The notes under the pieces were generated by a model that saw only the letters and a list, made by a program, of their open reading frames with translations, made no database searches and was not told the origin of the DNA. Source: Collimonas sp. (lineage in GTDB: Bacteria; Pseudomonadota; Gammaproteobacteria; Burkholderiales; Burkholderiaceae_D). From it: a stretch of DNA of 64,000 nt. The stretch is from positions 123,750 to 187,749 of the forward strand of contig NZ_DATMRK010000047.1 of NCBI RefSeq assembly GCF_035566375.1, given 5' to 3'. Every line of letters starts with the position of its first letter. Positions within the stretch are counted from its first letter, which is position 1. Position numbers and translations under genes: made by a program. Shown piece after piece: positions 1-64,000 of this stretch.

Positions 1-625
1 TCCTGGCCTCCTCGCCAAACGGCAGCAAGCGGGTTTTATTACCCTTGCCGGTAATCCGCAACACACCTTCGTTCATGCCGACTTCCAGCGATTTCAGCAA
101 CACCAGTTCGGATACCCGTAAGCCGCTGGCGTACATAAGCTCCAGCATGGTGCGGTCGCGCAAGCCGAGCGGCGTGGCGACATCGGGGGCCGCCAACAGC
201 GCTTCCACCTGGGCTTCCGACAAAGTCTTGGGAAAGCGCGGCGCTTGCTTGGCGGAGCGCAAATGCAGGCAAGGATCGGTGCTGATACGGTTTTGCCGCA
301 AGGCCAACAGATAAAACCGCTTCAACACCGCCAGGCGGCGATTCGAGGAAGTTGCCTTGCTAGTGTCATGTTTGGCCAGGAAATAAGCATTCAGATCGCC
401 GGCATGGATCGCAAACAAGGACTTGGCGTCCGGCTGCGCCTGCAACCACAAGGCGAATAGCGTCATGTCGCGGCGATAAGCCTCCAGCGAATTTTTGGCA
501 AGGCCGTCTTCCAGCCACAAGTTGTCGCAAAATTCGTCAATCGCGGTTTGATGTTCGGTGCTTAGCGCCGGTTTGGCCGGTTCGGCCGGTTTGACTTGTG
601 TTACATCAGCCTTGGATCTCCTCAC
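1..625 (-). CDS. xerD: Site-specific tyrosine recombinase XerD (N-terminal part, runs off the window edge)
   Basis: Manual translation gives IDEFCDNLWLEDGLAKNSLEAYRRD...ITGKGNKTRLLPFGEEAR. The probable GTG start at 625 overlaps the ogt stop (GTGA). Not in the ORF track because the stop lies outside the window. Confidence 0.9.
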   Translation of the reverse strand, partial: MRRSKADVTQVKPAEPAKPALSTEHQTAIDEFCDNLWLEDGLAKNSLEAYRRDMTLFALWLQAQPDAKSLFAIHAGDLNAYFLAKHDTSKATSSNRRLAVLKRFYLLALRQNRISTDPCLHLRSAKQAPRFPKTLSEAQVEALLAAPDVATPLGLRDRTMLELMYASGLRVSELVLLKSLEVGMNEGVLRITGKGNKTRLLPFGEEAR

Positions 626-1152
626 AAGCCGGCCACGCCTTCGTGCTCCAGCAGCCAGCGCTTGACCCGCAAATGGAAACCATCCGCTTCGTCGTGATGA
701 GAGAAGCCGCCTATGCCGCCAGCCGCAGTCACGCGGTGACAGGGAATCACCAGCGGAAACCAGTTGGCGCCGCAAGCTTGCCCCACCGCGCGCGGCGCCG
801 ATTCCACCAGCTTGGCAACCTGACCATAGGTCAGCACCTCGCCGCGTGGGATCGCCGTAATCGCCTTCCACACCTTGTGCTGGAAAGCGGTGCCCAGCGG
901 CGCCAGCGGCAGGTCGAAGCGAAAATCCGCTTGCTCGAAATAACGCTGAATCTGCTCGACGGCGCGTGCCGCCAAGGCGTCTGTGGCGTCTTTTTCGTGA
1001 AATGAAGGGGGCAGATAGACCAGTTCGTGCAGCAAACCGGCTTCCGTGCGAATCCCCATCGCACCGAATGGCGCGGCGACTACTGCGGTGAAATGTTGCG
1101 CGGGAAGCTGGCCGCCAGCGCGCTTCAACGGATTATCGGAAATTATATTCAT
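622..1152 (-). CDS. ogt: Methylated-DNA--protein-cysteine methyltransferase
   Basis: IPCHRV active site and SAPRAVGQACGAN HTH motif. ATG at 1152 chosen over the ORF-track start at 1197. Confidence 0.9.
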   Translation of the reverse strand: MNIISDNPLKRAGGQLPAQHFTAVVAAPFGAMGIRTEAGLLHELVYLPPSFHEKDATDALAARAVEQIQRYFEQADFRFDLPLAPLGTAFQHKVWKAITAIPRGEVLTYGQVAKLVESAPRAVGQACGANWFPLVIPCHRVTAAGGIGGFSHHDEADGFHLRVKRWLLEHEGVAGL

Positions 1153-1162
1153 GCGTAAGCAT

Positions 1163-1194
1163 AAAATAAAAAAGGCGCATCTGTCGATGCGCCT
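1163..1194 (-). terminator. Intrinsic terminator-like hairpin just upstream of ogt
   Basis: Minus strand reads AGGCGCATC-GACA-GATGCGCCT followed by TTTTTATTTT. Confidence 0.6.
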
Positions 1195-1803
1195 CAAATT
1201 ACTTCGTATGCACTCCTGGCTGTTTAGACAGCTTCATTTGGAACGCACGGTCTCCTCAGTATCCCCGGTATCAATACCGTTCTTTTATGCACCACCACCT
1301 ATAAATCCTGTTGATTCAACCTCGCAGTTTGTTTCTGCTGCTTAAAAAATCTGAATTCTGTGCCACATAAAACCACTTATCGGAAACCGTAGCTGCTTCA
1401 TTACAGCTGTTTTCAGGTCCGGCAATATCAAATTGTGGTCGCACTGTAACAGGTGTTAACGGGATTTAACAAATAATTTATATGAATCATTTTGACTAAA
1501 CAACATAGGTTTTCACTAAACCATTGTCAAATCAATATTCATAAAATTGCCCACCAGAAATACACTTAACAGCTTCCTTATCTACTTCCTTATCAGCTGA
1601 GACGGGGCAACAATCATCCGTTCGGTAAAATCCATCCGGCTGACTCGCGATGCCACATACTGATTGACTCCAAGCGGCGGATGGCTCATTTCAGCAATAC
1701 CTTAGCGGGCTGTTTACCACGAACGCATGCACCTCTGCCATTGCCGCCGGCGTTATAGAATCTCGAACGCGCCGCAGTGCACCTCACTTTCATCCACCAC
1801 GCC

Positions 1804-2697
1804 ATGTATATCCTCAACCTGCTACTCCCCGATTTTTCGCTGATCCTGCTAGGAACAGTCTTACACCGCATCAGCAACTGGGGTGATGAATTCTGGACCG
1901 GAGCGGAAAAGCTGGTGTATTTCCTACTTTTTCCAGCGTTGCTTTTTTACTCAACTGCGCGCACCCCGCTCAGTTTCGACACCAGCGGCAAAATGCTGGC
2001 GGTCGGCATGAGCGCGCTGTTCGGCGCCATCATCCTGACCTGGCTGGGCAAACCGTGGATCAAGGCAGCGCCCATGGATTATGAATCCGGCATGCAAACC
2101 GGCTACCGTTTCAACTCATACATGGCGCTGGCTCTGGCGGCCAGGCTGGGTGGCGAGCAAGCTACCGGCATGATGGCGTTGCTGATCGGCTTTGGCGTGC
2201 CCTTGTGCAATCTGGCGGCAGTACATGCCTTGGCGCATAAAAGCGGCGGCTTGTTCAAAGAGCTGGCGCGCAATCCCTTGCTGATCGCTACTGCTTGCGG
2301 GCTCTTATATAGCCTGTGCGGATTGCCGATGCCGGAAGTAGCGGGAGCAGTCCTGTCGCGGCTCGGCAATTCCGCGCTGGCGCTCGGCTTGCTGTTGGTT
2401 GGGGCTGGTCTGCGCTTAAGCGGCGTGCGTCACGCCAAGGCGCTGACCGGATATTTCCTCGCGATCAAGCTGCTGGCGCTGCCGACCATAGCCTGGCTGC
2501 TCGGACAGTGGCTGCGACTGGCGCCATCGCAACTGCAGATCGTCGTCCTGTTCTGCGCGCTGCCTACGGCATCCAGCGCTTACATTCTGGCGGCCAGAAT
2601 GGGCGGCAACGGCCCCTTGGTAGCATTCATGATTTCTGCCGGCACCATGTTGTCGGCCTTGACCCTGCCGTTCTGGCTGTCGCTGTTGCAACATTAA
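1804..2697 (+). CDS. AEC (auxin efflux carrier) family transporter
   Basis: About 10 hydrophobic segments, LFPALLF, RFNSY and LPTASSAYILAARMGG motifs typical of AEC/YfdV permeases. Confidence 0.85.
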   Translation: MYILNLLLPDFSLILLGTVLHRISNWGDEFWTGAEKLVYFLLFPALLFYSTARTPLSFDTSGKMLAVGMSALFGAIILTWLGKPWIKAAPMDYESGMQTGYRFNSYMALALAARLGGEQATGMMALLIGFGVPLCNLAAVHALAHKSGGLFKELARNPLLIATACGLLYSLCGLPMPEVAGAVLSRLGNSALALGLLLVGAGLRLSGVRHAKALTGYFLAIKLLALPTIAWLLGQWLRLAPSQLQIVVLFCALPTASSAYILAARMGGNGPLVAFMISAGTMLSALTLPFWLSLLQH

Positions 2698-2709
2698 TTG
2701 GCTGATGCG

Positions 2710-3813
2710 TCACACGCCGTGTTGCTGTAACGCCCACGCCACATGCTCGCGCACCAGTTCGGAAGAATCGTCCCTGCGCAGTTGCAAGGCAGCGATGATC
2801 TCCGGCGTACTGACGCCTGCCGCTGCAGTATTGCCAAGACCGACCGCCATATTGCGCAACCAGCGCTGATAACCAATGCGGCGGATCGGGCTACCTTCCA
2901 TGCGGCTATTGAATTGCTCCTCGCTCCAGCCGAATAATTCCACCAGGGTGGCCTGATCCAGGCCATTGCGGACGTCGAAATCGCCTAATGTGGAAGGCTG
3001 CGCAAACTTGTTCCATGGGCAGAACAGCTGGCAATCGTCGCAGCCGTAGACGCGGTTACCGATCAAGGGCCGCAGCTCCAGCGGAATGCTGCCTTTCAAC
3101 TCGATCGTCAGGTAAGAGATGCAGCGGCGCGCGTCAAGGCGATACGGACCGATAATTGCCTTGGTCGGGCAGACATCGATACAGGCGCTGCATTGCCCGC
3201 AGTGCGAACTGATGGGCTGGTCGACCGGCAACGGCAGGTCGGTCAGGATTTCACCGAGAAAGAAAAACGAGCCGGCCTCGCGATTCAGCAACAGCGTATG
3301 TTTGCCACGCCAGCCCAGGCCAGCCTTCTGCGCCAGCGCCACCTCCATCACCGGCGCCGAATCGGTAAACACCCGATAGCCGAACTCGCCGATTTCGCCT
3401 GTGATGCGATCCGCCAGTTGCTGCAAGCGCGAGCGCAGCACCTTGTGATAATCGCGTCCGCGCGCATACAGCGACACGGTGGCAGTGCCGGCCGCGGCCG
3501 GCGCCAGCCGCGCTTGCTCGCGCGGCCGCCAACTGCCCTGGTCATCCTGGTATGCGCGCGGCAGATAATCCATGCGTACCGCAATCGCCCGGATCGCCCC
3601 CGGCACCAGTTCGGCAGGCCGGGCGCGCTTCATTCCGTGCGCTGCCATATAATCCATGTCACCGTGATAGCCAAGCTCCAGCCATGCCTCGAACCCGGCC
3701 TCCTGCTGCGCCAGATCGACGTCACTGATGCGAATATCGGCAAAGCCAAGCTCCCGCCCCCAAGCTTTTATGGTGGTGGCTAGCTCTACTAAATTGTGTT
3801 CCGTGACAACCAT
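2710..3813 (-). CDS. queG: Epoxyqueuosine reductase
   Basis: YARGRDYHKV, FTDSAPVME, CGQCSACIDVCPT and YGCDDCQLFCPWN (two 4Fe-4S motifs). Confidence 0.95.
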   Translation of the reverse strand: MVVTEHNLVELATTIKAWGRELGFADIRISDVDLAQQEAGFEAWLELGYHGDMDYMAAHGMKRARPAELVPGAIRAIAVRMDYLPRAYQDDQGSWRPREQARLAPAAAGTATVSLYARGRDYHKVLRSRLQQLADRITGEIGEFGYRVFTDSAPVMEVALAQKAGLGWRGKHTLLLNREAGSFFFLGEILTDLPLPVDQPISSHCGQCSACIDVCPTKAIIGPYRLDARRCISYLTIELKGSIPLELRPLIGNRVYGCDDCQLFCPWNKFAQPSTLGDFDVRNGLDQATLVELFGWSEEQFNSRMEGSPIRRIGYQRWLRNMAVGLGNTAAAGVSTPEIIAALQLRRDDSSELVREHVAWALQQHGV

Positions 3814-3878
3814 GGCGGGGCGATTCAAGAAGACTAAAGATTAAATAAAAGATTAGATACAAAGGACTATGTGACGAG

Positions 3879-4373
3879 ATGCCCCATTTTACAACCCACC
3901 TGCACGATGAAGCTGGAACCAACGCTCTCGGCGCCGCACTGGCCAGGGCCTTGCTGCCCGGATTGGCGATCCATTTGCATGGCGACCTGGGCGCCGGCAA
4001 AACCGCGCTGACCCGCGCCTTGCTGCACGCCGCCGGCTACCAGGGCCACGTCAAAAGCCCTACTTACACCTTGGTGGAACCTTATGCCATTCAGATAGAC
4101 AAACAGGCGGTCGAAGTGATGCATTTCGACTTGTATCGGATGGCCAGCCCGGATGAATTCCTGGACGCCGGTTTCCGCGAATACTTCAACCACAGCACCA
4201 TCTGCATCGTCGAATGGCCGGAAAAAGCCGCCGCCGCGTTGCCGCCGCCCGACATCAGTGTATTACTCAGCGTTTCCAGTGTTTCCGATAGAGGACGTGA
4301 TGTAGAATTGCAGGCGTTATCTGATAAGGGTAGTCAATGTCTCGCTCGACTGAAATTTGCACCAAATCTCTAA
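3879..4373 (+). CDS. tsaE: tRNA threonylcarbamoyladenosine biosynthesis ATPase
   Basis: GDLGAGKT P-loop, VKSPTYTLVE, HFDLYR and IVEWPE; lies upstream of amiC. Confidence 0.95.
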   Translation: MPHFTTHLHDEAGTNALGAALARALLPGLAIHLHGDLGAGKTALTRALLHAAGYQGHVKSPTYTLVEPYAIQIDKQAVEVMHFDLYRMASPDEFLDAGFREYFNHSTICIVEWPEKAAAALPPPDISVLLSVSSVSDRGRDVELQALSDKGSQCLARLKFAPNL

Positions 4374-5686
4374 AATCAAGAATCCGCCGCACTGTACTCA
4401 AAGCCGGCGGCACCTTGCTCATTTCAGTGCTGGTTCCACTCTCGGCGCGCGCCGCACAGATTGTCGCGGTGCGGGTCTGGCCGGCAGAAGATTACACCCG
4501 TGTCACGCTGGAAAACGATTCTGAACTGAAAACCACCCACTTCCTGGTGCAAAATCCGGATCGCATGGTGGTCGACATCGAAGGCATCGAACTCAATCCG
4601 ACCTTGAAGGAACTGGTCGCCAAGATCCAGCCTAACGATCCCTATATCAAGCAAGTCCGGGTTGGCCAGAACCGTCCTAACGTGGTGCGGCTGGTGTTTG
4701 ACCTGAAGGAAGAAGTCAAACCACAGGTGTTTACCCTGGCGCCGGTGGGCGGTTACCAGCACCGCCTGGTATTCGATTTATATCCAGTCAATCCGCCCGA
4801 CCCGATCGCGGCGATGATAGAAAAAGGCGAGTGGCCATCCTCCACTCCGGGGGAAATCACCCCGCCCGTTGCGCAAACCAAACCGCAGGAACAGCCTGAA
4901 GCACCGCAGATCGCCCGGGTCGATCCTAAACCAGAGAAAACGCCGGACAAGATGCAGGACAAGACCCCGACCCTGACGCGCATGATCACGATTGCGCTCG
5001 ATCCTGGCCACGGCGGCGAAGATCCCGGCGCCACCGGACGCGGCGGCAACCGCGAAAAAGACGTGGTGCTGTCGATCGCCAAGCGGCTCAAAGCCAAAAT
5101 CGAGCAACAGCCGAACATGCGGGTGATGCTGACCCGCGACGCCGATTTTTTCGTACCGCTTGGGGTACGCGTGCAAAAAGCCAGGAAAGTACAGGCCGAC
5201 CTATTCGTCTCGATCCATGCCGACGCCTTTGTCACACCGACCGCGCGCGGCTCCTCAGTATTTGCCTTATCGGAAAAAGGCGCCAGCTCAACCGCTGCGC
5301 GCTGGCTGGCCAACAAGGAAAACTCGGCCGACGATATCGGCGGCATCAACATCAGGAGCCACGATCGGCAACTGGCCAGCGTACTGCTGGATTTGTCGAC
5401 CACGGCGCAAATCAACGACAGCATGAAACTCGGCAGCGCAGTCTTGAGTGAAATCGGCGGCATCAACAAGCTGCACAAGGGTGCGGTGGAGCAAGCCGGT
5501 TTTGCAGTGCTGAAAGCGCCGGATATTCCGAGCATCCTGATTGAAACCGCCTTCATTTCCAATCCCGAAGAAGAAGCCAGGCTGACCGACAACGCTTATC
5601 AGGATCAAATGGCGGATGCGGTATTGAAAGGCATCAAGAAGTATTTTGCCCACAATCCGCCGCTGGCAAGGAATCGCCTGACCTGA
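4337..5686 (+). CDS. amiC: N-acetylmuramoyl-L-alanine amidase (AMIN + Amidase_3), Tat-type signal
   Basis: RRTVLK twin-arginine motif, AMIN-like VRVGQNRPNVVRLVFDL, ALDPGHGGEDPGA, SIHAD and SILIETAFISN. Confidence 0.9.
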   Translation: MSRSTEICTKSLKSRIRRTVLKAGGTLLISVLVPLSARAAQIVAVRVWPAEDYTRVTLENDSELKTTHFLVQNPDRMVVDIEGIELNPTLKELVAKIQPNDPYIKQVRVGQNRPNVVRLVFDLKEEVKPQVFTLAPVGGYQHRLVFDLYPVNPPDPIAAMIEKGEWPSSTPGEITPPVAQTKPQEQPEAPQIARVDPKPEKTPDKMQDKTPTLTRMITIALDPGHGGEDPGATGRGGNREKDVVLSIAKRLKAKIEQQPNMRVMLTRDADFFVPLGVRVQKARKVQADLFVSIHADAFVTPTARGSSVFALSEKGASSTAARWLANKENSADDIGGINIRSHDRQLASVLLDLSTTAQINDSMKLGSAVLSEIGGINKLHKGAVEQAGFAVLKAPDIPSILIETAFISNPEEEARLTDNAYQDQMADAVLKGIKKYFAHNPPLARNRLT

Positions 5687-5725
5687 GCGGCCGACTGAAC
5701 GGCGAACTACAGGCCGCAAAATGAT

Positions 5726-5759
5726 AAGGGCGCGCTGCAAAACGTTGCAGCGCGCCCTT
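5726..5759. terminator. Perfect hairpin between convergent amiC and dedA
   Basis: AAGGGCGCGCTGCAA-AACG-TTGCAGCGCGCCCTT. Confidence 0.7.
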
Positions 5760-5800
5760 GTTTCATTTTCTCATCCGGCCTCGGCAGTACTTATGCGCTG

Positions 5801-6445
5801 TTATGCGCTGCGCATTTTCTTGTAGAACTTCCACAATCCACCCAGCGCTACCGGCACCACCGCGGCGCCAACCCCAATCAACACAATCGTGCTCAGGTGA
5901 TCGCGGATAACAGGGATATTACCGAAGAAATAACCCGCCGAGACCAGGCCGACTACCCAGATCAAGGCGCCGGTGATATTGAAGAACTGGAATTTGGAGA
6001 AAGTCATTTCGGACACGCCAGCCACAAACGGTGCGAAAGTCCGCACGATAGGCACGAAGCGCGACAGGATGATGGTCTTGCCGCCGTGATGTTCATAAAA
6101 GGCATGGGTCTTTTGCAAGGCCTTCTTGTCCAGCCATCGATAATCATGGGTGTAGACTTTATGCCCGATCAAGCTGCCTATCCAGTAATTTAGCGTGTTG
6201 CCGGTGGTGGCAGCGATAATCAGCAAACCCATCAGCGCCCAGATGTTCATCTCGCCGCTTGCGCAAAATGCGCCACCGATGAATAACAGTGTATCGCCGG
6301 GCAAAAACGGTAGCACCACCAGGCCGGTTTCGCAAAAAACGATCAGGAACAGCACTATGTAGATCAGGCTGCCATATTCCTTAATCAAGAAACCAAGGGA
6401 TTTATCGACATGCAGGATGATGTCGACGAATTGCATAAAGTCCAT
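5801..6445 (-). CDS. DedA/VTT family membrane protein
   Basis: FCETGLVVLPFLPGDTLLF, SRFVPIVRTFAPFVAG and FNITGALIW motifs. Confidence 0.92.
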   Translation of the reverse strand: MDFMQFVDIILHVDKSLGFLIKEYGSLIYIVLFLIVFCETGLVVLPFLPGDTLLFIGGAFCASGEMNIWALMGLLIIAATTGNTLNYWIGSLIGHKVYTHDYRWLDKKALQKTHAFYEHHGGKTIILSRFVPIVRTFAPFVAGVSEMTFSKFQFFNITGALIWVVGLVSAGYFFGNIPVIRDHLSTIVLIGVGAAVVPVALGGLWKFYKKMRSA

Positions 6446-6678
6446 AGTCCGTGTTCCTCAGTTGACCGCTTTTATGTTTGGAAAGTCTTATGCACACTGA
6501 CTTTCTTTTGTTGAATAAAGTTCACCTATCTGGCAACAATGCCACCAGGAAGCCCGGACCGTTTTTCCCCAGGTGCGCCGGAATAATACACTACCGACGA
6601 CAGCACAAAGGCAAATTTGGCAATTGTCTGCACGCCAGTTGGGGGCAAAGCCGGCCCCGGCTTCGGTATAATCGCGGC

Positions 6679-8532
6679 ATGAATCCACCGCTCTCCCCTA
6701 TCCGCGCTATCCAGCAACTGCCCGACAACCTGATTTCGCAAATTGCAGCAGGCGAGGTGGTCGAACGGCCATCCGCCGTGGTCAAGGAATTGCTGGAAAA
6801 TGCGCTGGACGCCGGCGCCACCCAGGTCACCGTGCGGCTGGAACAAGGCGGCGTCAAACGCATCGCCATCACCGATAATGGCCGCGGTATTGCACCCGAA
6901 CAATTGCCGCTGGCGCTGGCGCGTCATGCAACTTCAAAAATCGCTTCGCTGCATGATCTGGAAAATGTCGCCACGCTAGGATTCCGCGGCGAAGCGCTGG
7001 CGTCTATCGCCTCGGTGTCGCAACTGACCCTGACCTCGCGCACTGCCGACGCCGGTCACGCCTCGGAAATCGACGGCAGCACGCTGGCCGTGACGCCGTC
7101 ATCCGGCGCCCAAGGCACCACCGTCGACGTCCAGGACCTGTATTTCAATACCCCGGCCAGGCGCAAGTTCCTCAAATCGGACCAGACCGAATTCGGCCAT
7201 TGCGCTGAAGTAGTAAGACGCATAGCGCTGGCGCGGCCGGACGTGTCTTTTTCGCTGACGCATAACGGCAAGACCGTCGACCATTGGAACATCACTGAAA
7301 TCGCCAAGCGCAGCGCCAGCATTCTAGGCAACGAATTTGCCAACGCCCGCCTGGCGCTGGATGAAGCCGCCGGACCGCTGCGCCTGCATGGTTTTGTCGG
7401 CTTGCCGACCGCCTCCAAGGCGCGCGCCGACGCTCAGTATTTCTACGTCAACGGCCGCTTCGTGCGCGACAAATTGCTGGTGCATGCGGTGCGCGCCGCC
7501 TATCAGGACGTGCTGCACGGCGACCGCTACCCTTCGTACGTATTAGGACTGGACCTGGACCCGGCGCTGGTCGACGTCAATGTGCACCCGTCGAAAATCG
7601 AAGTGCGCTTCCGCGACAGCCGGGCAGTTCACCAATTTGTATTTCATGCGGTGAGCCGCGCACTGGCGCAAACTTCCGCCACCTCGTTTGGCGCGACGCC
7701 AGCGCCGTTGGCCTCGCCCAGCAGCGGCATGCCGTGGATTCGCGGTTCGCAAGAACATCTGCAGGCGATCCTGCAACCCAGCCTGCAAGTGCCGCAGCAG
7801 CAAACCTCGTTCGGCGCCCAATTTGCCCCCGCGACCAACGGCGTGGCGCAAAGCACCGCCAATTACGGCGCATTGTTTACCGATAATGAACGCGCTGCCA
7901 GCTACCCTGCAACCCCGCAACTTGCCAATCAAACCTTGCCGAGCGATGACTTCCCGCTAGGCTTCGCACTGGCCCAGTTGCACGGCATTTACATCCTTGC
8001 GCAAAATACCAAGGGCCTGGTGCTGGTCGACATGCATGCCGCCCATGAACGGATTCTGTACGAACAACTCAAAGGCGCATTGGATGAAGACGCGATGCAA
8101 GTGCAGCCGCTGCTGATCCCAGTCACCTTCTTTGCCGACGCGGTTGAAGTCGGCACCGCTGAAGAAAATCAAGAAACCCTGCAAGCGCTGGGTTTCGATA
8201 TCGCCGCGATCTCGCCCACCACGCTGGCGGTACGCTCGGTTCCGGCACTGCTGAAAAATGCCGATGCGCAAACGCTGGCGCGCGATGTGTTGCGCGACGT
8301 CCGCGAATTCGGCGGCTCGCGCGTCCTGGTCGAGCGTCGCAATGAATTGCTTGGCACCCTGGCCTGCCACACTGCAGTGCGCGCCAACCGCAGCCTGACA
8401 GCGCCGGAAATGAACGCCTTGCTACGGCAAATGGAAGCCACCGAACGCGCCGACCAGTGCAATCATGGTCGCCCTACCTGGAGCCAGCTGGCGCTGTCGG
8501 ACCTGGATAAATTATTCTTGCGCGGCCAATAG
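6679..8532 (+). CDS. mutL: DNA mismatch repair endonuclease MutL (MutH-independent type)
   Basis: [23 protein letters not shown], endonuclease motif [12 protein letters not shown], clamp motif QPLLIP and CNHGRP. ATG 6679 preferred as start. Confidence 0.97.
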
Positions 8533-8558
8533 GACAATACGAGGACAATACCAGCAGC

Positions 8559-9545
8559 ATGTCATCACAATCAGCAACATCCACAGCCAAACCGCTGGTG
8601 GTCGCCATCATGGGGCCCACCGCTTCTGGCAAAACCGCCGCCGCGCTGGAAATCGCCCGCCGTATTCCATCGGAAATCGTCTCGGTCGATTCAGCGCTGG
8701 TGTATCGCGGCATGGACATCGGCACCGCCAAGCCCAGCCGCAGCGAACTGGCCGCAGCGCCGCACCACCTGATCGACATCATGGAGCCGACGCAATCGTA
8801 TTCGGCCATGCAATTCCGCGACGACGCACTGCGCCTGTCGGCTGATATCCATGCGCGCGGCAAGCTGGTGTTGATGGTCGGCGGCACCATGCTGTATTTC
8901 AAGGCCCTGCGCGACGGCCTCGACGCCTTGCCGCAAGCCGATCCGCAACTGCGCGCCCGGCTGGATGCGGAAGCTGCCCTGATCGGCGTGCCCGGCATGC
9001 ACGCCAAGCTGGCGCAACTGGATCCAATCACCGCCGCCCGCCTGAAACCAAACGACAGCCAGCGCATCCAGCGCGCCCTCGAAATCATCGAGCTAAGCGG
9101 CCAGACCATGTCCTCGCTGCTGACTGACCGGCCGGCGCCGGAATTGCCGTTCGATATTCTGCCTATAGCCTTGGAACCGTCGGACCGCAGCGTATTGCAT
9201 GAGCGGATCGCCCGGCGCTTCGATCTGATGCTGGATTTGCAAAGCGGCGGCTTAAAAAGTGGTGGCTTAATACGGGAAGTAGAAGAACTGCGCGCCCGCG
9301 GCGACCTGCACCTCGGCCTGCCGTCGATGCGTTGCGTCGGCTATCGCCAGACCTGGGAATATCTGGATGGCCAGTACGGCTACCAGGAATTGCGTGAAAA
9401 AGGCATCGCCGCTACCCGTCAGCTGGCCAAACGCCAGTTGACCTGGCTACGCTCGATGCCGGAGCGGATCGTGATTGACTGTATCGGCGATCATGTTTCC
9501 GAGTCAGTGTTGGAGACTGTAGCGGCGGCCCTTAAGCAGCGATAA
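8559..9545 (+). CDS. miaA: tRNA dimethylallyltransferase
   Basis: [26 protein letters not shown] and [12 protein letters not shown]; follows mutL. Confidence 0.97.
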
Positions 9546-9631
9546 CACCACACAATTACCCTTAAAAAGCATCGCAAACCTGTTTTTCTTGACAGCATTT
9601 AGCGAAATGCTTCATAATTTAGGGCTTCATT

Positions 9632-9708
9632 GGTGATATAGCTCAGTTGGTTAGAGCACAGCACTCATAATGCTGGGGTCGGTGGTTCAAGTCCACCTAT
9701 CACCACCA
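9632..9708 (+). tRNA. tRNA-Met (CAT), probably elongator type
   Basis: 77-nt cloverleaf GGTGATA...TATCACC-ACCA with D-arm GCTCAGTTGGTTAGAGC, anticodon loop CTCATAA and T-loop TTCAAGT. CCA is encoded. Confidence 0.95.
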
Positions 9709-9741
9709 AGAACACGTTTCAAGAAGTCCGGTAACGTACAG

Positions 9742-9778
9742 AAACCCGCCTCTAGCCTAGTGCTGATGCGGGTTTTTT
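9742..9778 (+). terminator. Hairpin/terminator after tRNA-Met
   Basis: AAACCCGC...GCGGGTTTTTT. Confidence 0.65.
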
Positions 9779-9975
9779 GTTTGTTGAACGTTGATGAAAT
9801 CACACCAACAAAGAAAACAGCGCGATTATTGCACTTACTACAGCACCAATGAGTGCGACAAATTCCCCCCCCGTCCAGACGGCTTGCTTCGGTTTTTCTA
9901 TGCGGCCCCTTGATGTCGGACATGAAATTGCCCTTTCTAGTTCGAGCACAACTCTACCGGCCCCCAGCGCTTGAT

Positions 9976-10046
9976 AAAAAAAAGCCCGCCAACCTTGCGG
10001 CTGCGGGCTAAATCCAAAACTTAGGGAGAGTTGGAGGAGACTCAAC
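9976..10046 (-). ncRNA. Betaproteobacterial 'toxic' small RNA-like (CU-rich anti-SD sRNA)
   Basis: Minus strand GTCTCCTCCAACTCTCCCTAAGTTTTGGATTTAGCCCGCAGCCGCAAGGTTGGCGGGCTTTTTTTT: CU-rich motifs, then GGAT, then a GCCCG terminator, the layout recalled for the Burkholderia/Ralstonia toxic sRNA family. Confidence 0.7.
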
Positions 10047-10109
10047 CGATATTGCGCCGTTGAATCAATTTTCAATACCCTTTTACAATTATTTGTATCA
10101 GCGAAATAC

Positions 10110-10143
10110 AAAAAGCCCCGAACCGGTGAAGTTACAGGGCTTT
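10110..10143 (-). terminator. Terminator-like hairpin downstream of dodecin
   Basis: Minus strand AAAGCCC...GGGCTTTTT. Confidence 0.5.
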
Positions 10144-10262
10144 GAAATCTGGCCGCAGCGATAAAGGGTGGCCCTTCACGCATTACTGATCAGGATTTCT
10201 TATTTTTTTGTCGACGCCACATAACCTGGCCTCAAACTGTTTGCTTTTGAATTTTCGCCCGC

Positions 10263-10481
10263 TCAGGACGCGGCATCCAAAAGTCTGAAACCAACCTTGA
10301 GTGTGACCTGATAGTGAGCCACCTTACCATCCGCTATATGCCCACGTGTTCCAATGACTTCAAACCAGTCCATGTGTTTTACCGTGAGTGCCGCCTTGGA
10401 AATCGCGTTATGGATTGCGTCATCAGTGCCGATCGCGGACGATCCAACCAGTTCGACTATCTTGTAAGTATGTGCGGACAT
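10263..10481 (-). CDS. Dodecin family flavin-binding protein
   Basis: 72 aa, YKIVELVGSS...WFEV...RGHI.DGKVAHYQVTLKVGFRL. Confidence 0.92.
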   Translation of the reverse strand: MSAHTYKIVELVGSSAIGTDDAIHNAISKAALTVKHMDWFEVIGTRGHIADGKVAHYQVTLKVGFRLLDAAS

Positions 10482-10612
10482 ACGAATCTCCTTTGTTAAT
10501 TGCTGTTTTAAGGAAGATACTGCTGCCCGTTCACTTTACTCCTGCCATGCAGTAAAGCAATCCGCAACCATAACAACGACTACTTTTTTAGCTTGGCCTG
10601 GTCCGCTTGAAC

Positions 10613-10641
10613 AAAAACGCCCCACCGGCTGGTGAGGCGTT
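10613..10641 (-). terminator. Terminator-like hairpin between IS3 end and dodecin
   Basis: Minus strand AACGCCTCACC-AGCC-GGTGGGGCGTT-TTTG. Confidence 0.5.
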
Positions 10642-10775
10642 GAATAGCGATATTGCGCCGGTGCGTGATACAGCGCGCCTAGGATGGCCTGTTTTAGCCA
10701 GGGAATGCGTGAAGGTCGCAGAAGTTGGTCCGAATTTTAGGTTCCCTCTGTTTTTCGTCTTCCAACAGACGACTT

Positions 10776-11665
10776 CTATGCAGCTCGTTTTTCCTGATTC
10801 TGTTCACTGATCCAGCGCTGTAGAAACTGGAGCGGCGATTTATAACCGAGGGTCGAATGCTGCCGCTTGCGATTGTAAAACACCTCGATGTATTCGAAGC
10901 TGGCCGCCCTCATTTCAGCCTGGGTGGTGTAGCGCAGGCCATGGTAGCGTTCGTTCTTGAAACTGTTGAACCAGCTCTCAGTCGGCGAATTGTCCCAGCA
11001 ATTTCCCTTGCGGCTCATCGAACACGTCATACCGAACTCACGCAACTTGTCCTGGTAGGCCTGACTGGCGTACTGGCTGCCGCGGTCCGAATGATGCAGC
11101 ACGCCGGGCGCAGGACGTCGGCGAAACCATGCCATCGTCAGCGCGTCTGCCACCAACTCAGTCGTCATGCGCGGCTTGAGCGACCAGCCGATCACTTCCC
11201 GATTGAACAGATCCAGAACGATGGCGAGGTACAGCCAGCCTTCATCGGTCCACAAGTAGGTGATGTCCGCCGTCCAAACCTGATTCGGCGCCGCCGGCGC
11301 GAAATCGCGGTCAAGCAGGTTTCTCGCCACTGGCAAACCGTGCTTCGATTCGGTCGCAGCCCGGTAGCGCCGCTTGTGGCGCGCATGAATGCCGTGCGTT
11401 CGCATCAACCGCTCCACGCGTCCCTTGCTCGCCGTGTAGCCCCGCCACCGCAACTCGCGGATCATCCGAGGACTGCCATAAGCACCTTTTACCTCGGCGT
11501 GGATGGCGCGGATCATGGCCAGCGTCGGCCGGCCGTCAGGCGCTTGCGATCGGGCGTGCCGCCACGCTTCCAGGCTCGGTAACCGCTGATGCTCACGTCG
11601 AGCGTATCGCACATTTCCCTCAGCGCGAATCGATTAGTCTGCGCATCGATCCAGGCGTACTTCAC
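10776..11665 (-). pseudogene. IS3 transposase OrfB (DDE integrase core), frameshifted near 11525
   Basis: VWTADITYL, LDLFNREVIGW, HHSDRGSQY, GNCWDNSPTESWF. The native N-terminus (GTG 11665, VKYAWIDAQ...) is in another frame and hits a stop. Confidence 0.85.
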
Positions 11666-11951
11666 AGAACATCCTTCGCGAAGTACGCCGTTGCCTTTTT
11701 TATGATTTCGTTCTCCCGCTTGAGCTTGGCATTCTCGGCGCGTAAGCGCGACAATTCCATCTCTTCCGGTGTCACGACCTTGCTACCCGCGCCGTTCAAC
11801 TGCCAGCCTTAGCGGCCTTGCCCCCGTTGCGCAGCGTTTGTTCGCTTAGACCAAGTTCCTTGGCTGTCGCCGCGAAGGATTCGCCGGCATTGACCCGTCT
11901 GACTGCCAGTTCCTTGAATTCCGCCGTGTATGAACTTCTTGAAATCTTCAT
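11662..11951 (-). pseudogene. IS3 transposase OrfA (HTH), two inferred 1-nt deletions
   Basis: MKISRSSYTAEFKELAVRRV...LSEQTLRN, then frame changes before GSKVVTPEEMELSRLRAENAKLKRENEIIKKATAYFAKDVL*. Confidence 0.85.
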
Positions 11952-12019
11952 TTCTTGCCTTCCCAAAGTAACGTCAATTTTACGTCACCTGTGGAAGACG
12001 AAATTTCAGGGGAAGCTCA

Positions 12020-12158
12020 ATCTAGCCCCACCTGCATACTGATCAACCAAATTGGCCAAATCAATTCCGAGAATGTCGATATCCATGACAGACCTCCACA
12101 CGTAAATTGGATGAAACGTTAGTCTGATCCTATTGGTGGTGTCGGGTCCATCTCAGTA
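12020..12158 (-). mobile_element. IS110/IS1111-group left-end remnant with 22 codons of transposase
   Basis: TGAGATGGAC end motif at 12155-12146, GGAGG RBS and ATG 12086 encoding MDIDILGIDLA (GIDL catalytic strand), cut by the IS3 end. Confidence 0.55.
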
Positions 12159-12432
12159 AATCAACAAACAAATCAATTGTCGGGGGGAGCGTTTGCAGGG
12201 GCTGGGGTGTTGTTGTCTGCTATCTCCCGATCTTGAGATGTATGGCGCTTTCTACTCGCACCATAACAAACAAGAACTATCAAACAACAAGAACAATCTT
12301 GCACATTGGCAGGCGGCGGGAAGGCATCTTCGGAAGTTTTCTGCGCTCGAAAATCGCAGATTCCATCTCTATAATAGAGCCATCTGAGTGCCGTCTGTAC
12401 GGGCTAGGGAGAGCTCAGAGAAACAATAATTT

Positions 12433-13080
12433 CTAAATCTGTGCATACACGTACATTTCGCTATCAACAGGAATCCCGTCAATTTCTCCTGGTCGATAAG
12501 TTGCCCGATAAAATTGCATGACAATTTGGCCTTCAATTTCTCGCGGTAGAGTTGAGCGCAACGAAGTCACAGAACTAACATGACCGAATCGATCAATAAT
12601 CAATCTTAGCAACAGTGATCCCGAAGGCATTCTCTCTAGTGGAAACTCAACAAAATTCGGAGCGCCCCCAACAAGTTCCGGTTGCTTTGACAGATCGTGA
12701 AGCGAGTGATGAAGAGATAAACCCTCGGAATCATTATTTATTTTTTCAGTTGCAGCTTCCTGAGAGGTGCTTATTTTTGTCTCTGCAATTTCAGTCGGAA
12801 TTGAATTGGTTATCGGAGAAATTGCCGGCTTCGTCCGATCCATTAGTATCTGCACCACGAGCGATTGCGGGATTTTATCGATCGCGCTATTTCGGTCTGT
12901 GCTTCCGCCTCCTTTCATAGCCAGAGTAGGCGGCATCAAAAAATAGTAGGTAAACACATGCAAAGATATTGAGAGAAAAGCGCAAACGACAACGATAGCC
13001 TTCGCGCGAATATTGCCCTGCTGCTGATCTTCCCTCGAGCCTGCCCAGTTCACAACAATCTTCCAGTTCCGCTGCGACAC
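12433..13080 (-). CDS. TonB/TolA-like energy transducer (single TM + TonB C-terminal-like domain)
   Basis: TM segment with S-x3-H (LSISLHV), spacer, C-terminal LLLRLIIDRFGHVSSV...YRPGEIDGIPVDSEM. Confidence 0.65.
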   Translation of the reverse strand: MSQRNWKIVVNWAGSREDQQQGNIRAKAIVVVCAFLSISLHVFTYYFLMPPTLAMKGGGSTDRNSAIDKIPQSLVVQILMDRTKPAISPITNSIPTEIAETKISTSQEAATEKINNDSEGLSLHHSLHDLSKQPELVGGAPNFVEFPLERMPSGSLLLRLIIDRFGHVSSVTSLRSTLPREIEGQIVMQFYRATYRPGEIDGIPVDSEMYVYAQI

Positions 13081-13574
13081 ACGTTTCTTCCAAATTGCGC
13101 GCAGCTCACGCTATTCAGATACTTGCAATTAACATGAACAGCAATCTTCATATTGATAAACTTGTGCAACCACATGCACAAATTTTATGGAACATCCCGC
13201 ACGGAGGCCGAAGGCAGGGGTTACATGGATGCCTGCGAATTCGAAGGAAAAAATACTCGTGCGCAGTGAAAACAGACATTTGAAGCTTATTAAATTACCC
13301 GATAGTGCATTCCCCGTTCGACAGGATTAAGAGTTCTAACCCAAACCTTTCTCAATGCCTATATGGGCAGTTTTCCTCCGTTGCAGCTACGTTCTTTGTC
13401 CGCGCCACGGACATTGTCTACGATTAAAACGTGACTCAATTAGCGCAATATAGATATGGCCCGGTGGCTGGCCACCTACTACTTTCCTTGTTGCGAAAAA
13501 CCGTGGGTACGCTATTCACTACGCCATCATTCCGAACGAATTACAAAGAAAGATACATCTTTGTGGCGATACAC

Positions 13575-14009
13575 TTACCAACAAGGTGATGCATTGCCTT
13601 TGGCACTTCCTTTTGCACCAGTACTATCAAGCGTTAAGGTAGTGCACGTTGTGTCACTATAGCCGTTTGACGGCGTAGCACTAACCGTAAACGATGTACT
13701 GATCGATCCTGTCGGGCCCGCAGCAACCGTGATGTCGTATTTTCTTGCAGCGGAGCTGCCGCCAGAATAATTCTGAAATCCGGCCAGTGGTGCTGTGGGG
13801 GGAGCGGCTACGGCAACATACGTACTATTGTTTGTAAAGTACCGTTCCTGCGTCTGTGCCATATTCAGCATATCGCCCTCCGCCGCCGACCGCGCTCCCC
13901 TTTTCACATAGTTCGTATAGGAGGGAATTGCAACTGCGGCAAGGATCGCGATGATTACCATCGTGATCATTAGCTCAATCAGGGTAAAGCCCGTGGCATG
14001 TCTTTTCAT
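13575..14009 (-). CDS. pilE: Type IV minor pilin PilE
   Basis: Prepilin site ATG|FTLIELMITMVIIAILAAVAIPSY, AQTQERYFT, C-terminal Cys pair, AGGAGG RBS. Confidence 0.9.
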   Translation of the reverse strand: MKRHATGFTLIELMITMVIIAILAAVAIPSYTNYVKRGARSAAEGDMLNMAQTQERYFTNNSTYVAVAAPPTAPLAGFQNYSGGSSAARKYDITVAAGPTGSISTSFTVSATPSNGYSDTTCTTLTLDSTGAKGSAKGNASPCW

Positions 14010-14017
14010 TCATCCTC

Positions 14018-17000
14018 CTAACGATTGATCTGTTTCCAATCCAGCCTGCCGAATTGACCTGACTTAATTTTTGCTTCGCAAATGGGTGTCCCGTTGCCGA
14101 ATTGTGGCGGGTGACAACTCCAAACGTATTTGCTAAATCTTGACGTCGGCCCCTGCAAATTCATGATGAAACCCCACCCCGGTACGTAGTTCGGGCATGT
14201 TCCGGCCGCACACGCTGCTGTTGGCGGAGTAGGCATGCCTGACGGCAGTGAGATGCCAGGTGGTTGTTTGATATTAAAAGTCACAGGATTGTCGCTCGCG
14301 CCACCTGCGATTACATGGCCGGCTGCCGGCACCGAGACAACTTGTCCGCCAATCGTTGTTGAAATTAGCCCACTCGAATTGTTCGTGAAAACAAAGACGG
14401 GTTGCGAAAGTGCTCCACCGGACAAAAAGCTCACGTCATATTCTTGACCGACAGTATTTCCTGAACAAGGATCGGTAGATGGCATAAGAGTAGTAAACGT
14501 CAGCACTGAGCCTGAAAGTTTTGGCACAGATGAATGGACTCGCTCACCGCTGCCAGGTAGATCCAGGTACCAACCAAGTTGTTGTCCGGTGTTTGCGGGG
14601 GCAACAAGATCAGACGGACACAGCACCGTTGCACTCGTGGTTTGCGCTGTAGTTGAGTAATTGGGCTGACAGTTCGACATTATAGGAAAGCAGTTTGGAC
14701 TAGCTGCAGTACATGTGTTTCCACTGCTATCGATATAAGTGATAATCCGTTGCTGCTGTAATGAGGAACGACTGCTCACTGTCGTCGAGCCGTCATCTTT
14801 ATCCCAAATGCCATAAAAGGTATCAGTATTAAAAGGGGATTGCGCGTCCGTTTGATCTATCCATGATCCAGTGCCGAACACGACCAGGAATCCTCCGTTC
14901 GGATGCCTTGCCACTTCAACGCCAGTCGTGATTTGCTGTGCCTTGGCCGGTGTATCAGCAGTGACTGCAGTGAATAGTGGCTGCGGCGCCGTTGCAGAGC
15001 CAAACGAAGATTTCAGATTGGTTGGATCTGTCACATCAATTTTCCAGAGATTGCCGAATCGATCGCCTGCGTAGACGATATCCACTGTGCCGTTCTGATC
15101 CCGGTCGACGCCGGCGATCGAACCCAATCCGTTCGGCGGAGCCAGAGGCAGTGTGCCTTCATTGGGAGAGATCAAGGCGACCTTGAAGTAATTGGTATTT
15201 AATTTCCATGGCTGCCCGGCGCCAGGGCCATCAACGTACAGGACATAAAGATAGGCGCGTCCGGTTGTACTGACGCTGCCATCAGCGTAGGTGTTGTTAT
15301 AGCCGCTGCCAAAAATAACCGCCCATTTACCATTATTCAACTTGCGAATGATGGGTTGACTGAAAGTAAAACCGAGATCGCTATCGTCTTTATCGGTAAA
15401 TTCCCATAACACTTTCGAAGCGTCAAATGCAGTTGGATCCGTGACGTCCAGCGCATACATACCTTGACCACCGGCGTTCATGCCGCCGACCAGCATTGTT
15501 TTCCAGCCACCGGTGGTGAAATTAGCGTCGCCGACAACAGGACTGCCGTCGACGAAATACTTGTGGCTGTAATTCGGCGACATTAATTGACTCAGCTTTT
15601 GATAATTGGCGCTCGGTACATAGGCAAACAGTTCCGCGCCGCTGGTGGAAGTGACGACCGGGTTGCCATCGGTTCCAGTCGTGAACGACGCGTCGTACGC
15701 ATGCAGCATGCCATCATTGCCGCCGACATAGACTGCCGGTTTGCGATTGGCGTTAGTCTGAGCAAAGGTCGAAAAGCCTGCACCGGACAAGAAAGTTGGC
15801 GCACCCACGAAGACCGGTTTCGAATTAATGATGTCGCCCAGCACGGAAGAACGGGAGCGCCATCCATTATTAGCGTTGGGGTTGGGTGTGGTGGTACCGG
15901 GTGAATTCGCTTCCTTGGACTGGTCACCGCGCAGCCAGTTGACGCGGTCGACGGCCAATCCATCAACAGTCCCGAACTCGTCTTTGTTCAGAAATGCTTG
16001 CTCCCCGGTAGATAAATTCGTCGTCAAGTTAGCCGGGTCGAAGGCTACGCCCGTGCGGGCGTTTGTAGTGGACTCAGTGGTTCCGTCCGGTTTCAAACCG
16101 TCGTTGAAGGTAAAGATCGAGCGGGCAGTTGCCGAAGGTAACTTGCTCGATGCAGTCCATGCTGGGGTGGCACCGATGGTTCCGCTGGTATCGATGCTCA
16201 ACGCCTGCACATCACCCGTCCAGCCACCCGAATTGTAAATTGCGCGATAGAGATATGCGCCGGTACCGGTATCCAAGGAGCCCGCGGATTGCGCCAGCGC
16301 TGCCTCATCACCAATTTGCGCCGCAATTGTTGCGATAGCACCTTGCACCGAAGCAATCATCGCAGGGGGATTGCCTGCGTTCAGCAAATTTTTCGGCCAA
16401 CTGACGTTGCCGCTTACGACCGGTGCGGGGCGTGAACTGCAAGTTGGTTGCAGGATCGTGCTCATGGCCGGATTATTACTGGCGAGCCAGTTTCCATTTG
16501 CGTCATAGGATGCCGGGTTCCCATACTTGCTGGCCAGCCAGAACTGCGACCGGTAAGCGCAATCCTGATTTTCCTGTACATCAATTACCATGCTCTGGAC
16601 GGTCTGCATCCCGACTAAATCTGGCCTGATATTGTGGCTGGCCGCCCAGTAGGCCAAGCCGCCAATGTCATAGCTGGCGGAGCTGCCAGCACCCGTAACG
16701 GTAGTGGCAAGATTACTCATACCTTCAAGAGCACCGACCGCATTTGTCACCGTCGTCACATTGACGCCAGTATCACCACTCAGCGACCCGGTGTCCTTGA
16801 GATGTGCATTGCCATTTGCATCGGTATAAGCCTGGCATGCGCCGGTACTGTCTGTAGCATAAGTGCCACCCGGTAAACGCTTGTCACACCAGGTGTGTGA
16901 GTCACCCATTGTGATGATGTAGTTCTTCTGGCAGGAATACAGTACAGGATCGTCCCATTGTTTGATCACCGGAAAACCATCGCTGTTAGCTGATGTCGCT

Positions 17001-18862
17001 CCGTTGTAAAAATCCGTGGTCGGCTGCTTACCCCCCCGTAAATATTTTAACGACTCGTAATACAACTTGCCGATGTCATCGTAGGTTTTATAGGTATGCG
17101 ATGAACTACCGAATTTGTTGATGTAATTGATAACACCGGTGTTGGTGGCGGCACCAATGTATGAATTCGCTGTTGCCGCATCGCCGGAATCTGGATTCTG
17201 GATTAGCGTTCCGTTAGTTGCAGACCATTCCGCATTGCCATTGGCAATTGTGCCTCCGGCAGGCGAGTATTTCTGCGGAGCAACGTATTTCAACTTGGAA
17301 CGCATCACAGCATTATCAATATCATTGGCTTGAAAATAGGACATCACCCCGAATCGCATCTTGTCGCCATTTTCCTGTATGGCACCAGTAGGCTTCCATG
17401 CGCTGCCGAATTGCTTACAGTTGCGTTCTAGTCCGATTGTTGAGTCGCAAACTTTAACCCGGACGTTATAGGACTGCGTGCTACCAAAGCCAATATTGTA
17501 TGAAGAGGTGTAATAGTATCCTGATGTGGTTGATATGCTGCCAGGATAGGACGAAACATAATAAACAGAGGCTGTTGTTTGTGGGGTGTAAGTAATACTG
17601 TAACTATTGTAGTAGGAAGTTTTCCCTATTTTGGTCGTCCCACTCCCTGGTGACGAGTCGACATAGACTTCACTGCTGCTCGAAAAGCTAAACCCGGAAC
17701 AGGTTCGCGGACTGCTCCCTTTGTTAAAGGAGTTGCAAGTTGCTACATCTTTGTTCGCCAGCGTGCAAGTGACCGTGACCGGACTGCCTGAATTTACCTG
17801 GCAATTTGATGGAGTTTCCGTTATTTGAGCACCAATGACGGTCGTAACAAAATTTGAAACTGTGTTCGCACCGCCACCAGGGAAGAAGTTTTCTTGGCCA
17901 GAAAAAACACCGAAGGTTGCGCAGCTATAAGGCGAAGAACTCGTACCGCTGCCTGTCCAACTCGCGCAGCTACCGGTGTCACCATTCGGCAATGTCAAAG
18001 CGCAATCCATGGAACCACTGTAAATCTGCGGGCTGGTACAAGTTACAAGAGTGTTTGATGTGCTGGCAACAGTGGCAGTCGAAGTTGTTCCCGGCGCCAC
18101 ACTACTCACCGTGAGTCCATTGGCAAATGCGAACGTGGTGCAGGTGTAAGGCGAACCCGACGTGCCGTTGCCGGACCATGCAGTACAAGTACCACTGCTT
18201 CCATCCGATTTCAGAGCAATCGTAGCGCAACCGAACGTTGTGCCGTTCAGCGTCGGTCCGCTGCAATTGGCTACGTCAGATCCACTTGGATAGACCACCA
18301 TCTTCGATCCATTCCCTTGATTTTTGATGGTCAACGCCGCTCCTGACGGATAGGGCGTGGTATTGCCATCCTCGGTAAATGTTTTGTCAGGGAAGTTGCC
18401 GGTGCCACCCTGCCCGCTTTGATAGCTGCGTTCCAGCACGGTCAATGTGGCGGTATCCTGGACGCGATTTCCTCCGGTCATCGCGAAACGGAATTCATCC
18501 AGCCCGGTCATGCTTACCCAGTTCAGGAAATTCCCGCTCCAGCTTGAACAAACATGACTTGTGGCAACGCCAGTCGGCGCGAACCAGCCGTTCGTCGCAT
18601 CATAGCCGTAACACTTCTCAGAATCGAAATACCCGAGATACTGAGAATTGGCAGAATAATTGCTAGCCCCCTGATATGCCGCCGTATTGGCGGTCGGATA
18701 TTCGACCGATAAAGCAAATATCACATTGGGTGGCACCCCGCCTTTAAGGCTGAGAGGCGTGTCCGCGAGCGTCCCAGCAAAAACAGCTGACGGAAACAGC
18801 AGCACAAAACAGAGCCATAAAATAAGGTTTCGATAGGTTTTCAATGTGATACTCCAAATCAT
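14018..18862 (-). CDS. pilY1: Type IV pilus tip adhesin PilY1/PilC (1614 aa; likely TTG start at 18844)
   Basis: Signal peptide, vWA-like N-terminus, LGDIINSKP, YVGGNDGMLHAYD, YFVDGSP, LGFTFSQP, Ca-loop DRDQNGTVD.YAGD, GWYLDL, terminal GRLDWKQI. Confidence 0.92.
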   Translation of the reverse strand: MIWSITLKTYRNLILWLCFVLLFPSAVFAGTLADTPLSLKGGVPPNVIFALSVEYPTANTAAYQGASNYSANSQYLGYFDSEKCYGYDATNGWFAPTGVATSHVCSSWSGNFLNWVSMTGLDEFRFAMTGGNRVQDTATLTVLERSYQSGQGGTGNFPDKTFTEDGNTTPYPSGAALTIKNQGNGSKMVVYPSGSDVANCSGPTLNGTTFGCATIALKSDGSSGTCTAWSGNGTSGSPYTCTTFAFANGLTVSSVAPGTTSTATVASTSNTLVTCTSPQIYSGSMDCALTLPNGDTGSCASWTGSGTSSSPYSCATFGVFSGQENFFPGGGANTVSNFVTTVIGAQITETPSNCQVNSGSPVTVTCTLANKDVATCNSFNKGSSPRTCSGFSFSSSSEVYVDSSPGSGTTKIGKTSYYNSYSITYTPQTTASVYYVSSYPGSISTTSGYYYTSSYNIGFGSTQSYNVRVKVCDSTIGLERNCKQFGSAWKPTGAIQENGDKMRFGVMSYFQANDIDNAVMRSKLKYVAPQKYSPAGGTIANGNAEWSATNGTLIQNPDSGDAATANSYIGAATNTGVINYINKFGSSSHTYKTYDDIGKLYYESLKYLRGGKQPTTDFYNGATSANSDGFPVIKQWDDPVLYSCQKNYIITMGDSHTWCDKRLPGGTYATDSTGACQAYTDANGNAHLKDTGSLSGDTGVNVTTVTNAVGALEGMSNLATTVTGAGSSASYDIGGLAYWAASHNIRPDLVGMQTVQSMVIDVQENQDCAYRSQFWLASKYGNPASYDANGNWLASNNPAMSTILQPTCSSRPAPVVSGNVSWPKNLLNAGNPPAMIASVQGAIATIAAQIGDEAALAQSAGSLDTGTGAYLYRAIYNSGGWTGDVQALSIDTSGTIGATPAWTASSKLPSATARSIFTFNDGLKPDGTTESTTNARTGVAFDPANLTTNLSTGEQAFLNKDEFGTVDGLAVDRVNWLRGDQSKEANSPGTTTPNPNANNGWRSRSSVLGDIINSKPVFVGAPTFLSGAGFSTFAQTNANRKPAVYVGGNDGMLHAYDASFTTGTDGNPVVTSTSGAELFAYVPSANYQKLSQLMSPNYSHKYFVDGSPVVGDANFTTGGWKTMLVGGMNAGGQGMYALDVTDPTAFDASKVLWEFTDKDDSDLGFTFSQPIIRKLNNGKWAVIFGSGYNNTYADGSVSTTGRAYLYVLYVDGPGAGQPWKLNTNYFKVALISPNEGTLPLAPPNGLGSIAGVDRDQNGTVDIVYAGDRFGNLWKIDVTDPTNLKSSFGSATAPQPLFTAVTADTPAKAQQITTGVEVARHPNGGFLVVFGTGSWIDQTDAQSPFNTDTFYGIWDKDDGSTTVSSRSSLQQQRIITYIDSSGNTCTAASPNCFPIMSNCQPNYSTTAQTTSATVLCPSDLVAPANTGQQLGWYLDLPGSGERVHSSVPKLSGSVLTFTTLMPSTDPCSGNTVGQEYDVSFLSGGALSQPVFVFTNNSSGLISTTIGGQVVSVPAAGHVIAGGASDNPVTFNIKQPPGISLPSGMPTPPTAACAAGTCPNYVPGWGFIMNLQGPTSRFSKYVWSCHPPQFGNGTPICEAKIKSGQFGRLDWKQINR

Positions 18863-18881
18863 GGATGCCGGGCTGGGCAGA

Positions 18882-19472
18882 CTAATTTACAAAATCGGAT
18901 GGCAAATAGATTTCTTGCAGAACCACTTTGGTATTTGGCAGGCGGCCGTGTGCCTGCGCGGTAATTCTGAATACCTTGCCGCAAGTTGAACCTGTCTGCG
19001 TTCCCAATGATGAGCAGACCAGCTCAATCAGGTATCGAGGTTGATCGAGAACATTGGCAATGGCGGGCGACGTTGTGGCTGTGCCAATTGCTACACTATT
19101 GGAGCCTGGTGCAGAGGCTCCAAAAAAATCGAGTAAATCAATCTGCGTGGCTGGCGGTGCGCTGGTAGAGTCGCACAAACCGTTAGAGCAAGAGGTATCG
19201 AACAAATAAAGGCTGACCGGCTTGTAGGGCCATTGATAAGCCCCGGTAATTTGTAACTCGGCATCGCGCAACGCGGCCTCTGCAGCAGCAAAAGCCACAT
19301 CGGCATCACGGGCATTCCGGGCCATTTTTTCATCCGAACTGGTGGAACCGACCAAACTAATGCCGAGCAACATCAGCACAATCATAAAAATGACAGCCGT
19401 GATCAGGACGGTCCCACGCTGCCGCTGTTTGCTCTTACTGAAATTGATAGTGCGTGAATGCATTCTATCCAC
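18882..19472 (-). CDS. pilX: Type IV minor pilin PilX
   Basis: QRG|TVLITAVIFM (no Glu5), AFAAAEAALRDAE, PRYLIE and VFRITAQAHG. Confidence 0.88.
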   Translation of the reverse strand: MDRMHSRTINFSKSKQRQRGTVLITAVIFMIVLMLLGISLVGSTSSDEKMARNARDADVAFAAAEAALRDAELQITGAYQWPYKPVSLYLFDTSCSNGLCDSTSAPPATQIDLLDFFGASAPGSNSVAIGTATTSPAIANVLDQPRYLIELVCSSLGTQTGSTCGKVFRITAQAHGRLPNTKVVLQEIYLPSDFVN

Positions 19473-19478
19473 ACCTTT

Positions 19479-20408
19479 CTATGGGCAGCTGTTGAAATTT
19501 CGAACAGCTATTTCGGTAGAAAGCATCTGTCGAATTCGGTTATCGGTTGGGACTGGAGGAGTAAACACTGCGCCAAGATCAGAATTGCCAGAAGCTGGGT
19601 ATTGCGCATTGAAATGCTGGAAGGCTGTCGTAGGTGACGCGACGCCGACGGCGTTCGGGCTGCGCGCGACGATCGATACCTTTACACTGAGAATATGGTC
19701 AGAATTGACAACCTTGTTCCACGGAACATACTGATTGACAATACCATCGGCATCGGTATCTTCACCGTACAACAATTGCATACTCTCCACACCTGATACC
19801 AAGGCCATTGGACCAGGATGTGTGGTCCCTACTACCGGCGTTGGATTGCTGGTATTGCAAAAAAGTGTGGGCTCATTGTTGTTGTTGGGATCTTTTGCCA
19901 CATACAACGTATCTTCCACAAGTTGATTTTGCGCCACCGGATAACCCTGGCAATCAAGCATAGCGGCTGTGGCAGCAGTAGAAGAAGCGATAGTGGCCCC
20001 GTTTTTGGTGAATGACTCACCGTAGAAGCGCACTCTCAATACGTCGCTCAAATTAGCAACTGCTACCTGTGTTCCCCCGGTGAAATCTGAGGAAGCCGGA
20101 TTGACCTTTGTCGGATCGTTCAGACCTGACAGTGAACCTAAATTGGCGGACGTCGCCGCGCAAAGGGGAGCAGGCGTAGAACTTCCGACTGCCCATGCAT
20201 TACGGTATCCGGATTTTTTCAATTCCCGGGAAAGCAGATCGAATGAGAAACGCGCCGTTTCGTTAAGTTGCGCTGTGTCCGTTTGCGCCCTTTGCACACC
20301 GTAACCACTCATGTATACCTGAGTCATCGCTAACATAATCACCAAGCCAATCGCAATCGCGATCATTAACTCGATGAGTGACATCCCGCGCTGCATCTTC
20401 ATGCTCAT
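19479..20408 (-). CDS. pilW: Type IV minor pilin PilW
   Basis: QRG|MSLIELMIAIAIGLV, LSRELKKSGY, LVSGVESMQLLYGED and SVKVSIVARS. Confidence 0.88.
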   Translation of the reverse strand: MSMKMQRGMSLIELMIAIAIGLVIMLAMTQVYMSGYGVQRAQTDTAQLNETARFSFDLLSRELKKSGYRNAWAVGSSTPAPLCAATSANLGSLSGLNDPTKVNPASSDFTGGTQVAVANLSDVLRVRFYGESFTKNGATIASSTAATAAMLDCQGYPVAQNQLVEDTLYVAKDPNNNNEPTLFCNTSNPTPVVGTTHPGPMALVSGVESMQLLYGEDTDADGIVNQYVPWNKVVNSDHILSVKVSIVARSPNAVGVASPTTAFQHFNAQYPASGNSDLGAVFTPPVPTDNRIRQMLSTEIAVRNFNSCP

Positions 20409-20980
20409 ATGTTCGTCCACTGACAGAGGAATCCGCTGGTGCTTAAGGCTTGTTGCGACGCCCCAATTCGCGACTCATTCCAGCAAATCTTGATCACGTA
20501 TTGTCCTTTTCCACTGCAATTCCAGGTCGGTGGCGTGGTCGTCGTGTCTGGAGAGTTTCCGACGGGATTATCGTCCCGACATACCGTGCCGGTTCCTTGT
20601 TGCAGGACGGTCGCCAAACCTTGCTGCCACATCCCAAATGCTGTACTGACAAAATCTGTCCGCCCGCACCCGTTTGCCTGTATGCAATTGGTTACAACAC
20701 TTGCCGAAGGACTGGAGAACACAGCATCGGAACCAGATGTTCCCAATGTCGACGGATTCGCCCGCAACGTTTCCGCCATCGCGTAGGCCTGCTCCGCTGC
20801 GATAGTCCTGTAATTCGAAGACGACCCAAGCTTGAGGCCATTCATGAAAACCCCCAGCATGCTGAACATGCCGAGTGAAATAACGACAATTGTTACGAGC
20901 ACCTCAATTAGCGAGAGGCCGTAATTTTTAATGTTGATATAGGGTCTGGTCTTCATTGGCTTACTCACATTTACGGGCAT
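20405..20980 (-). CDS. pilV: Type IV minor pilin PilV (alternative start 20956)
   Basis: YG|LSLIEVLVTIVVISLGM, AYAMAETLRANP and YVIKICWNE. Confidence 0.88.
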   Translation of the reverse strand: MPVNVSKPMKTRPYINIKNYGLSLIEVLVTIVVISLGMFSMLGVFMNGLKLGSSSNYRTIAAEQAYAMAETLRANPSTLGTSGSDAVFSSPSASVVTNCIQANGCGRTDFVSTAFGMWQQGLATVLQQGTGTVCRDDNPVGNSPDTTTTPPTWNCSGKGQYVIKICWNESRIGASQQALSTSGFLCQWTNI

Positions 20981-21528
20981 GTTGACACCCTGGTCACCAA
21001 AGGTCTTCCGCTGGCACCTATCGCAATTTGCCGTCCGTTTTTCGACGACGCGGATGACGGAGGACAGAGCAAAAAATTACCCGACGTCCCTAATGGCATC
21101 AGCCCGCCATAGGGATTAAATGTGATGGGCGCCACACCACCGAAACCGCTGGCGGTCACTGCAGTGCTGCCGGACAGTGCAGGCGTATACTTGAGTACCA
21201 CTTCCCCAGCATCCAGGACACCGTTGCGATTTGCATCGACAAATACGACACGACCTTGCGGCCATGTGGTGACAGTATTAGTGCAACTGGTGCCGTCGGT
21301 GCTTGGGCAGATGACGACCCATTGCCCGCGTGCACCAGCCTCACTGCGCGCAAGTCGCGCATCTGCCACCAAATCATTTGCTTGCGAAGTTAATCTGTTG
21401 CTACTAATGAAGGACACAAGATTCGGTGCAGCGATAGCTGCGAGGATAGCGGCTATTGTTATCGTGACGATTAACTCCAGGAGAGTGAACCCTGTAACAT
21501 ATCTTCGTAAAATTAATTTATTTGTCAT
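20971..21528 (-). CDS. fimT: GspH/FimT family minor pilin
   Basis: TG|FTLLELIVTITIAAILAAIAAP, ARLARSEA, VVICPS, VFVDANRNG. Confidence 0.88.
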   Translation of the reverse strand: MTNKLILRRYVTGFTLLELIVTITIAAILAAIAAPNLVSFISSNRLTSQANDLVADARLARSEAGARGQWVVICPSTDGTSCTNTVTTWPQGRVVFVDANRNGVLDAGEVVLKYTPALSGSTAVTASGFGGVAPITFNPYGGLMPLGTSGNFLLCPPSSASSKNGRQIAIGASGRPLVTRVSTCP

Positions 21529-22210
21529 TTTGCAAGAGGCATCAGATGCGTAAAAAGGTTACCCCGCAAGGCAAACCGAAATAAATTAAAAATTTGACAT
21601 ACAGAAAAATTGGAGCAACATAAATTTCCATATTGCTATAGCTGCCTTCATGGAAAAGCGCCGCAACTTCAGTCGGCCGAACTCAACATCTGTTGCACAT
21701 GGAATTTTCTTTATTAATGCACCTATCGCTTCAAAGTAACCGCTTGCAAGGCTCAGATTCGAAGACGTGACCCTATTACCCGAATAACATTAACAGTGCT
21801 CTTTTTCCATTTGGTATCGATACTTATTTCACATTATTTTCCACAGTGAAATTCTTCCGATATTATAGGCAAGGCGTTTCCACAAGGTAACCATTTTGGA
21901 TCCCGTCCATCGTCGCGGATATACCGCTTATCCATTTTCAATTTCCAACTTAGCAAGTTTAATTAGCAAGGCCAGCTATTGATTCATAAGGGCTTAAAAC
22001 ACAATACGTCTGGCTGAATGGCAAATGCTATAATCCGCGCTGCCCGCGATGGGCCGAGAGTCATGCGGAATACGGCTCAGCACTGCAGCCACAAACGCAT
22101 GACGCTTCCGCGAGCCGACAATTATTGGCCGCCTTGTACCATCCGTATATACAGTCCTTGCTCAACTTCATGCATAGAAACTGCATGGTTTTCATCTAAT
22201 GGAGTTTGTT

Positions 22211-22561
22211 ATGTCGGTAACAACCCGTCTATTACGCCTGTTAACGATCTTTCTGTTTGCAACCCTTACATTCTCCGCAATGGCAATCGACCGCGATTTC
22301 CCCGCCTCGACCCTGCGCGGCAAATTGATCGTCACCGACTATCCGAACGTCACGATCAACGGCAACGCGCTGCGGCTGTCGCCGGGCTCGCGGATCTGGA
22401 ATACCCAGCAACTGACCCAGACTCCCAACTCGCTGGGCAGCGATACTTATGTGGTGAATTACACCTTGAATGTCCAGGGCGATATCGACCGCGTCTGGAT
22501 CCTGACTTCCGACGAAGTCGGCCAGAAAGTCGATGCGCAGCGCAATAGCCTGAAACGGTAG
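22211..22561 (+). CDS. Conserved hypothetical secreted protein upstream of miaB
   Basis: Sec signal (…TFSAMA|IDR), [11 protein letters not shown] motif; stop is 14 nt before miaB. Confidence 0.7.
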
Positions 22562-22574
22562 TGAAGAAGCAGTC

Positions 22575-23927
22575 ATGGAAAAAACGATGCAAAAGAAAGT
22601 ATTCATCAAGACCTTCGGTTGTCAGATGAACGAGTACGACTCGGACAAGATGGCCGATGTCTTGAACGCCTCCGATGGCTTGATCAAGACCGATCGCCCG
22701 GAAGACGCCGACGTGATTCTGTTGAATACCTGTTCGGTGCGCGAAAAGGCGCAGGAAAAAGTGTTTTCCGATCTGGGCCGCCTGCGTGAACTGAAGCGCA
22801 ACAATCCCGATCTGTTGATCGGCGTTGGCGGTTGCGTGGCTTCGCAAGAAGGTGCGGCGATCGTCAAGCGGGCGCCGTATGTCGACATGGTATTCGGCCC
22901 GCAAACCCTGCACCGCTTGCCGGAGATGATCAGCCAGCGGCGCGCCACCGGCCATTCACAGGTCGACATCAGTTTTCCTGAAATCGAGAAATTCGATCAC
23001 ATGCCGCCGGCCAAGGTCGACGGTGTGACCGCATTCGTCTCGATCATGGAAGGTTGCAGCAAATATTGCAGCTACTGCGTGGTGCCTTACACCCGCGGCG
23101 AAGAAGTCTCGCGCCGCTTTGAAGATGTGCTGACCGAAGTGGCGGGACTGGCCGAGCAAGGCGTCAAGGAAATCACCTTGCTGGGGCAAAACGTCAACGC
23201 CTTCCGCGGCGCCATGGCGGATGGCGAAATCGCCGACTTTGCCTTGCTGATCGAGTACATCGCCGAGATCCCCGGCATCGAACGGATTCGTTTTGTCACC
23301 AGCCATCCGAAAGAATTCACGCAACGTTTGATCGACACCTACGCCAAGGTGCCAAAGCTGGTCGATCATTTATACCTGCCGGCGCAGCACGGTTCGGACC
23401 GCATTTTGTCAGCCATGAAACGCGGTTATACCGTGCTGGAATACAAATCGGTGATCCGGCGCTTGCGCCAGGTGCGTCCCAACATCACCATTTCGAGCGA
23501 CTTCATCGTCGGCTTTCCAGGCGAGACCGATGCCGATTTCGAAGCGCTGATGAAACTGATTACCGACATCGGTTACGACAACAGCTTCAGTTTCATCTTC
23601 AGCCCGCGCCCGGGAACGCCGGCGGCCAATCTGCAAGACGACACGCCGCATGAAGTCAAGCTGAAGCGCTTGCAGCAGTTGCAAGCGGTGGTGGAAGAAA
23701 ATATCGGCAAGATCAGCGCTGCCATGGTCGGCACCGTGCAGCGCATCCTGGTCGAAGGTCCGTCCAAGAAAAATCCGGCCGAATTCCAAGGCCGGAGCGA
23801 GAACAACCGAGTGGTCAACTTCGCCGCCGGCCCAAACGGTGCGCGCCTGATCGGCCAATTGATAGACGTCAAGATTACCGAGACCTACACCTATACTTTG
23901 CGTGGCGAAATCGCACTGGCAGAATAA
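22575..23927 (+). CDS. miaB: tRNA-2-methylthio-N6-dimethylallyladenosine synthase
   Basis: [21 protein letters not shown], radical [11 protein letters not shown] and C-terminal TRAM domain. Confidence 0.97.
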
Positions 23928-23966
23928 CGCTCACCAACCGCTCAAACAAGATAAACAAACCACAGC

Positions 23967-25133
23967 TTGAAAACTAAAACTCCTACCCAGCCGCACTACT
24001 TCATTCCCGAGCCTCTAGACAATACGCGGCTGGCGCATCTGTGCGGCCCGCTGGATGAAAACCTGCGGCAGATTTCTGCTGCACTGGATGTGTCGCTATT
24101 CCGCCGTGGCGACAGATTTATCGCCGCCGGCAGCAATGCCGAACGCGCCGTAGAAATACTCGATCAGTTTTATGCCATCGCCAATAAAGTGATTTCGGTG
24201 GATGAAATCCAGCTGGCTCTAGTCGAGCAAAGGGCCAGGCTAGGCTTGGGAAAGAAAACAAAAACCAGCAAAAGCAACGGTAAGGTCGACGGCGAAAGCG
24301 GCGATGAAACGGGGATCGATCCAGCCGACGCCGAGCTGACCGAGAGCGATATCGAAAGCCCGGTCCTGAAAACCCGGCGTAGCGATCTGCGCGGCCGCAC
24401 TCCGCATCAAAGCCAATATATCCGCTCGATTCTGGAACACGACGTGACGCTAGGCATCGGTCCGGCCGGCACCGGCAAGACCTACCTGGCAGTCGCCTGC
24501 GCGGTTGACGCGCTGGAACGCGATGCGGTCAAGCGCATCGTGCTGACGCGGCCGGCGGTTGAAGCTGGCGAGCGCCTGGGTTTCCTGCCCGGCGATCTGG
24601 CGCAAAAAGTCGATCCCTATCTGCGCCCTCTGTATGACGCGCTGTATGACTTGCTAGGCTTTGACCGCACCCAGAAAATGTTTGAAAAGCAGGCGATCGA
24701 AATCGCGCCGCTGGCGTATATGCGCGGCCGCACGCTGAACCACGCTTTCATCATTTTGGACGAAGCGCAAAACACCACGCCGGAACAGATGAAAATGTTC
24801 CTGACCCGGATCGGCTTCGGCAGCAAAGCCGTAGTCACCGGCGACGTCACCCAGATCGACCTGCAACGCGGCCAGAAGAGCGGCTTGATCGACGCCGTGA
24901 ATATCCTGAAAGATGTGCGCGGCATCGCCTTCACCCGCTTCAACAGCAGCGACGTGGTGCGTCACCCCCTGGTAGCGCGCATTGTCGACGCCTACGAAAC
25001 CGCATTGCAAGCGGCGCCGGTCGCATCCACGCATGGCGTGATCGAAGCCGCCACGCCGCCAGCCGCTGCCGCCATGCCAGTGCCAACCGGAATTACCAAA
25101 ACCGCTCGCAGCCGCCATGCCGCCAAAAAATAA
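23967..25133 (+). CDS. PhoH family ATPase (YbeZ), TTG start
   Basis: [37 protein letters not shown] and DEAQN. Confidence 0.95.
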
Positions 25134-25596
25134 ACTTTCCTTATCAGTGCAATATCCCGATGCACGCCTGCAAGACAGTGTGCCGCGCCCACAATTGCGA
25201 CGCTGGGTGCAGGCGGCTTTGCTGGCGCCGGCGGAACTGACGATTCGTTTTGTCGACGCCGACGAAGGCCGCGCCCTGAACCGCGACTATCGCGGCAAGG
25301 ATTACGCCACCAATGTGCTGACCTTTGCTTACTCTGAAGACGAGGCTGAAGAAGATGACGGCGTAGAAGGTGGCGTGACCCAAGCCGACATCATCCTCTG
25401 CACCGACGTCTTGCAACGCGAGGCTGGGGAACAGGGCAAGAGCGTGGTGGAACATGCCGCGCATCTGGTGGTGCACGGGGTCCTGCATGCACAAGGTTAT
25501 GACCATGAAGACGATGAAGAAGCGACCGAAATGGAAAGCCTGGAAATAGAAATATTAGGCAAGCTCGGCTGGCCCAATCCCTACGCCGATCGATAA
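25117..25596 (+). CDS. ybeY: rRNA maturation RNase YbeY
   Basis: [17 protein letters not shown] and [11 protein letters not shown]. Confidence 0.95.
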
Positions 25597-25612
25597 TTTC
25601 TCGCCTCCAATG

Positions 25613-25643
25613 AAACGCCGCCTCTGCGGCGTTTTTCTTTTTT
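25613..25643 (+). terminator. Intrinsic terminator after ybeY
   Basis: AAACGCCGC-CTCT-GCGGCGTTT followed by a T-rich tail. Confidence 0.7.
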
Positions 25644-25831
25644 GCAATCAATATTTGATATTAAGCGCTTAAAAATCAAAGACTTGCAGTAAAAACATTG
25701 CCACAAAAATATTACATTTCTCCTCTTATCTTTTTAATTAATAAGATTATGATGAAAGTCATGTAATGAACTGCTTTGGTCTGCGACTAAGCCATATGAA
25801 AAATATCATTGCATAGCAATCGGAGACAATC

Positions 25832-25912
25832 GTGAAACGACTCATGCTACCCCTTATGCTGCCCGTTATGCTGCTCGGATTGACCGCCCTTCCCTTTACA
25901 CAGGCGGCCTAA
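25832..25912 (+). CDS. 26-aa Met-rich, signal-peptide-like small ORF (MKRLMLPLMLPVMLLGLTALPFTQAA)
   Basis: GGAG RBS at 25822-25825, GTG 25832; the TAA at 25910-25912 directly abuts the next ATG in the same frame. Confidence 0.45.
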   Translation: MKRLMLPLMLPVMLLGLTALPFTQAA

Positions 25913-26518
25913 ATGTCATCCTCTACACTCAAAAAGCCTATCGTTCACCCGATCTGGCTGCGCGTCACCCACTGGCTCAACGCGCTGGCCGTGATCATCA
26001 TGATCCTGAGCGGCTGGCGCATCTATAACGCATCGCCGATTTTCCCGTTTCACATTCCCAACCAATGGACCCTGGGCGGCTGGCTCGGCGGCGCCCTGCA
26101 ATGGCATTTTGCGGCGATGTGGCTGCTGTTCTTCAACGGCCTGGTATATCTGCTGATGAATACCGCCAGCGGCCGCCTGTGGAAAAAATTCTTGCCGCTG
26201 CGTCCGGTCGAAGTGGTTCAGGACTTGATCAAGGCGCTGCGCGGCAAGCTGCAGCACGATCAGCTCGACCATTACAACGCGGTACAAAAGCTGGCATATG
26301 TGTCGGTCATCCTGGATTTGATCCTGCTGGTGATCTCCGGCCTGGCGATCTGGAAATCGGTGCAGTTTCCAATTTTGCGCGAACTTATGGGCGGCTTCGA
26401 CAGCGCCAGGATCGTGCATTTCTTTGCGATGAGCTTTCTGGTCGCATTTATCGTGGTGCACATCGTCATGGTGGCACTGGTCCCACGCACACTGCTAGCC
26501 ATGCTGCGCGGCCGCTAA
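25913..26518 (+). CDS. Di-heme cytochrome b/b6-domain membrane subunit (MsrQ-like role)
   Basis: Four TM helices with His in VTHWLN, QWHFAA, IVHFFA and VVHIVM; YNAVQKLAY. Confidence 0.85.
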   Translation: MSSSTLKKPIVHPIWLRVTHWLNALAVIIMILSGWRIYNASPIFPFHIPNQWTLGGWLGGALQWHFAAMWLLFFNGLVYLLMNTASGRLWKKFLPLRPVEVVQDLIKALRGKLQHDQLDHYNAVQKLAYVSVILDLILLVISGLAIWKSVQFPILRELMGGFDSARIVHFFAMSFLVAFIVVHIVMVALVPRTLLAMLRGR

Positions 26519-26535
26519 GGGGAATGGAGATGATC

Positions 26536-27309
26536 ATGTTCAAGAAAAATCTTCACTCGACGCTCGACACCGACGCCATATTGAAAGACGCACGGCGCGA
26601 GCTGGCAATGCCATCGCGCCGCCTGTTCGCCAAGCGCGCACTTACCTTGGGCGGCCTGTCGCTGCTGACCGGCTGCAACATCACCGACGAGCCCTCCGTC
26701 AACCGCATGCTGGAGCGCATCTCACGCATGAATGACGGCGTGCAAGGATGGCTGTTCGATCCGCAGAGACTGGCGCCGACTTACACCCAAGCCGAAATGA
26801 CCCGTCCATTTCCGTTCAATGCGTTCTACAGCGTCGATGAAGTGCCGGAAATCGACGAGGCCGACTACCAGCTGGAAATAAGCGGACTGGTCAGCAACAA
26901 ACGCCCCTGGACGCTGGCGCAATTGCACAAATTGCCGCAGAACGAGCAAATCACCCGCCACATTTGCGTCGAAGGCTGGAGCGCCATCGGCCGTTGGGGC
27001 GGCGTCCCGTTTTCTTATTTTCTCAAGCAGATCGGCGCCGACCTGAGCGCTAAATATGTCGACTTTCAATGCGGCGACGATTATCACACCAGCATCGACA
27101 TGGCGACCGCATTGCATCCGCAAACCCAGCTGAGCCTGACCTACGACGGCCAGATCCTGCCGGCGAAATACGGTTTCCCTATGAAATTGCGGATGCCGAC
27201 CAAACTCGGCTACAAGAATCCGAAACACATCATGTCGATCGAAGTAACGAATAAATACCCAGGCGGTTATTGGGAAGACCAGGGCTATAACTGGTTCGGC
27301 GGCTCGTAG
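26536..27309 (+). CDS. Molybdopterin-dependent oxidoreductase (sulfite oxidase/MsrP superfamily), Tat lipoprotein
   Basis: SRRLF…LLTGC (Tat + lipobox), Mo-ligand Cys in HICVEGWSAIGRWGG, GFPMKLRMPTKLGYKNPK. Start taken after the GGAG at 26526. Confidence 0.88.
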   Translation: MFKKNLHSTLDTDAILKDARRELAMPSRRLFAKRALTLGGLSLLTGCNITDEPSVNRMLERISRMNDGVQGWLFDPQRLAPTYTQAEMTRPFPFNAFYSVDEVPEIDEADYQLEISGLVSNKRPWTLAQLHKLPQNEQITRHICVEGWSAIGRWGGVPFSYFLKQIGADLSAKYVDFQCGDDYHTSIDMATALHPQTQLSLTYDGQILPAKYGFPMKLRMPTKLGYKNPKHIMSIEVTNKYPGGYWEDQGYNWFGGS

Positions 27310-27373
27310 GTGCTGATCCTGCAACCGTTTCTGTTTTTTTTGGCGCTTTTGCCACTTTTACTTGGAGACTCAA

Positions 27374-27679
27374 ATGAAGAAAAACCTCACAACTCTGTTG
27401 GTTACCTGCCTGATGATGACTGCTGGCGGGGTCTATGCGCAAGATACGATGTCGAAGGACGCTGCGTCTAAGACTACGATGGCCAAAGACGAAATGACGA
27501 AAGATAAAGATGCCATGGGCAAGGACGGCATGGACAAACCCGGTATGGCTAAAGACCATATGAAAAAGAAAATGCACACCAAAAAAGATGCGATGAAAAA
27601 AGATGAGATGGGCAAGGACGCCATGGACAAAGATGGCATGGGCAAAGATGGCATGGGTAAAGATGAAATGAAGAAATAA
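27374..27679 (+). CDS. Pentapeptide MXKDX repeat protein (periplasmic, Met-rich)
   Basis: Signal peptide to VYA|QD, then repeats such as MSKDA, MAKDE, MGKDG; 17 Met in 101 aa. Confidence 0.9.
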   Translation: MKKNLTTLLVTCLMMTAGGVYAQDTMSKDAASKTTMAKDEMTKDKDAMGKDGMDKPGMAKDHMKKKMHTKKDAMKKDEMGKDAMDKDGMGKDGMGKDEMKK

Positions 27680-27700
27680 TTAGCGTTTTTGCATTGCCAC

Positions 27701-27734
27701 GGATAATGCCTGCGGGCATTATCCTTTTTTTTTG
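27701..27734 (+). terminator. Intrinsic terminator after the MXKDX gene
   Basis: GGATAATGCC-TGCG-GGCATTATCC followed by a run of T. Confidence 0.8.
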
Positions 27735-27857
27735 TGCAAGAAAATCGCCTGCCAGGATCACAAAATGTCCTTGCCGGCACATGCGTTTCGTCGTCCTGTC
27801 ACATATTTGTTGTATGCTATTGCTTCCCAAACAATGTGAAACCAAGGCTAACGCCAT

Positions 27858-28733
27858 ATGCCAGAGCACCCTAGTAGCGTCAAATCATTTGACGCTAAAC
27901 CCCACCGGTCGTTATTTGAACGCCTGACCGCACTGATTTCTCCCGAACCTGAAAATCGCGCTGAACTGCTCGATGTGCTGCAAGATGCACACGAACGCAA
28001 CCTGATCGACGCCGACGCTTTGTCGATGATCGAAGGCGTGTTCCAGGTCTCTGATCTTTCCGCCCGCGACATCATGATCCCGCGTTCGCAAATGGATATG
28101 ATCGACGTCACCAAACCGATCGAAGACTGGATGCCGGAAGTCCTGTCGACCGCTCACTCGCGTTTCCCTGCCGTCGACGGCGAGCGCGACAAGGTGATCG
28201 GCATCCTGCTGGCGAAAGACTTGCTGCGCTACTACGCCGAAGATTCTTTCGATGTGCGCGACATGTTGCGGCCGGCGGTTTTTATCCCCGAATCGAAACG
28301 CCTCAACGTCTTGCTGCGCGATTTTCGCGCCAACCGCAACCACATGGCGATCGTGGTCGATGAATACGGCGGCGTCGCCGGCCTGATCACGATTGAAGAC
28401 GTGCTGGAACAGATCGTCGGCGATATCGAGGACGAGTACGACTTCGATGAAGAAGAAGACAATATCCTCGCCATCCGCGACGGCGACCACGGCGGCCGCT
28501 GGCGGGTCAAGGCGCTGACCGAGATCGAACAATTCAACGAAACGCTTGAAACCGCGCTGGTCGACGAAGATGTCGATACGATTGGCGGCCTGGTCGCCAA
28601 TCATCTGGGACGCGTGCCGCGCAAAGGCGACGAATTCACGATAGACAATGTGCGGTTTGAAGTGCTACGCGCCGATGCCCGTCAGGTGCACGTCTTGCTG
28701 GTCGAAAAATTGCCGCAATCGGCTCAGGAATAA
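27858..28733 (+). CDS. corC: HlyC/CorC family CBS-domain Mg/Co transport protein
   Basis: AHSRFPAV, GILLAKDLL, VVDEYGGVAGLITIEDVLEQIVGDIEDEYD and a C-terminal CorC domain. Confidence 0.93.
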   Translation: MPEHPSSVKSFDAKPHRSLFERLTALISPEPENRAELLDVLQDAHERNLIDADALSMIEGVFQVSDLSARDIMIPRSQMDMIDVTKPIEDWMPEVLSTAHSRFPAVDGERDKVIGILLAKDLLRYYAEDSFDVRDMLRPAVFIPESKRLNVLLRDFRANRNHMAIVVDEYGGVAGLITIEDVLEQIVGDIEDEYDFDEEEDNILAIRDGDHGGRWRVKALTEIEQFNETLETALVDEDVDTIGGLVANHLGRVPRKGDEFTIDNVRFEVLRADARQVHVLLVEKLPQSAQE

Positions 28734-28802
28734 TCCTGAAAGGTCGGCCCGGCGCAATGCTGTTCCGACCCGCCCTATCTAAGAACAAGATCAACGCTGC
28801 CC

Positions 28803-30353
28803 ATGAGTTTTCGCCCGACCTCGATTCCTAAACTCCCCCTGCTGCTCGTGCTGGCCGCCCTTACCGGCGCCATCAATGTGTTCGCCTTCGCGCCATACGG
28901 ACTGTGGCCGCTGCAGCTGCTGACGCTGGCGCTGTTGGTGTTCTGCCTGATCCGTGTTCCAACCATCAAACAAGGGGCGCTGCTCGGCTGGGCTTACGGC
29001 TTTGGCTGGGTAGCGCACGGCGTCTACTGGATTTATATCTCGCTGCATGACTTTGGCGCTTTGCCAGGTTGGCTGGCAGCGCTGGCGGTAGCGCTGCTGG
29101 CAGCCATCATGGGCTTGTACACCGCCATGTGCGCCGCAGCCGGTCTCTGGCTGCGGCGCCGCTGGTCAGCGTCGCCGTTGTTGTTTGCGCTGGCGATTTT
29201 CCCGGCGCTGTGGGCGCTCACCGAATGGCTGCGCGGCTGGTTGTTCACCGGCTTTCCCTGGCTGGTTTCAGGTTATGCCCACACTGCCGGCCCGCTGGCA
29301 GGTTTTGCGCCGCTGGTCGGCGTGTATGGCATCGGCGGCATCGCGGCGTTGATCGCCGGCTGCCTGGCTTTGCTGCCGCAACATAAACTGCCGGCGGCCG
29401 CCGCCGTGCTGATACTGATCGCGGGTCTTGGCTTGCATCAGATCGACTGGACTGCGCCGCATGGCAAGCCGATTTCGGTGCGCCTGTTGCAGGGCAATGT
29501 GGCGCAAGAAGAAAAATTCGATAACGCTCAGATTGTGAATTCCCTGCGCCTCTATATCGATATGATCCGCGCCGCGCCGGCAGACCTGATCGCCACGCCG
29601 GAAACCGCGATACCGATCATGCAAACCGAGTTGCCGCCGGACTATGTGCCCGCCCTGGCAGATTTCGCTCAGCAAACCGGCAGCCACATCGCGCTCGGCA
29701 TTCCTTATATCGACGGCCCCTATCGCTACTCGAACAGCGTGATCGGCATCTCGCCCCAGGCTAAGGACGCCGGCTTCCGTTATTTTCGTTACGATAAGCA
29801 GCACTTGGTGCCATTTGGCGAATTCGTGCCGCTCGGTTTCCGCTGGTTTGTCGACATGATGAACATCCCGCTCGGCGACTTTACCCGTGGGCCGGTGGTA
29901 CAAGCGCCATTCGCGGTGAAAGACCAATGGGTATTGCCCAACATCTGCTACGAAGACTTGTTTGGCGAAGAAATTGCCGGCCAGCTGGCCGCTACCCACG
30001 CAGCCGGCAAACCGACCGCTACCATGCTGCTGAATATGTCGAACATCGCCTGGTTCGGGAATACGATTGCATTGCCGCAACATTTGCAAATCTCGCAAAT
30101 GCGCAGCCTGGAAACCGGCCGCCCGATGCTGCGTGCGACCAACACCGGCGCCACCGCAGTGATCGATCCGCACGGTGTTGTCAGCATTCAACTGCAACCG
30201 TATAGCCGCGCCACGCTGACGGTGTCGGTGCAAGGCTACAGCGGCACAACGCCGTATATCCTGTTGGGCAATCGCCTGCTATTGGTTCTAGCCCTATCGA
30301 TACTGGCGGCCAGCTGGTGGTACAGCCGCCGCAAAGCGCGCAAGCAGCCCTAA
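28803..30353 (+). CDS. lnt: Apolipoprotein N-acyltransferase
   Basis: WLFTGFPW, QGNV, TPETA, YDKQHLVPFGEF and NICYED triad motifs. Confidence 0.95.
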   Translation: MSFRPTSIPKLPLLLVLAALTGAINVFAFAPYGLWPLQLLTLALLVFCLIRVPTIKQGALLGWAYGFGWVAHGVYWIYISLHDFGALPGWLAALAVALLAAIMGLYTAMCAAAGLWLRRRWSASPLLFALAIFPALWALTEWLRGWLFTGFPWLVSGYAHTAGPLAGFAPLVGVYGIGGIAALIAGCLALLPQHKLPAAAAVLILIAGLGLHQIDWTAPHGKPISVRLLQGNVAQEEKFDNAQIVNSLRLYIDMIRAAPADLIATPETAIPIMQTELPPDYVPALADFAQQTGSHIALGIPYIDGPYRYSNSVIGISPQAKDAGFRYFRYDKQHLVPFGEFVPLGFRWFVDMMNIPLGDFTRGPVVQAPFAVKDQWVLPNICYEDLFGEEIAGQLAATHAAGKPTATMLLNMSNIAWFGNTIALPQHLQISQMRSLETGRPMLRATNTGATAVIDPHGVVSIQLQPYSRATLTVSVQGYSGTTPYILLGNRLLLVLALSILAASWWYSRRKARKQP

Positions 30354-30484
30354 AGCCGTCAAAACCCGCTAAAATCGCTGGTTTTAGCGCTCTTCATCGC
30401 CTTCCGTATTTGACGCGCTGTGCTTGATTCGCTGTACTCAATCCGATTAACCGGCACTTTGCCGTATGGAAAAGCAACAAAACG

Positions 30485-31465
30485 ATGCTTACATTTCAAC
30501 AAATCATTCTCAAATTACAAGATTATTGGGACGCTCAGGGCTGCGCCCTGCTGCAACCTTACGACATGGAAGTCGGCGCCGGCACCTCGCATACCGCGAC
30601 CTTCCTGCGCGCCATCGGCCCCGAACCATGGCGGGCCGCCTATGTACAACCGTCGCGCCGCCCGAAAGACGGGCGCTATGGCGAAAACCCTAATCGCTTG
30701 CAGCATTATTACCAATACCAGGTGGTGCTCAAGCCGGCGCCGGAAAACATTCTCGATCTCTATCTCGGCTCGCTAGCCGCGCTCGGTCTGGATCTCAAAC
30801 GCAACGACGTGCGCTTCGTCGAGGACGACTGGGAAAATCCGACTTTGGGCGCCTGGGGCCTGGGCTGGGAAGTTTGGCTGAACGGTATGGAAGTGACGCA
30901 ATTCACGTATTTCCAGCAAGTCGGCGGCCTCGATTGCAAACCGGTGCTGGGTGAGATCACCTACGGCATCGAACGGCTGGCGATGTACCTGCAAGGCGTG
31001 GAAAATGTCTACGACCTGGTATGGACCGAGCGGGTTGAAAACGGCGTCACCAAAAAACTCAGCTACGGCGATGTCTTCCATCAGAACGAAGTCGAGCAAT
31101 CGACCTACAATTTCGAGCACGCCAACACCGAATTCCTGTTCCCGCTGTTCGGCAATTACGAAGCCGAGGCCAAGCGCCTGTTAGCAGTGCCGCTGGCGCT
31201 GCCGGCTTATGAAATGGTCTTGAAAGCTGCGCATACCTTCAATCTGCTGGATGCGCGCGGTGCGATCTCGGTGACCGAGCGCGCCGCCTATATGGGGCGG
31301 ATCCGCAACCTGTCGCGCGCAGTGGCGCAAGCATATTACGATTCACGGGCAAAACTGGGCTTCCCGATGTGGGAAATCACCGAGGAAAATGCCGATCTGT
31401 TGTTGCAAGAATTTGGAGATGAATACATGGCGGCAGTTGCGCAGCGCGCGGGGGAAGCAGTATGA
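30485..31465 (+). CDS. glyQ: Glycine--tRNA ligase alpha subunit
   Basis: [30 protein letters not shown] and [12 protein letters not shown]. Confidence 0.98.
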
Positions 31466-33585
31466 AGGACACGCTCTTGAATCAGACCCTGCTAATTGAA
31501 ATTTTTACCGAAGAACTGCCGCCGAAAGCACTGGCCAAACTTGGCGACGCCTTTGCCAACGGCATTTTCAATGGCTTGAAAGCGCGCGATTTCCTGGACG
31601 ACGGCGCCGTCGCCACCGCCTTCGCCACGCCACGCCGCCTGGCGGTTGCCATCAGCAATGTGCGCACCACCTCGCTCGACAAGACCATGCGTGAAAAAGT
31701 GCTGCCGGTTTCGGTGGCGCTGGATGCCGAGGGTCAGCCAAGCGCACCGCTGGTCAAGAAACTGGCGGCAATGGCAGCGCAAATCGGCAAGGGAGTGATC
31801 AGCCTGGCTGAACTGGAACGCGCGGCCGACGGCAAGGCTGAAAGTTTTTTCTACAGCTACACCGCCAACGGCGTGGCGTTGCCGGTCGGTTTGCAAGTGG
31901 TGCTGGAAGATACGGTAAGCAAATTACCGATCCCTAAAGTGATGAGCTATCAGCGTCAGCACGGCCACGCCGCGGGTCAGACCGTAAAATTTGTACGGCC
32001 GGCGCATAGCCTGGTAGCGCTGCATGGCGGCCAGGTATTGCCGCTGACACTGCTTGGCCTGGATGCAGATCGCCAGACCGAGGGCCATCGTTTCCTGTCG
32101 CAAGGCGGTATCGCGTTGGCCAATGCTGACAGTTATGCGGCCACGCTGGCCGGACAAGGCAAAGTGATCGCCAGCTTCAGCGAGCGCAAGGAAAAAATTC
32201 GTGCCGCTTTGTTGGCGGCTGCTGCAGGCAATCAGGTCCTGATGCCGGAAGCGCTACTGGACGAAGTCACGGCGCTGGTCGAATGGCCGGTGGTGTATGC
32301 CTGCAAATTCGAAGACGAATTCCTCAGCGTCCCGCAGGAATGCCTGATCCTGACGATGCAAACCAATCAAAAGTATTTTGCCCTGACCGATAGCGCAGGA
32401 AAATTGCGCTCGCGTTTCCTGATCGTCTCGAATCTGCAGACCGATGAACCGCAATACATCATCGAAGGCAATGAGCGTGTGGTGCGGCCGCGCCTGTCCG
32501 ACGCTAAGTTTTTCTTCGAGCAAGACCAGAAAAAGAAGCTGGCCGACCGTGTGCCCCTGTTGGCCAATGTGGTCTATCACAACAAGCTCGGCAATCAGTT
32601 GCAGCGCACGGAGCGGGTCAAGGCCCTGGCAGCGGCGATTGCCGGACTGCTCGGCAGCGACCCCGCATTAGCCGAACGCGCAGCATTGCTGGCCAAGGCC
32701 GACCTGCTGACCGATATGGTAGGCGAATTCCCTGAGCTGCAAGGCGTCATGGGCAATTACTACGCACGCCATGACGGCGAAGCGGAAGACGTCGCGCTGG
32801 CTGTCTCGGAACACTATCAGCCGCGCTTTGCCGGCGACGCCTTGCCGACTACCGATACCAGTACCGCAGTAGCGCTGGCCGACAAGCTGGAAACCCTGAT
32901 CGGCATCTGGGGCATCGGCCTGCAGCCAACCGGCGACAAGGATCCGTTTGCCCTGCGCCGCCATGCGTTGGGCATCTTGCGCATGCTGCTGGAAAAACGC
33001 CTGCCGATATCGCTGACGCAATTGCTGAGCAACGCCACACAGCAATTCGCCGGCAATCCCAACTTCAAGGATCCAGGCAGCGACGTGCTGCCGTTCCTGT
33101 ACGACCGCTTGCGCGGCCTGTTGCGTGAACGCGGTTATGCGACTAACGAAATTGAAGCGGTGGTGGCGCAGCAACCGGATCGGCTCGACAACATCATCGA
33201 ACGCCTCGACGCGGTGCAAGCGTTCGCCGCCTTGCCGGAAGCGGAAGCGCTGGCCGCAGCCAACAAGCGCATCACCAACATTTTGAAAAAGACCGAAGGT
33301 GTCGGCAACACGGTACAGCAAGATCTGCTGCGCGACAGTGCCGAACAGGGATTGTTCACAGCGATGAATGCGCTTAAACCCGAGGTTGACGCTGCCTTTG
33401 CCAAAGGCGATTTCAGCACTGCGCTAAAAGCATTGGCGCGGCTGCGGGAAAACGTCGACGGCTTCTTCAACGATGTGATGGTGATGGCCGACGACGAGCA
33501 ATTGCGCAACAACCGCCTGGCGTTGCTGGCAAACCTGCATGTGATGTTGAACCAGGTCGCCGACATTTCCAAGCTGGCCGCTTAA
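31462..33585 (+). CDS. glyS: Glycine--tRNA ligase beta subunit
   Basis: [39 protein letters not shown] and NRLALL. Confidence 0.97.
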
Positions 33586-33591
33586 AGTTAA

Positions 33592-33651
33592 TTGGGGACA
33601 GAGCAACGCGCCGCAAGGTTTATTCAGGCGGCGCTCAAACTCTGTCCTGCA
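33592..33651. repeat. Palindromic REP-like element (GGGGACAGAG…CTCTGTCC)
   Basis: Outer stem GGACAGAG/CTCTGTCC and inner stem GCGCCGC/GCGGCGC; resembles the element at 58466. Confidence 0.5.
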
Positions 33652-33652
33652 A

Positions 33653-34225
33653 ATGGATAAATACCCCATGAAGCTGATCATTCTCGACCGCGACGGCGTC
33701 ATCAACCATGACTCGGACGCCTTCATCAAATCGCCTGAGGAATGGGTGCCGATCAAGGGTTCGCTGGAAGCGATAGCACGTCTCAACCAGGCCGGCTACC
33801 GGGTTGTGGTGGCGACCAACCAGTCTGGCATCGCGCGCGGCTTGTTCGACATGCAGGCGCTGATGGCAATTCATCAGAAAATGCATGAGGCGGCGCAGCT
33901 GGTCGGCGCCGAGATCGACGCCATCTTTTTTTGCCCGCATGCCGCCGACGACAATTGCGATTGCCGCAAACCCAAGCCTGGCATGTTTCACGATATCGGC
34001 AAGCGCTTTGAGATCAGCCTGCGTGGCGGTGTGGCGACCGTAGGCGATTCTCTGCGCGACTTGCAAGCAGGTTTTATCGCCGGTTGCGCGCCTTATCTGG
34101 TACTCACCGGCAAAGGCGAAAAAACCCGCGACAAAGGCGGCCTGCCACCCGGCACATTGATTTTTCCGGACCTGGCTGCGGTGGTTGAATTCCTGTTGAA
34201 GAAACCGGTAGAGCTGTCGGTTTGA
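33653..34225 (+). CDS. gmhB: D-glycero-beta-D-manno-heptose 1,7-bisphosphate phosphatase
   Basis: LDRDGVIN, ATNQSG, FFCPH…CDCRKPKPGM and VGDSLRD. Confidence 0.93.
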   Translation: MDKYPMKLIILDRDGVINHDSDAFIKSPEEWVPIKGSLEAIARLNQAGYRVVVATNQSGIARGLFDMQALMAIHQKMHEAAQLVGAEIDAIFFCPHAADDNCDCRKPKPGMFHDIGKRFEISLRGGVATVGDSLRDLQAGFIAGCAPYLVLTGKGEKTRDKGGLPPGTLIFPDLAAVVEFLLKKPVELSV

Positions 34226-34288
34226 CTGGCGGATTGAATCGGCGTCGTCCTGCAAAAGATTGTTTGTTAAAAAATACCTGGAGTCTGC

Positions 34289-35032
34289 ATGTTGCGTTTT
34301 TCCCTGTTTTTGCGTTCCCTGTTGTTCTTCTTGTTGATGACGATCCTGACTGTAGTCTGGTCCTTGGCTTGCGTCCTGTTTGCCCCCTTCCCCTACGCCA
34401 GGCGTTATTACCTGACCGCGCGCTGGAATGTCATCGTGATCTGGATGGCTAAGGTCATTTGCGGGATTCGTTATCAGGTCAAGGGCTTTGAAAATTTCCC
34501 GGATGGGCCGGCGGTTGTGTTGAGCAAGCATCAGTCGGCATGGGAAACGATTTTCCTGCTACCGATGACGCCGCGCCCGCTGGTGTTCGTGTTCAAGAAA
34601 TCGCTGACCTATATCCCGTTTTTCGGCTGGGGCATCGCCCTGTTGCGCATGATTCCAATCGATCGCAGCAAAGGCCGCGACGCCTTCGCCCAAGTGGTGG
34701 TGCAAGGACGCAAGCGGCTGGCGGACGGCCAGTGGATCATCATGTTCCCGGAAGGCACGCGGATTCCGGTCGGCCAAACCGGTAAATACAAGAACGGCGG
34801 CAGCCGCCTGGCGGTGGAAACCAATACCCCGGTAGTGCCGATCGCGCACAACGCGGGCGAATGCTGGCCGAAGAATTCTTTCATCAAGAAACCCGGGCTG
34901 ATCACGGTGTCTATCGGCAAGCCGATTTATCCGGAAAACATGGATAGCAGCGAGTTGATGGCGAAAGTCGAAAATTGGATAGAATCTGAAATGCGCGTGA
35001 TTTCACCGCATGTCTATTCCAAGCAAAAATAA
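34289..35032 (+). CDS. plsC: 1-acyl-sn-glycerol-3-phosphate acyltransferase
   Basis: KHQSAWET and MFPEGTR motifs; follows gmhB. Confidence 0.9.
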   Translation: MLRFSLFLRSLLFFLLMTILTVVWSLACVLFAPFPYARRYYLTARWNVIVIWMAKVICGIRYQVKGFENFPDGPAVVLSKHQSAWETIFLLPMTPRPLVFVFKKSLTYIPFFGWGIALLRMIPIDRSKGRDAFAQVVVQGRKRLADGQWIIMFPEGTRIPVGQTGKYKNGGSRLAVETNTPVVPIAHNAGECWPKNSFIKKPGLITVSIGKPIYPENMDSSELMAKVENWIESEMRVISPHVYSKQK

Positions 35033-35984
35033 CGCTAACTTGCCAACATTGAAACTATCGCATCAAAAGCCAACTAAGCCGCGCCTGGGGCCAAATGCAC
35101 GACCCCAGGGCAAGCTACCGCAGCAACAAGCGTTGCAACTGGATCTGTTTGCCGACGATTCAATCACCAGCACCCCGCCAGCCCCCAATCCAAGATCGAT
35201 GCCACGCGCAACACCCGTGCCGCAGACACCGCCGGCGGGCGATACTGCCGTGCTGGCGCCCGGCAAGCGTCGCCTGCACTTTGGCGAGCATGTGCTCGAT
35301 TACACCCTGTTACGCTCCAAACGACGCTCCATCGGTTTTCTGATCAGCGACGACGGCCTACGCGTCACCGCGCCCAAATGGGTCACGCTGGGTGACATCG
35401 AAACCGCCATCCGCGAAAAGAAACGTTGGATTTTTACCAAGCTGGCCGAATACCGCGATCGCTCGACCCGCCGCATGCAACCGCAAATGCAGTGGCGCGA
35501 CGGCGAAACCCTGCCCTATATGGGCCGCAGCATCACCCTGCGGATTCACGCCACACAGAGGGCCGGAATCCATTTTGACCAAGCCAGCGAGCAACTGATC
35601 GTCTGCTTGCCGGCCGACGCCGGCGAGCAGCAGTTAAAGGATCGCGTACTGGGCTGGCTGCAACTGGAAGCCAAGCGCGTATTCGCCGAGCGGCTGCCGA
35701 TATATGCCGAGAAACTGGGCGTCAGCTACCAGTCGTTCGCGCTGTCGTCGGCGACTACCCAATGGGGCTCCTGCACCTCAGAAGGCAAGATCCGCTTGAA
35801 CTGGCGGCTGATGCATTTTGCGCTGCCGCTGATCGACTACGTGATCGCGCATGAGTTGTCGCATTTACGCGAGATGAACCATAGCCCGCGTTTCTGGGCC
35901 ACGGTGCAATCGATTTTCCCCGAATTTGAAACTGCCAGGAAAACCCTGCGCGACAGCGCTCACGAAACTCTGCCGATTTTTTAG
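35010..35984 (+). CDS. DUF45/YgjP (SprT-like, 'M48 family') zinc metalloprotease with N-terminal extension
   Basis: RSKRRSIG, LRVTAP, TQWGSCT, IRLNWRL, YVIAHELSHLREMNHSPRFW; QLDLF at aa 43-47. Confidence 0.88.
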   Translation: MSIPSKNNANLPTLKLSHQKPTKPRLGPNARPQGKLPQQQALQLDLFADDSITSTPPAPNPRSMPRATPVPQTPPAGDTAVLAPGKRRLHFGEHVLDYTLLRSKRRSIGFLISDDGLRVTAPKWVTLGDIETAIREKKRWIFTKLAEYRDRSTRRMQPQMQWRDGETLPYMGRSITLRIHATQRAGIHFDQASEQLIVCLPADAGEQQLKDRVLGWLQLEAKRVFAERLPIYAEKLGVSYQSFALSSATTQWGSCTSEGKIRLNWRLMHFALPLIDYVIAHELSHLREMNHSPRFWATVQSIFPEFETARKTLRDSAHETLPIF

Positions 35985-36083
35985 GGCAAGCGCGTCGTAC
36001 TTATTACTGACTACTTTTTCCGCCGACTTAAAACATCGGCGAGGTCTGAGCAACCTCTCTCTTCCCAACTATCGAGAAAAACC

Positions 36084-36494
36084 ATGCGAATCCTCCATAC
36101 CATGCTGCGCGTCGGCAATCTGCAACGTTCCATCGATTTCTACACCAAAGTATTGGGCATGAAACTGCTACGCACCAACGACAATCCTGAGTACAAATAC
36201 ACGCTGGCTTTTGTCGGCTACGGCAGCAATCCCGATCATGCGGAACTCGAACTGACCTACAACTATGGCGTCGACAGCTACGACCAGGGCACGGCGTTCG
36301 GACATCTGGCAGTCGCTGTCGAGGATGCCTACAAAGCTTGCGACGATGTCAGAGCACAGGGCGGCAACGTGACACGCGAAGCCGGGCCGGTAAAGGGTGG
36401 CAGCACGGTGATCGCCTTCGTCCAGGATCCGGACGGCTACAAGATTGAATTGATAGAGCGTAAGGCCGACAATTCACCCAGCGAGAAGTTATAA
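36084..36494 (+). CDS. gloA: Lactoylglutathione lyase (glyoxalase I)
   Basis: [26 protein letters not shown] and [10 protein letters not shown]. Confidence 0.96.
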
Positions 36495-36554
36495 GGGCGG
36501 CAGGGCGGCCTGACTCTTAGCTGGCGCGTAGCTAAGAGATAGGTAAGGGGGGAA

Positions 36555-37340
36555 TCAGGCAGCGTTGCCAGTCCAGCGATTTGCCAGTTCGACAAAGCGC
36601 TCCATCGCAACCGCCTCGGGCCGCGCTTGCGGATCGACGCCGGCGTCGATCAGTTGGTTCTCGGTGAACATGCCGGCCAGGCAGTTGCGAATCACTTTGC
36701 GACGCTGGCTGAATGCCTTTAACACCACGGCTTCCAGTTTGCGCTGCTCGCAAACCAGAGGCTGGGCAATCGGGATCATCCTGACGATTGCCGATTCGAC
36801 CCGCGGCGGCGGATCAAAAGCGGTCGGCGGCACCACGAACAGCAGCGCCATCTGGTAACGCCATTGCAGCATCACCGAGAGCCGGCCAAACGCCTTGCTG
36901 CCCGGCTGCGCCACCATCCGTTCCACTACTTCCTTTTGCAGCATGAAATGCTGGTCCTGTACTTGCGGCGCGATCTCGGTCAGGTGAAACAGCAAAGGGC
37001 TGGAAATGTTGTAAGGCAGATTGCCGACCACCCGCAATTTGCCTTCGCCGATCAAGGGAATGCTACCGAAATCGAACTTCAACGCGTCGGCGGAATGCAC
37101 GTGCAAACGCGCCGGATCAAAATTCTTTTGCAAGCGCGCCACCAGATCGCGATCCAGTTCGACTACATGCAACTGCTGCAGCGATTCCAGCAGCAAACGC
37201 GTCATGGCGGCCAGGCCGGGCCCGATTTCGACCATATTGTCGCCGGCTTGCGGATCGATGGCGCTGATGATGTTGTACAGCACGGTGTCGTCAGTCAGGA
37301 AATTCTGGCCGAAGCGCTTGCGGGGAATGTGGTTCTTCAT
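36555..37340 (-). CDS. rsmA: 16S rRNA adenine dimethyltransferase
   Basis: RKRFGQNFL, VEIGPG, VGNLPYNISSP and FDPPPRVES. Confidence 0.97.
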   Translation of the reverse strand: MKNHIPRKRFGQNFLTDDTVLYNIISAIDPQAGDNMVEIGPGLAAMTRLLLESLQQLHVVELDRDLVARLQKNFDPARLHVHSADALKFDFGSIPLIGEGKLRVVGNLPYNISSPLLFHLTEIAPQVQDQHFMLQKEVVERMVAQPGSKAFGRLSVMLQWRYQMALLFVVPPTAFDPPPRVESAIVRMIPIAQPLVCEQRKLEAVVLKAFSQRRKVIRNCLAGMFTENQLIDAGVDPQARPEAVAMERFVELANRWTGNAA

Positions 37341-37412
37341 ATTTTTCTTTATTTGCGAGGCGGGAAAGCTAAAACAAAGCAGGACGCTTAAGAGTCAGCG
37401 CAATATAACTGC

Positions 37413-38534
37413 TTACTCTTGCCCCAATTGACTCAGCCGCACCATTTGCGCAGCAACGTTCAGCGCCGCCAGCATGCTGCCGTGATCGGCTCGGCCCAAA
37501 CCGGCTGCGGCGAGATCCAGTGCGGTGCCGTGATCGACCGAAGTACGGATAAACGGCAAACCCAGCGTGATGTTGATGCCGTGGCCGAAGCTGGCATATT
37601 TCAATACCGGCAAACCCTGGTCGTGATACATCGCCAATACGCAATCGGCGTCCGCCAGATATTTTTGCTGGAACAGGGTATCGGCCGGATAAGGGCCGCT
37701 GACGGCGATGCCGCGCGCCTGGGCCGCTTGCAAGGCCGGGCTGATGATATCGATTTCTTCACGCCCCAGATAACCGCCCTCGCCCGCATGGGGATTCAAG
37801 CCCGTCACCAGGATGCGCGGCTGCGCCAGGCCGAATTTTTTCTGCAGATCCGCATGCAGGATGTCAATGGTGCGGCTCAGACCATCATAGCTGAGTGCTG
37901 CAGCGACATCTTTCAATGCCAGATGGGTGGTCGCCAACGCTACCCGCAACGGCGGCGTGACCCGATCCGTGGCCAGCATCATGACGACCTGCGCAGTCGC
38001 ACTTTTTTCAGCAAGATATTCGGTATGGCCGGTAAACGGTACACCGGCGTCGTTGATCGTACTTTTTTGCAGAGGCGCCGTCACCATGCCGTCGAATGTT
38101 CCCTGCTGCGCGCCGTTGATGGCGATATCCAGCGTGCGCAATACGGCGCGGCCGTTGCGCGCATCCAGATGGCCTGGCTGCACATGGGCGTCGAGAGGGC
38201 AGTCGATTACCGCAATCTGATCATGGGGGAAATTCGGCAAGCCGTTGTTGCGCAGGGCCTGTTGCGAGAGTGCCACGAGCCGGATCTGCGGATCGATCTC
38301 AGCCGCGATCATCGCCAGGAAAGCAGCATCGCCAATCAGCACGCTATTGATTTCAGCGCGCAACTGCCAAGCCGCCTTGATCGAGATTTCAGGCCCGATG
38401 CCGGCCGGCTCACCGCAGGTGACGGCCAATATCGGCCTCGGCCGCACTGGCGATTTGAGCGGATTTTCAGCCGCTTGTGCGGCCGCGGGTGTAACCGCGG
38501 GTTTAGCCGCGGGTGTGACCGACTGATCAGACAT
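37413..38534 (-). CDS. pdxA: 4-hydroxythreonine-4-phosphate dehydrogenase
   Basis: [33 protein letters not shown] and RTSVDHGTA. Confidence 0.96.
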
Positions 38535-38577
38535 GCACTACTCTCAAAGCTGGCTTGGATACTGTATCAACGCAGCA

Positions 38578-39993
38578 TCAACGGTCGTCGTTACGGTATT
38601 CCACATAGGTCCGGTCGCGCAATTGGCGCAACCAGTCGTTGGTGGCTTCTTCGGTTTTACGTTCACGAATCGCCATCCGCGCTGTCAGACGCTGACGCTC
38701 CTTGGACACATCGTTGGTCTTGCGCTCCACCACTTCAATCAGGTGGTAACCAAACGGCGATTCGATCGGATCGCTGATCTGTCCCGGCTTCAACGCATCC
38801 ATCGCGCGTTCGAATTCCGGCACCGTATCGCCGGGATAAACCCAACCCAGATCGCCGCCCTTGGAGGCCGACAAATCGTTCGAATACTGTTTGGCCAGAT
38901 CTTCAAATGTGGCGGCCTTATTATCCAGACGCTCCTTCAAGTCGGCCAGACGACGGCGTGCTTCCGCCGCGGTCACGGTTGGCGTCACCTTGATCAGGAT
39001 GTGGCGCACATGGGTCTGCTGAATCGGTGCGGCTGCGGTGTCAGTCGATGCGGCGGCGGCGGCGGCGCGCTTGTTAACCAGCTTGATGATATGAAAACCA
39101 TTGGCGCTTTTCAAAATACTCGAGGTCTGGCCCGGATTCAGATTGGCGACTGCCTCCACGAACAGCGCCGGCAGGCGATCTTGCGTGCGCCAACCCATGT
39201 CGCCACCGGTCAAGGCGTCGCTGGCGTCGGAGTAAGCGGCGGCAACTGCGGCAAAATTTCCCCCCGACTTGATTTGCTGCATGGCTTCTTCCGCGCGTTT
39301 GGCACGCTGCGCAATCTGCTCGGCCGAAGCATTTTCCGGCACTCGGATCAGGATCTGCGCCAAGTCCAGTTCCTGGGCTGTTTGTTTGTTGCCGCTTTCG
39401 GCGGCGATGTAGTTGTCGACTTCCGATTCCGAAATCTGGATCTTGTTATCGACTTCGCGTTCACGCAGGCGCTGTAACAACATTTCTTGTCGAATCTCTT
39501 CGCGGAAAGCCGGGTATGGAATTTGATCGTGGGCCAGCTGCTTTTGGAAATCCGCCATCGACAATTTGTTTTGTTCGGCAATCCGGCTGATCGCACGGTC
39601 CAGCATGGTGTCATCCACCGACAAGCCGTTTTCTTTCGCCAGCTGTACTTCGGCGCGCTCAAGAATCATGCGCTCCAACAATTGTTTTTGCAGCTCGGCA
39701 ACCGGCGGCAACTCGATCTTCTGAGCGCGCATGCGTTGCACCACGTCGTTCATGCGCTTGGCCACTTCCTGTTGCGTAATCACATCGGTGTTCACCACGG
39801 CAACAATGGCGTCGACTGTCTGCGGAGCTGCTTTGCTGGCAGCAGGCTTGACTGCTGGCGCAGGAGCAACAGCCGGGGCGACGGCAGGCGGCGCCGACTG
39901 ATTCGACGCGGCTTGAGCCCAAGCACCACCGGCAGTAGCAGACAGCAACGAGAATGCGATTGCGGCGAGTTGGATTTGATTGGTTTTACGCAT
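38578..39993 (-). CDS. surA: Periplasmic chaperone/PPIase SurA (start uncertain, ORF open to 40032)
   Basis: DAIVAVVN, two parvulin domains (GGDMGW, THVRHILIK, GGDLGW, FGYHLI). Confidence 0.93.
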   Translation of the reverse strand: MRKTNQIQLAAIAFSLLSATAGGAWAQAASNQSAPPAVAPAVAPAPAVKPAASKAAPQTVDAIVAVVNTDVITQQEVAKRMNDVVQRMRAQKIELPPVAELQKQLLERMILERAEVQLAKENGLSVDDTMLDRAISRIAEQNKLSMADFQKQLAHDQIPYPAFREEIRQEMLLQRLREREVDNKIQISESEVDNYIAAESGNKQTAQELDLAQILIRVPENASAEQIAQRAKRAEEAMQQIKSGGNFAAVAAAYSDASDALTGGDMGWRTQDRLPALFVEAVANLNPGQTSSILKSANGFHIIKLVNKRAAAAAASTDTAAAPIQQTHVRHILIKVTPTVTAAEARRRLADLKERLDNKAATFEDLAKQYSNDLSASKGGDLGWVYPGDTVPEFERAMDALKPGQISDPIESPFGYHLIEVVERKTNDVSKERQRLTARMAIRERKTEEATNDWLRQLRDRTYVEYRNDDR

Positions 39994-40028
39994 AATTGGA
40001 CGAACGTTCATAAGTAAAAATGACGGAT

Positions 40029-42437
40029 TCAACGGCTAATGAAAGAGTCGGGTTGATTAACATTCTGATAACCTGGAACACTGCTACGCAGGGCTTGCAT
40101 CGGATTCGACCCGAAGCTTGACAAACCATTCAACTCAAGTTGCACGAATATACCCGTAGTCGAGCGGGTTGACGATGTCGGCGTACGCTGCCCGACGACA
40201 CGGAAAACCCAGCAATCCGCTTTGTATTCAAGCCCAAGCAAGCTTTGGCCGACGGTTTTTTCCTGCAAAGAGTAGCTGACGCGGCCAACCCCGTACCAGC
40301 GACGGCTCAACGGCCATTGGGCGGATACGTCAAACTGCTTCAGATATTTACTATCCAGCAGCAGCGGATCAATGTTGTTGTGATCCAGCTGGTAGGAAAA
40401 ATTGATGACTTTTTTCGGACCCGGCTGCCATTTGATGTTGGAACTGGCGCGTACCCATTGATTGTTACTCTGGCTATATTGGATAGTATTGTCGATGCCC
40501 AGCGTCGGCGACACCTGGCCGCCCGCCGTCAGCAGCAAATCCGAACGGCTGCTGGTGATGGTATCGGTAGTTCCTCCGAGTGACACACGCGGCGGGGTGA
40601 AGTAAAAACGCTGGCCGATACCCAGGCGCAAACGTTCCACACCGGACTCCTCGATGAAACGCGAAATCACCGCAGCTGTCAGTTGATTGGCGTCACCGAT
40701 ACGGTCATGGCCGCTATAACGGTTTTCGGTGAAAATCTGGGCAAAATTAAAATCCGCCACGCCACTGTCGAACAGTGGATATTGTCTCTGATCACGGAAG
40801 GGCGTACGCACATAGAACAGGCGCGGCTCCAGTGTCTGCGTCATCGGATTGCCAAAAAACTTTGCATCGCGCTCGAAAATCAAACCGGTATCGAAAGAAA
40901 AAGTCGGCAGCACCCGGTTAAAACTATTCCCCAGCGGCGTTTGATCCGCCGAGCTTGGAGGATTCGTGATGCCAAATTTATTCGGCGTGATGTTATAGGA
41001 GGTTGCGTCCAGCTGGATCTTTGGCGTAATGAAATAACCCGGGCGGATAATCGGGTAAGACAGCTGCGGATTGATGTAGATGCGATCGCCGCCTAAGGGC
41101 AGCAAAGTGCTTTGTGAAAAATCGTATTGGCTATTTCTGAAGCGGGTATATTGCGCGTTGACGGTCCAGTCAAAACCATAAATATCCTGCTTGCCGGCGG
41201 TCACGGTAACTTGTGGTAAACGATCGTAAGGACGACTCAGGGTCGGATTTCCATTGGCGTCAAAATCCTGCAATACCTGATAACGCGAAGCCAGCGCTGC
41301 CACGCTCCAGAATGAACCGCTATAGTTCAAATCGAATTCCCGATTCAATATCCGCGCCGAACTTTGGGTGATCGAACGCGAAAAATCGTCGGGATAATGA
41401 TCATCCGAGGCAAAGTTGACATTCCAGCCCATCGTCAAGCCGGGCATCAATGTCTGCGTATGAATCGACTGCAAGGCGTAACGGTTGCTCTTGGTCAGCC
41501 TGTCGTCGGGCAGGAATTCGATTTTGGTTTGACCACGGTAGCTGTCCCCTAAATAGCGCGCGTCAGCCCCCATTTGCAAACCGCGCTGAGTGATGATGTT
41601 GGGGTAGAGCGTCAAATCGCGATTAGGTGCGATATTGAAATAATAGGGAAGATTAAACTCAAAACCGCCGTTGTTAGTGGACCCTATAATCGGCGGCAAT
41701 ACGCCCGACTGACGATCGTTCGTTAGCGGGAAAGACAAAATCGGCGAGCCAAGAATCGGCACGCTCTTGAAATAGAGAACGCCGTTATGGGCCAGGCCCT
41801 CACCCAAACCGCTATCAACGTCCAGCGTACTCGACTTGATATACCAGTCCGGCTTGGTGCCGGGGCAGGTCGTGTAAGTACCGGTGATAATTTTCGCCTT
41901 GTCTTCATCGATAAAATCGATGCGTTCGGCCTTGCCGTGGCCTTCATTGGCCTGAAACCAGTAAGTCGGATTGGTCAGGAAACCCTGCCCGGAATCCATA
42001 TTCAGCTTGAGATCGTCGCCGGTGTATTTGTCGCCATAGCGATTCATTCGCACGCAACCATGTGCCCCCACCTCGTTCTCGATAATCCGGTAAGTTGCCT
42101 TATCAGACTTGACCTCGGTCTGGCCGCGGGTCAGATCGACATCGTTATCCAGATTAATCAGCCGATCCGGGCGGCCAGTCATCTGCTCGGCCTCCACCGT
42201 GGTCGGTGCATTGCTATCGTTGACCCGCGGCGCCCTAGCGCCTTGGGTCCCTTGCGTGGTAGGAACGGTCGGGACGGCCGCATCGGTCGATTGTGCCCAT
42301 ACCCAGATTGGCATGGTCGCCGCCGCGACGACCGAAGCCACCAGGACGGTCATGCGCCGCAAGGCAGGCAATTGGGACGCAGCCCGACCTGAACGTGACT
42401 GGAATTGCTTAGGGAGCGCTGAGGAGGACCGGGTCAT
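40029..42437 (-). CDS. lptD: LPS-assembly protein LptD
   Basis: YTTCP…WY, RQSGVLPP, PYYFNIAPNRD, TLEPRLFY, FSG-like YSGHDRI and LELNGL. Confidence 0.95.
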   Translation of the reverse strand: MTRSSSALPKQFQSRSGRAASQLPALRRMTVLVASVVAAATMPIWVWAQSTDAAVPTVPTTQGTQGARAPRVNDSNAPTTVEAEQMTGRPDRLINLDNDVDLTRGQTEVKSDKATYRIIENEVGAHGCVRMNRYGDKYTGDDLKLNMDSGQGFLTNPTYWFQANEGHGKAERIDFIDEDKAKIITGTYTTCPGTKPDWYIKSSTLDVDSGLGEGLAHNGVLYFKSVPILGSPILSFPLTNDRQSGVLPPIIGSTNNGGFEFNLPYYFNIAPNRDLTLYPNIITQRGLQMGADARYLGDSYRGQTKIEFLPDDRLTKSNRYALQSIHTQTLMPGLTMGWNVNFASDDHYPDDFSRSITQSSARILNREFDLNYSGSFWSVAALASRYQVLQDFDANGNPTLSRPYDRLPQVTVTAGKQDIYGFDWTVNAQYTRFRNSQYDFSQSTLLPLGGDRIYINPQLSYPIIRPGYFITPKIQLDATSYNITPNKFGITNPPSSADQTPLGNSFNRVLPTFSFDTGLIFERDAKFFGNPMTQTLEPRLFYVRTPFRDQRQYPLFDSGVADFNFAQIFTENRYSGHDRIGDANQLTAAVISRFIEESGVERLRLGIGQRFYFTPPRVSLGGTTDTITSSRSDLLLTAGGQVSPTLGIDNTIQYSQSNNQWVRASSNIKWQPGPKKVINFSYQLDHNNIDPLLLDSKYLKQFDVSAQWPLSRRWYGVGRVSYSLQEKTVGQSLLGLEYKADCWVFRVVGQRTPTSSTRSTTGIFVQLELNGLSSFGSNPMQALRSSVPGYQNVNQPDSFISR

Positions 42438-42535
42438 GAAATGAATTTGGCAAACACCATAGCAGGCGATTTTTTGAAATTAATCCCTTATTATATGGGA
42501 ACTCACTACCGACAACCGTATTACTGGAACGCTTA

Positions 42536-43573
42536 ATGTCTTTATCACAGTCTGCCCCCGCCCTGCCCGATCTGCGCCAGACCCAAATTGTCGAATGGCT
42601 AACTGCGCTTAGCGCCATTCCCACCCTGCCTGCAACCCTCCGCCCAGCCTCCGCCGACGCCAGTTTCCGGCGCTATTTCAGAATCGATGCGGTCGATGGC
42701 AGAACCCTGATTGTGATGGATGCGCCGCCGCCGCAAGAAGATGTGCGGCCATTCATCGAAATTGCCGGACTGTTTGCCGGCATCGGCCTGTCGGTGCCTG
42801 AAATTCTGGCGCAAGACGTCGAACGCGGCTTTCTGCTGCTGTCCGATCTGGGTTCTACCACTTACCTGCAGCAATTGAATGACGACAGCGCGCCGAAACT
42901 GTACATGGACGCCATCGACGCCCTGGTATTGCTGCAAACCAAAAGCCAGCCAGACGTGTTGCCCGAATATGATCGCGCTTTTTTGTTGCGAGAATTGCAA
43001 ATATTTCCGGAATGGTATCTCGGCAAGCATCTGAAGGCTACGCTTACCGACCAGCAAACCACGGACTTGAACCAGGTGTTCGACGCCATCCTGGCCAACA
43101 ACCTGGCGCAGCCGCAAGTGTTTATCCATCGCGATTATCACTCGCGCAACCTGATGGTGCTGCCAACCGGCAATCCCGGCGTACTCGATTTCCAAGGTGC
43201 ACTGTTCGGGCCGATCACCTACGATATCGTCTCGCTGTTGCGCGATGTTTATATCCAGTGGGACGAGGCGCAAGTGCTCGACTGGATGATCCGTTACTGG
43301 GAGCGCGCCAAACGCGCCGGCCTGCCGGTCCATCCGGACATCGACGCCTTCTACCGCGATTTCGAATACATGGGGCTGCAACGCCATCTCAAGATACTCG
43401 GCTTGTTCGCTCGCCTGAACCACCGCGACGGCAAGGAAGCCTATCTGAAAGATATCCCGCTAGTCATGGAGTACGTCCGCAAGACCGCGCTGCGTTACCG
43501 TGAACTGATTCCACTGGTGCGTTTACTGGACAAGCTGGAAGATAAAGCGGTGCAGGTCGGCTATACGTTCTAA
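42536..43573 (+). CDS. amgK: Anomeric MurNAc/GlcNAc kinase (phosphotransferase family)
   Basis: ASADASFRRYFR, LLLSDLG, HRDYHSRNLM and LDFQGA; divergent from lptD and upstream of murU. Confidence 0.9.
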   Translation: MSLSQSAPALPDLRQTQIVEWLTALSAIPTLPATLRPASADASFRRYFRIDAVDGRTLIVMDAPPPQEDVRPFIEIAGLFAGIGLSVPEILAQDVERGFLLLSDLGSTTYLQQLNDDSAPKLYMDAIDALVLLQTKSQPDVLPEYDRAFLLRELQIFPEWYLGKHLKATLTDQQTTDLNQVFDAILANNLAQPQVFIHRDYHSRNLMVLPTGNPGVLDFQGALFGPITYDIVSLLRDVYIQWDEAQVLDWMIRYWERAKRAGLPVHPDIDAFYRDFEYMGLQRHLKILGLFARLNHRDGKEAYLKDIPLVMEYVRKTALRYRELIPLVRLLDKLEDKAVQVGYTF

Positions 43574-43593
43574 TTGCAACCAGAAAAAAATCC

Positions 43594-44301
43594 ATGAAAG
43601 CAATGATTTTTGCCGCCGGCCGCGGCGAGCGCATGCGCCCGCTGACCGACACCACCCCCAAGCCCTTGCTCAAGATCCGCGGCCGGCCGTTGATCGTCTG
43701 GCACATCGTCAACCTGGTGCGCGCCGGCATCACCGACATCGTCATCAATCACGCCCACCTGGGACAAATGATTGAAGATGCCTTGGGTGACGGCAGCAAA
43801 TTCGGCGCGACGATTTCCTACTCACCGGAAACCGTCGCGCTGGAAACCGCAGGCGGCGTCGCCAACGCCCGCCATCTGCTGGGAGAGGAACCGTTCGTGG
43901 CGATTGCCGGCGATGTCTACTGCCCGCATTTCGACTTCGAACAAGTCAAGAATACGTTGGAAGACAAGGATATCTGGGGCCAGCCGTATGCGCTGGACCA
44001 GCGCGACAACGCCTGGCTCTACCTGGTGAAAAACCCGGCGCATCATCCGCAGGGCGATTTCGGTTTGCACAGTTTTTCCGTCAGCAACGACGGCGAACCC
44101 GGCCACACCTACACCTTCTCCGGCATCGGCGTTTACCGGCCATCGATGTTCGACGCCGTCAGCCCCGGACAATCGGAAAAGCTGGTGACCTTGCTGCGCG
44201 AATACGCCGCGCGCGGCCAGATCGGCGGCGAAGTGTATCGCGGCGAATGGACCGACGTCGGCACCATCGAACGCCTGAATCAACTGAACGCACCGCTGTA
44301 A
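43594..44301 (+). CDS. murU: N-acetylmuramate alpha-1-phosphate uridylyltransferase
   Basis: MKAMIFAAGRGERMRPLTD..PKPLL, LETAGG and WTDVGT. Confidence 0.92.
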   Translation: MKAMIFAAGRGERMRPLTDTTPKPLLKIRGRPLIVWHIVNLVRAGITDIVINHAHLGQMIEDALGDGSKFGATISYSPETVALETAGGVANARHLLGEEPFVAIAGDVYCPHFDFEQVKNTLEDKDIWGQPYALDQRDNAWLYLVKNPAHHPQGDFGLHSFSVSNDGEPGHTYTFSGIGVYRPSMFDAVSPGQSEKLVTLLREYAARGQIGGEVYRGEWTDVGTIERLNQLNAPL

Positions 44302-44371
44302 TCGGCAACCATCGACTACAACCGACAACACCCAGCGCCAGCAAATCAACCCATTCCAGAAAGACGCCAGC

Positions 44372-45712
44372 ATGACTCCTTACAGCACACGCCGCAGCAA
44401 ACTGATTGCGCAAATGCAGGCCATGGGTGGCGGCGTCGCCATTATCTCGACCGCGCCCGAAGCCGCGCGCAATGCCGATTCCGATTTCCCCTACCGTCAC
44501 GACAGCAGCTTCTATTACCTGTCCGGTTTTACCGAACCGGACGCCGTGATCGTGCTGGTCGCCGGTAAGGATGCAAAGGCGATTTTGTTTTGCCGCGAAA
44601 AAAATCTGGAGCGGGAAATCTGGGACGGCTATCGCTTCGGCCCTGACGCTGCGCGTGAACAGCTCGGTTTCGACGCCGCGTTTGCGATCGACGCCATCGA
44701 TACCGAAATGCCGAAACTGCTAGCCGATGTACCGGCGATTTTTTACTCGCTAGGTAAACAAGCCAATCGCGACAGCCAATTGCAAGGCTGGCTCAACAAA
44801 CTCAGCGGCCAGGCCCGCATCGGCGTCAGCGCGCCGGCCACCATCCACAGCCTGGATCCGCTGCTGGCCGAGATGCGTCTGTTTAAAGACGCGGGGGAAC
44901 ACGCGATCATGCAACGCTCCGGACAAATTGCCGCCGGCGCCCATAAGCGCGCCATGCACCTGGCCCGCCCAGGCTTGCGCGAATACCACCTGGAAGCCGA
45001 ATTGCTGCATGAGTTCCGCACCCAAGGCGCGGAATCGCCGGCTTATACCTCTATCGTCGCCACCGGCGCTAACGCTTGCGTGTTGCACTACCGCGCCGGC
45101 AACACCGAGCTGAAAGACGGTGACCTGGTGCTGATCGACGCCGGCTGTGAATTCGAAAGCTATGCCTCCGACATCACCCGCACCTTTCCGGCCAACGGCG
45201 TCTTCTCGGGCCCGCAAAAAACTTTATATGAAATCGTGCTGGCGGCACAGCATGCAGCGATAGCCGCAACCCGTCCCGGACAGCGCTTCATCGATGGCCA
45301 CAATGCGGCGCTGCGGGTGCTGGCGCAGGGCATGCTGGATACCGGCCTGCTGGATAAAAACAAAGTCGGCACGCTGGACGACGTGATTGCCAAAGGCGAT
45401 TATCGTCAGTTTTACATGCACAGCACCGGCCACTGGATCGGCCTTGACGTGCACGACGTCGGCGCCTACCGTGAACCCGGCGAAGCTGCTGCCGAAGGCC
45501 AGCAAAAACCGTGGCGCAAGCTGCAGCCCGGCATGGTCACTACGGTTGAGCCTGGCATCTACGTGCGGCCAGCCGAAGGGGTGCCGGAACAATACTGGAA
45601 TATCGGCATCCGCATTGAAGACGATATCCTGGTCACCGCGGACGGCAACCACAACCTGACCAGCGATGTGCCGACATCGGTGGCCGAGATCGAAGCATTG
45701 ATGCGCAAATGA
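44372..45712 (+). CDS. pepP: Xaa-Pro aminopeptidase
   Basis: YLSGFTEP, LIDAGCE, SDITRTFP, HSTGHWIGLDVHD, TVEPGIY and GIRIEDD. Confidence 0.95.
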   Translation: MTPYSTRRSKLIAQMQAMGGGVAIISTAPEAARNADSDFPYRHDSSFYYLSGFTEPDAVIVLVAGKDAKAILFCREKNLEREIWDGYRFGPDAAREQLGFDAAFAIDAIDTEMPKLLADVPAIFYSLGKQANRDSQLQGWLNKLSGQARIGVSAPATIHSLDPLLAEMRLFKDAGEHAIMQRSGQIAAGAHKRAMHLARPGLREYHLEAELLHEFRTQGAESPAYTSIVATGANACVLHYRAGNTELKDGDLVLIDAGCEFESYASDITRTFPANGVFSGPQKTLYEIVLAAQHAAIAATRPGQRFIDGHNAALRVLAQGMLDTGLLDKNKVGTLDDVIAKGDYRQFYMHSTGHWIGLDVHDVGAYREPGEAAAEGQQKPWRKLQPGMVTTVEPGIYVRPAEGVPEQYWNIGIRIEDDILVTADGNHNLTSDVPTSVAEIEALMRK

Positions 45713-46341
45713 CGCACGCTGCTCCCACCATCGTTGTGTTCGACCTCGGCGGCGTTCTCATCGACTGGAACCCGGACTACCTGTTCCGCAAGCTGATCAC
45801 CAATGAGACCGAGCGCAAATGGTTCCTCGCCAACATCTGCAGCGGCGAGTGGAATCTCCAGCAAGACGCCGGCCGCCCGCTGAGCGAGGCCACCGCTATC
45901 CTCAGTGCTGAGCACCCGGATCATGCGGAGCTGATCGAAGCTTTTTATGCGCGCTGGACGGAAATGTTAGGCGGCGCGCTGGCCGAAGGCGTGGCGATTT
46001 TCGAGGCGCTGGAAACGGCCGGCGTGCCGTTGTTTGCATTGACCAACTGGTCGGGCGAAACTTTCCCCTATGCCTGGAACAACTATCCATTCCTGCAGCG
46101 TTTCAAGGATGTGTTGGTGTCCGGCGATGAAAAACTGATCAAGCCGGATGCCCGTATATACCAACGCATGCTGGAGCGGATTCGCAAACATTATCCCGAT
46201 GCGCAACCGCAACAACTGGTGTTCATCGACGACGTCCTCAGAAACGTCGATGCGGCGCGCGCACTCGGCTGGCGCGCCATCCATCACACCTCGCCGGAAT
46301 TAACCGCAGCGCAATTGCGCGCATGGGGATTGCCAGCATGA
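45709..46341 (+). CDS. HAD family hydrolase/phosphatase
   Basis: VFDLGGVLIDW, LTNW, KLIKPD..IY and FIDD; ATGA overlaps at both ends. Confidence 0.9.
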   Translation: MTHAAPTIVVFDLGGVLIDWNPDYLFRKLITNETERKWFLANICSGEWNLQQDAGRPLSEATAILSAEHPDHAELIEAFYARWTEMLGGALAEGVAIFEALETAGVPLFALTNWSGETFPYAWNNYPFLQRFKDVLVSGDEKLIKPDARIYQRMLERIRKHYPDAQPQQLVFIDDVLRNVDAARALGWRAIHHTSPELTAAQLRAWGLPA

Positions 46342-47510
46342 ACAAACCAGTCGATCAGCCGCTGCCGATAGAAGTCGACATCGCCATCTGCGGCGCCGGC
46401 CCGGTCGGCTTGAGCCTGGCTGCGCTGCTGATAAAACGTGGCGTGGCGGCGGCTCGCATTGCTCTGATCGATGCCAAGACAGTCGAACAGGCAAGGCAAG
46501 ATCCGCGTTCTCTGGCGCTCTCCTACGGCAGCCGCCAGATCCTGCAAGAGATCGGCGCCTGGCCGATCGCCGCCACCGCGATCCATCAGATCCATGTATC
46601 GCGCCGTGCACATTTCGGCCGCACCCTGATTCAACGCGAAGAATTCCAGCTGCCGGCGCTTGGTTATGTGACTCGCTACGGAACCCTGGTAACGGCTTTG
46701 GCAGCACTGCCGTCTTTGGCAGATATCCATCTGCTGAGGCCGGCGCAAGTCAGCGCCAGCACCGAACAGGACGATCATGTGGAGTTGCAGTTGTCAGATG
46801 GCCGTTCCCTACGCAGCAAATTGCTGGTGCAAGCTGAAGGCGGCCTGTTCGGCGCCCAGGACGATAAGTCGCTGCAACGCGATTACCAGCAAGTCGGCAT
46901 CGTCGCCCATGTCCAGAGCAGTGCGCCGATTGCACACCGCGCCTTCGAACGCTTCACCGACCAGGGACCGCTGGCGCTGCTGCCGCAGGATGACGAGCAC
47001 GGCCACAACTACGCCTTGGTATGGTGCGTGCGCCCGGCGACGGCAAGCCAGTTGCTGGCGCTGGATGATGCAGCGTTCCTGGCGGCGTTGACACAGGCTT
47101 TCGGCGGCCGGCTTGGACGTTTTACTAAAATCTCGGCACGCAACAGTTTTTCGCTGGGCTTGAATGCACGCCCGGGAGCTACGCTCAGAACCGTGGCAAT
47201 TGGCAACGCCGCTCAAACCCTGCACCCGGTTGCCGGCCAGGGATTGAATCTGGGCTTGCGCGATGCAACGGTGCTGGCGCGTTTGCTGGCCACCGACATA
47301 ACGCCGGACGCACTGCAACGGTTTGCCGCCACCAGGCAGTCAGACCGCAGTTTGACGATCCACCTGACCGATATCATGGCGCGGATTTTTGCCAGTGCGC
47401 CCGACGGCGCCATATCGCAAACCCTGCTCGGCTTATCGCTCGGACTGGTGGATGTGGTGAAGCCGGCCAGACGCTTGCTTGCGCAACAAATGATGTTTGG
47501 GCGACGCTAA
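46338..47510 (+). CDS. ubiH: UbiH/UbiF/VisC-family FAD-dependent hydroxylase
   Basis: GAGPVG, AFERFT..GPLALLP and IGNAAQTLHPVAGQGLNLGLRD; follows pepP. Confidence 0.82.
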   Translation: MNKPVDQPLPIEVDIAICGAGPVGLSLAALLIKRGVAAARIALIDAKTVEQARQDPRSLALSYGSRQILQEIGAWPIAATAIHQIHVSRRAHFGRTLIQREEFQLPALGYVTRYGTLVTALAALPSLADIHLLRPAQVSASTEQDDHVELQLSDGRSLRSKLLVQAEGGLFGAQDDKSLQRDYQQVGIVAHVQSSAPIAHRAFERFTDQGPLALLPQDDEHGHNYALVWCVRPATASQLLALDDAAFLAALTQAFGGRLGRFTKISARNSFSLGLNARPGATLRTVAIGNAAQTLHPVAGQGLNLGLRDATVLARLLATDITPDALQRFAATRQSDRSLTIHLTDIMARIFASAPDGAISQTLLGLSLGLVDVVKPARRLLAQQMMFGRR

Positions 47511-47531
47511 ACTTCGCTTCACTCGCACCAT

Positions 47532-47572
47532 AAAAAAAACCGCGCCGGTTTTACCTGGTGCGGCTTTTTTTT
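47532..47572. terminator. Bidirectional terminator between convergent ubiH and pntB
   Basis: A8-CCGCGCCGG…CTGGTGCGG-C-T8. Confidence 0.75.
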
Positions 47573-47600
47573 ATGGGAGTGGTCAACGCTTACTTAGCCC

Positions 47601-49037
47601 TTACTCAATCGCCTTCGCCATATCCTCAATCACCTTCTTGGCGTCACCAAACACCATCATGGTTTTATCCATGTAGAACAGCTCGTTGTCCAGTCCGGCA
47701 TAGCCGGAGGCCATCGAACGCTTGTTGACGATGACGGTCTTGGCTTTGTAGGCCTCCAGGATAGGCATGCCGGCAATCGATGACTTCGGATCCTTGGCGG
47801 CCGGATTGACGACGTCGTTGGCGCCCAATACCAGCACCACGTCGGCCTGGGCGAATTCGCTGTTGATGTCTTCCATCTCGAACACCTGGTCGTACGGCAC
47901 TTCGGCCTCGGCCAGCAAGACGTTCATGTGGCCCGGCATGCGCCCGGCCACCGGGTGGATCGCGAACTTGACGGTGACACCCTTGTGCGACAGCTTTTCA
48001 GCCAGTTCCATCAATGCGTGCTGGGCACGCGCCACCGCCAGGCCGTAGCCGGGAACGATGATGACGGTTTCGGCATTCCCCAACAGGAACGAGGCATCGT
48101 CGGCGGAGCCGGATTTCACCGGGCGCTGGGCTTGTGCACCACCTGCCGTTGCGGCAGCTGCGTCGCCGCCAAAGCCGCCCAGGATCACGTTGAAGAACGA
48201 GCGATTCATCGCCTTGCACATGATGTAGGACAGGATCGCGCCGCTGGAACCGACCAGCGATCCGGCGATGATCAGCATCGAATTGTTGAGCGAAAAACCG
48301 ATGCCGGCAGCCGCCCAGCCTGAATAGCTGTTAAGCATCGACACCACTACCGGCATGTCGGCGCCGCCGATCGGGATAATGATCAGCACGCCTAGCGCAA
48401 ACGCGATGATGGTCATCAGGATGAAGGGCAGCCAGGACTGGGTCAGCACAAAGATGATTCCCAGCCCCAGCATCGCCACGGCCAGCAACAGGTTGATGAA
48501 ATGCTGCCCCCTGAAGCTGACCGGTGCGCCCTGGAACAGGCGGAATTTGTATTTCCCCGAGAGCTTGCCAAATGCAATCACCGAACCGGAGAAGGTAATC
48601 GCACCGACGAAGGTGCCGATAAACAGCTCGATGCGGTTACCGACCGGCAGCGCCTCGCCGTGGGCAGCGATACCGAAAGCCCAAGGCTCCGACACCGCAG
48701 CCACCGCGATACATACTGCCGCCAGGCCGATCAGCGAATGCATCGCCGCCACCAGTTCCGGCATCTTGGTCATCTCGACGCGTTTCGCCAGGAAAGCGCC
48801 GATGCTGCCGCCCACCACCACGCCGCCGGCCACCAGCCAGAAACCGAGGCCGGCTCCTTGCGATTCAGCCTTCAGTTTGACGATCAAGGCAATCGTGGTC
48901 ACCACGGCAATCGCCATGCCAGCCATGCCGAATACATTGCCGCGCCGCGCTGAAGTCGGATGCGACAAACCCTTGAGCGCCTGGATGAAGCAGACCGAGG
49001 CGATCAGGTACAACATCGTCACCAGATTCATACTCAT
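47601..49037 (-). CDS. pntB: NAD(P) transhydrogenase subunit beta
   Basis: MPELVAAMHS, FSGSVIAFGKL, PGYGLAVA, HPVAGRMPGHMNVLLAEA and GANDVVNP. Confidence 0.97.
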   Translation of the reverse strand: MSMNLVTMLYLIASVCFIQALKGLSHPTSARRGNVFGMAGMAIAVVTTIALIVKLKAESQGAGLGFWLVAGGVVVGGSIGAFLAKRVEMTKMPELVAAMHSLIGLAAVCIAVAAVSEPWAFGIAAHGEALPVGNRIELFIGTFVGAITFSGSVIAFGKLSGKYKFRLFQGAPVSFRGQHFINLLLAVAMLGLGIIFVLTQSWLPFILMTIIAFALGVLIIIPIGGADMPVVVSMLNSYSGWAAAGIGFSLNNSMLIIAGSLVGSSGAILSYIMCKAMNRSFFNVILGGFGGDAAAATAGGAQAQRPVKSGSADDASFLLGNAETVIIVPGYGLAVARAQHALMELAEKLSHKGVTVKFAIHPVAGRMPGHMNVLLAEAEVPYDQVFEMEDINSEFAQADVVLVLGANDVVNPAAKDPKSSIAGMPILEAYKAKTVIVNKRSMASGYAGLDNELFYMDKTMMVFGDAKKVIEDMAKAIE

Positions 49038-49360
49038 TGCTGGGCTCCTTCTTTAGCAGCAGGTTTTGCCTTCGGCTCTTTTTTCTTGAACATTTCCAGC
49101 ATGCGCTGCGTCACCAGAAAGCCGCCGAATACATTGACAGCCGCCAGCGCCACCGCCAGCGTGCCGGTAACCTGGCCGACCATGCCTTCGGTCAAGCCGG
49201 CCGCCAGCATGGCGCCGATGATGATGATCGCAGAGATCGCGTTGGTGACCGCCATCAGCGGTGTGTGCAGGGCAGGTGTAACGGTCCAGACCACGTGGTA
49301 ACCGACGTAGATCGCCAGTACGAAAATGATCAGGTTGGTGATGGTGTGCGTGACTTCCAT
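49034..49360 (-). CDS. pntAB: NAD(P) transhydrogenase alpha subunit, membrane part
   Basis: VTPALHTPLMAVTNAIS and NVFGGFLVTQRML. Confidence 0.95.
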   Translation of the reverse strand: MEVTHTITNLIIFVLAIYVGYHVVWTVTPALHTPLMAVTNAISAIIIIGAMLAAGLTEGMVGQVTGTLAVALAAVNVFGGFLVTQRMLEMFKKKEPKAKPAAKEGAQQ

Positions 49361-49420
49361 GGTTTCCCTTTGATAGAAGGACAGCGCTGAAAACTCGCGC
49401 AGTTGACTTAACTACTCGCT

Positions 49421-49783
49421 TTAGATTTTCTTCAGGCCGGTGATGCGGTTGTTGTCATCGACAAACACCACTTTCGGCACATAGCTGCGCGCCTCTTCGT
49501 CAGACAGCGGCGCATAAGTGCAAATGATCAGCAAGTCACCCAGATGAGCGCAGCGTGCAGCGGCGCCGTTCAGCGAAATTTCGCCGCTGCCGCGTTTGCC
49601 GCGGATCGCATAAGTTGAAAAACGCTGGCCGTTGTTGACGTTGTACAGCTCGATCTTTTCAAACTCGCGAATGTCGGCCGCTTCCAGCAGGTCTTCATCT
49701 ATCCCGCAAGAACCCTCGTAGTGCAGGTCGGCTTGGGTAACGGTTGCGCGATGAATTTTTGCGCGCAGCATGATGCGTTGCAT
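49421..49783 (-). CDS. panD: Aspartate 1-decarboxylase (pyruvoyl-dependent)
   Basis: [14 protein letters not shown]|SCGID self-cleavage site, RFSTYAI and LNGAAAR. Confidence 0.95.
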
Positions 49784-49882
49784 ATCTTGTTTCTCCAGTT
49801 TACGAAGGCGCCGGCCAAAGCCGGTTGCCCCTTACAGCTATTAATTAAATCGGTACTTGTTTCGGCAACTTAGTTGGGTCGC

Positions 49883-50998
49883 TTATTTGCGCAGCACTTC
49901 GCCGCCGCTGCATAGCAAGGTGCCGGCAACGATATCGTCCTCGCGATTAATCACCAGGCCGCCTTCGGCATTGATGATCAGCTTGAGGAAATCGAGCAGG
50001 TTGCGCGCATACAGCGCCGAAGCGTCGGCCGCCACCAGCGCCGCCAGATTGCCTTCGCCGATGATGTGGACGCCGTGCTTGATGACGGTCTTGCCGCTCT
50101 CCGACAAAGGGCAGTTGCCGCCCTGGTCGACCGCCATATCGAGAATCACCGAACCCGGCTTCATCGCCCTGACGGTGTCTTCGCTGATCAGCACGGGTGC
50201 TTTGCGGCCGGGGATCAGGGCGGTGGTGATAATGATGTCGGCTTGCTTGGCGCGCTCATGCACCAGTTCGGCCTGGCGTCGCATCCAGTCGGCCGGCATC
50301 TGCCGCGCATAACCGCCGACGCCTTGGGCAATTTCCCTTTCTTCATCCGTAATGAAAGGCACGTCCAGGAATTTTGCGCCGAGCGACTCGATCTGTTCTT
50401 TCACGGCCGGCCGCACATCGGAGGCCTCGATCACTGCGCCCAGACGCTTGGCGGTGGCGATCGCCTGCAAGCCGGCCACGCCGGCTCCCATGATCAGCAT
50501 GCGCGCCGCCTTGACGGTACCGGCGGCGGTCATCAGCATCGGCATGAAACGCTGATAGGTATTGGCCGCCATCAACACCGCCTTATAACCGGCGATATTG
50601 GCTTGCGATGACAGCACATCCATCGATTGCGCGCGCGAAGTGCGCGGCGCAGCTTCCAGCGCAAACGCCGTCAGGCCGTGACTTGCCATAACAGCAATAT
50701 TGTCGGCATCAAAAGGATTCAGCATACCGACCACGACCGTACCGCTTTTCAGCAGGGTCAGCTCGTCGGCGCTGGGAGCACGCACTTTGAGCACGGTTTC
50801 CACGCCGAATGCTGCTGCAGCCGTCACCACCTCGGCGCCTGCCGCAGCGTAGGCTGCATCGGGAATGCTGGACGAAATGCCTGCACCGGACTGCACCAGC
50901 ACCTGATGTTTGGCTGCCACCAGCTTCTTTACCGTCTCCGGAGTCGCTGCAACCCGGGTTTCGCCAGGCCGCGTCTCGGCGGGGATGCCGATTTTCAT
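49883..50998 (-). CDS. pntAA: NAD(P) transhydrogenase alpha subunit, soluble NAD(H)-binding part
   Basis: ETRVAATPE, RAQSMDVLSSQ, GAGVAGL and TTALIPG. Confidence 0.96.
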   Translation of the reverse strand: MKIGIPAETRPGETRVAATPETVKKLVAAKHQVLVQSGAGISSSIPDAAYAAAGAEVVTAAAAFGVETVLKVRAPSADELTLLKSGTVVVGMLNPFDADNIAVMASHGLTAFALEAAPRTSRAQSMDVLSSQANIAGYKAVLMAANTYQRFMPMLMTAAGTVKAARMLIMGAGVAGLQAIATAKRLGAVIEASDVRPAVKEQIESLGAKFLDVPFITDEEREIAQGVGGYARQMPADWMRRQAELVHERAKQADIIITTALIPGRKAPVLISEDTVRAMKPGSVILDMAVDQGGNCPLSESGKTVIKHGVHIIGEGNLAALVAADASALYARNLLDFLKLIINAEGGLVINREDDIVAGTLLCSGGEVLRK

Positions 50999-51208
50999 GT
51001 ACTTCTCCCATTAGTGTTAAGAATCTCCCGGAATCTTACACGGAAAAATTGCGGCCCAACAACCATAGGTCTTGATGTAGGTTATTTATCCTAAAATTAA
51101 TCCCTGGTTGCGACTATGACTACAATTACCTCGCCTCTCCGTGCTCCGTGAGCACATCTCATCGAAAACCGGCAGGCAAGTTAAAATATCGGATTAACCG
51201 AGGAATTT

Positions 51209-51697
51209 ATGACTGACGTTTGGAAACCCTCCGTCACAGTCGCCGCCATCATAGAGCGCGACGGCCGCTTCTTGCTGATTGAAGAAGCGACCAGTGACGG
51301 CATCCGCATCAACCAGCCAGCCGGCCATCTCGATCCCAACGAGTCGCTGCTGCAGGCGGTGGTGCGCGAGACGCTGGAAGAAACAGCGCACGATTTCATC
51401 CCTACCGCGCTGGTTGGCATGTATATGGCGCGTTATATTTCGGCGCGTACCGGAAAAGCGGTCACTTACTTACGCTTCGCTTTCTGCGGCGATCTTGGCG
51501 CCGAACACGATCAGGCGCTGGATCATGGCATCTTGCGTACCCTGTGGCTGTCGCGCGACGAACTGGCGGCTTGTCCGGAGCGTCACCGCAGTCCGCAAGT
51601 GTTGCTATGCATTGACGATTACCTGCGCGGCCAGCGCGCACCGTTAGCCATGCTGAACACCCACCCAAGCGCCTATGGAGTGGCTCATGTCGAATAA
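51209..51697 (+). CDS. NUDIX hydrolase (NudJ-like)
   Basis: WKPSVTVAA and Nudix box [23 protein letters not shown]; upstream of mnmA. Confidence 0.9.
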
Positions 51698-52817
51698 GTC
51701 AAATAAAAAACGCGTGGTCATCGGCATGTCGGGCGGGGTCGATTCCTCTGTCTCGGCCTGGATGCTGAAGCAACAGGGTTATGAAGTCATCGGCCTGTTC
51801 ATGAAAAATTGGGAAGACGACGACGATTCCGAGTACTGCTCGACCCGGCAGGACTGGATCGATGCGGTCAGCGTCGCCGACGTGATTGGCGTCGACATTG
51901 AAGCGGTGAATTTTGCCGCCGAGTACAAAGACCGGGTATTCGCCGAATTCCTGCGCGAGTATCAGGCTGGCCGCACCCCCAATCCCGATGTGCTGTGCAA
52001 TGCCGAAATCAAATTCAAGGCCTTCCTCGATCACGCCATGAAGCTGGGCGCTGATCTGATCGCCACCGGTCATTACGCTCGCGTGCGGCAGGCCGATTCC
52101 GGCCGCTTCGAGTTGTTGAAAGCGGTTGACGCCAGCAAGGATCAAAGTTATTTCCTGCACCGCCTGAACCAGTCGCAATTGTCCCGAACCTTATTCCCGC
52201 TGGGTGAAATCCAGAAAACCGAAGTGCGCAAGATCGCCGAGCAGATCCAGTTGCCGAATGCCAAGAAAAAGGACTCGACCGGCATCTGCTTTATCGGCGA
52301 ACGGCCATTCCGCGAATTCCTGAATCGTTATCTGTCCTACCAGCCGGGGCCGATGAAGACGCCGGACGGCGATGTGGTGGGCGAGCACGTAGGCTTGAGT
52401 TTTTACACGCTGGGCCAGCGCAAGGGCATCGGCCTGGGCGGCATGAAGACGCACAAGAACGCCGGCGGCGACAGCGATCCCTGGTATGTGGCCAGGAAGG
52501 ATGTAGAAAACAACACTTTATACATCGTTCAGGGACACGATCACCCCTGGCTGCTGTCATCGACGCTGCAGGCCGGCCAACTCAGCTGGGTTGCCGGTGA
52601 AGCGCCGGACAGCGGCCGCTTGTCGGCCAAGACGCGCTATCGGCAGGCTGACATGGCTTGCAGATTTGACAGCCTGCTGCTGCCTGAAGCGGAGAATTTC
52701 GCCCTGAAATTTAGCGATCCGCAATGGGCCGTCACTCCCGGCCAGTCTGCCGTGCTGTATGACGGCGATGTCTGCCTCGGCGGCGGCATTATCGAGTCAT
52801 CGGGCAACGCTGCCTGA
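51687..52817 (+). CDS. mnmA: tRNA 2-thiouridylase
   Basis: [42 protein letters not shown] and VTPGQSAV. Confidence 0.97.
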
Positions 52818-52819
52818 TA

Positions 52820-52852
52820 CTGGTTTTGCATCTTTTAATGATGCAAAACCAG
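52820..52852. terminator. 13-bp perfect hairpin after mnmA
   Basis: CTGGTTTTGCATC-TTTTAAT-GATGCAAAACCAG. Confidence 0.6.
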
Positions 52853-53146
52853 CTCTTTCCCCGCTGGTCGTCCTGACCAGCCTCTTTCCCAAGCTTTGCC
52901 ACAGCTCGTTTTGTTGTGCATATACAGCAATTAGTTCCTTTTTATTATTTCTATTTCAGGAACAGTAAATTTCCAGTATGACCATTTATTGTTGATTGTG
53001 AAGTCTCTACACTTTGCTTCATCGATGGGCGCAACACACAAGCAAGATCAAAAATGCAAGTGCGCCGCTCACCGAGGCAGGACCCGACGGGCTGCAATCT
53101 CGCCTGTACCGCCGAGCCCGGTGCCATCAACCTACTGGAGAAAAAA

Positions 53147-53419
53147 ATGAACACCAAACAATTTATCGCAGGTCTCGCAATCTTAGCCGCCGCTGGCAGC
53201 GCCATGGCCGTTACCCCATATCCACCTGAAACACCGTTCGTCTCGACCAAATCGCGTGCCGATGTCCAGGCTGAGCTGGTGCAAGCTCAAAAAGACGGTT
53301 CGCTAGCTGTGGCCAGTAATTCCTACCCTGTGGTTGCGGCCGCAGGCAAGCCAGTCAGCCGCGCTGAAGTCGTGAGCCAAGTCAGCAAGGCAGAGCCATC
53401 GGTCTACAGTGGCAACTAA
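53147..53419 (+). CDS. DUF4148-type small secreted protein
   Basis: GGAG RBS, signal peptide (…GSAMA|V), KSRADVQAELVQA and VSRAEV. Confidence 0.8.
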   Translation: MNTKQFIAGLAILAAAGSAMAVTPYPPETPFVSTKSRADVQAELVQAQKDGSLAVASNSYPVVAAAGKPVSRAEVVSQVSKAEPSVYSGN

Positions 53420-53477
53420 ATTGTCAAGTTGCAAAAGCATCTGATGCGACACTGACTCCGCGAATTTCCGGAGTTAC

Positions 53478-53506
53478 GCAAAACGCCAGCAATGCTGGCG
53501 TTTTGC
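53478..53506. terminator. Hairpin after the DUF4148 gene
   Basis: GCAAAACGCCAGC-AAT-GCTGGCGTTTTGC. Confidence 0.6.
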
Positions 53507-53617
53507 TATTATTCGTTCATATCCCAGCGCACCGCCAAACCTCGGAGCTGAGCTAGACGCAGGTGCCCCAACAGATCCAAACGTTCAGATCTCTCAAGTC
53601 ACATAATTCGGGTTCAC

Positions 53618-55135
53618 ATGCGGTCATATTTTCCCTCCAAGTCTTATCCTTCGGTCAGCCTGTTGCTGGCCTGTTCCCTGACGCTGTTGTTAAGCGCCTG
53701 CGCTGATTTTTCAGGTATCAACCCGCAATCGAAACTGACGGACGGCAACTCTCTTTCTGCCGGCGCCGCATTGAGCAGCGCCGCCAACACTGCATGGCCG
53801 ACCAGCGCATGGTGGCAAAGTTATGGCGACCCGCAGCTGGATACCCTGGTACAACAAGCGATTGCCGGCAGCCCCAACCTGAAAATCGCCCAGGCCCGTA
53901 TCCGCCAGGCATCGTCATTGGCCGGCGTGGCGCGTGCCGCCACCCTGCCCAAGGTCGGCGCCGAAGCTAGCAGCACCCGCGGCTTGTACTCCTCTGAATA
54001 CATCTTTCCGCCACCGCTGGGCGGCAGCTGGAACTGGGACAACGAAATTACCGTCAAGGCCAGTTACGATCTTGACCTGTGGGACAAAGATCGCAGCGAG
54101 CTCGAATCGGCGCTCGATACCGTCCATGTGAGCGCCGCCGAAGCCCGCAGCGCCCAGTTGAATCTGGAAGTGGCCGTGGTGCGCGGCTATTTGCAGCTGG
54201 CGACCGAATATGCATTGCACGATATCGCCAGCTCGACGCTGACACAGCAAACTTCGATCGCCAACATCGCCCAACGAAAACTGGCGGCCGGCCTTGGCAC
54301 CAGGCTGGAACTCAGCCAGGCCCAAACCGCATTGCCGGAAGCGCGTGCCAATATCGAAAAAATCGACGAAAACATTGCCTTGCTGCGTAACCAGATTGCC
54401 GCCTTAAGCGGTAAAGGCCCCGGCGGCGGCGATGCAATCCAGCGGCCACAACTGGCGGCGCGCCTGGTTGGCGTTGACAACAGCACGCCACCCGCCATCG
54501 GTTTGCCCGACAATGTGCCGGCGCATCTGATCGGCCGCCGTCCGGACGTGATTGCGCAACGCTGGCGGGTCGAAGCCATGGACAAGAACATCGATGTTGC
54601 CAAGGCGGCGTTTTATCCGGATATCAATATCTCCGCCTTCATCGGCTTGCAAGCGCTCGGCTTTACCCATTTCCTGAGTTCATCTGCCGGCGTGCGCGGC
54701 GCCGGGCCGGCGATATCGCTGCCGATTTTCGAAGGCGGCCGCCTGCGCGCCAATCTCGGCGCTCAAACCGCCGCACTCGACGCTGCGATCGAAAGCTACA
54801 ACAACACCCTGGTGCAAGCCCTGCAAAGCGTGGCCGACCAGATCATCAAATTGAAATCGCAGCAACAGCAACGCGGCCAATCGGAGCAGGCGCTGGCGCT
54901 GGCTACACAATCCTACGATCTGGCCAAGCGCGCTTACCAGGCCGGCCTGACCGCCAATATCAATGTGATTCAAACCCAGTTGGTGCTGCTGCAGCAACAG
55001 CAACGCGTGACACAGATCCGCGCCGGTTATCTGGATAGCTGGGCGCAGCTGATGCAGGCGCTGGGCGGCGGCCTGGGTGACGACTTGCCGCAGCCGGCAA
55101 ACGCCGCCGCCAGCGCTAGCTCTGCAGAAAAATAA
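53618..55135 (+). CDS. Efflux outer-membrane lipoprotein (NodT/OprM family)
   Basis: Lipobox LSAC, WWQSYGDPQLD, LIGRRPDV, AAFYPDI and LPIFEGG. Confidence 0.92.
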   Translation: MRSYFPSKSYPSVSLLLACSLTLLLSACADFSGINPQSKLTDGNSLSAGAALSSAANTAWPTSAWWQSYGDPQLDTLVQQAIAGSPNLKIAQARIRQASSLAGVARAATLPKVGAEASSTRGLYSSEYIFPPPLGGSWNWDNEITVKASYDLDLWDKDRSELESALDTVHVSAAEARSAQLNLEVAVVRGYLQLATEYALHDIASSTLTQQTSIANIAQRKLAAGLGTRLELSQAQTALPEARANIEKIDENIALLRNQIAALSGKGPGGGDAIQRPQLAARLVGVDNSTPPAIGLPDNVPAHLIGRRPDVIAQRWRVEAMDKNIDVAKAAFYPDINISAFIGLQALGFTHFLSSSAGVRGAGPAISLPIFEGGRLRANLGAQTAALDAAIESYNNTLVQALQSVADQIIKLKSQQQQRGQSEQALALATQSYDLAKRAYQAGLTANINVIQTQLVLLQQQQRVTQIRAGYLDSWAQLMQALGGGLGDDLPQPANAAASASSAEK

Positions 55136-55147
55136 GCGACGCCGACC

Positions 55148-57259
55148 ATGAGCGAGATTGCAAGCAGCCGTAACCACTGGCTCGATCACCTGAAGCATGC
55201 TGGCGTCAGCTGGCTGGAAGGCCACGGCCAGGATCTGCTGTATATCAGCAAAATCCTGCTGGCGACCATGCTGGCGCTGGGCCTGTCGCTGCTATTCGAC
55301 CTGTCCAAGCCCGGCACCGCGATGGTCACCGTCATCATCGTGCTGCAACCACGCAGCGGCCTGGTGCTGGCCAAGGGCTTTTATCGTTTCATCGGCACCT
55401 CGGTCGGCGTCATCATGTCGATCATCCTGGCCGCCTCGTTTACGCAGCAACCGATCTTGTTCCTGGTTGCCGGCGCCTGCTGGGTAGCCCTGTGCACCGC
55501 CGGCTCGACCATCTTCCGCAATTTTCAATCGTATGCCTTCGTACTGGCCGGCTATACCCTGGTGATCGTCGGCTTGCCGGCAGCACTGCAGCCGGATCAG
55601 GCTTTCGATATTGCCATGACGCGCCTGGCAGAAGTGATGCTGGGTCTGCTGTGCGCCGGCGTGGTCAGCGATGTGCTGTTTCCCAAACGCTTGTCAGACG
55701 TCCTGCTGCTGACAGTGCGCAAGCGTTTCGCCGATTTCAAAACCTTTATTGCACTGGATGACGCCGGCGCCAGTTCGCGGCCGGCGCGCGAGCGCATGGT
55801 GCTGCGCTTTGCCGGCGAAGTCATTGCGTTTGAAGCACTGCGCACCTCGTCGGTATTCGAAAGCGCCACCGGACATCTGCAAAACCTGCAGTTGCGCCAG
55901 TTGAACCACGCCTTCATGACCGCCTCCACCACTTTTCACTCGCTCGATCAATTGTTCGGCCGCCTGCAAAAGAATGGCAAACAAAGCACGCTCGATGCCT
56001 TGTTGATGGAATACCAAGCGATGGTGCGCGCCCTCTCCAGCCAGGATCGGACTCAGCTGGCCCAGGTCCGCAGCGGGCTGCCGCAACGCCTGGCTGCTTT
56101 GCAACGCGGCCTGGCGGCCAGCAGTATCGGCAAGGGGATTGATAGCGACGGCAGCCATTTGCTCGACTTCGATTCAGCCACCGAGCTGCTAGTCAGGTTT
56201 GCCGATGAATTGCAGATCTACGCAAGAATCCATGCAGTCGTGATCCATGCCGAAATGCACATGCCGGACGATCTCCAGTTGCCCGCCCGCTATGTGACGC
56301 GCACCGATCCGACTATGGTCGTGACCTCGGCGCTGCGGGCGGCGATCGGCTTTGGCATATCGTCGCTGTTCTGGATAGAATCCGGCTGGGTTTCCGGCAC
56401 CGATGCAGTTGCCATGGCGACCGTCGTCAGTGCCCTGTTTGCCGCAGCGCCGTCGCCTACCCAGGTAGTGCGCCAATTCATGATCGGCGCTGTGCTAGGC
56501 GGATTTTTCGGCTTCCTGTCGGCCTATTATCTGCAATCGCGAGCCGAAAACTTCACCATGCTGTGCTTCTCGCTAATACCATTCATCACGATCGGCGCCT
56601 GGCTTACCACCACCAGGAAATACTCCGGCATCGGCACTGGCGTATTGCTGTTCTTCTTTTCCTACGCCAGCATCGGCAGCAGCTATGAGTTCGACATACT
56701 GACCCTGCTCAACGGCATGACCGGCGGCCTGCTCGGAGTTGCCATCGCCTCGGTCATGTATCAGATCATCGATCCATCCGACAGCCGCTGGATCAAGCGC
56801 CGCCTGGCGCGCGCTCTGCGCCGCCAGGTAGTGGAAGCCTGCAATCGCCCGCTACCCGGCTTGGCCGGCCGCTTTGAAAGCGGCACCCGCGATTTGCTGT
56901 CGCGTTTTGCGGTTACCCATTCGCTGGATGATCAGGACGACCGCGATATCATGACCTGGTTATTATCGGTACTGGAAATCGGCCGCGCCGTGATCCAGCT
57001 GCGCCAGGAAACCCTGCACGTCACAGATCCGCAAGCGCATGACAAAATCGCGCAAAGCGTGCGCAGCATCGCCCACCTGTTTGCCAGCCCTAGCCAACCC
57101 CGCTTGCGCGCCGCGCTGGACGCCGTGCTAGCCGCAGTTGCCGTGTGCGGCGAGCTGCACGCCGTGCTCGCCAATCTGCATCTGATGCGCGGCGCCATGC
57201 TGGAGCGCGTCACCGTGCTGACGCCCGCCGAAACTTCACCTATTACTTCCGAGAGCTGA
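55148..57259 (+). CDS. FUSC family (fusaric acid resistance/AaeB-like) inner membrane protein
   Basis: TAMVTVIIVLQPRSGLVLAKGFYRFIGT, YAFVLAGYT, RLAEVMLG and FESGTRD. Confidence 0.9.
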   Translation: MSEIASSRNHWLDHLKHAGVSWLEGHGQDLLYISKILLATMLALGLSLLFDLSKPGTAMVTVIIVLQPRSGLVLAKGFYRFIGTSVGVIMSIILAASFTQQPILFLVAGACWVALCTAGSTIFRNFQSYAFVLAGYTLVIVGLPAALQPDQAFDIAMTRLAEVMLGLLCAGVVSDVLFPKRLSDVLLLTVRKRFADFKTFIALDDAGASSRPARERMVLRFAGEVIAFEALRTSSVFESATGHLQNLQLRQLNHAFMTASTTFHSLDQLFGRLQKNGKQSTLDALLMEYQAMVRALSSQDRTQLAQVRSGLPQRLAALQRGLAASSIGKGIDSDGSHLLDFDSATELLVRFADELQIYARIHAVVIHAEMHMPDDLQLPARYVTRTDPTMVVTSALRAAIGFGISSLFWIESGWVSGTDAVAMATVVSALFAAAPSPTQVVRQFMIGAVLGGFFGFLSAYYLQSRAENFTMLCFSLIPFITIGAWLTTTRKYSGIGTGVLLFFFSYASIGSSYEFDILTLLNGMTGGLLGVAIASVMYQIIDPSDSRWIKRRLARALRRQVVEACNRPLPGLAGRFESGTRDLLSRFAVTHSLDDQDDRDIMTWLLSVLEIGRAVIQLRQETLHVTDPQAHDKIAQSVRSIAHLFASPSQPRLRAALDAVLAAVAVCGELHAVLANLHLMRGAMLERVTVLTPAETSPITSES

Positions 57260-57261
57260 TC

Positions 57262-57465
57262 ATGCCGCGTGAAATCGCACTATTCGATGCGCTCATTCCG
57301 ACCTTGCTGTTGGTATTTATCGGCTGTCTGTTTCTACAGATGGCAATCGATTGGGTATTCACCCGCTTGGGCCTGTTTCGTTATGTCTGGCATCCCAGCC
57401 TGTTCCGGATCGCCCTGTTCTTTTGTATTTTCGGCGGCGCCGGGCTACTGCTGCACGCCGTCTGA
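57262..57465 (+). CDS. DUF1656/AaeX-like small membrane protein
   Basis: MPREIALFDALIP…VWHPSLFR; sits between FUSC and HlyD genes. Confidence 0.88.
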   Translation: MPREIALFDALIPTLLLVFIGCLFLQMAIDWVFTRLGLFRYVWHPSLFRIALFFCIFGGAGLLLHAV

Positions 57466-57520
57466 TTTTCTATAAATCCGTTATAAAAATTTGCCATAAA
57501 AAATTCGTTCTAAGGTCGAC

Positions 57521-58420
57521 ATGAAATCATCAAGCGTTTTAAAAACCCTGTTGCAAGTAGCGATCACGCTGATTGTGGTGCTGATCGCCTTCTTGCTGGC
57601 GCGCGCACTGTGGGAGCGCTACATGAATACCCCGTGGACCCGCGACGGCCGCGTGCGCGCCGACGTCATCAGCGTCGCCGCTGACGTCTCGGGTATCGTG
57701 GTCGCGGTGCCGGTAGCCGATAACAGCTACGTTCACAAAGGCGATCTGCTGATGAAGATCGACCCGGCGCGCTACGCGCTAGCGTTGGCGCAAGCCGAAG
57801 CGGTGGTTGCCGAACGCCGCATCGGCCTGAGCACCAAACAGCGCGATGCGGCGCGCCGCGCCAAACTGGATGGCGACGTGATTTCCAGCGAAAACCGCGA
57901 AAACTCCAGCGCCGATGCGTCCGCCGCCCAGGCCCAGTATCAAGCAGCACTGGTCGCGCGCGACAGCGCCAAGCTAAACCTGGATCGCACCGAAGTCAGG
58001 GCGACGGTAGACGGCTGGATCACCAACCTCAACGTCCACGCCGGCGACTTCGCTCAGGCCGGCAGCCCCAAGCTGGCGGTGCTTGATGCCAATTCATTCT
58101 GGGTGTACGGCTATTTCGAGGAAAACAAACTGCCCTTGATGAAAGTCGGCGATGCGGTCGACATGCGCTTGCTCGGCAGCGAGCAGATCATCAACGGCCA
58201 TATCGACAGCATCTCGCGCGGCATTACCGATCGCGATAACGCACTTGGCAGCTACGGCCTGGCGAATGTGAATCCGAGTTTCAACTGGGTCCGGCTGGCG
58301 CAACGCGTGCCGGTGCGCATCCATATCGACAAAGTGCCGGATGGCGTAACGCTGGCGGCCGGCATGACTTGTACCGTGATTGTCAAACCGGGACAACGGC
58401 CGGCGGCAACGGCGCGCTAG
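57521..58420 (+). CDS. HlyD-family periplasmic adaptor (AaeA/FusE-like)
   Basis: PWTRDGRVRA, VSGIV, GYFEE and WVRLAQRVPVRI. Confidence 0.92.
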   Translation: MKSSSVLKTLLQVAITLIVVLIAFLLARALWERYMNTPWTRDGRVRADVISVAADVSGIVVAVPVADNSYVHKGDLLMKIDPARYALALAQAEAVVAERRIGLSTKQRDAARRAKLDGDVISSENRENSSADASAAQAQYQAALVARDSAKLNLDRTEVRATVDGWITNLNVHAGDFAQAGSPKLAVLDANSFWVYGYFEENKLPLMKVGDAVDMRLLGSEQIINGHIDSISRGITDRDNALGSYGLANVNPSFNWVRLAQRVPVRIHIDKVPDGVTLAAGMTCTVIVKPGQRPAATAR

Positions 58421-58465
58421 TGATAACCACAAATCGGATGCAGCAAATGCACTCCGTAGTCCGTC

Positions 58466-58521
58466 AAATGGGGTCAGAGTAATTTTCGCAAACACCGCGA
58501 AAAGAAACTCTGACCCCATTT
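58466..58521. repeat. Palindromic REP-like element (15-bp arms)
   Basis: AAATGGGGTCAGAGT…TTTTCGC…GCGAAAA…ACTCTGACCCCATTT. Confidence 0.65.
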
Positions 58522-58668
58522 AACTACTGTCGGCCACTGCGCTATCCCAAGCGACGATATTTGACATAGAATCAACATCACCGATTGACGCAAGCCACTT
58601 GCAGCAGCTTCGCATACTTGCCAAAACAGAATAAAATCGGATGCTCACATCCATCGCCAGGGAGGCGC

Positions 58669-60381
58669 ATGAGCGCTGCACCATCACAACATGCCGACCT
58701 GAACCCGCCGCCGGCCGCCAAACGGGCGTATCTGGCGGACCTGATTGCCGGCCTCTCGATTGCCGGACTGCTACTCCCTGAAGCGGTTGCCTATTCCAGC
58801 ATCGCCAATCTACCGCCCCAAACCGGGGTAATTGCATTGTTTGCCGGCTTGCTCTGTTACGGCCTGTTTGGCAGCAGCCGCTTTGCGGTCGTCTCCGCCA
58901 CCTCCTCCTCGGCAGCGGTGCTGGCGGCAGCCACGGCATCCATGGCAAACGGCGACAATGGCCTCAGAATGACGCTGGCGATCGGGCTGGTAATGCTTAC
59001 CGGCTTGTTTTTCCTGCTGGCCGGATTGGCCCGCCTGGGCAATGTTACTGACTTCATCGCCAAACCGGTGTTGCGCGGCTTTGCCTTCGGCCTGGCGATT
59101 GTCATCATTCTCAAACAGTTTGCCGGCGTGGTCGGCGCCCATCCGGAACATAGCGACATGACCCGCTTCATCCCCGAAATGCTGGCGCAGATCGGACATT
59201 GGAACTGGATCAGCGTCGCCGTGATGGCGCTAGCGCTGGTTTTGCTGTATCTGTTTTCTTACCTGCGCCGGATACCGGGAGCACTGCTGGTGATCGTCAT
59301 CGGCGTCGCGGCCGGCCAGTGGCTGGATTTAACCCGCTATGGCGTCGCCCTGGTGGGCAGCATCCACCTGCAACTGGCAACGCCAACGCTACCCTTGCTC
59401 TCGCGCGCCGATTGGCTGCGCCTGGGTGAACTGGGTTTTGCCATGGGCATGATCTTGTATGCCGAATCGTATGGCTCGATCCGCAGCTTCGCCATCAAGC
59501 ATGGCGACCCGGTGGCGCCCAACCGCGACTTGCTGGCGCTGGGCGCCTCCAATTTGCTGTCCGGATTATTTCACGGCATGCCGGTCGGCGCCGGCTATTC
59601 GGCCACCTCTGCCAACGAAGCCGCCGGCGCCACTTCGCGGCTCTCGGGCTGGGTGGCGGCGCTGGTGATGCTGGCGATTGTCCTGACATTGTTGCCCGCC
59701 ATCGCCCTGACGCCGCAGCCAATACTGGCTGCGATCGTGATCCATGCGGTCGGCCACACCCTCAATCCTGCCATCTTCCGCCCCTATTTCCAGTGGCGGC
59801 GCGATCGCCTGGTGGTGATCGCCTCAGTGATTGCGGTGCTGTTGCTGGGCGTACTGGACGGCTTGCTGGCGTCGATTGCGATCAGTCTGCTGCTGATGCT
59901 GCGGCAGTTCGCGCAATCGACCATTTCAGTGCTGGGGCGGCTAGGGCAAGGCCATGACTACGTCAACATCCGCACCCATCCGGAAGCACAGCCGGTATCG
60001 GGCGTCATGATCCTGCGCCCGAACGAGCCGCTGTTTTTTGCCAACGCCGAACGCATCCTGGGCCAGGCGCGGCAGAACATCATCGCCGCAGCACCGCCTG
60101 TACATACCGTGATTCTCAGTCTGGAAGAATCGCCGGACCTGGATAGCACCAGCCTGGAAGGTTTGCATGATTTTTTTAATTTCGTCAGTAGCCGTGGCTT
60201 GCGCCTGCTGCTGGCGCGCCTCAAAGATCCGGTATATGACATCATGAAAAATGCAGTTGCCCCCAGCTTCCCGCTGGCGTCCCTGAGCGCGCTGAGCGTA
60301 GCGGAAGCGGTGCATCTGGCACAGGCGCCGGCAAGCCAGCACGGCACAGACCAAACTATCGCAACCCGACCCGGAGAATAA
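58669..60381 (+). CDS. SulP family anion permease with STAS domain
   Basis: DLIAGLS…PEAVAYS..A, PNRDLLALG, LLLGVLDG, LFFANAE and DLDSTSL. GGAGG RBS before ATG 58669. Confidence 0.92.
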   Translation: MSAAPSQHADLNPPPAAKRAYLADLIAGLSIAGLLLPEAVAYSSIANLPPQTGVIALFAGLLCYGLFGSSRFAVVSATSSSAAVLAAATASMANGDNGLRMTLAIGLVMLTGLFFLLAGLARLGNVTDFIAKPVLRGFAFGLAIVIILKQFAGVVGAHPEHSDMTRFIPEMLAQIGHWNWISVAVMALALVLLYLFSYLRRIPGALLVIVIGVAAGQWLDLTRYGVALVGSIHLQLATPTLPLLSRADWLRLGELGFAMGMILYAESYGSIRSFAIKHGDPVAPNRDLLALGASNLLSGLFHGMPVGAGYSATSANEAAGATSRLSGWVAALVMLAIVLTLLPAIALTPQPILAAIVIHAVGHTLNPAIFRPYFQWRRDRLVVIASVIAVLLLGVLDGLLASIAISLLLMLRQFAQSTISVLGRLGQGHDYVNIRTHPEAQPVSGVMILRPNEPLFFANAERILGQARQNIIAAAPPVHTVILSLEESPDLDSTSLEGLHDFFNFVSSRGLRLLLARLKDPVYDIMKNAVAPSFPLASLSALSVAEAVHLAQAPASQHGTDQTIATRPGE

Positions 60382-60383
60382 TC

Positions 60384-61634
60384 ATGCGCGCATGCTGGAA
60401 AATATTGGCGACCGCACTCTGCGCCACATTGACGATCACCGCAGCGAATGGTGTAAATGCGGCAGAGATTGTCTTTTCTTCTCGAATCGATTTCACTGAA
60501 ATCGATTTGACTATCAAAGATACCTACAATGCAAATCCGGATTCGATCACACTCGAAGTCACACTTAGCCAGGATGCCCAGCAGCGCATGACAGCGGCAA
60601 GCAGCGCGGCGCTGGAGCAGGATCTGACCTTGATCATCGATGGCAAGGCGGTGAGTACATCGCGTGTCAGGAATATCGTCGACACGCCTCAAATACGGAT
60701 CATCATGTCGCGCCAGGCCGCCATGGAATTGCTACCGGCTTTGCTCGGCGTGAATCCCGTAGCAACCCCCGCAGCAAACCCGCAAACCGCACCGATTGCG
60801 GCGGCAGCGCCGGCTCCTGCACCGACACCTGCAGACATTCCGGTCCCCTTGCTTGCTGCTGTGCCATACGCGGTCGAGACTCCACAGGTGACGCCGCTGT
60901 TGCCCCCCGAGGCGAGCACGGAAGCTGCGGTGACGCCAGCACCTGCGATGCAAGAACCTGACCCGGCGCCGGCCGTGCCGCCGGATCTTACTGCGATGCT
61001 TGCAGATCCGCCGTCATCTGCACCGACGGCGGCGCCAGAACCCATCGTAGCGCCAGCTGAAGCGGCGATGCCGACACCGGCAGCGCCAGAACCCATCGTA
61101 GCGCCGGCTGAAGCGGCGATGCCGACACCGGCGGCGCCAGAACCCGTCGTAGCGCCGGCGGAAGCGGCGATGCCGACACCGGCAGCGCCAGAACCCATCG
61201 TAGCGCCGGCTGAAGCGGCAATGCCGACGTCTGCGGAAGTGACGACGCCAGCGCCGATAGCTGTGGCAGTGGCAGCACCGCCACCGCAGCCGGCACTGGC
61301 GATACCCGCCTGGGCGCTGGGCGCCTGGCTGCCGACCAGCGCCACGCCATCGCCTTATGCCGACATCAATGCCGGCGACCCGGTGGCGATATTTGCCAAT
61401 GCGGTCGACGCCATCACCTGCAATAAAGCCAGGCTATCCATACTGGAAAGCAGCAATGCACGGGTACGGTTGCAACTCGCCCCGAATAGCCAGTGCGTAA
61501 TCTCCGGAGTGCAAGTCGACCGGCTGCAGATTTCTCCCGCGTCAACTCCCGGAAAGATAGTGATTTCGCTGTATGCGGCAGAGGATGACATGAATGGCGC
61601 CCCATCCAAAGAAGGCGCATATCGCCGCAAGTAA
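60384..61634 (+). CDS. Secreted hypothetical protein: SecDF P1-head-like domain + Pro/Ala repeat linker + C-terminal domain
   Basis: Signal peptide; LEVTLSQDAQQRMT…LTLIIDGKAVS…; tandem APEPIVAPAEAAMPTPA repeats. Confidence 0.7.
   Translation: MRACWKILATALCATLTITAANGVNAAEIVFSSRIDFTEIDLTIKDTYNANPDSITLEVTLSQDAQQRMTAASSAALEQDLTLIIDGKAVSTSRVRNIVDTPQIRIIMSRQAAMELLPALLGVNPVATPAANPQTAPIAAAAPAPAPTPADIPVPLLAAVPYAVETPQVTPLLPPEASTEAAVTPAPAMQEPDPAPAVPPDLTAMLADPPSSAPTAAPEPIVAPAEAAMPTPAAPEPIVAPAEAAMPTPAAPEPVVAPAEAAMPTPAAPEPIVAPAEAAMPTSAEVTTPAPIAVAVAAPPPQPALAIPAWALGAWLPTSATPSPYADINAGDPVAIFANAVDAITCNKARLSILESSNARVRLQLAPNSQCVISGVQVDRLQISPASTPGKIVISLYAAEDDMNGAPSKEGAYRRK
61032..61229 (+). repeat. 51-bp tandem repeat x4 (last copy partial), coding
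   Basis: Units start with GCGCCAGAACCC at 61032, 61083, 61134 and 61185. Confidence 0.95.
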
Positions 61635-61901
61635 CTGCATGTAACCGCAAGTGAGCGAGGTGCCCCGTAATCTTGCAAGCGGCTTGTGGCGGCCGCAAAC
61701 AGTACCCAGGAATTTCCGATACTATAGCCAATCCATTGACACCTTAAAAAACTGTCAATCGGGCGCAGGAAACTCAGCGAAGTTTTACCTGTCTCAGCTG
61801 TTATGCGACAGTAGTGTGAAATATCGCTGATATCGCAACATTGCTGGACTTCCGGCCAACTTATTTACGTCACTTATTTACGCCACTCATTTACGCCACT
61901 T

Positions 61902-62426
61902 ATGCAACGCTACAAAACCCCAGCCATTGTGCTGCACTGGCTGGTCGCCATTCTCATTGTCGCAACCTTTATCCTGGGCCTGACCATGGTCGATATCCCG
62001 GGCCTGACGCCAACCAAACTCAAATATTTTTCATGGCATAAATGGCTCGGCGTGACCGTGCTGGGCCTGGCCTGCCTGCGTTTGTTATGGCGCAAAACAC
62101 AGGGTGCGCCGCCTTATCCGGACAGCATGCAACTCTGGCAACAGCACGCCGCGCATGCCTTGCACATCCTCTTATACGTGCTGATCTTCGCAGTGCCGAT
62201 CTCCGGTTATTTTTATAGCCTGGCCGCCGGCGTGCCGGTCACCTATCTCGGCATCTTCCCGTTGCCAGTGCTGATGGCGCCTAATCCGGATTTGAAACCG
62301 GTTTTAAAACTGGTCCATTACACACTCAATATGATCATGCTGGGCGCGGTCTCGCTGCATGTACTGGCGGCGCTCAAGCATCACTTCATCGATCGCGACG
62401 GTGTGTTAAAACGCATGCTGCCCTAA
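61902..62426 (+). CDS. Cytochrome b561 (YceJ/YodB-like)
   Basis: LHWLVA, WHKWLG, AHALHILLY, VHYTL and LHVLAALKHH. Confidence 0.92.
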   Translation: MQRYKTPAIVLHWLVAILIVATFILGLTMVDIPGLTPTKLKYFSWHKWLGVTVLGLACLRLLWRKTQGAPPYPDSMQLWQQHAAHALHILLYVLIFAVPISGYFYSLAAGVPVTYLGIFPLPVLMAPNPDLKPVLKLVHYTLNMIMLGAVSLHVLAALKHHFIDRDGVLKRMLP

Positions 62427-62474
62427 ATACAGTCCCTTACGCTCCCCTGCACTCCGCTAATCAAAGGAATATCC

Positions 62475-63053
62475 ATGACATCTACGCTATCCCTGTTACG
62501 CACTACCGCGCTCGGCCTGATCGCCCTCGGCGCCACCTGCTCGGCCATCGCAACTCCGCTGAAACCCGACCTGGCGAAGAGCAATGTCACCATCGTGTTC
62601 AAGCAAATGAATGTGCCGGTGGAAGCCAAGTTCAAGCAATTCACCGCGCAAATCGATTTCGACAGCGCCCAGCCGCAGGCGTCGAAAGCCAGCGTCGACA
62701 TCGCCATTCCAAGCTTCGACCTGGGCGATCCTGAATACAATAAAGAAGTGCTGAAGAAAGAATGGTTCAACGCCCAGCAATTTGCCAAGGCCAGCTTTGT
62801 CGCCAGTTCAATCAAAGCCAGCGCCGGCGCACCGGCGGGCAGCAAATACGACGTTAGCGGCAAGCTGACCATCAAAGGCAAGACCACCGATGTAAGCTTC
62901 CCCTTGAGCGTCAAGAAAGAGGGCGGCGCCCAGGTCTTCGACGGCAGCTTGCCAATCAAACGCCTCACCTACAATATCGGCGAAGGCGAATGGAAGGACA
63001 CCAGCATGGTGGCGGACGAAATCGTCATCAAATTCCATCTTGTAGCTAACTGA
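62475..63053 (+). CDS. YceI family periplasmic lipid-binding protein (paralog 1)
   Basis: Signal peptide, IDFD, WFNAQQF..ASF, GKLTIKGKT and RLTYNIG. Confidence 0.9.
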   Translation: MTSTLSLLRTTALGLIALGATCSAIATPLKPDLAKSNVTIVFKQMNVPVEAKFKQFTAQIDFDSAQPQASKASVDIAIPSFDLGDPEYNKEVLKKEWFNAQQFAKASFVASSIKASAGAPAGSKYDVSGKLTIKGKTTDVSFPLSVKKEGGAQVFDGSLPIKRLTYNIGEGEWKDTSMVADEIVIKFHLVAN

Positions 63054-63103
63054 TTCAACACAACGAACGCAATACTTTTCTCTCACCAAAAGGATAATCA
63101 ACA

Positions 63104-63676
63104 ATGAAACTGAAACTCATCATCGCCTCCTTGCTGGCAGCCAGCGCAGCCAGCGCCTTCGCTACGGCGGACACCTATACCATCGACCCGAACCACACTT
63201 ACCCAAGCTTCACCGCGGATCACATGGGGATCTCTTTCTGGCGCGGGAAATTCGAAAAAACCACCGGCACAGTGACACTGGACCGCGCCGCCAAGACCGG
63301 CTCCGTCGACATCCGTATCGACCCAAGCACGATCGACTTCGGCCATGCCAAGATGAACGAACATGCATCCGGCCCGGACATGTTCGATGTCAAAAAATAT
63401 CCTGACGTTACCTACAAAGGCAACTCGGTCAAATTCGACGGCGACAAGCTGGTAGAGGTCGATGGCGAATTGACTCTGCATGGCGTCACCAAACCGGTCA
63501 AGCTGACCATCAATTCTTTCAAATGCATCCAGCATCCGATGCTGAAACGCGAAGTCTGCGGCGCCGATGCAACTGCTGAATTCAACCGCAGCGACTTCGG
63601 CATCAACTACGGCGTGCCGAAATTTGCGCCGGAAGTAAAACTGGCGATCCAGGTCGAAGCTATCAAGAGTAACTAA
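63104..63676 (+). CDS. YceI family periplasmic lipid-binding protein (paralog 2)
   Basis: [33 protein letters not shown] and RSDFGI. Confidence 0.92.
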
Positions 63677-63706
63677 TCCCGTTGCAGCCGTTGGCTGCAA
63701 AAAAAG

Positions 63707-63745
63707 AGCCGGCCGGTCAATTACCAATGACCGGCCGGCTTTTTT
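63707..63745 (+). terminator. Intrinsic terminator after yceI pair
   Basis: AGCCGGCCGGTCA…TGACCGGCCGGCT-TTTTT. Confidence 0.8.
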
Positions 63746-63839
63746 ATATCGTCACACTCGTTTGGAATAAGCTGTTCATCGTCCTGTAATACAGGCCCGA
63801 TAAAATCCTGGCTTCGCTTTCCACTTCGCGGAGCACGCC

Positions 63840-64000
63840 ATGTCGTCCAGCAATCCCCTCACCTCCAAACGCCGCAATTTCTTATGCAAGGTCACTGCCG
63901 GCGCGGGCGTACTCCTCACCGGCGCACCGCTGCATAGCGTCATTGCGCAAACCGCCGCACCGGCGCCGGCCCTGATTACTTCCGACAAGCTGCGGCCGCA
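63840..64000 (+). CDS. 5' fragment of a Tat-exported protein, probably PhoD-type alkaline phosphatase
   Basis: GGAG RBS, MSSSNPLTSKRRNFL…APALITSDKLRP. Weak Pho-box-like halves TGTTCAT/CTGTAAT 11 bp apart at 63773-63790. Truncated by the window. Confidence 0.55.
   Translation, partial: MSSSNPLTSKRRNFLCKVTAGAGVLLTGAPLHSVIAQTAAPAPALITSDKLRP

What the first reader, a model, noticed from the sequence alone, without database searches (positions are those of the whole stretch)
25913..27734. Cytochrome b + Tat molybdoenzyme + Met-rich MXKDX peptide inserted in the ybeY-corC operon: candidate periplasmic oxidant (HOCl) scavenging loop
Seen: a three-gene unit bounded by terminators at 25613 and 27701 splits the usually contiguous ybeY-corC. 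The MXKDX protein has 14 Met in a 79-aa mature chain; the Mo enzyme has a Tat+lipobox signal and the CVEGWS Mo-Cys. Established: MsrPQ (YedYZ) reduce periplasmic methionine sulfoxide, and a Met-rich peptide plus YedYZ-type reductase scavenges hypochlorite in Azospira suillum. Inference: this variant (lipoprotein-anchored Mo subunit, cytochrome b/b6 partner, MXKDX sink) is a Met-oxidation/recycling system. No cognate ECF sigma or anti-sigma gene is in the window.
Basis: partly seen in the sequence, partly recalled or inferred. Interest (0 to 1): 0.62.

Follow-up and report, generated by a model that had tools for sequence, protein, structure and literature searches.

The report
Periplasmic methionine-repair operon, known type
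Three genes wedged between ybeY and corC (a membrane cytochrome b, a lipid-anchored molybdenum enzyme and a methionine-rich peptide) are a soil-bacterium copy of an oxidative-stress module already studied genetically in uropathogenic E. coli, so the finding is real but mostly not new.

Summary
A terminator-bounded unit sits between ybeY and corC: cytochrome b561-type protein (PF01292), Tat-lipoprotein SUOX-fold Mo enzyme (PF00174), and an MXKDX peptide (TIGR02953; 14 Met in 79 mature residues).

The cytochrome and Mo enzyme are 54% and 58% identical to the E. coli pair whose gene order matches c3566-c3568 of UPEC. That operon is OrhKR-regulated, confers peroxide resistance and is called a putative Msr system (PMC8550376). 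In 80 related loci the cytochrome always precedes the Mo gene, and an MXKDX gene is adjacent in about two thirds.

New here: an ECF-like promoter motif upstream of the operon. In this genome its best matches also precede msrPQ, an exported msrA and a DsbD-like/exported msrB operon. Across the genus it also precedes a secreted DUF1223 protein. This argues for co-regulation with periplasmic methionine-sulfoxide repair. The regulator was not identified.

The enzyme is not an MsrP equivalog (83 bits against a cut-off of 207) and its partner is not MsrQ. MetSO reductase activity is unproven for the whole class.

Verdict: new member of a known kind; modest interest.

The parts
25612..25635 (+). Intrinsic terminator after ybeY; upstream boundary of the inserted unit
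   Evidence: 10-bp stem with 6 GC pairs followed by a T-run
25762..25790 (+). ECF-type promoter-like motif TGTAATGAA-N14-CGACTAA, about 40 nt upstream of the GTG at 25832
   Evidence: Conserved in Collimonas, Herbaspirillum and Polaromonas loci. All 15 same-genus genomes have 1-4 copies, and a reversed-pattern control gives about 0. Other copies precede msrA, msrP, a DsbD-like gene and a DUF1223 gene.
25832..25912 (+). 26-codon upstream ORF (GGAG RBS, GTG start, TAA abutting the ATG at 25913). Probably a relic of the cytochrome's N-terminal extension, now translationally coupled to it.
   Evidence: In Herbaspirillum the homologous GGAGAC-N4-GTG is the cytochrome start codon itself. Collimonas OK242 has an 18-codon version.
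25913..26518 (+). Membrane cytochrome b561-type subunit (201 aa, PF01292), the presumed quinol-linked electron donor
   Evidence: Pfam E 3.4e-27. Five His residues are 99-100% conserved in 82 homologues. 54% identical to the E. coli c3566-type protein.
26530..27309 (+). Tat-exported, lipid-anchored SUOX-fold molybdoenzyme (259 aa; alternative starts at 26524 and 26536)
   Evidence: PF00174. MsrP model scores 83 bits, below its cut-off. SRRLF, LTGC and HICVEGWS are invariant. 58% identical to the E. coli c3567-type protein. Best fold match is YedY.
27374..27679 (+). Secreted MXKDX pentapeptide-repeat, Met-rich peptide (mature chain 79 aa, 14 Met)
   Evidence: TIGR02953 scores 70.9 bits. Composition. 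It is the only such gene in the genome.
27701..27724 (+). Intrinsic terminator; downstream boundary of the unit, ahead of corC
   Evidence: 10-bp stem followed by T9

Best explanation
The unit is one operon encoding a periplasmic methionine-sulfoxide reduction system with its own sacrificial substrate.

Proposed mechanism:
- The four-helix, probably di-haem cytochrome b takes electrons from the quinol pool.
- It passes them to a molybdopterin enzyme that is exported folded by Tat and tethered by a lipid anchor to the outer face of the inner membrane.
- That enzyme reduces methionine sulfoxide in periplasmic proteins, above all in the co-expressed, disordered MXKDX peptide.
- The peptide's 14 Met residues soak up oxidants (HOCl, chloramines, peroxides) and are recycled.

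The operon is driven by an ECF-type promoter shared with the cell's other periplasmic Msr systems (msrPQ, exported msrA, DsbD-like plus exported msrB).

Shown here: the gene content, the signal and motif features, the conservation of the module, its orthology to the E. coli module, and the shared promoter-like motif.

Inferred: the substrate, the direction of electron flow, the inducing oxidant, and that the motif is a promoter.
For: Family assignments.

MsrP-type active-site motifs (FNAFY aligned with YNNFYEF; CVEGWS identical to this genome's own MsrP), and no SorA-type motif or dimerisation domain.

Conservation of the module: cytochrome upstream in 80 of 80 loci; MXKDX adjacent in 37 loci by a strict rule and about 45 of 67 once over-extended ORF calls are counted.

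Neighbouring regulators and genes: OrhKR-like two-component system in 20 loci, ECF sigma plus NrsF in 12-14 loci, exported MsrB and MsrA directly downstream in Achromobacter L082, and DUF1223 upstream in about 15 loci.

Orthology: 58% and 54% identity to the E. coli pair lying between a two-component system and hlyCABD. This is the layout of orhKR-c3566-c3568-hlyCABD in PMC8550376, where the operon is peroxide-induced and c3566/c3567 mutants are peroxide-sensitive.

Published precedents: an MXKDX peptide with a reductase under SigF/NrsF gives HOCl resistance in Brucella (PMC8315932), and MrpX plus YedY1Z1 does so in Azospira (PMC4436054).

Shared motif: strict-pattern copies in 15 of 15 congeners, with 29 of 30 sites lying 7-122 nt upstream of the cytochrome operon, DUF1223, msrA, a DsbD-like gene or msrP. 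In this genome the four full-width PWM hits above 18 bits are this operon, msrPQ, exported msrA and DsbD-Trx plus Tat-MsrB.

Membrane anchoring: Enterobacterales members have Asp at position +2 after the lipobox Cys, the E. coli inner-membrane retention signal. This fits docking on an inner-membrane cytochrome.
Against: - No enzyme assay exists for this class. The Mo enzyme fails the MsrP equivalog cut-off (83 against 207 bits), lacks MsrP's insertion and C-terminal extension, and its partner belongs to a different family from MsrQ.
- The fold search does not separate YedY from SorA (E 5.7e-11 against 9.3e-11) and the model is of modest quality (pLDDT 62).
- With a core-only PWM, the msrP and DsbD-like sites score about the same as a few unrelated sites. 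Their standing rests on exact-motif copies at the orthologous genes in congeners.
- No sigma factor or regulator was identified.
- The oxidant is unknown. UPEC responds to peroxides, while Brucella and Azospira respond to HOCl or chlorite.
Confidence: 0.75

Rival explanations
1. The Mo enzyme acts on another substrate (sulfite or thiosulfate, free S- or N-oxides, or an unknown periplasmic oxidant product). The Met-rich peptide would then be a Cu(I)/Ag(I)-binding metallochaperone or buffer rather than a redox sink.
For: The SUOX fold is shared with sulfite dehydrogenases, and Foldseek scores SorA almost equal to YedY. The paralogous pair in this genome (C62) sits next to an OmpR-family response regulator and sensor kinase that I read, without an HMM test, as CopRS/CusRS-like. 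Met-rich periplasmic proteins commonly bind Cu(I) (general knowledge). The cytochrome gives weak hits to thiosulfate-reductase and formate-dehydrogenase b subunits.
Against: SorA and SoxC models score far below their cut-offs (48 of 600; 42 of 420). There is no dimerisation domain and no SO-type C-S-G-N-x-R motif. The promoter-like motif is shared only with Msr-type and thiol-redox genes, not with copper genes. msrB and msrA are neighbours in Achromobacter. Published mutant phenotypes are oxidant sensitivity (PMC8550376, PMC8315932). E. coli's own msrPQ regulator HprRS belongs to the CusRS family, so a Cop-like two-component system is not evidence for a metal role.
Confidence: 0.12
2. The cytochrome b561 itself is the functional core, for example as a superoxide:quinone oxidoreductase like E. 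coli CybB. The Mo protein and the peptide would be accessory, so the unit detoxifies superoxide or peroxide directly rather than repairing methionine.
For: PF01292 includes CybB-type cytochromes (general knowledge). The UPEC system protects against peroxides rather than HOCl (PMC8550376).
Against: The cytochrome is never found without the Mo gene in 80 of 80 loci, and the two genes abut or overlap in several of the loci whose ORFs were listed. The Mo-ligand Cys and the Tat signal are invariant. In UPEC both the c3566 and c3567 single mutants are sensitive (PMC8550376).
Confidence: 0.06
3. The three genes are neighbours but not a functional unit. The MXKDX gene would be independently expressed, and the insertion between ybeY and corC would be a neutral rearrangement.
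For: There is a 64-nt gap and a weak 5-bp hairpin (27341-27354) between the Mo gene and the MXKDX gene. About one third of related loci lack an adjacent MXKDX gene.
Against: The genes are on the same strand with no strong terminator inside the unit and strong ones only at its ends. The peptide gene keeps its adjacency in Beta- and Gammaproteobacteria and, in a distant variant, in Alphaproteobacteria, even when its position switches from downstream to upstream of the pair. Co-transcription is shown for the E. coli and Brucella operons (PMC8550376, PMC8315932).
Confidence: 0.05

Closest known systems
UPEC CFT073 c3566-c3567-c3568 operon under OrhK/OrhR (PMC8550376)
   Same: Same gene order (cytochrome b, Mo enzyme, small Met-rich peptide). 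54% and 58% identity to the E. coli proteins found between a two-component system and hlyCABD. The Mo subunit has a Tat signal and lipobox. The published role is protection from oxidants, and the system is called a putative Msr system.
   Different: There is no adjacent OrhKR-type two-component system (best genome hit 39% identity, generic OmpR family). It is not on a pathogenicity island and is not linked to hemolysin. It is inserted in the ybeY-corC housekeeping operon and carries an ECF-like promoter motif instead of the OrhR inverted repeat. The E. coli peptide scores lower as MXKDX and contains Cys. I matched strain A24 and found UTI89 and 536 among the hits; I did not retrieve the CFT073 record itself.
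Brucella melitensis BcrXQP under the ECF16 pair BcrS/AbcS (PMC8315932)
   Same: An MXKDX repeat peptide is co-transcribed with a membrane protein and a periplasmic reductase. It is HOCl-induced and protective. Its promoter (TGTAAC ... GCGAAA) resembles the TGTAAKGAA ... CGACTAA motif here.
   Different: The order is peptide first. A cognate SigF/NrsF pair is adjacent, and this genome has no NrsF. I could not check the Brucella sequences. Rhizobium loci with the same layout carry a longer PF01292 cytochrome (280 aa) and a Mo lipoprotein only about 30% identical to this one.
Azospira suillum MrpX-YedY1-YedZ1 under SigF/NrsF (PMC4436054)
   Same: The concept is the same: a secreted Met-rich sacrificial peptide plus a Mo-dependent periplasmic reductase that recycles it, induced by reactive chlorine species.
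   Different: The paper describes canonical YedY/YedZ-type proteins in the order Mo enzyme, membrane protein, peptide. Here the membrane partner is a b561-type cytochrome encoded first, and the Mo enzyme is a shorter lipoprotein.
E. coli MsrPQ (YedYZ) under HprRS
   Same: SUOX-fold Mo domain with a Tat signal. The Cys ligand lies in CVE(A/G)WS and there is an NxFY motif. Electrons come from a membrane haem protein. This genome has its own msrPQ preceded by the same promoter-like motif.
   Different: About 25-30% identity. It falls below the MsrP model cut-off, lacks MsrP's internal insertion and roughly 70-aa C-terminal extension, and is lipid-anchored rather than soluble. Its partner is PF01292, not the PF01794 ferric-reductase-type MsrQ.

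Membership tests
MsrP (NCBIfam NF003767 equivalog) | Whole-protein score at or above the curated cut-off (207 bits) | tested here: not met
   83.4 bits. Only profile positions 95-262 of 320 are matched.
MsrP (YedY-type Mo enzyme) | Mo-ligand Cys in the R-C-V-E-A/G-W-S context and an upstream N-x-F-Y motif | tested here: met
   HICVEGWS aligns with RCVEAWS of 1xdq and with RCVEGWS of this genome's own MsrP. PFNAFY aligns with YNNFYEF. The Cys is invariant in 12 homologues.
MsrP (YedY-type Mo enzyme) | Soluble periplasmic protein exported by Tat | tested here: not met
   The Tat motif SRRLFAK is present, but it is followed by the invariant lipobox L-(T/S)-G-C, which predicts a lipoprotein.
MsrP (YedY-type Mo enzyme) | Protein-MetSO reductase activity | not testable with these tools
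None is reported for this class in the papers read (PMC8550376 calls it 'putative').
MsrQ (YedZ, PF01794 ferric-reductase-like) | Match to PF01794 | tested here: not met
   The only Pfam hit is PF01292 Ni_hydr_CYTB, E 3.4e-27. The genome's true MsrQ gave no tblastn hit in any related locus.
Pentapeptide MXKDX repeat protein (TIGR02953) | Score above the cut-off of 41 bits; signal peptide followed by M-x-K-D-x repeats | tested here: met
   70.9 bits. Signal peptide ends in VYA, and there are ten repeats and 14 Met in 79 aa.
OrhKR-regulated c3566-c3568 module (UPEC) | Gene order cytochrome b, Mo enzyme, Met-rich peptide, with orthologous proteins | tested here: met
   54% and 58% identity over full length. 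The E. coli locus L088 has the published layout.
OrhKR-regulated c3566-c3568 module (UPEC) | Divergent cognate OrhK/OrhR two-component system | tested here: not met
   None is adjacent. The best genome hits are 33% (kinase) and 39% (regulator), which are generic.
ECF16 (SigF/NrsF) regulon | Cognate SigF-type sigma and NrsF anti-sigma; promoter TGTAACC-N16-CGAA | tested here: not met
   No NrsF in the genome (best E 5.2) and only a 60-aa weak sigma hit. The promoter-like motif is related but distinct: TGTAA(G/T)GAA-N14-CGAC(T/C)AA.
Sulfite oxidase / SorA / SoxC | Model cut-offs (600 and 420 bits), Mo-co dimerisation domain, SO-type Cys context | tested here: not met
   SorA scores 47.8 bits and SoxC 41.6 bits. 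Only PF00174 is found and the protein ends after it. The genome's SorA-like protein has QCSGNSR where this one has ICVEGWS.

The most novel reading that the evidence does not exclude
Collimonas may run a dedicated 'periplasmic methionine-oxidation' regulon from one ECF16-like promoter type, TGTAA(G/T)GAA-N14-CGAC(T/C)AA. Its members would be cytb561-Mo-MXKDX, msrPQ, an exported msrA, a DsbD-like protein plus Tat-exported msrB, and in most congeners a secreted DUF1223 CxxC protein. The sigma factor would be neither SigF/NrsF nor adjacent to any target, and it is unidentified. Within this regulon the b561-cytochrome/lipoprotein pair would be a third, biochemically uncharacterised class of Mo-dependent MetSO reductase, distinct from MsrPQ. 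It is very widespread: the homologue search filled its 8000-candidate limit, all with E at or below 1e-5.
Probability: 0.45. Interest if true: 0.5.

Novelty: new member of a known kind. Interest (0 to 1): 0.3.

Why it matters
The module itself is already in the literature as a putative Msr system in UPEC, with a likely counterpart in Brucella. This locus therefore adds a non-pathogen member in a new genomic and regulatory setting rather than a new system.

Two things give it some value.

1. The survey shows that the published 'MsrPQ homologues' are really a separate, very common architecture: a b561-type cytochrome, a Tat-lipoprotein 'mini-MsrP' and usually an MXKDX peptide. It occurs with at least three alternative regulatory set-ups (OrhKR-like two-component system, SigF/NrsF, or an unlinked factor). 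Its enzymology has never been tested.

2. The shared promoter motif links it in one organism to every other periplasmic methionine-sulfoxide reductase. This is the best available in-silico evidence for its function. It also gives a simple handle (one motif, four or five operons) for finding the regulator and the inducing oxidant in a harmless soil bacterium.

Tried and rejected
- The 26-codon ORF as a new Met-rich micro-protein: rejected. It is not conserved outside Collimonas, and in Herbaspirillum the same RBS and GTG start the cytochrome itself.
- An autoregulated ECF sigma carrying the motif: searched upstream of 13 of the 17 sigma-70-family hits, covering all ECF-sized ones, and genome-wide with a PWM. 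None was found. The ECF on contig C58, the only weak SigF hit, sits in a conserved operon with a 135-aa and a 235-aa ORF that I took, from memory and without an HMM test, to be DUF3619- and DUF3106-like, and it has no convincing motif.
- The HprR/CusR box or the OrhR inverted repeat as an explanation for the motif: judged by eye, the motif has no palindromic partner and does not match TCACA-N15-TGTGA.
- Recent horizontal transfer of the unit: coding GC (0.55-0.59) equals that of the flanks, and the insertion is shared with Herbaspirillum, so it is old.
- Confirming that Brucella BcrQ/BcrP belong to this class: the homologue search with the Rhizobium-type cytochrome listed only Rhizobiaceae in the top 120, so this stays unverified.
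- Literature search for MsrP plus cytochrome b561, or for methionine-rich plus molybdopterin plus cytochrome b561: no papers.
- Neisseria and Haemophilus ECF papers: they gave no promoter consensus to compare.
- The structure model was only moderate (pLDDT 62, active-site loop below 50) and could not discriminate a YedY-like from a SorA-like fold.
Full report
**What is there**

The window carries the conserved order miaB, phoH, ybeY, corC, lnt. Between ybeY (25117-25596) and corC (27858-28733) lies a 2.26-kb insert. It is bounded by two strong intrinsic terminators at 25612-25635 and 27701-27724.

The insert encodes three proteins on the + strand:
- a 201-aa cytochrome of the b561/Ni_hydr_CYTB family (PF01292, E 3.4e-27);
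- a roughly 259-aa protein with a single molybdopterin-oxidoreductase domain (PF00174, E 6e-30);
- a 101-aa secreted peptide that matches the pentapeptide MXKDX model (TIGR02953, 70.9 bits against a cut-off of 41).

- The Mo protein has a twin-arginine motif (SRRLFAK), a lipobox (LLTGC) and the motif HICVEGWS. All three are invariant in a 12-sequence alignment.
- The mature peptide is 79 residues with 14 Met, 21 Lys and 15 Asp.
- In 82 homologues of the cytochrome, His20, 65, 115, 169 and 183 are 99-100% conserved. This fits a di-haem four-helix protein.
- ybeY and corC are neighbours (gap of 120 nt or less) in 22 of 29 other genera of the order, so the insertion is unusual.
- The insertion is shared by Collimonas sp. 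OK242 (92% identical Mo protein) and two Herbaspirillum genomes. Its GC content matches the flanks. It is therefore old.

**What kind of enzyme**

The Mo protein is not an MsrP by the curated test: 83 bits against a cut-off of 207. MsrP is nevertheless its best model, ahead of SorA (48 bits) and SoxC (42 bits). YedY is its best solved relative by sequence (E 2e-12) and, narrowly, by fold (E 5.7e-11, with SorA at 9.3e-11; the model has pLDDT 62).

I aligned it with this genome's own MsrP and SorA-like proteins.
- It shares CVEGWS and the NxFY motif with MsrP.
- It lacks the SorA-type C-S-G-N-x-R context and any dimerisation domain.
- It also lacks MsrP's internal insertion and C-terminal extension.

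The partner cytochrome is not MsrQ. Pfam finds only PF01292, and the genome's real MsrQ hits nothing in any related locus.

The pair is thus a distinct architecture: a b561-type cytochrome plus a lipid-anchored 'mini-MsrP'. In Enterobacterales the residue after the lipobox Cys is Asp, the inner-membrane retention signal in E. coli. This fits docking on an inner-membrane cytochrome.

**Co-occurrence survey**

The family is very large. The homologue search filled its 8000-candidate limit, all with E at or below 1e-5, and the 120 best hits were 68-90% identical.

In the 80 best genomic loci:
- the cytochrome gene lies immediately upstream of the Mo gene in 80 of 80;
- an MXKDX-type gene is adjacent in 37 of 67 complete loci by a strict rule, and in about 45 once over-extended ORF calls and two slightly more distant copies are counted. 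It is usually downstream, and upstream in Cupriavidus and Burkholderia.

Recurrent neighbours are:
- a divergent two-component system (20 loci: Enterobacterales, Achromobacter, Variovorax);
- an ECF sigma with an NrsF anti-sigma (12-14 loci; Pfam confirmed);
- a secreted DUF1223 CxxC protein (about 15 loci);
- in Achromobacter, Tat-exported msrB and exported msrA directly after the peptide gene.

A second subtype lacks the peptide. It carries instead a two-component system that looks CopRS/HprRS-like and a roughly 200-aa periplasmic protein of no known family. This genome has such a paralogue on contig C62.

I also surveyed from the peptide side. 21 of 401 sampled Pseudomonadota genomes have a TIGR02953 gene above the cut-off. 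Of 29 loci, 13 lie next to cytochrome-plus-Mo pairs. Six of these are close relatives. Seven are a distant type (seen in Rhizobium for the locus I checked), six of them beside SigF/NrsF genes and one beside an OrhR-like regulator. None lies next to a canonical MsrQ.

**It is already known**

The paper search for MrpX led to PMC8550376. In uropathogenic E. coli CFT073 the two-component system OrhK/OrhR directly activates c3566 (cytochrome b), c3567 (27.6% identical to MsrP) and c3568 (a small Met-rich peptide). The three genes are co-transcribed with hlyCABD. The operon is induced by peroxide and inside macrophages, and c3566 and c3567 mutants are peroxide-sensitive. The authors call it a putative Msr system.

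E. coli genomes contain exactly this layout. Its proteins are 54% (cytochrome) and 58% (Mo enzyme) identical to the window's over their full length. The module is in 286-353 of 5426 complete E. coli genomes, including UTI89 and 536.

Two further precedents exist.
- PMC8315932 shows that an MXKDX peptide (BcrX) co-transcribed with 'MsrQP homologues' under an ECF16 sigma gives HOCl resistance in Brucella.
- PMC4436054 established the sink-and-recycle idea for MrpX and YedY1Z1 in Azospira.

**What this locus adds**

No regulator is nearby. No sigma-70-family gene lies in the window, the genome has no NrsF, and no OrhKR orthologue exists.

The intergenic region does hold a motif, TGTAATGAACTGCTTTGGTCTGCGACTAA (25762-25790). 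It is conserved in Collimonas, Herbaspirillum and Polaromonas loci. It resembles the SigF promoter TGTAACC-N16-CGAA, which I found upstream of the sigF-linked loci.

The strict pattern occurs 1-4 times in each of 15 same-genus genomes. It does not occur in ten other families, and a reversed control gives about zero.

Of 30 sites retrieved, 29 lie 7-122 nt upstream of a gene:
- 11 at the cytochrome operon;
- 12 at the DUF1223 gene;
- 3 at an exported msrA;
- 2 at a DsbD_TM-redoxin gene;
- 1 at msrP.

A full-width weight matrix gives just four hits above 18 bits in this genome:
- this operon;
- msrPQ (C49);
- an exported msrA (C71);
- an operon for a DsbD-like thioredoxin protein plus a Tat-exported MsrB (C47, about 10.6 kb beyond the window).

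With core columns only, the msrP and DsbD-like sites are not separated from a few unrelated sites. Their weight therefore rests on the exact-motif copies at orthologous genes in congeners. The matrix was also trained partly on these same sites.

I read this as a regulon for periplasmic methionine-sulfoxide repair with an unidentified ECF-type sigma. I could not find the factor.

**The small ORF**

A 26-codon ORF (25832-25912) has a good RBS and ends with TAA directly before the cytochrome's ATG. In Herbaspirillum the same RBS and GTG start the cytochrome itself, and Collimonas OK242 has an 18-codon version. I take it to be a remnant of the N-terminal extension that now acts, at most, as a coupled upstream ORF.

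**Limits**

- No biochemical evidence for MetSO reduction exists for this class.
- The inducing oxidant in Collimonas is unknown.
- That the motif is a promoter is an inference.
- I could not check the Brucella sequences.

**Verdict**

It is largely anticipated by published work on orthologues, so this is a new member of a known kind. It comes with a useful regulon lead and a clearer definition of the class.

Noticed in passing
window 25832-25912: A 26-codon ORF (MKRLMLPLMLPVMLLGLTALPFTQAA) with a GGAG RBS whose TAA stop abuts the cytochrome's ATG. It is homologous to the 5' end of the Herbaspirillum cytochrome gene, so it is probably a relic acting as a coupled upstream ORF.
   Followed up: yes
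genome contig C62:76509-80896 (outside the window): A paralogous cytochrome b561 plus Tat-lipoprotein Mo enzyme pair (55% and 61% identical). It has no Met-rich peptide. It sits next to a two-component system that I read, without an HMM test, as CopRS/HprRS-like, and a 207-229-aa periplasmic protein with no Pfam family. The same subtype occurs in Caballeronia loci L026, L028, L031, L033, L048 and L052.
   Followed up: partly
genome C49:15222, C71:15376, C47:198394 (the last about 10.6 kb beyond the window end): The same promoter-like motif precedes canonical msrPQ, an exported MsrA, and an operon for a 581-aa DsbD_TM-redoxin-Thioredoxin_10 protein plus a Tat-exported MsrB.
   Followed up: yes
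loci L091, L092, L096, L102, L104-L106, L109, L111, L114, L115, L118; also L009-L023: A secreted DUF1223 protein with a CNSCPP motif carries the motif in 12 of the 30 retrieved Collimonas sites and lies directly upstream of the cytochrome-Mo pair in about 15 Paraburkholderia-type loci. The gene is absent from this genome. It may be an uncharacterised member of the same repair network.
   Followed up: partly
locus L159 (Rhizobium-type), 121-3225: A distant variant of the module: ECF sigma and NrsF are divergent from an MXKDX peptide, a 280-aa PF01292 cytochrome (often also PF14358) and a Tat-lipoprotein Mo enzyme (RHDCVEGWS). The layout matches Brucella bcrS-abcS/bcrXQP, which suggests that the published 'MsrQP homologues' of Brucella belong to this class. 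The Brucella sequences were not checked.
   Followed up: partly
window 26530-26620 and alignment A1: The Tat signal has an unusually long, conserved n-region (LDxxxILKDARREL) before the twin arginines. It might be a binding site for a cofactor-insertion chaperone.
   Followed up: no
window 27341-27354: A weak 5-bp hairpin followed by a T-rich stretch lies between the Mo gene stop and the MXKDX start. It could modulate the ratio of enzyme to peptide, or it could be chance.
   Followed up: no
locus L082 (Achromobacter) 8801-10482: The MXKDX gene is followed directly by a Tat-exported msrB and an exported msrA, all downstream of the cytochrome-Mo pair and a divergent OrhKR-like two-component system.
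   Followed up: partly
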